NCBI RefSeq assembly: GCF_006345805.1
Contig: NW_021832035.1
Location: 124,001-188,000, forward strand
Source of the DNA: Octopus sinensis
Lineage: Eukaryota
Direction of reading: 5' to 3'
DNA: 64,000 bases
Below are positions 1 to 64,000 of the stretch, in pieces (position 1 is the stretch's first letter; each line of letters opens with the position of its first letter). Below the pieces are notes generated by a model. That model did no database searches and was not told the origin of the DNA. It worked only from the letters and a program-made list of their open reading frames with translations. A program made the translations under genes and the position numbers.

Positions 1-221
1 TTTGGCTGTTGCCTGTACCACCTGACTGGCCCTCGTGCCGGTGGCTGGCTCATAAAAGCACCCACTATACTCTTGGAGTGTTTGCCGTTATGAAGGGCAT
101 CCAGCTGTAGAAACTCTGCTAGATCAGATTGGAGTCTGGTGCAGCCATCTGGCTCACCGGTCCCCAGTCAAACTGTCCAACGTCTTAAGCGGACGTTAAA
201 CGATTATGATGATGATGATGA
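1..221 (+). mobile_element. SINE-like family A, 3' part, (GAT)n tail
   Basis: Contains the GAAGGGCATCCAGCTGTAGAAA motif and the GGACGTTAAACGAT(GAT)n end seen in more than ten other copies in the window. Confidence 0.85.
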
Positions 222-239
222 TTGGTTGAATGTGGAAGT

Positions 240-365
240 ATGGGTTGATGGTTAGAGTGTTGTACTCACAACCATGAGATCCTAGCTTTGGTTCCCAGAC
301 CAGGCAGTTTGTTGTGTTCTTGAGCAAAATACTTCATTTTCACATTGCTCTGCAAACACTTCAAC
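240..365 (+). mobile_element. Degenerate tRNA-headed SINE with CORE-like segment (family E)
   Basis: A/B-box-like head followed by GTGTTCTTGAGCAAAATACTTCATTT, matching the copy at 46402-46900. Confidence 0.55.
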
Positions 366-669
366 ATTTGACATGTGAAACACTGTGTACCTGTATGGGC
401 AATGTTGATTTGATGGAGAGAGTGAGCTCATGTCTGCCACAAACATTTGATCACTATAAGCAAATAATTCGTGTAGGTTGTTCATTAAGTGAATACAGAA
501 CTGGCTCTCTGAGATTCAAGAGACTCCCAAGAAGGTAGAATATGCAGGTACTGCATGACCAAAAATTTAAGAAGTTCACTTAGCAACCACAAGGTCTTTG
601 GTTTTGATCCCACTGTGTGACACCCTAACCATTAACCCATACTTCCACATTCAACATATGGATGCGAGA

Positions 670-1040
670 GCCCCAGTGCTAAACTGATACTTATTTATCG
701 ATCCTGAAAGGATGAAAGGCAAAGTCGACCCCTTACGGCATTTGAACTCAGCACTTAAAATTGGAAGACCTGCTGCTAAGCTTTTTTCTAGTATGATAGT
801 GATTCTGCCAGCTTGTCACCTTCTTCCATCTGATTGATATTGTTTTCAATAAGCCAGTTGTTTCATAGGAGGGGGTTGGTCGATGACATCAACCCCAGTG
901 TTCAACTGACACTTATTTTATCGACCCCGAAAGGATGAAAGGCACAGTTGACGCTGGTGCAATTTGAACTCAGAATGTAAAAGTAGTTGAAATACTATTA
1001 TGCATTTTGCTTAGCATGCTTAACAATTCTGCCAGTTCAC
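670..1040 (-). mobile_element. Two fragments of SINE family B (Meta-domain-like)
   Basis: ACTTATTT..ATCGACCCCGAAAGGATGAAAGGCAAAGTCGACC is the reverse complement of the family B core; copies at about 670-800 and 870-1040. Confidence 0.8.
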
Positions 1041-1835
1041 CAGTCTGTCATCTGGTTAATATTATCAGCTGTAACTGTCCTGTCATTTATTTAGGCATTG
1101 TCTATACAGGACTACAGTATCCAGTGAGTCCTTCCTCGTTGAGGGATATAAGTTTTTTTTTTATTTTTAGCTGGTAGAATGTGAGTCATTGTAAGTGGTC
1201 ATTGAGAGGGCCTCACAGATTGTTAGTAGGAATTGTTTTATAAATAGGAATGCTGAGCTGATGTGATTATGCAGAGAATAATTGCTGCAAATTGGATGTG
1301 ATGTGTTCTGGTGTGATTATAGATTTTTAACCTCAGCTTCAGAAAATTGATCTGTAGTTTGAACAATTTGAAGAGAACTCTGCTTAAACAAAGAACTGGA
1401 TTACACGGAGATTTGCAGCACTGTCCAACCTACACTAACATAAAAAATTTTAATGATGCTGATGAATAGCAAATAATTAATTAAACGAGAATTTATGTTA
1501 CTGTTCAAGTAACTGGTAATTAGTAGCTGTTTTGAGATAATAAATTTTAGTACTTTGAACCGTTATCTCCTGATGTATCGCCTGAAAAGAAAATATGTTT
1601 TGGTTGTGTTTCGATATTGTTACTTTATGTTAATGGAGATTTTGTATTTCTGACTTCCTAGAAATTCTCTTGTCACTTGTCTGAGTACAAAAGACAAACG
1701 AACACGTAACCATGGATACAGACATAGCTGTGTAGCTAAGGTTTGCTTCACAAATGTATGACTCCAAAGGCAGTTCCACTGCTCAACACTTTGAAGCGTC
1801 TTCTAGTTTTCTGTCATAGCCTTAGGAGTGGAATG

Positions 1836-2515
1836 TCATCATCATCATTGTCATTATCGTCATCATTATCCTTATCATCATCGTCCTCCTCATCATCCTC
1901 ATCTATATCCTCATCTTCTTCATCATCCTCATCATCTTCATCATCCACATTTTCATAATCCTCATCATCCTCATCTTCATCCTCATCTTCATCATCCTCA
2001 TCTTCATCATTTTCATCATCTTCATCTTCATCATCCTCATTTTCATAATCCACATCATCCTCATCTTCATCATTCTCATCGTCATCATCCTCATCTTCAT
2101 CATCCTCATCTTCATCATCCTCATTTTCATAATCCTCATCATCCTCATCTTCATAATCCCCATCGTCGTCATCATTCTCATCTTCTTCATCTTATCTATT
2201 GTTGATCATGTGATACATAATTAAGAACTAAAATAAAGGAATAATGAATTAAATGTTTCAGTCCTCATCTTCATTATCATCATCTTCATCCTCCTCCTCA
2301 TCATCATTGTCATCATCACTGTCGTCATCATCGTCATCATCATTCTCAACATCGCCTTCATCTTTCTCATCATTAGTGTTGTCATCTTCATAATCCTCAT
2401 CTTCAACCTCCTCCTCATCATCATCATCGTCATCATCACGGTCGCATCGTCATCATTCTCAACATCGTCTTCATCATTGTCATCATCGGTGTTGTCATCA
2501 TTGTTGTTGTCCTCA
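1836..2515. repeat. Degenerate (CAT/CCT/CTT)n triplet repeat in two blocks
   Basis: Strict 3-nt periodicity at about 1836-2192 and 2262-2515; reads as poly-Asp/Glu on the minus strand and His/Pro-rich on the plus strand. Confidence 0.9.
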
Positions 2516-2758
2516 TGCTAGCACGGAAAGAGGACATCAAATGATGATGCTGATGATGATGTGTCTCTTTATATGTGTGTGCATGCTTGTGTCTACTCGT
2601 CTCGACATTGCATGACTGAGGTAAACAGATGTCATTTCCAGTATTCTGCAAAAATACGTAGAGCCATGGGAAAATATTACCTTGGTCAGAAACAAGTAAT
2701 GGTTGGCAGCACGAAGGGCATTGGACTACAGAACATCTCTCTTACTGAACTCCATCCA

Positions 2759-2925
2759 ACCCTAGATTCCTAATTCTATTATACTGGACTTTGCACACCA
2801 AGCCACTTGGCTGTGGAAACATGGAAAAGTGGATGTTAAAAAGAAATGGTGATGATAAACAAATGTTCAACAGCCAAGTGGCTTGGTGTGCAAAGTCCAG
2901 TATAATAGAATTAGGAATCTAGGGT
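2759..2925. repeat. Perfect 56-bp inverted duplication
   Basis: 2759-2814 is the exact reverse complement of 2870-2925. Confidence 0.95.
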
Positions 2926-3806
2926 CTATTAAACATTGCATTGAATTAAATTATTTACTTTACAGAAGGAGAAAGAATGACAGGGAGGTGTATAATGAAA
3001 GCATTTCTTTAGGATAAAAGCATTCTCGTTCACAGTCCATTAGTAGTGTAAGGGAGAGAGAAATAGTTGTAAACTTAATTTGAATTTTACGTGAGAAAAT
3101 GTTATTCAGAGCAATCAAACTGTTTTTGTATCCCTGTTAATATAACAAATGCAGTCGCTTGCCTTACAATTCTGACTTCAGCTATATGTAAGCATCTGTC
3201 AGTGATTAAAAGAAGACGTTCTAATTCTAGTCATTTCCAATGATATGTTTGGTATACATTCTCTTGCATATATATATATCACTGTGACCTACCAGACTAT
3301 CAGATGTTGCTACACATCGCTAGTCACAATGCGCTTTGCATTGTTTTAGCCTTCAAATGGCTAAGCAAGCAGTAACATGAAATAAAGCATCTTGCTTTAT
3401 AAGGAACTGAATTCATGACTTTATGATTGTAAGCCGAATACCCTAACCACTTAACCATGTGCCTTCTGAGGTACTGTTCAAGCTGCATACACCAGAACCT
3501 GAATTTGTCTGGGAGCAATATTTTGTCAATTCTTCATCATTTTAGTGGGTTTTGACCCCTTCTTGTATCATTAAGTAACCTATAAAACAGGCTTCCCATA
3601 GAATCTTTGATTTATAGGCATGATTCCTCCTGAAATTTCAAACTTCACTTCCTTCTGTCTCTCTTTGAGGAGATTTCTTTCTTTATTTGTGCTTTGAAAT
3701 ACATCTTTGACAAAGTGACCAGAACTCATCTAACCTGTACAGGATTCTCATCACTAGTTTTTGTCTTCTGCCAGCATTTGCTTTTATAGATGATATATCA
3801 AAATAT

Positions 3807-4085
3807 TACGGAGATGTACTTGCATAGCGAGTGACTTGATCTGGGAACGTGTGCTGGAACGAAAACAATTGCAGCATGGAAGGTGTTTATAAGCCATTTA
3901 AGAAACACACAAAACTGTTAGATTCATTTCAACATTCGTGCAGCACAAAGTTTTGTCAGTGAACAGGTCGCGGTCTCAAAGCAACGAAAATATTTTGACA
4001 AATTAAATTTAAATGTTGAAATAAATCTAACAGTTTTGTGTGTTTCTTAAATGGCTTATAAACACCTTCCATGCTGCAATTGTTG
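3807..4085. mobile_element. Penelope-like fold-back insert (inverted pLTR fragments)
   Basis: 12-bp TSD ATATCAAAATAT (3795-3806 / 4086-4097); inverted arms 3864-3936 / 4012-4084; hammerhead-like motif between the arms. Confidence 0.7.
3952..4002 (+). ncRNA. Minimal type I hammerhead ribozyme-like motif, G3-C8 variant
   Basis: Stem I TTTGTCA/TGACAAA; core GTGAACA; G; stem II GTCGC/GCAAC (one mismatch); GAAA; minimal stem III ATATT; putative UUU cleavage triplet. Confidence 0.6.
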
Positions 4086-4414
4086 ATATCAAAATATATT
4101 GCCAATAAAATCTTTCTTTGAGGAGTGGACATTCATTTCAGTCTTGTGAACCACTGTGCCTCATACAAAGACTTCTATTCTAAGTATAAACCATGTGACT
4201 GATATTGAGCATCCAGACCGATTCCTACATCCAACTTGTACCAAACCATTGTATTATTTACTGTTATTGAGAAAATTTGTAAATTTAATTCAATCATCGT
4301 TTTCCATTGGCCAGTTTTTTTTTCCAGTTTCCTTGTTAAATCATTTGCTGACATCATCATCTTTATAGCCAATCAAATGTCATGTTCATATTTCCTGAAT
4401 CATGACTTTCCCTC

Positions 4415-4436
4415 TGTCTGTCAGTCAGTTTGTCTC

Positions 4437-4503
<67 letters not shown>

Positions 4504-4851
4504 CTACCTCTGTGTGTCTCTCTCTCAAACACATGCACACATTATTTGAAGTCTGCCTATCGTTATGAATCACAGAGTAAACTCATTTGTTTCAGTTTAT
4601 CATGTCATTGATTAATCCTTTAATCACCATTTATACATACCCAATGACAATTTATTTATATGCTCTCACCGTTTTATTACACACACACACATACGCACAC
4701 ATTTCTAAACATATGCACGCACATAGCCACCATTTCTATGTGCACACACAACCATCATTTCTACACAGATATATATACACATAACCACAAATTCCATACA
4801 AACAGAGCCACCATTTATATGTGTGTGTGTGCACAGCTACCCATCAGTTCT

Positions 4852-4903
<52 letters not shown>

Positions 4904-5145
4904 GCGCGCACACACACACATATATATATTTATATATACACGCACACCCACATATATATTTATATACACGCACACCCACATATATATTTATATATACACA
5001 CACACACACAACACACACACATATATATACACACACACACACATATATATATGCACACACAAACACACACACAAATATATATATACACACACACATACTA
5101 CTCATTCTTCTTGCATGCTACTATTTCTACACACACACACACAGC
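4415..5145. repeat. (CT)n, (TA)n and (CA)n microsatellite cluster
   Basis: Direct inspection; source of the YI/HT-rich ORFs in the track. Confidence 0.95.
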
Positions 5146-5728
5146 ACCATTTTGTTGATAACAAGAGAAATTATAAGTATTCCCCCATACTTTATCAATT
5201 TAAACTACTACAGCACAAAACGTGTATATTAAATATGATAAAGACTTCTTGTACCAACATCTTCAGTGATTGCCTATATTAACACTGATTAAATAACTGA
5301 ACTTACCTACATCTTCAAGTAATGTACATCCTTTGTAGTTGAGTGTATTATATTAATATAATCAATGATCTACATTGTATGTCTGTCTGATAGGGCACCT
5401 CACCTCTTATACGCTCACTATCTACTTACTGTGTATAGAAACACAATAGTATTTCTATAAACTTCTTGTCTTTCAGTTTGAAGTTCAGATATGGAATTCT
5501 CCTCGTCTCTGCTCTTTTCTCTCTTCATCCTTCTCTCTATTCTTATGTCTAACAGCTTTCCCATCTGTCTGTCTCTTGTTTTCCCATCCTCTTTACATCT
5601 TATATAACCGTTCTTGAAGCTGAAGCTAGATAACTAAGTCATTCTAGTACTTTGCTTAACAAATATATTTGTATTCTTATTTGTGTGCTACATAGATATT
5701 TTATATTTACCATGTATTTACTTACTGG

Positions 5729-6009
5729 CCATGATCGGTTGGTGCATTTTACGTGCCACTGACTTGGCTTCTGTGCCGGCGGCACGTAAAAAGCACCAAC
5801 CGATCGTGGCTGCTGCCAGCCGCCTCTGGCATGTAAAAAGCACCCACTACACTCATGGAGTGGTTGGCGTTAGGAAGAGCATCCAGCTGTAGAAACACTG
5901 CCAAATCAGACTGGAGCCTGGTGCAGCCTCCTGGCTTCCCAGACCCTGGTCGAACTGTCCAACCCGTGCTAGCACGGAAAATGGACTTTAAACGATGATG
6001 ATGATGATG
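5729..6009 (+). mobile_element. SINE-like family A with TSD
   Basis: 13-bp TSD ATTTACTTACTGG (5716-5728 / 6010-6022) and (GAT)n tail. Confidence 0.9.
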
Positions 6010-6276
6010 ATTTACTTACTGGTTTATACCGGTCAGTTTTTGGATGTTTTGCTTTGTACGAATTCTTTAAATAATTTCTTTTAGTTCATTTTTAGATTAT
6101 AGACATCAGAGCTATAGTTTTGAAAAATCATTATTTGCACTGTGTACAGTGAGATCTGAAATAATGATTTGCAATTTATTCTTTATGTGTTTCAGCTAGT
6201 CGCTGTTAAGTACATTACTAGAGGACAACTTCTCCCTTTCATGATGACTGTGTTCATAACACATTTAGCTTATTAA

Positions 6277-7036
6277 CCCCTTACCCGGCAGAAATGAATA
6301 TATGCGTTTTGACCGAAATCGTTTTTTTCTATCTCTGGCAAGTTAACTCGTCAAAAGATAGACTCGCCAAAATCGACAGCAAACGAGTTCCTTTGTCTAT
6401 TATTGACTCTTTTTTGACATATACGAGTATATTCGCTCACTTTATACGTCTGGCAGTGACGATTTCTGCCACCTTTCGCTTGAGTAAGGCATTGAAGACC
6501 GAGTATGATTTAGTCACCTGGAGACAGTCGAAGGGTTGGAAGGCACATTTTATGAATAGAAATATTCACTTTGTTTTTATGTTGTTTTTTTTATACCGTT
6601 ATATTATAACCCCACCATGTCGAGCTCTGATGATGATAGCGATTATGAAGCTTCTCTTGGAGGGTTGGATACATCTGATGAGAGTGAAAGTTCGTCAGAA
6701 GAGTTTTATTTTTTGTCATTACTAACAGTTTTGAAGTAATAAAATCAACAGAAGTAAACAATCATGTTTTGATCATTCATTCTAAATTTGGAAAATAAGA
6801 TAACCAAATAAAATAACATGATTTTTTGTAAAAGTAATATGATTTATGAAAAAAACGGGTTAACTCGTTTCTGCCCAAAGCGGTAATTTAAAATCAATAT
6901 TATTGAATTAAAATTCATAATAAATAAGGTTTGAAATATACCTCGAAATCACCATTCAAAACATAGTAAAATAAAACAATTAAAAAATATGTCTGAAAAA
7001 ATACATTTATTTTCAAAATAATTGTTGGGTAAGGGG
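6277..7036 (+). mobile_element. Non-autonomous piggyBac-like DNA transposon
   Basis: TTAA|CCCCTTACCC ... GGGTAAGGGG|TTAA; internal 40-codon acidic ORF 6617-6739 (MSSSDDDSDYEASLGGLDTSDESESSSEE...) resembling a transposase N-terminus. Confidence 0.8.
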
Positions 7037-7278
7037 TTAACCCAAGGGATTCTAGGACACAAGTGGTTTGACATATTGTACATCATAAGCCAGGAACACC
7101 TAGACCTTTGAGCCAAAACAAGCTACTGTCTTTGTTTATAGTTTCAGTGAACAAAGCTGTTTGCTGATCAGTGCTTATGTCTGCCACCAGATAAAAAAAA
7201 TCATTATTGGCTCTGCACAGTGAGATCCGAAATGATAATTTACACATTTATCTTTAATTCATTCTGACAATAGGTGTA

Positions 7279-8444
7279 TTAAGTGGTTTGGAAAATGATA
7301 GCTGATTTTTTAAATACGCCTATATTTTTGAAAACTGAACTTTATACAAATTTTAATTGTTCAAAATATAATTCCTGAACAGTTATGCATTTCTCCGTTC
7401 AATTAACAAGGTCGTATATGCCCCTTCGATAAAAAATACAAAGGCTTTGATGCCAAGAAATCCTTGAATTCAGTTTCGACCTTGGTTTTGGAACAGAGGA
7501 TTTTTGCCTTAAAAAAAGTGGTAGTTGGTGGGTGAAAGATCAGGAGAATATAGAAGATGTAGTAAAGTCTTGTATCCTTAGTCTGTGAGCTTCTGCAGTG
7601 TTATCCTGGAAAGTGCAGTCAAGTGTTGTCATGAAGCAGAATTGGACCACATCGATTGACAAGTCCTGGGTTGATGCTTCTGTGACTGAATGCATACATA
7701 TGAAAACAGGAACTATAGAAGGAACATTCCTATCAAAACTTCTGACATGTACAAATGTCACATGTCTGAAATATGTATTTATGTCAGAGAAGGAAAATCA
7801 TAGACAGTCATAAAGATCAACCAGCCTCTGCAAATATGAATTTGCTTATAAAATCGAAAAGGAGAATATCTATTATGGCTGTGAGGTTAAGAAGTTTGCT
7901 TCCCAACTATATGGTCCTAGGTTCAGTCCCACTGCGTGACACCTTGGACTCAAGTGAACATGCATTTCTTTCACTTGCTTACAATAAACTTCTGATGTAA
8001 TACTGGTTAGGTTCCAGAAAGCTGTATTGTTTTCAAATGCTGACCATCAAGTGCAGATGGATGTCCTCTACCGTTTTGATCTTCAAGGCTCTCATCCTCA
8101 CTACAGAATCTCTCAAACCACCATTTTACTGTCCGATCACTAGTGGACCCTTCACACCCATGCTCTGTTGATATTGGCGGCTGTTTGGGAAGCATTATGT
8201 CCAAGCTTGAATTCATGCAAAAAACAATTAAACACATTTTTTTCCTTTTTTTCATGTTTAAAATTGAGGATTTCTATGCTTCAAAATTATATTCTGAAAG
8301 AAATCAATAAACATTTATTAAAAAGTACGCATCAATTATTAAGCATGTAAAATTCCGTCTAAAACACTGCAAAAGTAACATCTTCCATCAAATTTGAAAA
8401 AAAATGGTTTCAAAAAATCGGACAGCATTTTTTGAGCAACCTAA
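7279..8444 (-). mobile_element. Decayed, internally deleted mariner transposon
   Basis: TA-flanked degenerate TIRs; minus-strand peptides SDRTVKWWFERFCSEDESLEDQNGRGHPS, YSFLEP..ITSEVYC, PGLVNRCGPILLHDN and YSPDLSPTNYHFF match mariner transposase motifs. Confidence 0.9.
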
Positions 8445-8924
8445 TATTTCAGAAATATCTGACAAGTTCAGTGTTGCCTTACTGGTTATTGTTCCTTTAC
8501 ATTAAATATGCATCTATTAGTTACAATGAGTTCATCATTTGAAATTTTCACCTATTCTTTCTCTGCAAATGAGCAACCTTTTTAAGTGATGATATCAAGG
8601 TTCAGTCTTCTTTCCTACTTACTAAAACTTTTGGTCTTTGTTAAGATTATTTTGCAGTCTCTCAATAATAGGTTTTACTTCCATTTTTGGAATAACTATA
8701 TGTGCATCTACACCCACCCACCCACGCACAAATATGAGTGCATAAAGTATTATTTTCCATTGCAACATAATGCTGCTGAAAGAATAAACAATGCCAACAG
8801 TTAGGAAAGACCGTCCTGGGTTGATGCTTCTGTGATAGAATGCATACATATGAATACAGGAACTATAGAAGGAACATTCCTACCAAAGCTTCTGACATGT
8901 ACAAATGTCACATGTCTGAAATAT

Positions 8925-9336
8925 ACTCTTTTACTCTCTTTTTACTTGTTTCAGTCATTTGACTGCGGCCATGCTGGAGCACCGCCTTTTAATCGAGCAA
9001 CTCGACCCCGGGACTTATTCTTTTGTAAGCCCAGTGCTTATTCTATCGGTCTCTTTTGCCGAACCGCTAAGTAACGGGGACATAAACACACCAGCATCGG
9101 TTGTCAAGCAATGCTAGGGGACAAACACAGACACACAAACACACACACGCATATATATATATATACATATATACGACGGGCTTCTTTCAGTTTCCGTCTA
9201 CCAAATCCACTCACAAGGCTTTGGTCGGCCTGAGGCTATAGTAGAAGACACTTGCCCAAGGTGCCACACAGTGGGACTGAACCCGGAAGCATGTGGTTGG
9301 TAGACAAGCTACTTACCACACAGCCACTCCTGCGCC
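8925..9336 (-). mobile_element. Full-length tRNA-headed SINE, family C
   Basis: Near-identical to copies at 15367, 37718 and 55990; internal (TA/TG) tract; GAGTAAAA-type tail. Confidence 0.9.
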
Positions 9337-9439
9337 TATGTCTTTATGTCAGAGAAGGAAAATCATAAACGGTCATAAAGATCAGCCAGCCTCGGCAAAT
9401 ATGAATTTGTTTATAAAATCGAAAAGGAGAATATCTATT

Positions 9440-9612
9440 ATGGCTGTGAGGTTAAGAAGTTTGCTTCTCAACTATATGGTCCTGGGTTCAGTCTCATTGT
9501 GTGACACCTTGGGCAAATGTCTTCTACTATAGCCCTGGGCTGACCAAAGCTTTGCAAAAGGATTTGGTTGACAGAAACTGAATGAAGCCTGTTTGTGTGT
9601 GTGTGTGTGTTT

Positions 9613-9670
<58 letters not shown>

Positions 9671-9875
9671 CTTTGTTCTCCTCCATTGCTTGATAACTGG
9701 TGTTGATTTGTTTGTCTCAGTAACTGAGCAGTTCAGCATAAGAGACAGGTAGAATTAGTGCCAAGCTTAAAAAATTAACTTAGCAGGGGTCAATTCAATT
9801 GCGTAAAACCCTTCAAAGCAGTGCCCCGGCATGGCCACAGTCTAATGACTGAAATAAGTAAAAGAGATAAAAGAT
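9440..9875 (+). mobile_element. Older SINE family C copy
   Basis: Degenerate match to the family C head, body and tail with an internal (TG)n tract. Confidence 0.8.
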
Positions 9876-9892
9876 AAACTGCTTATATGTTT

Positions 9893-10283
9893 GCTTTGTT
9901 TTTGCGTCTGGTTTGTAAGATTCTTTATGTGAATTTGTGTGTTGAAACAAATTTTTTTGTGTCTAGGGAGAGTCATTATGCCAGTATAGTTAACACACAC
10001 ACACACTGGTTCAGTTCCACTCATTTATTATTAGTCAATTGGTTAAATATCTGATTGTTTTGTGTTTGTTTGTCAAAGTTCTTTCATTGTTTCTGGCAAC
10101 CTTTTCAATGACTATTGACTTAGTCTGTTATCCTTGAAAAGACTGCAAGAAGCAACAAAAGAACTTTGACAAACAAAACCAAATCAATTGGGTATTTAAC
10201 CAGTTGACTAATAATAAACCAGTGTGTGTGTGTGTGTGTTAATTATATTGGCGTTACGGCTCTTCCTAGACGCAACAAAATCT
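9893..10283. mobile_element. Penelope-like fold-back insert
   Basis: 10-bp TSD TTATATGTTT (9883-9892 / 10284-10293); diverged inverted arms about 9950-10108 / 10134-10281; left end shared with the element at 47828. Confidence 0.7.
10072..10112 (-). ncRNA. Minimal hammerhead-like motif, U3-A8 variant (second degraded copy on + at 10134-10170)
   Basis: Minus strand reads GTCA-TTGAAAA-G-GTTGC-cagaa-ACAAT-GAAA-GAACTT-TGAC; the two arms together give a perfect GTTGC/GCAAC stem II. Confidence 0.5.
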
Positions 10284-10434
10284 TTATATGTTTATATTAC
10301 TGCCAATTTTGATTGGTATATTTGGCTATGCCTCTAAATGCTTCAGTGACAAAATTCAAGATGCTAGGATTTTCAGGCAAAGGATTTTAATGTAAAGGAT
10401 GCGAGCTGCACCCATCCAGTGCGGGGTCATCAAC

Positions 10435-10863
10435 TGTAACAAGATGAAAGGTCCCCGCATTGGATGGGTTCAGCTCGCATCCTTTACATTAAATATTAAT
10501 CGAAGGAAAGAGTCAAGACTTCTGATTAACTTCAACAGTATAAATATTTCTTGATTTGCAATATATACATTTTCTTCTTTCTGTGTGAATAGGCAGCCTA
10601 GGAGCTTATCGCAGTAGTCAAGTGGAGTGAGCCAAATCCTGTCCATTAAAGCATAGCGGAGATACGCCATGAGGTAGCAGCTTGAGAGAGTTGATAAAAA
10701 CGCGACTGTCTTATTCAGCTGCTGGCGGTCGAGAGAACGATACAAGGGAATTTTGCTGCTGCTAGTTTTCTGTGCATGCGCATGAGGGAACTTCCGGCAG
10801 GCCTCCCGGAAGAATCCAACTCTGCGCATGTGTGCTGGAGATTTCCAAGATGGCATCACTACA
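10435..10863. mobile_element. Probable solo LTR
   Basis: TGTAAC...CACTACA termini, locally GC/CpG-rich, promoter-like motif cluster; no TSD visible because the left flank is rearranged. Confidence 0.45.
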
Positions 10864-11499
10864 AAATGATTAGTAATATACATTTTATAAATACTGTGAA
10901 TGGAACAGTAAAAATATGTAAAAACTTTTCTAAAGCTCAGCACGTTAACACCTATCTATGTTATCCAAATTCCAGTCATGAAGCTTTGCTTCTTTGTCAG
11001 AAATGAACCCCTTCTTTGCAGAAATAATTCAGCTAATTAAAAAAGAAAGACCAGGAATTCAAGCATAACACTGTTTCACACTTTTACAGGAAAGGGAAGA
11101 GTATGTTTCTAAGAAATAAAGGCACTTTTCACTATAAGAACAGGTACATTTGTGTAAAACCTGTGAAAAGCTATGATCAATTATTTACGTATAATCGGCA
11201 CACATGCAAAATTCCATTCTCTTTTGGTTCAAATGTAATTTCCAATTCTTCCAATAAAATTCTCTTTCTGTTTCCACATTAAGCATTTGTTTGTTACACA
11301 TATTGTTAGTCTTCTCTAAAATATTTAACTCTCAAACAGAAACTGTAATTAGAATTCCAGAATTCCATTTCTATTTGCATTTATTCTGCTTCTCTTTCAC
11401 AAGGTGTTGGGTATTATTTAGCTCCAGCTCAACTCTGTTTGAACTAATCTATGATCGTAGGCATTCTAACTATGACCACCACAATTTTATTTTTTTTTT

Positions 11500-11653
11500 G
11501 TGGCAAGAAGCTTGCTTCCCAACCACATGGTTCTGGGTTCAGTCCCACTGCATGGTACCTTAAACAAGTATCTGAGGCAATAGTAGACTATTGCCTCAAG
11601 CCAATCAAAGCCTTGTGAGTGGATTTGGTAGATGGAAACTAAAAGAAACCTGT

Positions 11654-11686
<33 letters not shown>

Positions 11687-12130
11687 CTCTTTGTATCTGT
11701 TTTTTCCCCCCTTCCACTGCTTGATAGATGGTGTAGGTGTGTTTACATTCCTGTAACTTAGCAGTTCAGCAAAAGAGACCAATAGAATTAGTACCAGGCT
11801 TAAAACATCAAGGTGGTGCCCCAGCATGGCAGCAATGTAATGACTGAAACAAGTAAAAGATTTAAAACCAACAATCTATATCTAGAACTACGTTGTCCAA
11901 TGCATCCATTTTATCAAAGAATGTAAGATGCAAGCATGGTTGTGTGTGTCACTTTCAGAGGAAGAGGAAAGTCAATTACATTTCCCCAGAGATCAACTGG
12001 TACTTATTTTATCAACCCCAAAAGGATGAAATGCAAGGTCAACTTTGGCAGAATTTGAACACAGGATGTAAAAATAGATGAAATTCCACTAAGCATTTTC
12101 CCCAGCATGTTTACGATTCTGCTAGCTCTC
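11500..12130. mobile_element. Degenerate SINEs: family C (+, about 11500-11860) and family B (-, about 11970-12130)
   Basis: Motif similarity to younger copies in the window. Confidence 0.75.
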
Positions 12131-12621
12131 CATCTTATTAAGCAACTTATCTGAGAATCCTGTTCTGGTCCTATTGAGTATAAGAGATTTTGTTGGTGTG
12201 TGGCTTAAAATTTGAATGTAAAATTTGCTTATAAGCAAGGTGTACCTCCACCTTTGTGTGTAGATTCCTTTGTTGGTTCATCAAAGTAGGGTCATAGGTG
12301 AAGGTGTTATTGTAATTATTTCAGAAGCATTTTTGACCTTATTCTGTCCTTTTCTAACTTTTAGCCTTCTCAAACTGATGAAAACCTGTTTCTTTGGAAA
12401 CACAAACTATGGATTAATTAACTGTTAAAATGGTGTTAACATATTTCATGTAATGAGCATGGAGCATCAGAAGGTTAATTAAAGATAATTAAGCTGTGAG
12501 GAAAAATTATTTCACCAAGTATGAGATGATGATGATAATAATCATAATAATAATAATAATAATCCTTAAATCCTTAAAAATGTTTTAGCCTGAAGGCTGC
12601 GGCCATATAATGATAATAATA

Positions 12622-13619
12622 ATAATAATAATGATACACTCCTGGTTTGTCAGTGCTTGTCAAACTGTCCAACACATGCCAACACGGAAAACAGATGTGC
12701 AATAGTATATATAAATAAGTGTGAGAAACAAGTCTACTGGTGGCTTTTCTTGAATGAACAAGATATAAGCCAACAAGGGAACCTCTGTATGAGTAATTTT
12801 ACTGCTAGAAATAGCAGTCATGTTTATCTGTAAATTACACCCTGTTGTCTCAAAAGCAGAGAATATGTTGAGTAATGTAACCTTAGGTATACTATCGGTT
12901 GGAATGTCATTTTTAGAACCTCTTTGATCACAAGTATACTGGATCAGGACTGTTCTGTGGGGTTAAAAAGAAAATTTGGCAGAAGAAAATATTTTACGTC
13001 TAGAATTGAGAAATCTTTCACTGAGCTTATGCCAATAACATTTTGGGGAATGGCATAAATGTCATGACATCTTACTTCAACTTTCTTGAAACCTGGCATA
13101 GCAATAATAATAATAATATAATAATAATAATGATACACTCCTGGTTTGTCAGTGCTTGTCAAACTGTCCAACACATGCCAACACGGAAAACAGATGTGCA
13201 ATAGTATATATAAATAAGTGTGAGAAACAAGTCTACTGGTGGCTTTTCTTGAATGAACAAGATATAAGCCAACAAGGGAACCTCTGTATGAGTAATTTTA
13301 CTGCTAGAAATAGCAGTCATGTTTATCTGTAAATTACACCCTGTTGTCTCAAAAGCAGAGAATATGTTGAGTAATGTAACCTTAGGTATACTATCGGTTG
13401 GAATGTCATTTTTAGAACCTCTTTGATCACAAGTATACTGGATCAGGACTGTTCTGTGGGGTTAAAAAGAAAATTTGGCAGAAGAAAATATTTTACGTCT
13501 AGAATTGAGAAATCTTTCACTGAGCTTATGCCAATAACATTTTGGGGAATGGCATAAATGTCATGACATCTTACTTCAACTTTCTTGAAACCTGGCATAG
13601 CAATAATAATAATAATAAT
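12622..13619. repeat. Tandem duplication of a 499-bp unit bounded by (AAT)n
   Basis: TGATACACTCCTGG at 12632 and 13131; copies appear identical and give the same ORF tail twice in the track. Confidence 0.95.
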
Positions 13620-14054
13620 AATATATAATGTCACAAAAACCAATATTAGTAAAACCTTTTGAACATATGATGGCCAGAGAAATAGTTTTTGGTTCTTTCC
13701 AGATTGTTGTGTGCTAATCAATCGTATTGAAAGCTTTCTTCACCTGTTGCTTCAATCCTAGAAATATTGATTATTGGATTCTCAGACCAGCTTTCTTCAG
13801 CACTGCTTTTACATCCTCTTCCTTCATTTCCTCCTTCTACAATGCTGTTGTGTCGTTTGTAACCTTTAATAGTCTCCACTTTTCTTTTTTTGCTACTCAG
13901 ATATTTCTTTGGTATTCTATGCATTTTTACCCTTACATTCTTCTGTCATTTAAAAACTTTCAGACTTCCGATTTGCCATTCAGTCTTGTTGTTGCTCTTT
14001 AACCATAGGTCAACCCTGACCAAATAGATCTGTAGTCAATCCTTTTGCTACCAT

Positions 14055-14608
14055 CCGAGCGTGGTTGTTACCAACGTCGCCTTACTGGCACCTATGGTGG
14101 TGGCATGTGTAAAAGGATTCGAGCGAGGTCGTTGCCAGTACCGCCTGACTGGCCCCCGTGCCGTGGCATGTAAAAGGGCACCATTCGAGCCTGATCGTTA
14201 CCAACGTCGCCTTACTGGCACCTGTGCTGGTGGCATGTGTAAAAGGATTCGAGCATGGTCATTGCCAGTACTGCCTGACTGGCCCCCGTGCTGTGGTATG
14301 TAAAAGGGCACCATTCGAGCGTGATCGTTACCAACGTCGCCTTACTGGCACCTGTGCTGGTGGCATATGTAAAAGGATTCAAGCGGGGTCATTGCCAGTA
14401 CCACCTGACTGGCCCCTGTGCCGGTGGCATGTAAAAAGCACCCACTACACTCTCGGAGTGGTTGGCGTTAGGAAGGGCATCCAGCTGTAGAAACTCTGCC
14501 AAATCAAGATTGGAGCCTGATGCAGCCATCTGGTTCGCCAGCCCTCAGTCAAAATCGTCCAACCCATGCTAGCATGGAAAATGGACGTTAAACGATGATG
14601 ATGATGAT
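14055..14608 (+). mobile_element. SINE-like family A with about three tandem ~125-bp internal modules
   Basis: GTTACCAACGTCGCCTTACTGGCACCT occurs three times before the common 3' end. Confidence 0.9.
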
Positions 14609-14969
14609 GTTTCTGTTAAAAGAATACACTTCTTTTGTTTCTGTCATTTTTGAATATACAGAATTTGGTAAAATAACTGTTATTATTAAACTGGTGTTAG
14701 AAACATAAATTAACATGAAGTTTTCAGGGATGGTTTTAATGTAGATCATTTTAAAACATGAAGTTTATATCAAAGAACTAGAGATGGCCCAGGTGGGTTG
14801 GTATCAAAAGGGTTAATGACATTCCCACCATGATCATCTCACCTTTTTTTTTTTTTTTTTTTGTGAGTGTGTGTTTAGCTTGTGTAGCCCAGAGTAGATT
14901 ATTCAGTGAAGACCCGTACAAACATATACACATACAATTATATACACGACGAGCTTCCACACAGCTTCT

Positions 14970-15201
14970 TATTTCTTTACTGCCCACAAGGGGCTACACA
15001 CAGAGGGGCCAAACAAGGACAGACAAATGGATTAAGTCGATTATATCAACCCCAGTGCATAACTGGTACTTATTTAATCGACTCCAAAAGGATGAAAGGC
15101 AAGGTTAACCTTTGCGGAATTTGAACTCAGAACATAAAGACAGACGAAATACTGCTAAGCATTTCGCCCGGCATGCTAACGTTTCTGCCAGCTTGCCGCC
15201 T
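14970..15201 (-). mobile_element. SINE family B, full length
   Basis: Reverse complement of copies at 23415, 28029 and 42018. Confidence 0.85.
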
Positions 15202-15366
15202 TCAGCTTCCACACAGTTTTCTGTTTACCAAATTCATTCACCCAACTTTGGTCAACCTGGAACCATAATAGAAGACACTTGCCCAAAATGCTGTACAATG
15301 AGAACTGAACTTGAAACCACATGGATGCAAAGAAAGCTTCTTGACTACACAGCCATGTCTGTTCTT

Positions 15367-15757
15367 TTTACTCTCTTACTTGTTTCAGTCATTTGACTGC
15401 GGCCATGCTGGAGCACTGCCTTTAATCGAGCAACTCGACCCCGGGTCTTATTCTTTTGTAAGCCCAGTACTTATTCTATCGGTCTCGTTTGCTGAACCGC
15501 TTAGTAACGGGGACATAAACACACCAGCATCGGTTGTCAAGCAATGCTAGGGAGACACACAAACACACACACGCATATATATATATATATACATATATAC
15601 GACGGGCTTCTTTCAGTTTCCGCCTACCAAATCCACTCACAAGGCTTTGGTCGGCCCGAAGCTATAGTAGAAGACACTTGCCCATGGTGCCATGCAGTGG
15701 GACTGAACCCGGAACCATGTGGTTGGTAAAGAAGCTACTTACCACACAGCCACTCCA
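15367..15757 (-). mobile_element. SINE family C, full length
   Basis: Near-identical to 8925-9336. Confidence 0.9.
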
Positions 15758-16214
15758 GCGTTCTGTATATTATTGCCACTCAGAGGTATTTCTGAAATCT
15801 TTCATAGATTTTCAAACCCCACCACACTTGTTTTACACTAATCCTTTAAACCGATCCTCCCAGCATAAATTGCCAACACTCTGGGTCCTCTTCCCACCTA
15901 CGTTTCTTTCATGCCGTTGTCGACCTGCAGTTGTTCAAGTTAGTAATTTGATTTTTCGTTAACATCTAATACAATTAGCAATTAGCAAAGTGTCTCTATC
16001 TTTGTGTTTGTCTGACTCTCTGACCAATACTTCAAAGGCAATGAGCTGCTTTGGTATTTTTACTGTCTGAATTTCATGGAAATACAAAAAAAGCTGTTCA
16101 ATTAGCTGAGCTTATGACGCTTTAGTTATGTCTGTATTTTATGGAAACACTAACAGAATTATTTTTAGTTAGATGGATACCATGTTAAAATATACACACA
16201 ATTTGACTATCTAT

Positions 16215-16685
16215 ACATTGTGTGTGTGTATGCATGTGTGTGTGTATGAATGTATGTGTGTATGAACGCATGTGCTTATGTGTGTATGCATGTACTCATG
16301 TGCATATGTGTGTGTGTGCATGTACATATGTATGTATGTGTGTATGTATGCATGTGCATATGTGTGTATTATACATGTGCATATGTGTGTATGAATGCAT
16401 GTGTATGAACGCATGTGCATATGCGTGTATGTATGCATGTGTGTATGCATGTATGTATGCATGTGTGTGTGTGTGTGTGTGCATGTGCATATGTGTGTAT
16501 GAACGCATGTGCATATGCGTGTATGTATGCATGTGTGTATGCATGTATGTATGCATGTGTGTGTGTGTGTGTGCATGTGCATATGTGTGTATGTAAGCAT
16601 GTGTATGCATGCATGTGTATGTATGCATATGGATAAGTGTATGCATGTCTCCATGTATGTGCATGTATAATATATGTACATGCAT
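16215..16685. repeat. Compound (TG/TATG/CATG) microsatellite
   Basis: Alternating purine-pyrimidine tract with internal higher-order duplication. Confidence 0.95.
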
Positions 16686-17499
16686 ATTTTCATCAAAAGA
16701 GACCAATAGAATAAGTACTAGCCTTAAAAAATAAATCCTGGGATCGATTTGTTCAACTAAAACCTGTGAAGGCAGTGCTCCAGCGTGGCTGCAGTCAAAT
16801 GATTAAAACAAGTAAAACAATAAAAGCGTGTCAGCCAAAAAACATTTACTCTTAAAATGACTGAGTCCTTTGTGATATTTGTTCTGCACTGAGTTACAGA
16901 CACTTCTCTGTTACTGACCATCAGAAATACAGTAAACCAGTCATTGCACTTTGGAAACCTTTAACCAATGAATGATGTTGTTATTCAACAATAGTAATAA
17001 AAAAAAAATAACTACACTCAAATTTTTATATTCATTAATTTATTTTGAAAAGTTTTTTTCTCAAAGAAAACTCCTTTTTGGTTGTTTTGCCATTAAAGTA
17101 ATTTTTAACAAAATCTATTGTCGTAGATTGCAAACAAAATATCTTACATTTAACATTGCCATTGTTGTGGGGTTAACTAATGTAGTTGTCTGCACATTGC
17201 GATAAGGAGGACTTAAGAGATTTCTTTATAATATATAATATATTTTATATCATCAAGATAAATATGAAGGTTGATCTCACAAATTACAAGTTAAAGCAAG
17301 GAAAATTGTTTTAATTGTCACATTTTTTTTATATTAATGTATGTTTAATCAGTAAAATTTTTTTCTTGTAAAAATTTTAATCTCCAATATTGCAGACTTC
17401 AAACTGGGAGATGCTGTTTTAATATTGATTGATGTTTTGCTATAAAATACATTTACTTAGATCTAACATTTATTCCTGAAATGTCTCGCATATTTCTAT

Positions 17500-17760
17500 G
17501 GTAACGCACCGATGTATCTATTCCTAATATTGCGTATGATAACATTACAACCTGGAGCTGTAAATAAATTTAGTAATGTATAGGTGGGTAGTAAGTTCAG
17601 AACACATTTTAGAATTGATCTTTCAATTCTGATATTGCCATTCTGATAAAATAGTTTGTTAGATAGAATTCATTTTTTTATATTTTTCCATACTGTCTAC
17701 TGATTACTTTTAGTATACTTCACAACATAAATTTGATTCATCGACTGAATATCAAATTCC
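17500..17760 (-). pseudogene. Possible highly decayed L1/Tx1-type ORF2 C-terminal relic
   Basis: Minus-strand peptide with stops, TVWKNI...KCVLNLLPTYTLLNLFTAPGC, loosely resembles the zf-RVT motif W..IW...L...LPT...L.....C; weak. Confidence 0.25.
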
Positions 17761-18218
17761 AAATGAAAAAAAAAAAAAAACTAAGTTTTTCATTTATGGT
17801 TATAAAGCATCAAAGCATTTCTGTACATATATGTTCATATATCTTTATATAATTTTTGTTCTTTTTTCAGAGACTAAAACTTTTGCTTGTGGAACATTTA
17901 GTAGAATCTCGTACAAAATTCAGAATAAATTAACTCTGAACATAAAACTGAAAGTAATTTATCAAAATAATTTTATGTAATTATGTTAAAGATACTGTCA
18001 CTATGGTTGGAGACATTTTGTTAACCAGTATGAGAATTTGATATCTCATAATCTGATATCTAAAATAATTGGTCTTAGTATATTTTATAGAAATATCAAT
18101 AAGTGACTTTTAGTTAGTCTGAAGAAGAAAGCAGTAACCATAGTTTATGAAAACTCTTTCTCAGAATGCGTAGAAGTAAGAGAATTGAGCCAGATTTAGG
18201 TGTGAATAGTGCTACAAT

Positions 18219-18490
18219 CACTGGCTCGAGAATGAAATTTGCTTAGAGGGTGCAAACCCAGGTCCAAAAATATTTACAAACAAGGTCTTGTCTTTTTTTC
18301 TGCTATTTATTTTTGTATTTTGATCTTTGAGAAGGAACCTAACTTCAAGCTACTTTTTACACATCACTTTTTATTTACCGTTTTCTAAACCTGAGGAAAA
18401 TAAGTAGGGCTGCAAATTTTGGTTCTGCACTCCACAAAAATTCTAGGGGGTGCACTTGCACCACCTGCACCCCCTGTTCCCGGGCCCATG
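18219..18490. mobile_element. hAT-type MITE
   Basis: 8-bp TSD GCTACAAT (18211-18218 / 18491-18498); imperfect CA-starting TIRs; second copy at 33544. Confidence 0.8.
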
Positions 18491-18787
18491 GCTACAATTG
18501 AAGAGTGTAGTTGTTGGTAAGAGGAAAATCTGTTAATCTTAATTCTGGATTAAAGTAATTGAACCTAATATCATGTAATTTAGAAGTTCTTTAAGTAACC
18601 AAATTGTTTTCGGGCCAATCCCATTGTGAAGCACCTTAGAAAAGTGTTTTCTGCTGCAACCTGTACACAGCTACTGCTTCACTATACATACCACGCCTTC
18701 TCTATACATAATTACAACCACTTCTTTATTATACAGCTCCTAATTATTTTTTAAGCACTGCTGCTATTACTTCTCTATACACAATCA

Positions 18788-19434
18788 AATACCTTGGCAC
18801 CATCATTACAGCTACGGGTCAAGGTGAGGCTGACATTAAAACACGAATCGACCTCGCTCGCCAAGCCTTCAACTGACTCAATGCATAACTCTGGTCAAGA
18901 TCTGAGATCCAACGCACCACAAAGGTACAGATCTACCAAGCACTAGTGCGAATGATTCTCCTTTACGGCAGCGAGTCATGGCCGACAAGGGTGGAAGATA
19001 TTAAGCAACTAGAATCTTTCGATCACCTCTGTCTACGCCTCATCTTTCGTGTCTGATGGCATCACTTGATACAATTTGGTGCGACACCAGTGCAAAATCA
19101 CCTCCCTCCCACAAATCATCCTAATGAGACGTCTGCATTGGCTGGGTCATACCCTCCATCGTCAACCAGGAGAATTCATCTACGAAGCAATTGCCCCAGC
19201 TCCCCTTCAGGTTTGGCGAAAGCAATGTGGTGGACAACGAAAAACCTGGCTGATGACAGTCAAGGCTGATCTGAAATCCAACCTAGGCCCCCATATTTAT
19301 GGCATTCGCTGTTGGAATAAGGAGTGGTTGGAGATCACGTGGTTGTTAGCCTCAAATCGCCAGGTCTGGTTGGCGTTTGTGAGAGATGCAACATTGAGGA
19401 TGAATGAAGCCAGCTGTCTCAAGACAAGACAAGA
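18788..19434 (+). mobile_element. 5'-truncated RTE-clade LINE (RT C-terminal half, with stops)
   Basis: Peptides YLGTII..G.GEADIKTRIDLARQAF, KVQIYQALVRMILLYGSESW and RRLHWLGHTL; (CAAGA)n tail; 15-bp TSD CTCTATACACAATCA (18773-18787 / 19435-19449). Confidence 0.9.
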
Positions 19435-20002
19435 CTCTATACACAATCACCCTGCAAGTGAAATTGTGTATACGGAAACTATGCAGAAGCCTGTTAGTTG
19501 GATTTTACCTCTACTTTGTTGGTAAACTTTATATGTTACTTGGTTTTATGCCATCACCTGTCTCTTGAGTGATTTCAGTAGAATCCTCTCTTTTCTAAGC
19601 ATTTAAACCAAGTGAGCAGTTTCTTTCTTCCTTCCTTCCTTTCCTCCTCTTTGTTTCTGAGGTTCTACTTGAAGAGTCATAGGTGCCACCTTTTTTCTAC
19701 TGACTGACTATAAACAGTGCGAAAAGAAAAGAAAAACTAATTAACGTCATTAATATTCTATAACCATTTTCCTTTCTGCTACGAAGTTGTGTCTTTGTTC
19801 TTAACTACGAAGGTGATATTAAATATGAAAATTCATAGATAAGTTTAGAAAAAAATATGCAAAATTAAGTTTGAGTATTAGAAAAGAAAGATGCATTATT
19901 TTATGTAAATCTTAACTGGAGATAGAGTAGGGAAGGTGTGTGTGTGTAAAAAATAATAATTGTTAGCTTAGAGCTTATAAGCATTCACCATGCATTGGTT
20001 AA

Positions 20003-20183
20003 ACAAAATAGTCTAATATTGGGGTATATAAGCCTTTAATTGAAAAAAGTGGGTATTATTACATGTGGTAATTGGTTAGAACACTTATCACTAATGTAAG
20101 AGGTGTAGGTTCATTTCCCATCGTACTAATACCCACTTTTTTTCCATCAAGAGCTTACATGTCCCAATATTAGACTATTTTCT
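20003..20183 (+). mobile_element. TTAA-flanked fold-back element enclosing a tRNA-like sequence
   Basis: Imperfect ~60-bp inverted arms; TTAA at 19999 and 20184; central 20057-20128 folds as a degenerate cloverleaf. Confidence 0.6.
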
Positions 20184-20414
20184 TTAAAAAATTCCTGGTG
20201 AATGCTTACAAGCTTTAAGTTTATAATAATAATAATAACAATAATTATTATTATTTACAGAATTTTCATTCAAAACTGTTCCTTCATTTAATGCACGACA
20301 CCTGTTTCTGCCTCTGTCTCTGTCAAACTCTGATCTTTCATCACATGACACAAGATCACTTCCTCTAATGCCTCCTCTCTTCACAAAATTTCTTTGTCTT
20401 GTCAAATTACTTGG

Positions 20415-20905
20415 TGACCCTGCCAGTGCTGGTGCCACATAAAACGCATCCAGTCCCCACTGGGAAGTGGTTGACATTTGAAAGGGCATCCAGCTGTAAA
20501 AACCATGCCAAAACTGACTTCGCCTGTGCTGGTGCCATGTAAAAGCACTCAATCCATTCTATGGGGTGGTTGGTGTTAGGAAGGGCATCCAGCTGTAAAA
20601 ATCATGCCAAAACTGACTTCGCCTGTGCTGGTGCCATGTAAAAGCACTCAATCCATTCTACGGGGTGGTTGGTGTTAGGAAGGGCATCCAGCTGTAAAAA
20701 TCATGCCAAAACTGACTTCGCCTGTGCTGGTGCCATGTAAAAGCACTCAATCCATTCTATGGGGTGGTTGGTGTTAGGAAGGGCATCTAGCTGTAAAAAC
20801 CATGGCAAAGCAGACACAGTTGCCTAGTGTAGCCTTCTACCTGACCAGCTCCTGTTAAACCATCCAACCCAGGCCAGCATGGAAGACATATGTTAAATGA
20901 TGTTA
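20415..20905 (+). mobile_element. Family A-related element with a 99-bp tandem array (about 3.5 units)
   Basis: CGCCTGTGCTGGTGCCATG at 20521, 20620 and 20719. Confidence 0.85.
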
Positions 20906-20924
20906 TGTGTATGTGTGTGCATAC

Positions 20925-20979
<55 letters not shown>

Positions 20980-20989
20980 CATATACATA

Positions 20990-21165
20990 CTTTATTTAAA
21001 AGCAGCAGAAATTTAACAAAAGCTGTTACTTGGAGTTTCATGTGAAACTCCGAGTAACAGCTTTTGTTAAATTTCTGCTGCTTTTAAATAAAGCATATTA
21101 CTCTACCTCTGGTATTTGAGTACTCTTTTTTCCACCTTGTTTCACATTTATGTGTTTACTCCGGT
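20990..21165. mobile_element. Penelope-like fold-back fragment inside (TA)n
   Basis: Near-perfect ~50-bp-arm palindrome centred at about 21041; each arm begins with GAAACTC.GAGTA, the 3' half of a hammerhead core. Confidence 0.55.
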
Positions 21166-21938
21166 ATATATATATATATATATAAATATATATATAGATA
21201 GATAGATATATAGGCTCAGATGTTTTTCTGTGGTTAAAAATTTTGCTTCTCAACTGCATGGTTTGGGGTTCAGTCTCACTGTATGGCAACTTGATACTAT
21301 AGCTCCAGGTTGATAAACAAGTCTCATGAATGGATTTGGTAGATGGAAACTGAAAGAAGCCCATTGCGTGTGTATATGTGACTGTGTGTATGTTTGTGTG
21401 TGTTTGTTTTGATTTCTTGTTATAGTTGTAAATGAGTGTCATTTTCACACAAGCAGTGCCATTCATTTCCGCTATTCTGCAGAAATATGTTTGGGAACTG
21501 GGTTGGTGATATTTTTCAGTCATTGGACTGTTTCCATGCTGAGTTTAGCTGAACAAATTAACCCCACAGCCTATTTTTTATGTCTAGTACTTATTTTATT
21601 GTCTGTTTTGCCAAACTGTTAAGGAAACCTAAATGAATCAACACTAGTTGACAAGTGATAATGGAGAGCCAAGCATAAGGGGACACACACACACACACAC
21701 ACTCAACAGGCCTGCATGCAGTTTCTGGTCACCACATTTGGCCTAGGGCTATATAAGACACTTGCCCAAAGTACCATGCTGTGGGACTGATCTTAACTGC
21801 ACTTTACTGCAAAGTAAGCTTCTTAACCATACAGCATTGCCATATATGTATATATATATATATATATATGTGTATATATAAAAGTAAGATTCTGGTAAAA
21901 ATCTAGTAGAATGCAATGTAAACCTCATCCACACTTCA

Positions 21939-21973
<35 letters not shown>

Positions 21974-22299
21974 ACAGAATCAATTTATCAAATGCAACTC
22001 TTTTACTGGAACTTATTTTGTTGTTCCTTGAGGGATGAATCCTGTGAGATTTTGAATTCCTACTGTAAATGGATGTGATTAAGTATTGTAAGTACATTTT
22101 GCCTGTTTCTGCCATAAATAATGATACAACAATAGAGCAAAGTTTGTATTGCCATTGGTCCCTATTTTTAAACATATGTTATATTAAAAATACTGGTGCT
22201 ATTCAATTTGAAATAATGCATTGATTTAATATTCTATCCTCAATGGGATGTTGAAATCATCTGAAAAGGAAGTTCATTTCATAATGATGAAAACCTTGA

Positions 22300-22652
22300 A
22301 TCAAGTACATCAACATCAAAATAAATATCAAATGGAAATTGTAGTTGTGATACCTGTGCCGGTGGCATGTAAAAAGCACCGTCCGAACGTGGCCGATGCC
22401 AGCACCACCTTGACTGGCTTCTTTGCCAGTGGCACATAAAAAGCACTATCTGATCATGGCTGCTGCCAGCTTCCCCTGGCACGTAAAAAGCACCCACTAT
22501 ACTCACAGAGTAGTTGGCGTTAGGAAGGGCATCCAGCTGTAGAAACACTGCCAGATGAGCCTTGTGCAGCCTCCTGGCTTCCCTGACCCCAGTCGAACCA
22601 TCCAACCCGTGCTAGCACGGAAACGGATATTAAACGATGATGATGATGATGA
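22300..22652 (+). mobile_element. SINE-like family A
   Basis: Family modules, GAAGGGCATCCAGC motif and (GAT)n tail. Confidence 0.9.
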
Positions 22653-23019
22653 TAACCCTGATTTAATCTCATTCTGTGACATCTCGTCCTGAGATGGATT
22701 TGAGCCTTGTGAAGGAAACTGGGTTAACAGAAATTGTGTGGACATACGCTGGATGGATTAACTCTTTAGCATTTAAACCAGCAATAGACAGCCAAAGTAT
22801 TCTGCTTGTTTTATCTTCAAATTTGCCAGATCCTGCCTCTCACACTTATCCTACAATATTATTCTAAAAATAAACAACTGTGTCACTCAAATACCAAATC
22901 TACGATGCATGATTAATTCCAAGCAATGGGAATAAATAAGCATCGCATTTGACAGAGTAACTGGAAAGCTCTTCTTCTTAGACCCCCTTCGGTCATGACT
23001 GACCATAGGATTGCACCTA

Positions 23020-24020
23020 GAAATTTATACTAAACTATCTAAAGTATAAACGAACTTTAGTATAAACAAACTTATACTAAACTATCACTGTTTGCCCACA
23101 CAAACTTATACTAAACTATCCATGTTTGCCCACACAAACTTTCCTTAAACTACCAATTCTATTGACACCCCTTATTTTCAGTCCAGTGGAGATTTGCCCA
23201 CACAAACTTATACTAAACTATCAATGTTTGCCCACATAAACTTCTACTAAACTATCCATGTTTGCCCACACAAACTTTCCCTAAACTACCAATTCTATTG
23301 ACACCTCTTATTTTCAATCTATTGGAAGTTAGCCTCCACAAATCTCTAATAAATATCAACATTTTCCCACACAAATCCCACTAAATTATCAATTTGACCA
23401 TGAGTACCTTTACTAAGCGGCGAGCTGGCAGAAATGTTAGCACGCTGAGCAAAATGCTTAGTGGTATTTCATCTGTTGTTACGTTCCGAGTTCAAATTCC
23501 ACCGTGGTCGACTTTGCCTTTCATCCTTTCAATGTTGATAAATTAAGTACCAGTTACACACTGGAGTTGATGTAATTGATTTCATCCCTTTGTCTGTCCT
23601 TGTTTGTCCCCTCTGTGTTTAGCCTCTACTGGGCAATAAAGAAATAATATGAGTACCTCTACTAAACTACCAATGTTTGCCCATGCAGTAACTCTACTAA
23701 ACTAGCAATGTTGCCTCCATAAACCCTTACTAAATTACCAATGTTTATCCACACAGACTATTACTAACTAATGTTTGCCCACACAAATCCCACCAAACTA
23801 TCAATGTTTTCCCATATGAACCTCTACTAAACTATATCAATGTTTGCCCATGCAGTACCTCACTAAATTATCAATGTTGCCCACCCACACAGACCCTCAC
23901 TAAATTACTAATGGATTATCCACACACAGACTCTGCCAATATTTGCCTACATAGACCCTAAAAAAAAAAGGGGAAAAAAATCCAAAAGTTAGTATGTTTC
24001 TCATACAGACCCTTTCTAAA
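23020..24020. repeat. Degenerate ~34-bp minisatellite
   Basis: Many variants of TTGCCCACACAAACTTATACTAAACTATCAATGT. Confidence 0.85.
23415..23648 (+). mobile_element. SINE family B inserted in the minisatellite
   Basis: tRNA-like head; GTCGACTTTGCCTTTCATCCTTT core; flanking ATGAGTACCT(T/C)TACTAA duplication. Confidence 0.9.
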
Positions 24021-24640
24021 CCACGAAATCTATTGACTGTCCATATTGTTTTATGTATAAGACTTGAATATTAAATGACTGACTTTGAACATAAAAGTAA
24101 CATTTAAATAATATTAAGCGTTCAGATGAAAAGGGAAGCTGTAGAGTTTGTCAATATAATAAACATTACTGTGACTATATTATTTTATTAACGATGTACT
24201 CGGCTTCGAAAGAAACAAAAAAAGCCTTCAGAAAAAGTTATTGTCAATATTAGTGATTGAAGTACTTTAAAACGGTTTCCCTCCTACTAACAGCTGCCTT
24301 ATCTGTCAACTGGTCCCCAATCAATATCTTTCCTCTTTCACTTAACACTTACCAAATCTTAGTAAATGGAAGCAGTTTGGAGAGAGTTAGATAGAAAGAA
24401 AGAAAGAATAAAATAAAGGAAATTCTTTTTATTTTTTATTTTTTTCCCATTCCTAAACGATAGTAGGAATTCCCAGAAGGAAACTTGTTATTATTATATA
24501 TCGTAAGCCTTTACTTTTACCATAATACCTCCTTCAACCAAGTGATAGGTTGAAGAAAAAGCTCGGGAAAATCTTGATCGATACACTTTTAACTGTGGAA
24601 TTTATTTATTTATTTATTTATATGTGTATGAGAGAGAGAA

Positions 24641-24696
<56 letters not shown>

Positions 24697-24931
24697 AAGT
24701 GTGTGTGTGTGTGGAATAATGTTCTGATTGATCCCAGTCTGATATTTTCACAGAATTTGTTCATCTCTCGACAATTTAGACTGCTTCGCTGTCTGTCTGT
24801 AATGGTGGGCAGGGAAGGATGGGTAGAAGTGAAGTGATAAGACAAAGTACTTTCCCCACCTTTCTCTCTCTCTCTCTATCTCTCGGAATTACAAATAAAG
24901 AAGCATAGGTTAAGATGAAAAAAAAAAACTG

Positions 24932-24964
<33 letters not shown>

Positions 24965-25893
24965 TGGATGTGATACATTGTATATCTTTTTTTCTGAACA
25001 AATTTTGCAAACTTGCTTGTTCAAGTAATGTGTGTGTCTGTGTGTGTGTGTGTGTAGCTATATAATGCACTTAAGTAATATTTATTTTTTTCCCATTTTG
25101 ATGTCTGGTTTTTGTATATTTTATTTCAATGGAAGGATATATATTAGCATTGTATATTTGTGTGTGTGATTGTTAACAACCAAGACAAACTAATGATGCT
25201 AAAATATAAAAAAAAAAACTACTTTGTTTATTTTCCACTGTGTATAAAACTGCTGTTGGTTGACTGGGATTTATCAACCTGGAAAGGCAGCTAATCTAAG
25301 AGAGAGGAAAACCCGCTACCTCACAAATATACTAAATTGTAGGAAAAGCTTCAGGAATAAACTTCGCAATTGAATCCAGAGCTGTAGTCCCCAAGGCAAG
25401 TCCTATGTTGCCTGCAACTTTGTTCTGGCAACTTCTATGTTGCCTTCAACTTTGTTCTGGCAACTTCTGTATCAGCCCTTGTCATTACCTTAGAGAATAC
25501 CTATTTGTTTTACTACCCACAAGGGGTTAAACACAGGGGACAAACAAGGACAGACAAACGGATTGTCGATTATATCGACCCCAGTGCGTAACTGTTACTT
25601 ATTTAATCGACCCTGAAAGGATGAAAGGCAAAGTCGACCTCGGCCGAATTTGAACTAGCGGCAGACGAAATACTGCTGGAGTAGGGGAGCAACTGCTGGT
25701 TTCCTATGCAATTTTATCCTAGTCTGCATCTTGGAAAGGACACTGACGCCATCTCATTGTATAGCATATATAACAGACATGAAAATGCATTAGTGTGTTG
25801 GTTGTTGGTCTGTTTAGTTGCCGGAGATACGACTCCATGAGCACAGACTGAAGTAGATTGTCCAGATGCACTTTTATAGTACTGCAAGAGTAA

Positions 25894-26290
25894 TCTTTAT
25901 ATATAAAAGTAAGGTTGTGTGTCTGTCTCCTACGATTTAGATTCCTAACTACTCCCACATTTTGCGGTGCAGTTTAACCAAAACCGGGTATCTTATAGTC
26001 GTGATTCATATCAAGCCCTTCTGGGTATTAGCGCGCGTCTATGATGAGTCTACGATTTAAAAAAAATTTACCTTCATTTCTTTCCATTTTAATGCATTTT
26101 TTCGATATTATATAAGGGAAGTAACTCTCTAAAAATGTCTACGATGAGTCAACGATTTAAAAAAAAATTTACCATCATTTTTTTTCCATTTTTAATGCAT
26201 TTTTTTGCTATTTTTTGGCTATAACTCTCTAAAAATGCTTATATAGTTATTTCCCTTTCAAACCCGAGCAACGCCGGGCGATACTGCTAG
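25894..26290 (+). mobile_element. Non-autonomous Helitron-like element
   Basis: A|TC 5' end, subterminal hairpin CCCG..CGGG (26263-26278), CTAG|T 3' end, no TSD; internal ~100-bp duplication. Confidence 0.85.
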
Positions 26291-28028
26291 TAGACTCTAA
26301 AGAAGAAAAGTGCTACATAAGAGTAGATGTGGCTGTGTGGTAAGATATTTGCTTTCCAAGTACATGGTTCTGTGTTCAATATCACTGCATGGCACCTTGG
26401 GCAAAATGTCCTCTACTATAAGCTTTGGGCCGACTAAAGCTTTGTGAGTGGATTTGGAAGAGTCAACCCTTTTCCCAAAGAATTACTTGTCTGGATTGAG
26501 AGGGAAGGATATAATAGTGTTCCAAGTGTATTTTGCATGTGTTTTGGAATATTGTGCTGGTGTTCAAATACTGACTGCGATAGTTGGTGCCTTCTACAAA
26601 CTGTACCCCTCTCATATTCAAGTGGTTTTTTTTTTTTTTTTCTGGGAAGAGGGTTTGAAAGAAGCTTGTCATGTGTGTGTCTTTGTATATTTGTTTGGCT
26701 TCCCCATCACTGCTTGGTAACCACTGGTGTTAGTGTGTTTACATCCCCACAGCTTAAAAAAGACAATTCTATGAGCTTGCCACCTCTTGAAGAAATATTA
26801 CCTTGCTTGGAAACAGGTGAGAGTTGGAGACAGGAGGAGCATCTGGCTGTAGAAAATAAGCCAGATTTAGAATAGGTACCTGGCTTTACAACAAGTATTG
26901 AGTACTGTGGTCAATTCTGTTAACTAAAAATTCTGCCAGGTGGTGCCCCAACGCCACAGTCTAATGACTGAAACAATTAACCGATAAGAGTTAAACAAAA
27001 TTGTCATTTGAGAGTTAAGAGATTAATAAGTCATTAAATTATTTGGCGATGTAGAAGCTATGCACTGATATAGTCAGTCTAATATTGTCATCTTGGTCAT
27101 TAAAGTAACCATGTTTTGGCCATTGTAAACTCCACTGAGACCTTTTACTAAATCCATAGGAGTAGATTGTTCATATTCTGTTGTCCATGCCAAGAAGTCT
27201 ACTATTATCTCCCTCATTATGGTTGCTTGTCCATTCGACTGGAATCAGATTAGAGTAAGCTATATTTGACAGACCGAAGGGATTGAACTTGCCCTTACTT
27301 GCTAAAGTGCTATGTTTGACACTAAACTCTGTCAGACCATATTCTTGGTATAATAGGAAGTTCAGACTTGAAACTCTGCCAAATTACCAATATTGTGAGA
27401 ACGAGAAAATTTTAGTTTGTCTTAAGATCAAATCAAACTAAAAGGGAATTAGTCAGTGTTTTTTTTTTTAAATGTCTGCTTGAATATAAGGTGTTCTTTA
27501 GAATTATTCTTGTTTTTTTTTGTTTGTTTATTTATTTTTACCGTGAAGCCAAAGCACATCACAATCAGGCACATCTGAAGGGGAAAAGCAAAGGTACAGG
27601 ATGTTCACAACTGCAGAAGTATTGCAGGGATTCGAATATTCTGGGACTTCAATCAAATGTTTCTCAAAAGGCAATTTAGAATTTAGCATCAGTCGACAAG
27701 CATGGCAGTTTTGAAGTTGAAAACGAAATGGGAAGTGATGTTCATAATTCATAAACCGAAAGTAAAAGTGATGTCCTGCATGAATAAAAGCAATAACGGG
27801 AAAATGTCTAATCAAAGCTCAATATTGGGATTAGATGGAAGACTTGTCAGTTTTAAACATAACCCAACCCAAGTTTTTATGTGTCTGTCAATTGTTTTCA
27901 ATAAATCTCTTTCTGTTTGTAGAATATACATTTTAAAGGGTATTGGCTCTATAGCTCCGGTACAAACATGGGTTATATCCCCTTGGCTGTGACTGACAGG
28001 GTTAGTCAACGATTATATTCATTGTCCT

Positions 28029-28262
28029 TAAGATGGTGAACTGGCAGAAACGTTAGCACGCCGGATGAAATGCGTAGCCATATTTCGTCTGTCGTTACGT
28101 TCCGAGTTCAAATTTCGCCGAGGTCAACTTTGCCTTTCATCCTGTTGGGGTCGATAAATAAAGTACCAGTTACGCACTGGGGTTGATGTAATCGTCTTAA
28201 TCCGTTTGTCTGTTCTTGTTTGTCCCCTCTATGTTTAGCCCTTTGTGGGCAGTAAAGAAATA
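28029..28262 (+). mobile_element. SINE family B, full length
   Basis: Flanked by a duplicated TATATTCATTGTCC. Confidence 0.9.
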
Positions 28263-30038
28263 TATATTCATTGTCCAAGTGGATGGTCAGTTACTGGAAA
28301 TTAGAGTGCTCGGCCTCTTGCATATTGCAGGTTGATTTCATAAGCAGGCTGTTCTATTGATCAGATCGACTGGAACCTTCATCTTTGTAACTGCCTGAGT
28401 GCCAGTTAAATTTTTTTTTCTTTTCATGTAATGAAACCATATCTGAGAATCCTGCAACATTCTACAAATCTTAGTGATTCTTTCATGTTCAGGATGTGAA
28501 ACCTTAACACCAGTAAAGTTTGTGTAAGAAGCAGTGACTCTAGGTATTATTAGCTATGAAAGCCATGATGAAACAACGTCACATAAATATCCTAATTAAT
28601 GGGATGTGTGGTGAGTTCATTATAGAGCTAAAGGCAATTTAACACAAGAAGAAAGCAGAACAAGAAAACCCACTTGGATAAAAGGCAAAGTCAACCTTGG
28701 CGGATTTGAACTCAGAATGTAACAGCAGATGAAATACGCTAAGCATTTTGCCTGGCGTGCTAATGTATCTGCCAGCTTGCCGGCTTCTTTCAGTTTCTGC
28801 CTACAAATCCACTCATAAGGCTTTGGTTGGCTTGGGGTTATAGTAGAAGATACTTGTTCAACATGCCACATATATTCATTGTCCTAGGGATGGTCAGTTA
28901 CTGGAAATTAGAGCTCGCCAGCTTCTTTCAGTTTCTGCCTACCAAATCCACTCACAAGGCTTTGGTTGGCTTGGGGTTATAGTAGAAGATACTTGTTCAA
29001 CATGCCATATATATTCATTGTCCTAGTGGATGGTCAGTTACTGGAAATTAGAGCTCGCCAGCTTCTTTCAGTTTCTGCCTACCAAATCCACTCACAAGGC
29101 TTTGGTTGGCTTGGGGTTATAGTAGAAGATACTTGTTCAACATGCCATATATATTCATTGTCCTAGTGGATGGTCAGTTACTGGAAATTAGAGCTCGCCA
29201 GCTTCTTTCAGTTTCTGCCTACCAAATCCACTCACAAGGCTTTGGTTGGCTTGGGGTTATAGTAGAAGATACTTGTTCAACATGCCATATATATTCATTG
29301 TCCAAGTGGATGGTCAGTTACTGGAAATTAGAGTGCTCGGCCTCTTGCATATTGCAGGTTGATTTCATAAGCAGGCTGTTCTATTGATCAGATCGACTGG
29401 AACCTTCATCTTTGTAACTGCCTGAGTGCCAGTTAAATTTTTTTTTCTTTTCATGTAATGAAACCATATCTGAGAATCCTGCAACATTCTACAAATCTTA
29501 GTGATTCTTTCATGTTCAGGATGTGAAACCTTAACACCAGTAAAGTTTGTGTAAGAAGCAGTGACTCTAGGTATTATTAGCTATGAAAGCCATGATGAAA
29601 CAACGTCACATAAATATCCTAATTAATGGGATGTGTGGTGAGTTCATTATAGAGCTAAAGGCAATTTAACACAAGAAGAAAGCAGAACAAGAAAACCCAC
29701 TTGGATAAAAGGCAAAGTCAACCTTGGCGGAATTTGAACTCAGAATGTAACAGCAGATGAAATACCGCTAAGCATTTTGCCTGGCGTGCTAATGTATCTG
29801 CCAGCTTGCCGGCTTCTTTCAGTTTCTGCCTACCAAATCCACTCATAAGGCTTTGGTTGGCTTGGGGTTATAGTAGAAGATACTTGTTCAACATGCCATA
29901 TATATTCATTGTCCTAGTGGATGGTCAGTTACTGGAAGTTAGAGCTCGCCGGCTTCTTTCAGTTTCTGCCTACCAAATCCGCTCACAAGGCTTTGGTTGG
30001 CTTGGGGTTATAGTAGAAGATACTTGTTCAACATGCCA
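28261..30038. repeat. Nested duplication: ~660-bp segment repeated about 1027 bp downstream plus a 140-bp tandem array
   Basis: 28261-28920 recurs at 29288-29950; lines starting 28921, 29061 and 29201 begin identical 140-bp units. Confidence 0.95.
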
Positions 30039-31318
30039 TTCAGAAGTGTGCATGTGGTTGGGAAACCGACGTCTTAACTACACATTCATGTCTGTACTGA
30101 GGTAGAAGATACTTAATTTATGAGAACAGATTTAAGTAGGAGAGGAGGAGGTAGTTATGGATACTGCGAGAAAGAAAGTTGAAATAAAATACCATATGGA
30201 GGAAATTAAGTTTTAGAATGAAAGATATTGAATATAGGCTATCAGTTTAAATAAAATGATTTGAAAAAATAAATCAAATCTGATATGAAGACATTGAGAA
30301 GTTGGCTTGTCATTTTCTTTGTTTATCAATTATGATGTATATCCACTCTCTGAATTATATTTTATTCTTGTTGTTGTTGTTGTTGTTGTTCATTTGAGTA
30401 TAATAGAGGATTTTTAGGAATTAAAAATGAATAACGCTGTTTTGAGTTAATTTGTTGGTAGTAATAGTCAGGGACAGATTGAGTTAACTCTCTGAAAAGG
30501 AGATTAAAAAAATACGACTACAGTTTTAACTGTTGCTGTATTATTTGCCACTTGATTTGAGTCGACCTGTACTTTTATTTATTTATTTATTTATTTGTCT
30601 ATTTTGAATGCTAATTCATGGTATAATCCACTAAGTGATCTTGACAAGCATCTCTGATTATAGAAACATCTGAAAGAAAAACAAATGCAACCAGTTCAAT
30701 TTAATCCAAAATATGCTATTTCAAATCAAATCTTATTTTATAGATTTAGCAAGAGTAATTTTTGTTGAAATACATAAAGAACATTCCTTTTTGTGATAGT
30801 TTTCTGTGAAAAATGATCCGCTAAGCAAAGTGGTAGTCATGAAGCTGCAACTTGGAAAGCAGAGTTGTGAAGAGGCATTTGTTGAGGTTTTCTAGGCTCT
30901 GAGTTCAAATTCTACTGGGGTTCAATTTTCATTTCTTCCATTTGGAGTTGATAAAACAGGCACAAACATAGCTGTGTGGTTAAAAAGCTTGCTTTGCCAC
31001 CATGTGGTTTTGGGTTCAATTCTTCTAGACGGTACATTAGGCAAGTATCTTCAATAGCCCTGGGCTAACCGATGTCTTGTGAGTGAATACGGTAGATATG
31101 ACTGTGTGGTTAGGGAGCTTGCTTCTTAGCTACATGGTTTCGGGTTCAGTCCCACTGCGTGGCACTTTGGGCAAGTGTCTTCTGCTATAGCCCCGGACTG
31201 ACCGAAGCTTTGTGATTGAATTTGGTAGGCGGAAGTTACTGTAGGTGTGTGTAGGTGCTTGTGCCTCTCCAAGAAACTGTGAGTAAGCCAATCTTGTGTG
31301 TGTGTGTGTGTGTGTGTA

Positions 31319-31768
31319 TAGGTCATCATCGACTTACGACCTATTCAATTTACAATCAATTGACTTAACGATGATTGGCATGCCAGCTCCCAGTAGCAAT
31401 AATAAATAGTCCAGCTGAAATCTAATGGGTTTAATTTCTTAGAAATTAACCCATCTACAGATGATGTCAGCTAACAAACATATGCCCTAGGTTTGGTTAT
31501 CGATTGCCACTATGTTGGATGATTATCTTGTTGCAAAGACATCAAGGCAACCTCATATTTGTTTATAAGATGACTGCTTGAGACCCCAAAGTTTTTTTAC
31601 AAACACCAGTATAATAGTATAATACAGAATGCTGTATGTGACTTTTACTCAAGAATGTACCTTAAGAATGTAAAAATATAAAACAAAGCTTATAGGCTGA
31701 CTTAGGACCAGATTGACTTACAACCAGCCAGTTGGAACCAATTGTGGTTGTAAGTCAACGATGACCTG
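31319..31768. mobile_element. pogo/Tigger-like MITE
   Basis: TA-flanked 23-bp TIRs: TAGGTCATCATCGACTTACGACC versus reverse complement CAGGTCATCGTTGACTTACAACC. Confidence 0.8.
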
Positions 31769-31819
31769 TATATATGCATGTATGTATGTATGTATGTGTA
31801 GTATGTATGTATGTATGAA

Positions 31820-31882
<63 letters not shown>

Positions 31883-31980
31883 CTTCAGAAATACATATGC
31901 TAAAATTGGAACAATACAGAGAAGAATACCATGGCCCCTGCACAACTGTAACATGCAAATTTGTGAAGTGTTCCATATTT
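31883..31980 (+). pseudogene. U6: U6 snRNA pseudogene
   Basis: Ungapped match to metazoan U6 from CTTCGGCAGC to TTCCATATTT, including ACAGAGA; catalytic AGC triad changed to ACC; 5' end replaced by microsatellite. Confidence 0.95.
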
Positions 31981-32214
31981 CAAAATCACTCTGGTGCTCC
32001 AGCTTGACCGCAGCTACATGGCTGAAATGAATTAATGACTTGCAGGGACAACAATAATATACCACAAAGTATATGCAACCATAATATACCATAGTATATT
32101 ATGCAATCATAATATAGTATAAAGTATATTAAGCGTTTTTATAAGTCAATACCGTGTACTAACTACTGTGTTAGCAGTGCACTTTACATCACTTGTTAAG
32201 GTCATCTCTATAGA

Positions 32215-32615
32215 TCATCATCATCATTATTTAACGTCCATTTTCCATGCTAGCATGGGTTGGACGGTTCGACCGGGGTCTGGTAAGCCATGGAGGCTGC
32301 ACCAGGCTCTAGTCTGATTTGGCAGTGTTTCCACAGCTGGATGCCTTCCCAACGCCAACCACACTGTGAGTGTAGTGGGTGCTTTTTACATGCCACCGGC
32401 TCAGGAGCCAGAGCAGGCTGGCAAACGACCATGATCGGTTGGTGCTTTTTACGTGTCACCGACACGGACGCCAGTCAGGCAACGCTAGTATCTGCCACGC
32501 TCGAATGGTGCTTTTTACGTGCTCACCGGCACGGGTGTCTTAACTACAATTTCCATTTGAATTTTTCGATGTTGACGAACTTGACTCAACAGGTCTCCTC
32601 AAGAACAGCGGGTCA
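32215..32615 (-). mobile_element. SINE-like family A (the only clear minus-strand copy)
   Basis: (CAT)n followed by TTTAACGTCC and CAGCTGGATGCCTTCC. Confidence 0.9.
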
Positions 32616-32878
32616 TTCTATAAAAATCAGTGTTGGCTGTATTTTCCATAGAATATCTATAGAGATAATCTTAACAAGTGACATAAAAGAATATATGTGT
32701 GTGTGTGTGTTTGCCCCATTCCTGCTTGACAACCAGTGTTGGTTTGTTTACATTCCCTTAACTTCTCTCTCTCTCTCTCTCATTAATTACATGCAAGTAT
32801 TCAATATTGTCCTTTAAAGCTCATCACTCAGCTTTAATTTCAAGACATCTTAAAATTGAAAAGTAAGAAATAAGTATT

Positions 32879-33164
32879 TTTGTATTTAGGAATGGTCATT
32901 TTGCCAGTTTAGCCAATAAAAACACACGCACTATATATTTGGTGTTACTTTGCTTCAGCGTTATTTATTTTTTACATTAATCTTAATCTTATTTCGGCTA
33001 GAGTTCTTTCGTCACACTCCTGTGACCTCATCGGTGGTCCTTTGCTTTCTTCTTTCTTAGTTGTGTGTCTCTCGTTACTAACGGTCAGCCATTTTGTATT
33101 TTGTATTCCTATTGTGTCTTCACACGATTTCACATCAAAAATCTTGCAAAACAAATATATAAAC
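32879..33164 (-). mobile_element. Penelope-like short insert with hammerhead-like motif
   Basis: 16-bp TSD GTAAGAAATAAGTATT (32863-32878 / 33165-33180). Confidence 0.7.
32996..33040 (-). ncRNA. Minimal hammerhead-like motif (C3-G8, U4C)
   Basis: Minus strand GGACCA-CCGATGA-G-GTCACA-ggag-TGTGAC-GAAA-GAACTC-TAGCC; perfect 6-bp stem II, damaged stem I. Confidence 0.55.
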
Positions 33165-33543
33165 GTAAGAAATAAGTATTAGGACTTAAAGAGTTAAAAG
33201 TAAAAAAAAAAATCTATGAAGAAATTTTTGACAAACACTTTCAGTAATAATTTTAATAATAAATCATAAAGCTAATTTTAAGTGACATTTATTGAAGTAT
33301 TTTATTAGTGTCTCCTACACCACAAATAAGTTTAGATTGTAACATTGATTTTTTTCTGCAATTCATTTTGTAAGAATTCACTCATTTATTAAATAAATCC
33401 ACAGACACTTGATACTTCCAGAGAAATTACAGGATCGCACTCAATAGATTTCTGTTCAATAATAAAGTTTATATTCATTGTGTGTGTTCCTACAAATAGA
33501 CACATTCATGCTTCCGTTCTTTCTCAAATTCCACTCACAAGGT

Positions 33544-33798
33544 CACTGATTTGGGAATGAAATTTGCTTAGGAGGTGCAAACCCAGGTCCAGAATTTTTT
33601 ACAAACAAGGTCTTATTGTTTTTTTGTTTTTTTTTTTACTTTTTGTTCTTTGAGAAGAAACCTAACTTCAAGCTACTTTTTACAGATTACTTTTTAAACA
33701 TCAGTTTCTAAATCTGAGTAATGTAGGAGTGTAAATTTTGATCTTGCATCCCCAGCAAATTTTAACTAGTGCAAGTGTATCCCGTTTCCAGGCCTGCG
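33544..33798. mobile_element. hAT-type MITE, second copy, inserted in a family C SINE
   Basis: Homologous to 18219-18490; 8-bp TSD CACAAGGT/TACAAGGT. Confidence 0.75.
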
Positions 33799-34987
33799 TA
33801 CAAGGTTTTGGTCAGTTTGAGGCTTTGATAATGATGATAATATATAAATTTAACCAAGGTGCTGTGCTCTGGAATCAAACCAGGTACCATGAGTTTTCTA
33901 GGCAAATTTCTAAACCATACAACTGTGCCTGCTGAGTAAATTATTTTTCTTTTATAAAATGACAATTAGATCAAAATTTTCTGAAGAATTCATTATGAGA
34001 ATAAGCTGTATATAAATTGCATTTTTTTGTCTTTTCGCAAACATTTTTAGGAATCTGTATACAGGATAGGGTTAAATAAGAGAAGCGATCATCGTTTTTA
34101 TTACAATTTATTTTCTATTTGCTAGAAATCTACTTTGGTTTTGTGAGTATTAAGTTACAGCTTAAATACTAAATGTTTTTTTAATTTTTTTTAACAGATG
34201 TAATATAATCATCTGACTGAATGTGTTAATATTTTTCATCTTTCTGGTTAGATATTATCTGAATAATTTATCACCGTAGCAACTATGCTTCATTACAATT
34301 AGATGCTTTGGAAAATGGAACTTAATGTTTTACCAAATGATATTTTTCTCTCTCAGCAGTTTCAAAACTGACCAAGTCTGAAGTGTAATAATTAACACGT
34401 TCAGTTTTGTGAAGAACTTGGCGTTAATGAATACCAATGAGATGTTTGGTGATGTGGAACTATTATATGACTAGTAAAGTTCCCAACAGTTACCTCATTA
34501 TCGTAGAACATATATCCACGCTGGCAATTAAGCTGTAATGATAAGAAGGGCTGAAAGTAGTTAGACTTCTCATTACACCATTTTAATATACTAAATGATC
34601 ACTATTACCATAAATCTTCCAAATCCACACTCCATAGCTTATGGTTTGTTATTTTATATTCTCTTTAGCTGCTTTCACTAATGACTATTCTGAAGCATTT
34701 TTTGTTTCCTCATAACAATAGTAAACTCACTCATGTTGCTCTTATCTCCGTTATAGTCACCGTTTAGTCCCTGTATGTTTCCTTTATTTTATGTGCTACG
34801 TGGTTATTAATGGCTTTGAGGCAACGGGAGACGCAAACAAAAAGTCCAAGTTATCTATGAATAACGGTTTCTGTTCACGATATATTTTTATGAGAAAAGT
34901 TTAAAACTGAATAGTCTGAGTTGGCTATTTGGTCTCAGGTCAACAACCCTCGTTGAGCAGACCTATCATGATTGGCGTTTTATTGAG

Positions 34988-35240
34988 ATAAGATGGTTAT
35001 CACAAAAGTTCTTGGACTAGTCATGCTTAATAAAAAATAACCTACTTGCCCAAGTTTTAACATCATCACCTTTGAATCAATCACCCTGTGCAACAATACA
35101 CTGGTCTCAGCGTTCCTGTGACTTTTGGAATCTGGCCTGGAAGTTGTTTTCCGTGAGCGAGTCAAGGACCTTCTGTGATACACTTTGGATCTCAGCAATG
35201 GTGTTAAAACATTGACCTTTGAGTTACATTTTCATTACAC
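34988..35240 (-). mobile_element. mariner 3' relic
   Basis: Minus-strand LKGQCFNTIAEIQSVSQKVLDSLTENNFQARFQKSQER*DQCIVAQGD*FKGD matches a mariner transposase C-terminus. Confidence 0.85.
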
Positions 35241-35344
35241 GTGAGGAGAGTCTGGTGAAGATTCGAATTCTTGTTGTCTGTTATAGTTAATTTCAATGTT
35301 CATTTATTTGATTTGACTCTATATCTAATCATGTGTATAAATAC

Positions 35345-35402
<58 letters not shown>

Positions 35403-36711
35403 TCAAAATAAGCAACAAGAATGACTCTGGAATCATTCTTGTTGCTTATTTTGATTATAATCACCCAGCAAATTTTTATGGATAACACCATACAGAATTC
35501 TGGTGCATCTAAATTAAGTACCTTATTAATTTGAATCTAAATTTTTGCTGATATATATATATATATATATGTACACGAGTGTATGCTTGTGTCTCTTTGT
35601 TTTGACAAGCATTTTAGTTGTAAATGAGTGTCGTGTTCATATATAAGTGGTATCAAGTTTGCAGTCTTCTGTGCAACATGTCTGCTAGCCACGGGGGGAA
35701 ATTTGACCTTGCTAGGAAACACGTGTGGGCTGGTGACAGGAAAGACATCTAGCTGTACAAAATCCATATCATCTGACCGAGACAAGCTTGGAAGGTGGAC
35801 ATTAAATGATGACAGTGATGATAATTATGTTAATATATTGAAAGATTACCAGGGCATTTCTGTCTTCTGGTTATGAATTGTGTGGGATTAGTGTTAGTGT
35901 GTTGTCCTGATAATGTTACCATTAAAGCATATAAATATCTTTTAATGATAACCATCGAATGTCTTGTAATACATTTCGTCTGTGATATTGCCAAAACAGA
36001 GATCAGATAATTGTCGGGTAACTTTAATTAGAACATAAAATGCTGCAGTGGTTTCCTCGATTCCACTGAAATGGTGAAAGTTTCTATTTGTTGTTATGCT
36101 GTGGGTGTGGAAGGCACAAATGTGGTTGTGTGACTAAGAAGCTCGCTTCCCGAACATGTGGTCTTGGGTTCAGTCCCACTGCATGGCACCTTGGGTAAGT
36201 GTCTCCCACTATGTGCCTCAGGGCAGCCAAAAGCTTGTGAGTGGATTTGATTGACAAAAGCTGATTGTGTGTGAGTGTATATATATGTACATACATACTC
36301 ACCCCCCCCCCCCCCCCGCCACATGTATATATGTGAAGGTGCATGGCCTAGTCAGTATGCAGTATTTTGCACAGGCATTCAGAAGAAATTCATTAAACTC
36401 CTTGGCATGTTCATTTTAACCTCTAGGAAAAAGTGTTCCATATTAATTTGACTCCTACCCTTTGACCTATCCAGCATGGGAGCTCCTTCAAAGAACTTGT
36501 GTTCTGCTGGCATGGCTTCCAGTGTTATCAAGGCACACAAGTTACCTCCCCACAACAAGGACTGGACTTGGTAGTAGTCTAGATGTATGCTACACGTGGA
36601 AACAAATGGGTTGGGCACAGCTTAGAAGCATTCTGACTCCAGCAATACCAGCTCAGTTAGTACTCAACAGGATCTAAACAACAACTCCTACTGTGTTGTT
36701 GTTTAGATCCT

Positions 36712-36905
36712 GAAATTATACTGTTCTAAGTATAATAGATATTATACTGTTCTATAATAGAAATTATACTGTTATAAGTATAATAGAAATTATACTGTTC
36801 TAAGTATAATAGAAATTATACTGTTCTAAGTATAATAGAAATTATACTGTTCTAAGTATAATAGAAATTATACTGTTCTATAATAGAAGTTATACTGTTC
36901 TAAGT
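36712..36905. repeat. 26-bp minisatellite (about 7.5 units)
   Basis: GAAATTATACTGTTCTAAGTATAATA repeated head to tail, with two shortened units. Confidence 0.95.
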
Positions 36906-37648
36906 TTCCCTGAGTGAAATTGTAAAGGTGAATCAAAGTTTATGTTTTAAGTCACCATGGCTGAATGCCCACATTATCGATGAGAGACTAAACTTATACA
37001 TATTTCTTCATAATTTGTATTCATACTATGAAAATTTATAATTAGATAACGATATTCTACTGACAAACTGCAAGAGAATAAGTTGTAAACTAAAAGCTAT
37101 TATGTTTACTGACAAGCATTATACATACATATAATAGGTAGAAGAAGGTGATAGAAGTTGTTCAATCGGCAGACTTGAGGGAGGAAATTAAATTGTGCAA
37201 ATATCTATAGTACTTATTTCCCTCCTTCACAGATCTCAATTCAAATTCCTTATAGGGTTGACTTTACCTTGCATCACATCGAAGTCAATAAAATAAGCAA
37301 TAGTAAGTGCTGAAGTTGATTTAATCAACTGTGCTCTTAAGCTGCAAAAATTGGTTTTGTGCCAAATCAAAAGAAATCGATATGCATCCGACACAAGAAC
37401 AATTATGAATGCTGATTGCATAAGAAGTTTTGTTTTGAACTTGCTGACCCTCGTAGTACAGTAGTTGCTATTATTCCGCTGATTTTGAAATATGTATATA
37501 TGTATTTAAACATAGTTACGGGGGATGTGATTAAGTTTGCTTTTGCAACTGCATGCATCCAGGTTCAATCTCGGTATGCAGCATTTTGGTTAAGCATCTT
37601 CTCTTGTTCCAAATTGATCAATGCCATGTGGGTATTCCGTAAATGGAA

Positions 37649-37680
<32 letters not shown>

Positions 37681-37717
37681 ATACACACATATACACACAC
37701 ACATGCATATAAATAAA

Positions 37718-38112
37718 AGCACAGGAGTGGCTGTGTGGTAAGTAGCTTGCTTACCAACCACATGGTTCTGGGTTCACTCCCACTGCGTGGCACCATGGGC
37801 AAGTGTCTTCTACTATAGCCTCAGGCCGACCAAAGCCTTGTGAGTGGATTTGGTAGACAGAAACTGAAAGAAGCCCGTCGTTTATATGTGTATATATATA
37901 TGTATGTGTGTATGTGTCTGTGTTTGTCCCCCCCAATATTACTTGACAACCGATGCTGGTGTGTTTACGTCCCCATAACTTAGTGGTTCAGCAAAAGAGA
38001 CTGATAGAATAAGTACTAGGCTTACAAAGAATGAGTCCTGGGGTCGATTTGCTCAACTAAAGGTGGTGTTCTAGCATGGTCACAGTCAAATGACTGAAAC
38101 GAGTAAAAGAGT
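37718..38112 (+). mobile_element. SINE family C, full length
   Basis: Matches 55990-56421 and the reverse complement of 8925-9336. Confidence 0.9.
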
Positions 38113-38135
38113 ATGTATGTATATATGTCCAGTGC

Positions 38136-38168
<33 letters not shown>

Positions 38169-39689
38169 ATGTGCATGTGTAAGCAGTCCTATGTACCCCT
38201 ATGTTTACATATTCCATGTCTGTCACCATTCTTGAGTGAAGCAGCTTATTGATGCTGGCATTCTTTGTTGTCTGTATGATCAGTCACTCTGATTCTCTGA
38301 TATTCTATTTTTCAAGACCTTTGTAATAATTCTTTCTAGTATAGGCAGAAGGCCCGAAATTTTGGGGGAGGGGCTAGTTGATTATATCGACCCCAGTGAA
38401 TAACTGGTACTTATTTCATTTACCATGAAAGGATGAAAGCAGTCAACTTCAATGGAATTTGAATACAGAATGTAAGGAATGCTTAGCGGCATTTTGTGTG
38501 GTGTGCTAAGCGGCATTTTGTAATAATGGTAATATCCGCCTTTGTAATAATGGTGTCCCTTACTTGGAAAAATATAAGTGTTGGTGATAGGAAGAGCATC
38601 CAGCTTCACAATCCTGCATCAAATAACTTCCTATCCAAACTCCTACTTGTAGGGGAAAAAGAAAAAAACAAAGAAAACGGATATAATTATATTTAGTAAT
38701 AAAGTTAAGTTCATTAAGCTGGGTTTCTTCTTGAAACATTATAATTTAATTACTTGGTAAAATTTAAGCAGGAAAATAAGCAAAACAAAATATCCTGTTT
38801 GATATATATCCTGCGACTAGTTCATATTTGAAATGGAATTTCTTGGGAAATGTACAATTATCATAACTCATAAATGAAATTTATTAAGACTAAATGCCAC
38901 AAACGTTGTTTCATTGTCACTATCATCCATATTCATGACCTGTGATAATGATAGGTATTGTCAAACTTAATGATACAAGACACACAGTATGTGCAGTTAT
39001 TCTGGTATACATGTTTCCATCACAAGTAATCCTGGGGAAATATACTTCAAGTTACTGCTGCTGGTATCTGACAGATTGTAATAATATCTTCTTTGTAATT
39101 ATCATTTGCATTCATTGCGGAAGCCAATTAAGTTGGTATGAAATTTAAACATATTCCTATTTGTAATTCTTCGTGCTATCGTCATCATTGTCATATATAT
39201 TTTCTCATCATGTATAAATGGTATCTCAGTACATAAATGTCTATTAGTGTAAGCTTTGTTAAATGTTATGTTGTAGAATGGAAACTGAATGAAGTTCGAA
39301 TTTTTTTTTTTTTTCAGTTTGAAAGAAAACAAAAAATTACTGTCCAAAAATCGTAAAATAGAAATCATCCTTTTACATTTGCATTAAACACACACACACA
39401 TGTGCACACATATATATACATGCACACACACACACATATACACACATACATGCACAGACACACACATGCACACACATACACAATATATATATATGAATTA
39501 TATTTATATTATTTGTTATTTATATATTGGTTTATGTCTATCACTGTTTGAGTTGCCTAATAGTGGTTTTATCTCTAATTCATATTATATATATTTATAC
39601 TGTGAAATTTGATTTAACCCTAAATCTAATTTTTCCCTGTAAGTTTGGAGCCATACCCCCTAATATTATATATATATATATATATGTAG

Positions 39690-39974
39690 TTTGTTCCTTC
39701 TTGAGCCACGCCTGGCTCATAAAGACCAGTTTCCTGGTTTCCTTGGCGTATAGGTTCCCCACCTGGATGAGACGCTGGTCCGTCAGAGGTGAGCTACAAG
39801 ATGCAGGAGGAAAGAATGAGAGAAAGTTGTGGCGAAAGAGTCAGCAGAAGTTCGCCAGAGCCGCGTGGAACTTAGGTGTTTCACTCATAAACACACACAT
39901 TGCCTTGTCTGAGATTCAAACCCGCGATCCCTCGACCACAAGTCCGCTGCTCTAACCACTAGGCCATGTGCCTC

Positions 39975-39977
<3 letters not shown>
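39690..39977 (-). mobile_element. tRNA(Arg)-like-headed SINE, family D
   Basis: Reverse complement of 53821-54075; head GGAGGCACATGGCCTAGTGGTTAGAGCAGCGGACT with A/B boxes. Confidence 0.85.
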
Positions 39978-40020
<43 letters not shown>

Positions 40021-40839
40021 ATGTGTGTGTATAAAATGATATAATTGTAAATCAGACAATAATAAAGATAATTGCCTTGTGGTGGTCATTGAAGATTTGT
40101 AGATACTAAAAGTGTACATGCTCTCTCTTATTCACTTTTATTTCAATATTTTTTATTACCAAAGTAATTTTGTTTTTTCTGATCATTTGTCTATGATTCA
40201 GTTACTGCGAAAATGATAATATATATCATGTCAACAAGTGTTAGCAAAGTTGGAAGTGAATGTAACAGTCTGTGTGTGTGTTTTTTTATGAATTCTCTAA
40301 TTCTCTCACAATCTGTTTTAATTCCTTCATATGATATCTCACATCCGATCATTTGCAAAATGTGCAATTCAGGAACAATCAAAATTCATTTAATTTTGGA
40401 ATGGGGACCTTCTCTATAGTTAATTAAAGTTAAATCCGTGAGAAAGGCCACCGTAAAAATGACACTGGTCACATGAAGGTCCATTAAAGAAAATTACTTT
40501 ACATTTCTTTAGCCCTTCATACTATGAACAGTTCAGTGACTGGAAATATGTCATTGCAGATTGCAAACTGTTTGTAGGGACGGTGGTCTTGGTGTTACAC
40601 GTCAAGCAAACAACATCTAGAAAAGAAAACACAAATACGCTAACAATACCTACACACTCATACATGCATGTATATGTGCTCTCCCCATGTCTCTTTTTCC
40701 TTTCTTTTCTTCTGATGAAGGGCTAACATCCTGAATGTTAAGTTTCTCTTTCTCCATTAACCATTAGCATTCAGATTACTCTGCTTATTTCCTAACAATG
40801 AAAAAAACTTGTGTAGTTCAGTGGTCCATATATATACTT

Positions 40840-41342
40840 TGAACCAGCCAGGATCCCTGGTCTGGTGGTACGTAAAAAGCACTATCCGACTCGTGGCCGT
40901 GGCACGTAAAATACTCAATGCGACCGTACGACAGGCACCCTTGCCAACCCCCTTTGCTTGTGAAGACATGTTGGGGCAGCGAAATCGAAATCGAATTGAA
41001 CCAGCCAGGATCCCTGGTCTGGTGGTACGTAAAAAGCACTATCCGACTCGTGGCCGATGCCAGCACCGCCTCGACTGGCTTCCGTGCCGGTGGCACATAA
41101 AATACACCAATCTGACCGTGGCCGTTGCCAGCCCCGCCTGGCACCTGTGCAGGTGGCACGTAAAAAGCACCCACTACACTCACGGAGTGGTTGGCGTTAG
41201 GAAGGGCATCCAGCTGTAGAAACATTGCCAAATTAGACTGGAGCCTGGTGCAGCCTTCTGGCTTCCCAGAACCCCGGTCGAACCGTCCAACCCATGCTAG
41301 CATGGAGAACGGACGTTAAACGACGATGATGATGATGATGAT
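40840..41342 (+). mobile_element. SINE-like family A, multi-module
   Basis: Duplicated TTGAACCAGCCAGGATCCCTGG module and the common 3' end. Confidence 0.9.
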
Positions 41343-41759
41343 TTAAAATTTAAGTAGGCAAGACAAAATTACCTGTAAAAATGGCCATCTGTTATTATGA
41401 CCAACTAGGGTTTATATCAAGTAACTAAGTGCTACTAACTAACAAGAAAGAATTTAATTTTATTTTTCTTGAAAACAATTATCTGAAAGGTTGTAGCTGT
41501 GCACTTCTCTCTCCCTGGTTTCATTAAAATCAGTGTTGTTTAATGATTTCTGTGTTATACGAGATATGTAATTAGTATGAAATGTGTAATAAATTAATAG
41601 TATTTAATTACTACCTGCTTAGATATTCTATTGTTAAAATTACTCAAGGTATTTTTATAGGCATATATGCAGAATAAAATTGTAGCATAAGAAGCATGCA
41701 CAAAGAGAGAGAGACTGACAGACAGAGAGAGAGAAAGAGGGAGAGAGGTTGGATACTAA

Positions 41760-41979
41760 CCCTTTAACATTCAAACTGGTCAAATCTAGCCCAAATATTC
41801 TACCTGTTTTATGTTCAAACTGGCCATATCCAGCCTCTCACACCTACCCTACAATGTCATTCTAAAAACAAACAATCACATCATTGAAATCTCAAAGCTG
41901 CAAGATAATACATGATTCATTCAAAATGATGTAAATGAACTAATATTACGTTTGATTGAGTAATCTGAATGGTAAAAGG
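41760..41979. mobile_element. piggyBac-like MITE (relatives at about 22760-22970 and 51658-52172)
   Basis: (C/T)TAA|CCCTTTAACATTCA ... TGAATGGTAAAAGG|TTAA. Confidence 0.7.
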
Positions 41980-42017
41980 TTAAAGGTATTATTTGATCTT
42001 TTATTATTCGATATTTT

Positions 42018-42550
42018 AAGGCGGTGAGCTGGCAGAGATGTTAGCGCACCAGGCGAAATGCTTAGCAGCATTTCGTCTGTCGTTACGTTCTGAGTTCAAA
42101 TTCTGCCGAGGTCGACTTTGCCTTTCATCCTTTCGGGGTCGATAGATTAAGTACCAGTTACACACTGGGGTCTATATAATCGACTTAATCCGTCTGTCTG
42201 TCCTTGTTTGTCCCCACTATGATTTAGCTTCTTGTGGGTAGTAAAAAAATAGGTATTATTCGATCTGAAGTAGAGATGATTGAGCTGGTATGGGCATGCG
42301 GCACAAATGGATGCATGGATAAAAGTGCCATGCATGGATGCCAGTCCATCGCAGCATTATTCAAGAAACAGGAAGAAAGAGTGAGAGAAAGTTGGGGCGA
42401 AAGAGTACAACAGGGGTCGCCACCACACCCTGCCAGAGTCTCGTGGAGCTTTAGGTGTTTTCGCTCAATAAACACACACAGCGTCCGGTCTGGGAATCAA
42501 AACTACGATCCTCCAACCATGAGTCTGCTGCCCTAACCACTGGGCCATTG
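42018..42550. mobile_element. SINE family B (+, 42018-42252) and family D (-, about 42365-42550)
   Basis: Similarity to other copies in the window. Confidence 0.85.
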
Positions 42551-42889
42551 CTCTTGCAAAAAAAAAGAAAAAAAACTATACCTAGTTTTCATTGCTATCA
42601 TAAAACTACAAAGCATAAGTACTCTGTCAAAGGCCTTCTCTAGATAAACAAGTGTTATGTAGAATGATTTACTCTAAGTTAAGAACTTCTCTTGTAGTCA
42701 TCTCACAGGAGGGCAGGCACTGGTGTTATGCTGATGCCCTCTTCCTAGAGGATTTGGCACAAATCTGAACTGCATCTCAAATAGTTTCCTGATCAGTTAA
42801 TCCATCAGTTTCGATCCTATGTAGTTGTTTCATTCTTGAATATCTTCCTTATCTTTCTTGTAATCCATAATGGCATCTATTTTTTTTTT

Positions 42890-43670
42890 CTACTTGTTTC
42901 AGTCATTGGACTGCAGCCATTCTGCAACACTGTTTTGTAGGATTTAGTCAAAACAAATCCACTCCAGGACTTATGTTTTTTTTTGTGCTCAGTGCTTATT
43001 TGTTGGTCTGGTCCTATTTACTGAAATCACTAAGTTATAGACATGAATATGCTAACAATGATTGCCCCACAGAGTGGGGCTCACACACAGGTGCAATGGA
43101 TTTGAACACAGTTTCCATCTCCTGTATTCACTCACAAGTCATTGGTTGGCTTGGGGCTGTAGAAGACACCACTTGTCCAGGGTGCCATGCAGTGGGATTG
43201 AACCTAATACCATATGGTTGCAAGAGCAAGCTTCTTAACCACACAGCCATGCTGGCACCTAGCTTAAAATTTCTTCTGAAACAATTTACTGTGATTCGTT
43301 TACTGTTGCTTATTATTCTTTTATCTTTTATTTGTTTCAATCATTAGACTGTGGCCATGCTGGGGCACTGCCTTGAAGAATTTTTAGTCAAATGAACGAA
43401 CCCCAGTACTTAATTTCGTTAAGGCTGGTACTTATTTTATCGGTATCTTTTGCCTAACCACTAAGTTACGAAGATGTAAACACCTACACCAGTTGTGGTG
43501 GGACACAACCATGTACACATGCACACACATGTACAAAGGGCTTCTTTCAGTTTCTGTCTACCAAATCCACACACAAGGCTTTGGTCATGCCCAACGTGCC
43601 ATTCAGTGGGACTGAACCCGAAACCATGTGGTTGGGAAGCAAACTTCTTGATGCACAGCTATGCCTGCAC
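42890..43670 (-). mobile_element. Two degenerate family C SINEs
   Basis: Family C tail and head motifs in reverse orientation at about 42890-43255 and 43315-43670. Confidence 0.7.
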
Positions 43671-44854
43671 CTATTTAAGGCACTTTTTACACCATCATTG
43701 CTAGAACTTTGGATGCATTCTATGGAAATGCATTCTGTTCTAATTATTCAGGTTGGGTCTCTGGTCTGAGGATAATTTCAGACCACCAGTTGTGTATACG
43801 TGTGTGTGTATGTGTGTAGGGGTGCGTGCTAAAGCGTTAAAGGTAATGGGTGCTTTCCTTCCTGATCCGAGTCATTCAAAGAAAAATAGCAAAGAAACTA
43901 ATGTGCTGTGACCATGCTGGGTTGGTTACAAATTTCGAAAAAAAAAAAAGTCTTTAAATGATTTATTGTATACAGGTCTTTTAACCCAGTTATTCTTTGT
44001 TAGCTTGAAATATCCTCGTTAACTTAAAAGAGAATTCTGTTTTTGTTTTTTGTTGTTTTTTTTTTTTGTTCCAAGTGCTGCCTTTCATTAGAATTCTTTA
44101 TAGACTCTGTCAAATGAAGGTTGCCTGAAGTTTATTTCTAAGAATTTGTTAGTTAAAACCTTTAATTGTAAGCACTGGACATTGTTTTGTGTGCAGAGTT
44201 GTATAATTTCTCAAATGAAACAAACAAATTAATGAGTTTGATTTCTAATTAGCCAAGATCATTACATTTGAACGTTTGTTACATGTTGCTCTAATCAACA
44301 TATTATTCTCTTCCATTAATCAGTCCTCAATATTATAATCAATTATTATGTAAAAGAATTTTATTTTGGAATCATTTTTGGGGGTATAGTGTTGTTATTT
44401 AACCATAGGTCAAGTTATAACTTGACACTGATCAAGACCACTTCACACAATTCCAATCCATCATGTTTCCAGACAATCTACTCAGGACTCCATTATCTAT
44501 TGTGTTCTTCTTTTGAAATATAGCATGGTTTGAGGCAATTTTGGTTACTATTTTTAGTAGGGTCAGTGAACACAAAGAAAGAGAGAGACTCTCTTGTTGG
44601 ATTGTTTTGTAGGTATATATTTTACAAAGAAAAATAACAGGTAAACCAATGCACTGTGACAATTTACATTACTGACATTTATTAAAACTGAAAGATAATA
44701 TTGAGTTTAACAACAACAAACATTTTAAGCTCATTTTCCCTGCTAAGTAAATCCTGTAGGCCCCATGATAGTCTCATTTCATCTAACATCATCCCTTCTT
44801 TTCTCCCTCATCATCTTTAGTCACGTCTGTCTTAGTCTTTCTCGTTTACTTACC

Positions 44855-45346
44855 ATACGAGTGTGATCATTGACAGAGTGGCTAACCGGCTTCCGTGCCA
44901 GTGGCACTTAAAAGGCACCATTCAAGTGTGATTGTTACCAGCGTCACCTTACTAGCACTCGAGCCCCGTGCTAGTAGGGTATTAAGAGCACCATCTGAGC
45001 GTGATCGTTGCCAGAGCGGCTATCTGGCCTCCGTGTCGGTGGCATGTAAAAGACACCATTCGAGGATGATCGTTACCAGCGTCGCCTTACTGGGACCTGT
45101 GTCTATGGCATGTGTAAAAGATTCGAGCGAGGTCATTGCCAGAACTGCCTGACTGGTCCCGTGCTGGTGGCACATAAAAGCACCCACTACACTCTCGGAG
45201 TGGTTGGCATTAGGAAGAGAATCCAGCTGTAGAAACTCTGCCAGATCAAGATTGAAGCCTGGTGCAGCCATCTGGTTCACCAGCCTACAGTGAAACCGTC
45301 CAACCCATGCTAGCATGGAAAGCGGACGTTAAACGATGATGATGAT
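44855..45346 (+). mobile_element. SINE-like family A, multi-module
   Basis: Same modules as 14055-14608. Confidence 0.9.
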
Positions 45347-45944
45347 TCATTGCTCTGTCTTCTCTCATCCAGCCATCTTCATCCTTCTTCCATATAATAC
45401 TCAGCCATTTCATTCCGTTTCTCTTAACAACATCAACATTTACCATTTTCCATGCTGGCATCATGGGTTTGGCACTATTTCCATCATTCACTACAATTCT
45501 CCGTCTTCTCAGTAACACTCTGCTCAGTAACACTCTGACCTTTCTCATTTCCATTCTTTCCAACCTCATCTGACACTCCACACTCATCTTTCTTGTCTCA
45601 CTCCTATCTATCACCTCACTTCTCCCCCTGTTTCAGTGACACTCCTCTTCTCATTAGTACACCACTCAAATTCCCAGAACTTCTTCCATGAGCGTCCACT
45701 GCAGCTACTGTTAACTGAGTTTGATCCACCTTCTCCTTTCAACCCAATCACCTACCTGTCAAAATCGTTTCACACCTTCCCTCATCATGCCATTCCCAAG
45801 ATCCAATTCAACAGGCCCTCAACCAGCAGCTCCTTCCATACAAACTCTTACACTACCTACTTTTGTAACTGCCACACCTGTTAATAATCTTCTCTCACAC
45901 CTACATTTATACAAACTCTCCCAACACATATTGAACATTTAACG

Positions 45945-46187
45945 CTGTGATTCTCAACCATTTTTCTGCCTATGGACCCCTTTGGTGACCCCATTCTCCT
46001 CAACTGGACTTTTATAACCAAACATTCTTATTAAATTTCTATAATTAAATGTTATTAGGAATTGTACAAAAAATTAAAACATTTTGTGTATTGTAGAATT
46101 ATGACCAGTTTATTGTACATAAATTTTAACAACAGAATCTTACATGGACCCCCAAGGATCACATGAACTCTGGTTTGAGAATCACGG
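45945..46187. mobile_element. hAT (Charlie-like) MITE
   Basis: TIRs CTGTGATTCTCAACC / GGTTTGAGAATCACGG; 8-bp TSD ATTTAACG/ATTTAATG. Confidence 0.8.
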
Positions 46188-46478
46188 ATTTAATGGAATT
46201 TACTCCAACACTCTTACTGCACACTGCAATTCCTTTGTTCTTTCTGTCTTATTGCATGTTTTACTGATGGTGCATGGCCTAATGGTTAGTGTTGCATTTG
46301 CAATTGTAAGATTGCAGTTTTGATTTCCAAATCAGGCAGCTGTGTTCTTGAGCAAGACTCTTTATTTTCATGCAGTTCTAGTTTACTCAACTATCAGTAA
46401 GTTGCATGGTTTAATGGTTAGGGTGTTTGACTTGTGATTGTGGTTTTGATTCCTGGACAAGGTGATGTGTTGTGTTCT

Positions 46479-46768
46479 TGTAGTGTGGTGGAAGAAAAGG
46501 ACAACAGAAAAAGAAGCAAACAGGAGAAAGAAATACAAAAGGCCTTACCTGTTGACCTCGGCGGAATCAGCGGTCACTCTCATGAATTAAACACATCTTG
46601 CCTCTCTGCGGTCTCAGCTCAAACTGCCCACAAGTGCTTCCTGACCACGTATGCCCCTTTCACTCTTCCGCCGGCCCCTGCAAGCCTTATTTCTGTCCAC
46701 CTCATCTGCAGTCCCCTCCACCAACACCACATAGCTCCATCACAGCCCATAACACTACTAACACCACA
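46479..46768. mobile_element. Solo LTR (290 bp) inserted into a family E SINE
   Basis: TGTAGTGT...ACACCACA termini; 5-bp TSD GTTCT; removing it restores the SINE motif GTGTTCTTGAGCAAAACAC. Confidence 0.85.
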
Positions 46769-47827
46769 GTTCTTGAGCAAAACACTTCATTTTATGTTGT
46801 TCCAGTCCACTCGGCTGGTAAAAATGAGTAATGCTGTGACAGACCAGTATCCCATCAGGGGAGGAATATATGTGCAAGAGAAACTGGGAAGCTCACCCTA
46901 TGCTCTCTATGGAATAATGTGGACTAACCAATAGCAGGGGGAGTTAAATCTGTGACAGGCTGGCATCCCATTCAGAGTGGAGTAATGCTGTGATCTCATT
47001 CATTTCCTCACCATGAAACCGGCTTCAGCTCCATCCTTATGACTCCTAGGGTTCATCACTGACCTACATTCCTTACCATCATCATCTTTGTCTTTCTTTC
47101 ATACCCCTTCATACCCTTTTTTTTGTTTCTATAAATTTATCTACTTTTGTCCATTCATTCACAATTTCTAACATCATATCACCTTCTTGCATCAACTTTC
47201 GTGATAACATTTTTTTTTGCTTCAACCAGCATCTCCATCACCACAACTACAAAAGGTGGTGGGTTTCATATTGATGATTCCTAATGCATCTCAACCTTCA
47301 TCTCTGCATCAATTGTACGAATCTAATTTAATTACTCTTGATCATATATACGCATCTGTAATGAGATTTGTTCATGCGACTTACAAATATTCACTCTGTT
47401 TTGTATTATAATTACTATAGCAAACGGTGGATGATTATATTATCTAATATAATTTATCTTTTCTTACTTCAAATTTTGCTAGAGATGATTTTTGCCGTTC
47501 GTTTATTTTTTTTTTTTTCAGAGTTGATAGAATAAGTAACAGTAATATATTTGACTTATTGCAATTAAATATGTTTTTTACCTTTTTAAAAAAAAAAAAA
47601 AAGAGGAAAGGAAACTAGCATTTCGAAATGAAACCTTATAAAAGTTGATTTTTTTTTTTTTTTTTTTATCCTTTCATCCTAGTTGGAATAATTCAGCCAA
47701 ATGTAACAATAAAGTATTTGAGACGATATGATCGAATTGATTCTACCTCACTCCCTACTGAAATGTATATATGACCGTATGTCAATGACAGAAACTTTTT
47801 GAATGATATTCATAACTTATTTTATTT

Positions 47828-48072
47828 CGTTTTTGGATTTGGTTTGCAAGATTCTTTGTATGAGTTCGTGTGTTGAAGCATATTCTGTTGTGTCTGGGGA
47901 GAGTCATTTTCTTTTTGTGCCTTATTATTTAACACACTCACCGGTAAAATTTCCACTTTTTTCTTATTTTTAGGACAATAAAAATTAAAATAAGAAAAAA
48001 GTGGAAATTTTACTGGTGAGTGTGTTAAATAATAAGGCACCAAAAGAAAATGACTCTCCCCAGACACAATAG
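47828..48072. mobile_element. Penelope-like fold-back insert, same family as 9893-10283
   Basis: 17-bp TSD CATAACTTATTTTATTT (47811-47827 / 48073-48089); ~83-bp inverted arms. Confidence 0.75.
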
Positions 48073-49049
48073 CATAACTTATTTTATTTGATATTTTATT
48101 TATTGCAATACCTTACTCAATGGCAAGATATCCAAAGAATTTTTTGAAACCTCTTGTGTTCAATATACTAACATAATGTTTTCAAATGTGCTGATTTATG
48201 CCATGAAATTTCCACTGGTCTTGCTAGTTATTATAATTAGAATAAAGTTAAGCTTCTTATGAACCAAATCCATGATGGGGGGATTTGATTTTCAGTTGAA
48301 GACGATGCTTCACATTGGGGAAACGTATAAACTACCAATATCTCAGCTCTCTTCCTGCTAAGCCTTGTATGTCTAGCTAAGACTTCCAGCTGAAGAAATC
48401 ACTTATGCTGGGTTAAGATATACATATATATATATATATATATAAAGAATAAAGAAAAATAAACAAACATTTTCCTTCTTACTAAATCTGACATGTCTAA
48501 GACTTCTAGTCGAAGACTTCATTGGAGAAATTCTTAAAAGACCAATATCTCATTTCTCGTCATGCTAAACCTCATATGTCTGCCTAAGAAATCATTATCA
48601 TCTATCATGATTCCAATAATCTTTTGCATGTTTCTTTCTTCCGTATCTGTCATTATATTTCCTTGTCTTGCAGTCTTACACTTATATCCCCTTTTAGTCT
48701 TCCACCAGAAATTCTAAAAGCTTAGCCAAACAATTTGAAATGTTTTATCTGCTTACCATTATTTTGACAATGGAATATTAATATAACATCTAATTTTTCT
48801 GTGGTACGAGAAAATGATGACTGGATATAGATGAGTTTTCTATACATCAGATTTATATATATATATATATATAAGCATGCTTCGTTTATTTCCTTCCTTC
48901 ACTATGAATGAATGATTTCAATTTATGTCACACTGCTCTTTTAAAGTACCAGATATAAATTTAATCTTCACTAAAACAAATAGACATATTCACATTTTCC
49001 CTTTCATATAATTATTTTTCTGATCCGTGTCTACAATATTTGCATATTT

Positions 49050-49800
49050 TCTTTCTCTCTCCCTCTTTGCGTCTTTCTTTGTCTGTCTGTCTCTGTCTAC
49101 CTGTCTTTATCTTTCTCTCTCTCTCTTTCTCTCTGTCTCTCTTTCAGTCCTTCTTTCATTCTACCTTCCTTCCTGTCTTTCTTTTAATCCCCTTCTCTTT
49201 CTTCCTCTTTTTGCTTTCTATCTTTCTTCCTTTCCCTTTTTACTTTCTTACTCTGTTTTCCCCTTCCTTCCTTCTCCTCCTCCCTCCCTTCCTTCTCCTC
49301 CCTTCCATCTTCCCTTCCTTCTTCCCTCCCTCCCTTCCTTCCTTCTTTCCTTCCTTCTCCTCCCTTCCTTCTTCCCTCCCTTCCTTCTTCCTTCCCTTCC
49401 TTTCTTCTTTCCTTCCTTCCTTCCTTCCTTCTCCTCCCTTCCTTCTTCCCTCCCTTCTTTTCTTCTTTCCTTCCTTCCTTCCTTCCTCCATCCCTCCCTT
49501 CCTTCTCCTTCCTTCCTTCTTCCCTCCCTTCCTTTCTTCTTTCCTTCCTTCCTTCCTTCCTCCATCCCGCCCTCCCTCCCTCCCTCCCTCCCCCATCCCG
49601 CCCTCCCTCCCTCCCTCCCTCCCTCCCCCATCCCGCCCTCCCTCCCTCCCTTCCTGCCTTCCTGCCTTCCTCCCTCCCTGCCTTCCTTCCTTCCTCCCTC
49701 CCTCCCTTCCTTCCTGCCTTCCTTCCTTCCTGCCTTCCTTCCTTCCTCCCTGCCTTCCTTCCTCCCTGCCTTCCTTCCTCCCTGCCTTCCTTCCTCCCTG

Positions 49801-49832
<32 letters not shown>

Positions 49833-49860
49833 CCTTCCAAACCTCCCTCCCTCCCTATCC
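49050..49860. repeat. ~800-bp polypyrimidine (CCTT/CCCT/CCTG)n tract
   Basis: Direct inspection; explains the four long low-complexity ORFs. Confidence 0.95.
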
Positions 49861-50377
49861 TTTCGCTCATATTCATTTGTATTCTTTCACCTAAGCACTC
49901 CATCTATCTTCTTATGCTTTGCTCTCCAACATGCAACATTTACACTTAAATATATTTCTATGTCTCATATTCACATTGAATACATACATCACATTTATTC
50001 CTCTATAACCTCTGTCATTTAATTTATATCCATATATGATGATGATGACGAAACAATATAGAAAATATAACAAATCTTTATCCTATAATGACACTTTTAA
50101 TGTGTGTATGTGTGTATATATGTATGGATATATATATATGGAGTTGAAAATATTTAATATTTTATTTTTAAAATTGTTTTACTTATTGTAATTTTTGCTT
50201 CTAATCATATTTATCTAGATTCTAAGATCTCCGTATTCAAACACTCTGCTTAATTTCTGGCATCAATTTTCTTCCCCAGTTGGAAGTTCTGACAGTTTTG
50301 AACCTATTTTTATAAAATATATTACACATAATTTAAGGTTAATTTGTTTAAAAAGCTCTCCTGTAAGATTTAAAAAC

Positions 50378-50820
<443 letters not shown>

Positions 50821-51689
50821 AATGTAATCTGACAGATTTGAACAAATTTTTATGTTAAATATTTAAGATAAATCTATTTGAAAAGTTCTTTTGCAAAGCT
50901 TAAAGTCTATATATAAATATATATAAAGTGAAAATGAAAATACATTTGTTTTACATAATTCGTATTCTTATATGATATGAATTATTATTTATATTATTCC
51001 AACAGAATTATTATGATTGTCATGAATGACAGAACCAAATGTTTATAAGACATTATGATAACTAATAAGTTATGTGTTAAGACAACACCTTTAATTAATT
51101 AGGAGTATGTGCCTAACAAGATGTGGGTGTTGGGTGGATAACGTCATTGAATACTACTTAATCCACTCAAACAATGATAAGGGAGACCATTCAAAATAAG
51201 CTTTTCCATTCTTGAATGGGTTTGCTGTACCAGAAACCCAATTAAGTAACCTTGGATGAGAGAAAGAATAGTCTGGTGTTTGGTAGATGCAGCAATATCA
51301 GTCGTGTTTCAGTGTTATTAGTCCTCATCAGGAAAGCAAAGTAACATAGTAGTTTATTTCAGTTTTTACTTCACATGTTGTTTGGCCTAATCACTTTCTG
51401 TCGCATTTATTACACAGTGTCTTCTTTATCATTTTTACTTTATAAAATTCTTTGTTTTGGGCTTATCTCAAATAGACAAAAGTATTAAACTTTAGTTAAG
51501 GTTGAACATGTCCTTGGATAAAATTCTTTTCTTTTTTATCAAAGTAGGTTTACATTTACTGCTCTACAGCTTTATACTTCAACTTGTCAACGAAGAGGTT
51601 AGCACCAAAGGTTCTTTCCTTAGTACCCAATCTACTACATTAATTCTTCAACTCTAACCCTTTAGCATTCAGATTGCTTAGGCAGATAC

Positions 51690-52022
51690 TCTTGCTGGTA
51701 GCACATAAAAAGCACCATCCAAACATGGCTGATGCCAGCGCCACCTTGACTGGCGTCCATGCCAGTGACATGTAAAAAGCACCAGCTGATCGTGGCCGTT
51801 TGCCAACCTACTCTGGCCCCTGTGCCAGTGGCATGTAAAAAGCACCCACTATACTCACGGAGTGGTTGGTGTTAGGAAGGGCATCCAGCTGTAGAAACAC
51901 TGCCAGATCAGACGGGAGTCTGGTGCAGCCTCCTGGCTTCCCAGACCCCTGTCAAACCGTCCAACCCATGCTAGTACGGAAGACAGGCGTTAAACGACAA
52001 TGACGATGATGATGATGATGAT
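51690..52022 (+). mobile_element. SINE-like family A nested in a piggyBac-like MITE
   Basis: Family A 3' end; MITE termini at 51658 and about 52172. Confidence 0.8.
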
Positions 52023-53820
52023 TGTTTTGAATTGAATATGCATCATCTTATAACTTTGAGATTTTGATGATGCGATATTGTAAGGTAGATGTGATAGGAC
52101 AGATCTGACCAATGTTAACATAAAGCAGGTAGAATATTTGAGCCCGGTATGGCCAGCTGAAATGCTAAAGAACTAATCTGCAGTAATAATCATATCTTCT
52201 ATGGAATTCATTTCTCTGTACTCTCTATGATCTCCCCAACTTGTTTTGTGGACCTTTTTGTTCAGTGTTGTTCAAGCAGTTAAAAATTCAGATAAATCTG
52301 ATATGCTTAATTTCCTGAATATCTAGAGATCCCATTATGTGTTTTTATCGATCATTTAACAAGAAATGGGCCATTATCATATGCAATTTGTTTTGGGCAC
52401 CTGATTTTGAAATTGTATATGATTTACTTTAAAAAGGAAAGCAAGAGAGTGGAAAACAAAGCCTTGAACATCCACCACCACCACCACCATATTAATGTCC
52501 ACTTTCCTATGCTTGCCTGAGTCAGATGGGATTTGTTGGGGCAGGTTTCCTTTGGCCAAATGTCTTTTTTGTAACCACTTCTCACCTGTTTACTTGTTTC
52601 CAAATAAGGTTATATTTCCCCAGGGTTGGATACTCATTTACAAATACCATATGAAATCAAGGCAAGGAGACAGTAATGTAGACACACATTCACATGCATG
52701 TATATAGACACACACACACACTCACAGGTAATGAGTGTGTGGTGAGAAGTTTGTTTTCCAGCCACATGGTTCTGGATTCAGAGCCACTGCATGGCACTTT
52801 GGGCAAATCTCTTCTGTTACAGTTCTGTGAGTGGATTTGTTAGATGGAAACTGAAAGAAGCCTGTTTTGTGTGTATGAGTGTGTGTGCGTGTGTGTGTGT
52901 TCTTGTCTTGACATTGTGTGACAGTTGTAAATGAATGTCACTGTCATACAAGCAGTGTCGTTCATTTTCAATATTCTGCAAGAATGTGTTTGGCTTGGCA
53001 AAATATGATTATGCTTGGAAAGAAGTGAAGATTGGTGACAGGAAGGGCATCTGGTGATAGAAGATCTGCCTCAATAATAAACTCTGTCCAATCCATGCAA
53101 GCATGGACATGTGAATGTCAAAATGATCACACACACACGCACACAAAAGCAATCAGAATTAAGGTGGTGCTCTAGCATGGCCGGTCATGACTGAAACAAG
53201 TAAAAGAATAAAAGAATGTAATGGGCTTCTTTCAGATTCTATCAACTGAATCCCTGAAGGCATTGGTCAGCTCAAGGCTGTAGTAGAAGACATTTGCTTT
53301 AAGCGCCACACAGTGGGACTGAACCTGACGCCATGTGGTTGGAAGCAAACTTCTTTACCACATAGCCACTTCTGTGCTCACCTGTTTACTAAATACTTTA
53401 CTACAATCACTCTGGCTTCTATCTTATTTAGTTTATGAGCCAGTGCAAGCAATTTGTAATGTTGCTGAGATTGGCTTTATAAATCTCTTGAACACCATTA
53501 TCCATTTATATATGTAGTTTTGTCATCATTTATTAGAATGAGAAACTTATTGAAATCTTCTCCAACAAATACAAGACAGAATTGCTGTTTTTCACTCGCT
53601 TTGGTAGAAATAAAACACCTGTTAGTTCATAACCTTCTATAAATCTAGATTTCCTTGAACCAAAATCAGCTCTCTCACTTCTGGTAATTTTGAACAGCAG
53701 TTTGTAATTTGGTCTACTGCTGCTAGAAAGTTGATTTCATCAATGCATCTATTATATTATAAGAGATGCATAATCATACTTCCCCAAGCTAAGCACGTTC
53801 TTGCAAAATATTGAAAATAT

Positions 53821-54075
53821 GGAGGCACATGGCCTAGTGGTTAGAGCAGCGGACTTGCGCTCGAGGGATCACAGGTTTGAATCTCAGACCAGGCGATGTG
53901 TGTGTTTATCAGTGAAACACCTAAGCTCCACACTGCTCCGGCAGAAGGTAATGGCGAACTTCTGCTGACTCTTTCGCCACAACTTTCTCTCACTCTTTCC
54001 TCCTGCATCTTGCAGCTCACCTGCGGCGGACTGGCATCCCATCCAAGTGGGGAACCTATACGCCAAGGAAGCTGG
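53821..54075 (+). mobile_element. SINE family D
   Basis: tRNA-like head followed by the family D body. Confidence 0.85.
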
Positions 54076-54864
54076 TCGGTGCACTGACCTAGAGCACTTT
54101 ATTATATTAGGTTGGATTGGATTGGATTACCTATGTTCAGTCCAATGCAAGACAAAGGCCTCAGCATGTTCTCTCTACCAACCACAGTCTGATGTGGAGG
54201 CTGTGAATTTGAGCTTGAGATCATACTGGTTTGATGAACCCACTCTACCAAACTGACTTGCCATGCCTTGACAGAGGGATGTAATTTTTTTATACTCTTA
54301 GCCAAGGGTAGTAAAGTCAATTACATCAACCCCAGTTCTTAACTGGTACTTTTTGTATTGTCCCCCAAAAGGCTGAAAGGCAAAGTCAACCTCATCAGAA
54401 TTTGAGCTCAGAACATTAGGATGTATGATATACTGCTAAGCATTTTACTCAGTGTGCAAAGGATTCTGCCAGCTCACTGCCTATATATTAAATTATAAAA
54501 TTATAATACATATAGTCATCTTACACTGTAGACCTCCTACAAGAAAGTCTACTTGATTGCTCTATCAACATAATTCCAGATGCAGGTTTCATGTACATAG
54601 TTCTCTGTTTCTGTTGAGGAGATTGTGGAGTAAAACATAGTGAAAAGGAGTGAGGAGGAGGGAAATATCAACCTATTTAGAAGACAATTCCATGACCTTG
54701 CAGATCCATGTAAGATAATTAGAACTTTAAAATATTTTTTAACAATGCTAACCAAAACAATGGTCATGCCATTTCAACATCTATTTTTCATTTCTTTAAA
54801 ACATCATCTGTTATATTCCCAAAGAGATTATACAGCTTATACAAAATTATTTGGCTTTTTATAT

Positions 54865-55067
54865 CTATATATACATATATACATATATATATATATATAC
54901 ATATATGTATGTATATGTATGTATGTATATGTATGTATATGTATGTATGTATATGTATATGTATGTATATGTATGTATATGTATATGTATGTATATGTAT
55001 GTATATGTATGTATATGTATGTATATGTATATGTATGTATATGTATATATATATATGTATGTATATG

Positions 55068-55099
<32 letters not shown>

Positions 55100-55178
55100 T
55101 ATGTATATGTATGTATATATGTATATGTATGTATATATATGTATATGTATGTATATATATGTATATGTATATGTATGT

Positions 55179-55228
<50 letters not shown>

Positions 55229-55347
55229 ATATATATATTATTGGAAAGCGGACGTTAAACGATGATGATGATGTATGTATATGTATGTATATGTATATAT
55301 ATATATGTATGTATATCTATGTATATGTATGTATATGTATATATATA

Positions 55348-55400
<53 letters not shown>
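54865..55400. repeat. (TATG/TA)n microsatellite containing a 32-nt family A tail at 55242-55273
   Basis: Direct inspection. Confidence 0.95.
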
Positions 55401-55404
<4 letters not shown>

Positions 55405-55989
55405 TTCCTTTGTTTTCTGTTTACGTTTAAAAACAATAGCAATAACAATAAGTATTCTAATTTATTCATATTTTAATGAAAAGTCAGTCGTCAAGAGATT
55501 AAGCAGGAAGTTAAGTTTTCAGATTTTTTAGCAGATTCCAGAAAGAATTATAATGATTTCCAATGGAATTTTCATCTTTTGATCCATCTGGTTTTGTGAA
55601 GGATCATTAGAGATTGTGATTAAAATAACAATATACTTCAATCAACAATTTCATTTTCTAATCTACAGCAGAGTTAAGTCCTATTTAAGCTTGTGTGAAA
55701 TTAAAAATTCCTAATTCTTCTTCAGCAAAATGCAGCTCATCTACAGGTTCTCATTTCAACCTTGATTTCTCGTTTATGGACAAAAGCTTCAGTACCAACA
55801 TGTTAGTTCATTATAATCCCAAATTATTGAGATAATGTCATTTTTAAATTGCTAGTGTTATAATTTTTTTTTTTGTTATTATACAGCGTGCGTGCTTAAC
55901 CATGTGTTTACTTTGTTTAAACTGAATCTTACTGCTATACTCTTACTAACACTGAAACCACTGGTGCCATCCTGTACACACTGTTTGAT

Positions 55990-56171
55990 AGGTGCAGGAG
56001 TGGCTGTGTGGTAAGTAGCTTGCTTACCAACCACATGGTTCCGCGTTCATTCCCACTGTGTAGCACCTTAGGCAAATATCTTCTACTATAGCCTCGGGCC
56101 GACCAAAGCCTTGTTAGTGGATTTGGTAGACAGAAACTGAAATAAGCCTGTTGTATATATGTGTATGTATG

Positions 56172-56212
<41 letters not shown>

Positions 56213-56421
56213 ATATGTTTCTGTGTCTGGTTTGTCCCTCCCAACATCGCTTCACAACCGATGGTGGTGTGTTTATGTCCCCATAACTTAGCGGTTCGGC
56301 AAAAGAGATCAATAGAATAAGTACTAGGCTTCCAAAGAATGAGTCCTGTGGTCGATTTGTTCAACTAAAAGGCGGTGCTCCAGCATGGCCACAGTCAAAT
56401 GACTGAAACGAGTAAAAGAGT
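55990..56421 (+). mobile_element. SINE family C, full length
   Basis: Matches 37718-38112. Confidence 0.9.
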
Positions 56422-56719
56422 ACTACAAAACATATCGATAGTTTTATTTATTCATTCGTTCTCATTTTTTTGCTTTCACTCTGTTATGATGAATGTAAAG
56501 TATGTGTCTGTATATATATATACAATATTTTCATGGACAGGAAAACAGAAAACATCTAAATACCATGTTTCAATGAAAATTATTTTCTATGCAATGTCTG
56601 AGTCTCTATTTGCTGTCTGGCAATGTTTATTCAGACGCATTTTGTGATGTCGGGCGCGACATCACCATCATCTTTATCACTTTGATTTTCTCAGTCACTA
56701 ACTTAACATCACCAATGTT

Positions 56720-58310
56720 TTGGTGGTTGCCAGTGCCACTGGACTGGCTCCTGTGCAGGTGGCACGTAAAGAGCACCATTTGAGCGTGGCCATTGCCATT
56801 ACCGCCTGACTGGCCCTCGTGCTGGTGGCACGTAAAAGCACCCACTACACTCTTTGAGTGGTTGGCGTTACGAAGGGCATCCAGCTGTAGAAACTCTGCC
56901 AGATCAGATTGGAGTCTGGTGCAGCCATCTGGTTCACCAGTCTTCAGTTAAATCATCCAACCCATGCTAGCATGGAAAGCGGACATTAAACGATGAATGA
57001 TGAAACCCCGACAACTTCTCTGTACAATCAAGTCCTTTGTTCTTTGTATCTTCAATTAATAACTTTTCATTTCCATGCTATCTATTTGGTAATAAATAAT
57101 GTGGAGAATTTGATTTTAATTAAAAAGAAGAAAAAGCTCAATCATTCCGAAAATGTGATGCAACAGTTCAATAACTTCGCATTTGTTTTTCCAAAATTTA
57201 ACATATAGTCACAGACGTAGCTGTGTGCTAAGAATTTAGATTCTCAACCTCATGGTCCTGGGTTCAGTCCCATAGTGTGGCACCTTGGACAAGTGTCTTC
57301 TGTTATAGTCTTAGGGTGATCAAAGTTTTGTGAGTGGCTTAGGAGACAGAAACTGAAAGAAGCCCATCAGGTATATGCGTCTGTGCATTTGTGTCTTGTG
57401 TTTGACAACCAGTGTTGGTGCTTTTATTTCCCCATAACTTAGCAGTTCAGCAGAACAGACCAATAGAATAAGTACCAGGCTTAAAAAAATAAAGGATTGA
57501 GGTTAATTCATTTGACTAAAATTCCTCAAGGTGATGCCCCAGCATGGCCATTATCTAATGACTGAAACAACTAGATGGTGGAGTAAACATGTGCAAAACG
57601 AAAAATTATTGCTTTGTGTCACATCTCATGTTTCTTCATTTCTGTCTTGAGTATTATGGGTGTAAAGTTTTGTCATTTCCAATATGATCCTGTTTAGTGT
57701 CAGAGTTAATATTGAGGAGACCTATTGCGTCAAGTACGTCAACGCCAACATCAAAATAAAAATCAAATGGAAATTGTAGTTATGATACCTGTGCCGGTGG
57801 CACATAAAAAGCACCCCCCAAATGTGGCTGATGCCAGCGTTGCCTGACTGGTGTTCGTGTCGGTGACATGTAAAAAGCACCCGCTACACTCATGGAGTGG
57901 TTGGCGTTAGGAAGGCATCCAGCCATAGAAACGCTGCCAGATCAGACTGGAGCCTGGTACAGCCTCCTGGCTTCCCAGACCCCAGTCGAACTGTCCAACC
58001 CATGCTAGCATGGAAAACGGGCGTTAAACGATGATGATGATGATATAGAATATTTGCTTCAGGGTTCAGTGTATGTTGTCTATCAGCTTTCATTTCAGAT
58101 TGATGTGTAAGGTGTGAAGCTGGCAGAATCATTAGCATGCCAGACAAAATACTCAAGTGGCATTTCATGTCTTTATGTTCTGAGTTCAAATTCTGCTGAG
58201 GTCCACTTTGCTTTTCTTCTTTTTGGGACCAATAAGATAAGTAACAGTTGAGCATGGGGATTGATGTTATCAACTTACTCCATCCCCCAAAATTGCAGGC
58301 CTTGTGCCAT
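56720..58310 (+). mobile_element. SINE cluster: A (56720-57003), C (57210-57575), A (57730-58044), B (58110-58310)
   Basis: Family-diagnostic motifs. Confidence 0.8.
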
Positions 58311-58448
58311 AATTCGACACCAATATTAGGCTACTGTGTCTTTTATTTTGTTGTTAGTCTTTTCGGCAAGAAGAATTGTTCTATTGTAGACAATGAGTTT
58401 AGTGTATTAGAGGGATTATAGAAAAAAGTTTATCATATGGTTTATCTT

Positions 58449-58760
58449 GGAGGTACAATGGCCCAGTGGTTAGGGCAGCGGACTCGTGGTCAGAGGATCA
58501 GTTTTGATTCCCAGACCGGGCGTTGTGTGTGTTTATTGAGCGAAAACACCTAAAGCTCCACGAGGCTCCGGCAGGGGTTGGTGGCGATCCCTGTTGTACT
58601 CTTTCGCCACAACTTTCTCTCACTCTCTCTTCCTGTTTCTTGAGTAACGCTGCGATGGATTGGCGTCCCGTCCAGCTGTGGGGAACACATACACCATAGA
58701 AACCGGGAAACTGGGCCCATGAGCCTGACTAGGCTTGAAAAGGGTGCATAAATAAAAAAT
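58449..58760 (+). mobile_element. SINE family D subfamily, full length
   Basis: Head GGAGGTACAATGGCCCAGTGGTTAGGGCAGCGGACTCG; A-rich tail; degenerate TSD ATATGG(T/A)TTATC. Confidence 0.85.
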
Positions 58761-59294
58761 AAAAATATGGATTATCACTGTAATATGTAATTCTGTAAAT
58801 TTGTTTGCATCAACAAGTTACTACATCCTAATCTCAGTTTCCTGAACCACTCAACTTCAGCATAGGAAAGTGGAACATTTAATGTTTCCTTTTTATATAA
58901 AGATAATTATGAAATCAATCAATAAATATGATACATCAAGATTAAAACCCAATAGCAGAGAATGTCCATAAAGATGACAATCACGAATGACTTGTTAAAA
59001 AAATATAGTCATTGGTGGGAACACTAGATGAATTTTACAAGATCAAGAGGAAAATACAGTAAAACAAGATAAGGATGCCAATATTTTTTAAAAATCTGAT
59101 CTGGTCTATGAGGACTAAAACTGTTCTATGTAGCTTCTACAACAACAAATGTTTTACAAGCCAATGGTGGGACCTCTAAGTGGTTGTTTCAGCCTATTAG
59201 AAATAGCAGTCAAATCTCCTCCACCACATACACACACTGAATTGAATTTTAAAAAGTGGACCATGTGTATAAAATATTTGAAAAATAGATGACA

Positions 59295-59505
59295 CACAAG
59301 GTATATTCCATAAATTTTGCCACTCTTTCAGGTGAGACATTTATTAATTTCAAAGTAGGGTCCCCTGATTGCAATGCACTTGTAGTGCCCTGGTCCACTT
59401 CGTGAAGATCCCATGAAACTCCCCCAAATGTGAAGGTTCTAGGATCCTTGTCACAGCCTCCTTAATCTTCTCCGTGTCTTCAAAACAAATTCCCTTCATT
59501 TGAAA
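59295..59505 (-). mobile_element. mariner 3' relic
   Basis: Minus-strand MKGICFEDTEKIKEAVTRIL / EFHGIFTKW / YKCIAIRG, a mariner C-terminus with frameshifts. Confidence 0.7.
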
Positions 59506-59571
59506 CACTTCGATGCATTTATTTACATTATTTACATTCGATGGATATTTGTCCTCATCTTGTTTGTTGTT

Positions 59572-59617
59572 AACACAATGTTTCGGCTGATATACCCTCC
59601 AGCCTTCATCAGGTGTC
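59572..59617 (-). ncRNA. Minimal type I hammerhead ribozyme motif with canonical core, in a Penelope-like fragment (about 59518-59640)
   Basis: Minus strand GACAC-CTGATGA-A-GGCTG-gagggtatat-CAGCC-GAAAC-ATT-GTGTT; GAAACAT is probably GAAACGT after CpG decay. Confidence 0.75.
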
Positions 59618-59959
59618 TTGGGGAAATTTCGAACCTGGGTGTCAACAATCTCATTTCAATTATAAATTGAAATATTATAGTTTGAACTTTATATTTTGTT
59701 TCAGATCAAAAGTTTACAAAATCTCTTGATCATCATTTCACTCAATACTTTGATCTATCCATGCCATCATCATATGTATAGACATTCCTCACTTGCACAA
59801 TGTGACTAAATGAGACTATATAAAGCTGCAATAACTATTATATTCAAAACTAATTACCTATTCTTAATGTTTTTTATATATTTGCAGATTTTACTTTTAA
59901 CTTTTTAAAGTTATATCTGACACAGTTGTCTCTACACCTGTACTTATGTTTGGGACTAC

Positions 59960-60100
59960 ATCAGTACTTATCGTAGGCACTACACCTGTTTCTATAGTTG
60001 GCCTTTCACTTGTTTCTATAGTTGGCCTTACACCTGTTTCTATAGTTGGCCTTATACCTGTTTCTATGGTTGGACCTATACCTGTGGCTCTTGTTGGCCC
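59960..60100. repeat. 24-bp tandem repeat (PTIETGVR-like on the minus strand)
   Basis: ACCTGTTTCTATAGTTGGCCTTAC variants, about five units. Confidence 0.85.
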
Positions 60101-60349
60101 CATGCTTATATGATTGGTAATCACTAAATCTTTTGTTGTGGGTGTCACTACATCTGTTGTTATTACTCCTCTTATAGTTGTCGACACTCTAACAGTTACC
60201 ACTAAACTTATACTTGTGAGTACATTTAGACTTATAGTTATTTGTTGCTATGGTTCTTGTTATATTTAGACTTGTAGTTGCCTATTGTTGTGGTTGTTGC
60301 CACAACCATATTTTAGCTGAACTATATTACTGCGTAAATATTTTTACAA

Positions 60350-60810
60350 ATCAACACTTCTGTTGATCCAGTGTATAGAAGATTATACAATTTCTGTCGA
60401 TAATTCAATAGGTTTATTTCATAATACTGACAAATGAATTACAAATTATGCATGGAATTAATTGATGGTGGAAACATGTAATGCCAAATTAAATTATAAA
60501 GATTATGCAACCTATTGTAAACATGTCATCAAACCAATTAGGAAACATGATAAAAATGCAACAATCGAAATGCTCCCTTCAGTAAAATGGCTTGATGGCA
60601 TTCATAATATTTCGAATAAATAAAAACACCCAGAAAAGTTGTTTGCTAAAATGACATTATCAAAAATATGTAAGTTGTCAAAAAAATTTGAAATGTTGAA
60701 AATAGCCATTGCAAAGATTAGCATTACAAATAGAAATGATTCTACAACCCAAAAATTTTGCTGCTCATACTAATGAATGCAGCTGTTTAAAATCATTAAA
60801 ATTCCCTTCA
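60350..60810 (+). pseudogene. Possible decayed MULE/SWIM-type transposase
   Basis: About 140 codons with three internal stops, including VETCNAKL, then a shifted frame with NECSCLKSLKFP resembling the start of a SWIM finger; weak. Confidence 0.3.
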
Positions 60811-60904
60811 GTTTCTTCAATATAGGGGCCAGATATATGTATATGTATGTATAAAGGCAGATGAACACAAGTAGGCTTAATGCACATATATGCATGAGAT
60901 ACAG

Positions 60905-61383
60905 TATGCTGTGCGTGAGAAGACCCGGCAGGACAAGTGAGACCATAACCCATGGCCTCAGTCCACTTTTGCATACCTTTCCTTCTGGGGACACAAAACT
61001 CTACTTGTGAAGACCTGTTGAGGCAAGTGAAATCAAAATCAAAATCGATCAACATCAATGGAAATTGTAGCTGTGATACCAGTGCCAGTGACACATAAGA
61101 GAACCATTTGAACGTGGCCGTTACCACCGCCGCCCCGACTGGCTTCCGTGCCGGTGGCACGTAAAAAGCACCATCCGATCATGGCCGTTTGCCAGCCTTG
61201 TCTGGCACATAAAAAGCACCCACTTCACTCATGGAGTGGTTGGCGTTAGGAAGGGCATCCAGCCATAGAAACATTGCCAGATCAGACTGGGCCTGGTGCA
61301 GCCTTCTGGGTTCCCCGACCCCAGTTGCATCGTCCAACCCATGCCAGCATGGAAAGCGGACGCTAAACGATGATGATGATGAT
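60905..61383 (+). mobile_element. SINE-like family A with extended 5' region
   Basis: Family modules and (GAT)n tail. Confidence 0.85.
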
Positions 61384-61887
61384 ACAGAATATAGAGTAAA
61401 GAACAAGAAAATTGCATGAAAGTGGTGTCAGACGTGGCATGCAGGCCATCATATAACTTGTTTTATTCCTCTCTTTCATTTCATTTTGACTTGCGCATTG
61501 CATTTTTATTTTTCTCTTTCATTTTACGAATTCAGTTTGCACATGCACATTGCATGTTCATACTTCTCTTTCTGGTTCATACTCAAAGCTATTTTCAGAT
61601 CACGACCATCTCACGAATCTGCAGTCGTGAGGAAGGAGTGCTTCATGCTCCAATGGTTGTGAAGTAAAGTAACCGAAAGGAGTGGGTGTGTAAGCTCATT
61701 CATGCATAAGAAAGATCCACGATGCAGTAGATATATATATATATATATATATATAAATTCCTACTTTCAACACCAGATGCATCTGCCCTGTATGAAGGAG
61801 TTGGATTTTAAGTTCTCATCTACCTGAGCACTACCCTGTGGATATTTATACTACACTTGCTTTGTGTGTGTTTGCTCACACACACTC

Positions 61888-61922
<35 letters not shown>

Positions 61923-62004
61923 TTTCCAAGAAAGGTAGAGGTTGTGAATACAACCAATTAAGGGATAATATCTATCCAATATACTGCTGGTCGAATACCC
62001 AATT

Positions 62005-62287
62005 ATTAATAAACAAGTGTTTTTTATTGCATTGCAATTACATTACCGAGTGTACTAAATGGGTGAAGGTAAAGAGATATTTTACCATTAATTTATAGAG
62101 CAATAAGAAAATGGAGGAGATCAACAGGTGGTATTCATCAACTTTTAGACATTATGTTATGTTAACTTATTTATTTATTTACTAAAATGACAATTACAAG
62201 AATATTTAAGTAAATAAATAAGTGACAATAATATAATGTCTAAAAGTTGGATGAACCACCTATTGATCCCCTCCATTTTCTTATTGC
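62005..62287. mobile_element. Fold-back element, probably Penelope-like
   Basis: Diverged inverted arms 62100-62188 / 62204-62287, next to microsatellites. Confidence 0.5.
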
Positions 62288-62321
<34 letters not shown>

Positions 62322-62380
62322 CTATTATATATATATATATATATATTATCTATATATATATATATAATATATATATATAT

Positions 62381-63201
62381 ATAAGAATGAATGTTTTTAT
62401 ATATAATGAACGTGAAATACAGGAAGGGACGAACACGGAACACAGACAAATCATTCGAAGCCTTCAATCTTCAGTCAGACACCGAATCATCATAGCAAAT
62501 TTCGGCTGTTCAATTCTGATATTTGCTCCAACTCGGCCAGCCCCAGAAAAAAAAACTAAGCTGTAAGCATTAGATTTCTTGGTAGAAGACAGGAATGTGA
62601 ACGCACAAGACGGATGTGAATACAAGAGACGAAAACGAAATTGAAAACAGTAATGAATAAACAAAATATATATAACGGTGTTGTCATACGACTTTAGACC
62701 AAATGAGACAAAACAACAACAACATAGCAGCTGGCGTAGAAATAATTACCGTTTCGGTTAGCGGGGACCTGTTGGTCGAGATACGAAGGCCAACAGAATG
62801 GTTGAAGAAGCAGCAGGTCGCAGGAGAGAGAAGAAAGAGAGACAGAGAGAGAGGGAATCAAAGAGGGTGGAAGGCAGGGGACAGAATCAGTGACCACGAG
62901 AGAAGGAGAAAGAAGGGATTAAGGAGGATGGGAGGAAGAGGGGAGGAGGATGGGAGGAAGAGAGGGGAAGAATCGGAGGGCGCCAAAAGTTGGTGAAGAA
63001 GCAATGGCGGGTAGTAACAGACAGTGTGTATAGAAGTCGTGCAGGGTTTAAAATTGGACAAACAAACGGGGGGGTGCACGTAACGCGCAATAATATAAGA
63101 ATGAATGTTTTTATATATAATGAACGTGAAATACAGGAAGGGACGAACACGGAACACAGACAAATCATATCGAGCCTTCAATCTTCAGTCAGACACCGAA
63201 T
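62381..63201 (-). mobile_element. Non-coding element with 107-bp direct terminal repeats in (TA)n (Penelope pLTR- or retrozyme-like)
   Basis: 62381-62487 matches 63095-63201 (period 714 bp); each repeat has CTGAAGA...GA on the minus strand; no TG..CA ends. Confidence 0.6.
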
Positions 63202-63226
63202 ATATATATATATATATATATAATAT

Positions 63227-63269
<43 letters not shown>

Positions 63270-63271
63270 AT

Positions 63272-63500
63272 ATGTTACAATTACTCAATAGTCACGATAA
63301 AACTCTGAGTTTCAGATGCCGAAGTTGAAATCCACAACACCATCTCTTCGATGTTGTGGATTTCCACTTCGGAATCTGAAACTCAGAGTTTTATCTTGAC
63401 TATTGAGTAATTGCAACCTATTTTATAGATAAATTTCCTCTATTTACATAATATTGAGGTGTCTTTCTTCTTTTGTTATCTTACCGTTTTTACCAATATA
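63272..63500. mobile_element. Penelope-like fold-back fragment
   Basis: Inverted arms about 63274-63338 / 63353-63417, both containing GAAACTCAGAGTT (hammerhead GAAA plus stem III). Confidence 0.6.
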
Positions 63501-63789
63501 TATATATATATTATATATATAATATTATATATATATAATATGTATGTATATATATTTAAAGAAAAGAACATGGACATTGATTTGGTACTCCTTTATTTCA
63601 GTTGTTACATATGTTTCAATAGTCAGCAATATATTTCCTATATAACTATCTGACCATGTTTTTGCTCCCCATGCTGGCAACTGCAGGGTGCATCTATTTG
63701 TTGCATCTATGGTGTGATGTCATATGTTACTAAATATTGGTTTCAAATTTTGGCACAAGGTCAGAAAGTTCAGAGGAGAGAGACAGAGA

Positions 63790-64000
63790 TAGTCAATTAC
63801 ATCGACCTCAGTACACAACTGGTACTTATTTTATTGATCATGAAAAGATGAAAGGCAAAGTTGAACTCAGCAGTATTTGAACTCGGAATGTAACAACTGA
63901 TTACTGAATAAGGCGGCGAGCTGGCAGAAACGTTAGCACGCCAGGCGAAATGCTTAGTGGTATTTCGTTTGCGTTACGTTGTGAGTTTAAATTCCGCCGA
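63790..64000. mobile_element. Two family B SINE fragments head to head (-, then +, running off the window)
   Basis: Family B core on the minus strand; GGCGGCGAGCTGGCAGAAACG head at about 63912. Confidence 0.85.

Follow-up and report, generated by a model that had tools for sequence, protein, structure and literature searches.

A candidate minimal hammerhead with a G3-C8 core in the pseudo-LTR of an octopus Penelope-like element family

The window, by which we mean the whole 64,000-nucleotide stretch of octopus DNA analyzed here, carries one copy of a motif that we interpret, with a probability of roughly 60%, as the minimal hammerhead of a Penelope-like element (PLE) family in which the 3-8 core pair is G3-C8 family-wide. 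Such a motif is likely a slow, regulated self-cleaver, dependent on a second copy and probably also on the protein of the element. Few parts of the hammerhead core are more conserved than the C3-G8 pair; the present motif departs from the literal core box C3-U-G-A-N-G8-A in having G3 and C8, and the Watson-Crick pair between the two positions is retained as G-C. Judged from sequence, all structural traits of a PLE minimal hammerhead are present save the literal core letters. The motif constitutes no new RNA class, and any cutting of RNA is likely to be weak and to require two motifs together.

Structure of the motif

The first-pass annotation had proposed a motif of hammerhead type whose core changes, G3 and C8, compensate each other. 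Reading of the letters confirmed a 51-nt hammerhead-shaped motif, with the following parts:

3952..4002 (+): minimal hammerhead motif of Type I whose core pair is G3-C8, assigned from the sequence and the family copies
3952-3958 / 3996-4002 (+): stem I, 7/7 pairs
3959-3965 (+): core box GUGAACA, with G3 at 3959, C8 at 3964 and A9 at 3965
3966 (+): extra unpaired G between A9 and G10.1, from the sequence
3967..3985 (+): stem-loop II, strands 3967-3971 / 3981-3985, mismatch C3969-A3983
3986-3989 (+): GAAA box, from the sequence
3989-3994 (+): palindromic stem III, AAUAUU, self-complementary, from the sequence
3995 (+): U17 of the triplet UUU; cut predicted at 3995/3996 from hammerhead numbering

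The copies of the family agree with the assignment of G3 and C8. Stem I is perfect over its seven base pairs, as had been claimed, and stem II indeed contains a single CpG-type mismatch, where A3983 of the window copy, at a CpG and opposite C3969, is G in most other copies; the self-complementary stem III region is likewise suited to dimer pairing. The earlier statement that the core deviates at exactly positions 3 and 8 is right in that both differ and do so in compensatory fashion, but it overlooked the inserted base G3966. U4, G5, A6, A9, G12, A13, A14, A15.1-U16.1 and an NUH triplet are all found, as are the unpaired base between positions 9 and 10.1 and the palindromic 15.2-16.2 region. 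Stems I and II with G10.1-C11.1 are present in the family, the window copy having its one stem II mismatch. The view that UUU is a poor cleavage triplet did not hold up, U17 being common in published PLE motifs and in the sister families described below.

Folded on its own, the 51-mer gave an energy z of -1.19, with 26 of 200 shuffles as good, and the Rfam hammerhead models had no match either in the whole window or in 3800-4150. That the motif is more than a chance likeness follows from 388 exact genomic matches to its 47-nt form with a perfect stem II (reversed control: 0), and from related PLE families that keep the fold with other sequences. These 388 copies also mean that the rank of best-preserved motif given to 3952-4002 applies inside the window but not beyond it.

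Stem III of the window copy consists of two pairs and a two-base loop, and the stem III duplex on its own is predicted to be very weak (-0.2 kcal/mol). The pair probability of stem II is ~0.01 in the window copy (fold of 3939-4084) versus 0.95-1.0 in two intact copies, and a search for a second motif copy of the same family within the 64-kb window found none. With its stem II mismatch and no same-strand partner, the window copy is likely decayed and inactive; we rate its own chance of cleavage as low. An efficient stand-alone ribozyme at this locus is therefore very improbable: it could draw on a seven-pair stem I and complete core boxes, but it would have to function with a nearly unpaired stem II, a minute stem III and one motif copy in the window, and the single minimal motifs of metazoan PLEs are described in PMC4209133 as inactive, their dimers as weak. 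Since published single motifs were inactive, the 3945-4010 single-copy transcript that had been proposed for an assay would probably remain uncleaved even if the motif works.

A Penelope-like partner element

We refer to the PLE family of the window motif as family A and searched for it in the genome (2.7 Gb). Two loci retrieved through the 32-mer just downstream of the motif contain an RT/GIY-YIG frame ~1 kb upstream of the motif, and a protein search with this partner frame yielded many close genomic copies. At locus L193, an open frame of 1,042 codons combines an RT (YSRYVDD) with a CxxxCxxC linker and an end of GIY-YIG type, with an intact G3-C8 motif behind the ORF; the motif lies ~900-1,050 nt past the ORF stop. 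Locus L238 presents the pseudo-LTR, the motif and then, 56 nt after the predicted cut, an ATG leading into the same ORF. The overlap of L238 with L179 identifies the two as ends of one element with a motif at each end, so that a read-through RNA would hold two motifs ~4.4 kb apart. At the loci with an ORF, the motif is thus located in the pseudo-LTR of a PLE.

A Pfam search with the L193 ORF gave no hit. It shares 55% identity with a sister ORF whose GIY-YIG and RVT_1 hits are weak and do not reach the cut-offs, its distant homologues carry PF00078 and PF01541, and Octopus vulgaris supplies its best named homologue (57%). On the strength of the motifs in the L193 frame, the identity to the sister ORF and the homologues, the partner is assigned to the endonuclease-bearing PLEs, with one ORF that comprises an RT plus, at the C-terminal end, a GIY-YIG domain. 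Pseudo-LTRs at both ends, inverted 5'-truncated copies, an optional tail and AT-rich target duplications are found as well; inverted truncated copies of this kind, target duplications and two 3' ends are described as PLE traits in PMC8557442 and PMC11167929. The Cys linker suggests the Neptune or Nematis clade (PMC8557442), as a lead only. The hammerhead reading of the first-pass annotation thus stands, but the Penelope context had been absent from it.

Two other candidates were set aside. A 4-kb tandem on C1, considered as the full-length element, turned out to be a local duplication, and the PLE family that dominates the GIY-YIG search does not share the pseudo-LTR of the motif. A different, very young PLE family was also encountered (loci L121, L122, L125 and L126), in which an intact 781-codon RT-endonuclease frame is preceded by an overlapping 479-codon frame; a descriptor search found no hammerhead in its 3' region.

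The insertion in the window and the short copies

The typical family A copy is ~210 nt long, with a near-fixed start and an end at ~150 or ~210. The insertion in the window comprises two such copies in opposite orientation:

3939..4084 (+): short PLE copy, read as the element transcript's 5' end, 94% identical to positions 6-151 of the 210-nt reference
4051..4084 (+): beginning of the truncated PLE ORF, with its start codon and initial codons; the same ATG opens the ORF in L238, L247, L248 and L249
3805..3935 (-): inverted, 5'-truncated second copy (reference 80-210), motif-less, with a ~55-nt 'tail'
3795..3806 (no strand): left target-site duplication, 12 bp, AT-rich, from the sequence
4086..4097 (no strand): right target-site duplication, 12 bp, from the sequence

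The copy at 3939..4084 stops at the 'short' class of 3' ends. As pseudo-LTR, motif and ATG run into the ORF in L238, the short repeat is the 5' end of the PLE transcript, composed of a UTR and ~31 codons. Duplications of at least 9 nt flank 18 of 30 loci versus 5 of 90 mismatched-pair controls, some of them lying in microsatellites. The insertion is unlikely to have an effect for the host.

The two opposed copies create 73-nt inverted arms (3864-3936 / 4012-4084) around the motif, and the window copy therefore resembles a long hairpin. This resemblance, together with the missing Rfam match, might suggest that the likeness to a hammerhead is accidental, the motif lying in the spacer of a MITE-like DNA element whose terminal inverted repeats span 73 bp. 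We consider this ruled out by the ORF-linked copies, as long copies continue straight into the PLE ORF; moreover, the fixed terminal inverted repeats of a MITE or DNA transposon are not seen, the arms differing in length and side between copies and being missing in many. Nor do the copies have the layout of non-LTR retrozymes, in which tandem units would carry a full motif each: they are mostly single or inverted, and same-strand pairs or triplets of family A copies are a few only.

Among 35 element matches from 30 loci, chosen through the downstream 32-mer, 22 start at reference positions 1-8 and one at 61-65, the area of the cut site. This distribution argues that it was uncut RNA that gave rise to the genomic copies. 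The anole Poseidon element PAc (Frangieh et al. 2024, PMC11167929) likewise uses uncut RNA as the template. Of 37 short copies, 27 have an extra G ahead of the first templated bases (L090:1567-1358 is an example), versus 1 of 28 long copies. It possibly reflects a reverse-transcribed cap, which would fit initiation 16 nt upstream of stem I; alternatively, it may mark an intron-like 3' end that coincides with this position. A search for a spliced first exon in front of the short copies found none, a single extra G being what they share.

G3-C8 in the genomic copies of family A

A DNA search of the genome with the window sequence returned 2,319 candidates, of which 40 were scored, and the 32-mer just downstream of the motif had 4,052 exact matches (control: 0). 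When positions 3 and 8 were left free, the pattern matched 2,105 times. By hand count, 92 of 100 matches listed carried G3-C8; the others listed were G3/U8 (3), G3/G8 (2), U3/C8 (2) and C3/C8 (1), with no C3-G8 among the 100. In three further organisms, too, loose-end consensus lines taken from contigs have G3-C8, and one line of a fourth organism has U at position 8. The first-pass annotation had named a loss of G3/C8 or of the stems in other copies as evidence against its proposal; the copies conserve both. Conservation among the copies of one family, however, mostly reflects their common source and not selection.

The mismatched G3.G8 form, which is predicted to be inactive, had 220 genomic matches, and among 100 of these listed, 99 carried G3 and none C3. 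In untargeted copies, G8 was present in 8 of 94 versus 2 of 94 each for U8 and A8. Copies of the G3.G8 minority (e.g., L245, L249, L284, L290), which outnumbers other changes at position 8, fall on several subfamily backgrounds and include long copies. Because this form was amplified on several backgrounds, a paired core seems dispensable for the spread of elements, in some lineages at least. The idea that G3.G8 represents a fossil step leading away from C3-G8 found no support, as G8 occurs on several backgrounds and the long copies with the greatest divergence have G3-C8. Mean divergence is 0.038 (n=35) for the G8 copies versus 0.025 (n=162), the two sets having been fetched differently.

Sister families and covariation of the 3-8 pair

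Two sister families carry the same fold behind the ORF, each with the extra G and U17: family B with C3-G8 and family C with U3-A8. The ORF ends of families A, B and C are 50-56% identical. A pattern requiring a base other than G at position 3 matched 7,676 times in the genome (control: 1). Hand counting assigned 64 of 100 matches listed to family C, 34 to family-B-like motifs and 2 to family A. U3-A8 was present in 57 of the 64 listed family C motifs and C3-G8 in 28 of the 34 listed family-B-like motifs; a script applied to 30 fetched loci gave 16/17 and 11/12 for the respective subsets. In one B-like subfamily, the last five bases of stem I are common to family A, and its core box differs from that of family A only at positions 3 and 8.

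Alignment of 12 natural motifs from four or five families (3 G-C, 5 C-G and 4 U-A; two rows partial) showed positions 3 and 8 paired in 12/12. Stem II covaries as well, with three of six pairs changing on both sides and 95.8% of cells paired. The aligned rows are related and represent about three independent family-level events, not twelve. With this reservation, the comparison indicates that the 3-8 pair covaries in nature, taking the Watson-Crick forms G-C, C-G and U-A.

These data bear on the notion that the motif is a dead relic, in which two chance changes were amplified along with one founder and their compensation is meaningless. One founder could account for every G3-C8 copy, and G3.G8 copies do exist. 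Yet G3-C8 is carried by the most diverged long copies and also by the youngest clade, although loop II has changed, a second family switched independently and with compensation to U3-A8, and both stems stay paired while their sequences change. We consequently judge the relic explanation improbable.

Of 43 metagenomic loci examined, two were close relatives with a recognizable motif; both motifs have C3-G8 and the extra G, and both PLEs are 47-50% identical to the family A ORF. One of these motifs (L303:4950-5010) has GAAU, as read by eye, in place of GAAA as its second box. In a protein tree of 14 rows, with stops read as X, family A, families B+C and the metagenomic relatives form a fork without branching order. 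C3-G8 as the ancestral state is suggested by parsimony only.

Related PLE sequences also occur elsewhere in the window. Positions 10049-10118 (-), with the core at 10108-10102, contain a PLE-type hammerhead of a fourth family, with U3-A8, the extra G and a mismatched stem II, inside an inverted pair. A family B copy at 32870-33099 (-), 92% identical, has a C3-G8 core in which U4 is changed to C. The long hairpin at 47884-48072 scored in Rfam as plant microRNAs; this was rejected, the hairpin being an inverted pair of family C ends that lack the motif.

Cleavage and its possible role

In hammerhead catalysis, G12 acts as base and the 2'-OH of nucleotide 8 as acid (PMC11300833). As the 3-8 pair would only have to position the ribose of nucleotide 8, G3-C8 could serve catalysis as well. 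G8C has been reported to abolish cleavage and C3G to restore it partly (PMC8495972), and a C3G+G8C double mutant was partly active in a PLE hammerhead that cleaves only with the PLE protein (PMC11167929). We think it somewhat probable that intact copies of family A cleave measurably.

A likely course of events is as follows. Transcription would begin ~16 nt ahead of stem I. The two motifs of a transcript that is tandem or reads through pLTR-ORF-pLTR would pair via the AAUAUU palindrome, and cutting would follow U17; G12 would act as the base and the C8 2'-OH as the acid. Most RNAs would escape cleavage and become the templates for new genomic copies, and the thousands of short 5'-end copies would come from internal priming close to +150 and +210. 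These would often gain an inverted truncated partner, and the window would hold one such insertion.

Both strands of the element are covered by RNA reads of a related organism (1,684, 1,279 and 1,241 reads), and 86-87% of them continue into other sequence, that is, read through. No peak of read starts or ends was seen at the element in these three runs of one study, ~6% of each having been sampled from fragmented cDNA, which makes for a weak test.

An alternative explanation holds that the fold is kept, but not for cutting: it might be a 5' structure for binding of the PLE protein, for translation or for control of priming, for which any Watson-Crick 3-8 pair would suffice. The origin of inserted copies from uncut RNA, the lack of reads ending at the predicted cut site, and the toleration of three 3-8 pairs alongside the spread of G3.G8 all speak for it, as does the finding that hammerhead mutants of the single PLE tested in vitro showed no drop in insertion (PMC11167929). 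However, a structural role leaves it harder to explain why U4, G5, A6, A9, G12, A13, A14, A15.1, U16.1 and H17 are kept among families whose ORFs are only ~50% identical, and the published G3-C8 double mutants were partly active (PMC11167929, PMC8495972). We regard a purely structural role as rather unlikely, and prefer the reading of the motif as a slow, regulated self-cleaver. The broader proposal, according to which a natural inverted G3-C8 hammerhead was fixed as an active ribozyme in a recently mobile animal retroelement, with related PLE lineages independently switching the 3-8 pair among C-G, U-A and G-C, is put forward tentatively, as we place it a little short of even odds.

Relation to known hammerheads

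The motif shares many features with the metazoan PLE min-HHRs of Cervera and de la Pena (2014, PMC4209133), namely the Type I arrangement in the pseudo-LTR, an extra base between A9 and G10.1, the G10.1-C11.1 pair, a tiny palindromic stem III and the common U17; the oyster motif in their Fig. S3 has the same triplet. Both systems comprise thousands of single dispersed copies and opposite-strand pairs. In contrast, none of the 56 motifs in Fig. S3 begins with G3, stem I is longer here (7 pairs), and the extra base is G, where their consensus has A, C or U and one listed motif has G. Their set includes a natural U3-A8 variant in Schistosoma, and U3-A8 was likewise reported as a natural 3-8 covariation by Perreault et al. 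(2011, PMC3088659), so that this form is already published; G3-C8 is added here.

With PAc (PMC11167929), family A has in common the location of the motif where the pLTR meets the ORF, a pair of 3' ends by which a 'tail' within the first part of the ORF is delimited, and AT-rich targets. The ORF of PAc starts inside stem II, as opposed to 56 nt after the cut site, and G3-C8 is an engineered, partly active state of PAc but the natural state here. Like the non-LTR retrozymes (PMC7229834; bioRxiv 10.64898/2026.07.22.740005), the present copies are short non-coding hammerhead repeats derived from PLE pseudo-LTRs; the retrozymes are characterized by tandem arrays, classical type I motifs and circular RNAs, whereas the copies here are mostly dispersed monomers or inverted pairs that start upstream of the motif.

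In the literature covered, which leaves aside the main survey of PLE hammerhead variants (Lunse et al. 2017), a natural G3-C8 was not found, and the occurrences encountered are laboratory mutants only (PMC11167929, PMC8495972, PMC3884650). A search for literature on octopus Penelope hammerheads returned nothing relevant, and the words 'hammerhead' and 'ribozyme' are both absent from the main text of a 2026 octopus repeat annotation (PMC13282606).

Three related PLE families with three 3-8 pairs in one genome amount to a natural series, which can be used to test selection for cutting against selection for shape, a question that is described as open for PLE hammerheads in PMC8557442 and PMC11167929. 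Descriptor and Rfam searches undercount such motifs. Should G3-C8 be active, searches built on CUGANGA would overlook entire families, each thousands of copies strong, and flipped cores may be present in some PLEs that are called hammerhead-less.

Other features of the window

A U6 snRNA match at 31877-31982 (77.6 bits) has several substitutions and is likely a pseudogene. A long stretch rich in TCA, together with tandem arrays whose periods are ~499, 64/130, 99 and 140 bp, occupies 1836-2487, 12607-13629, 14050-14436, 20482-20809 and 28774-29333.
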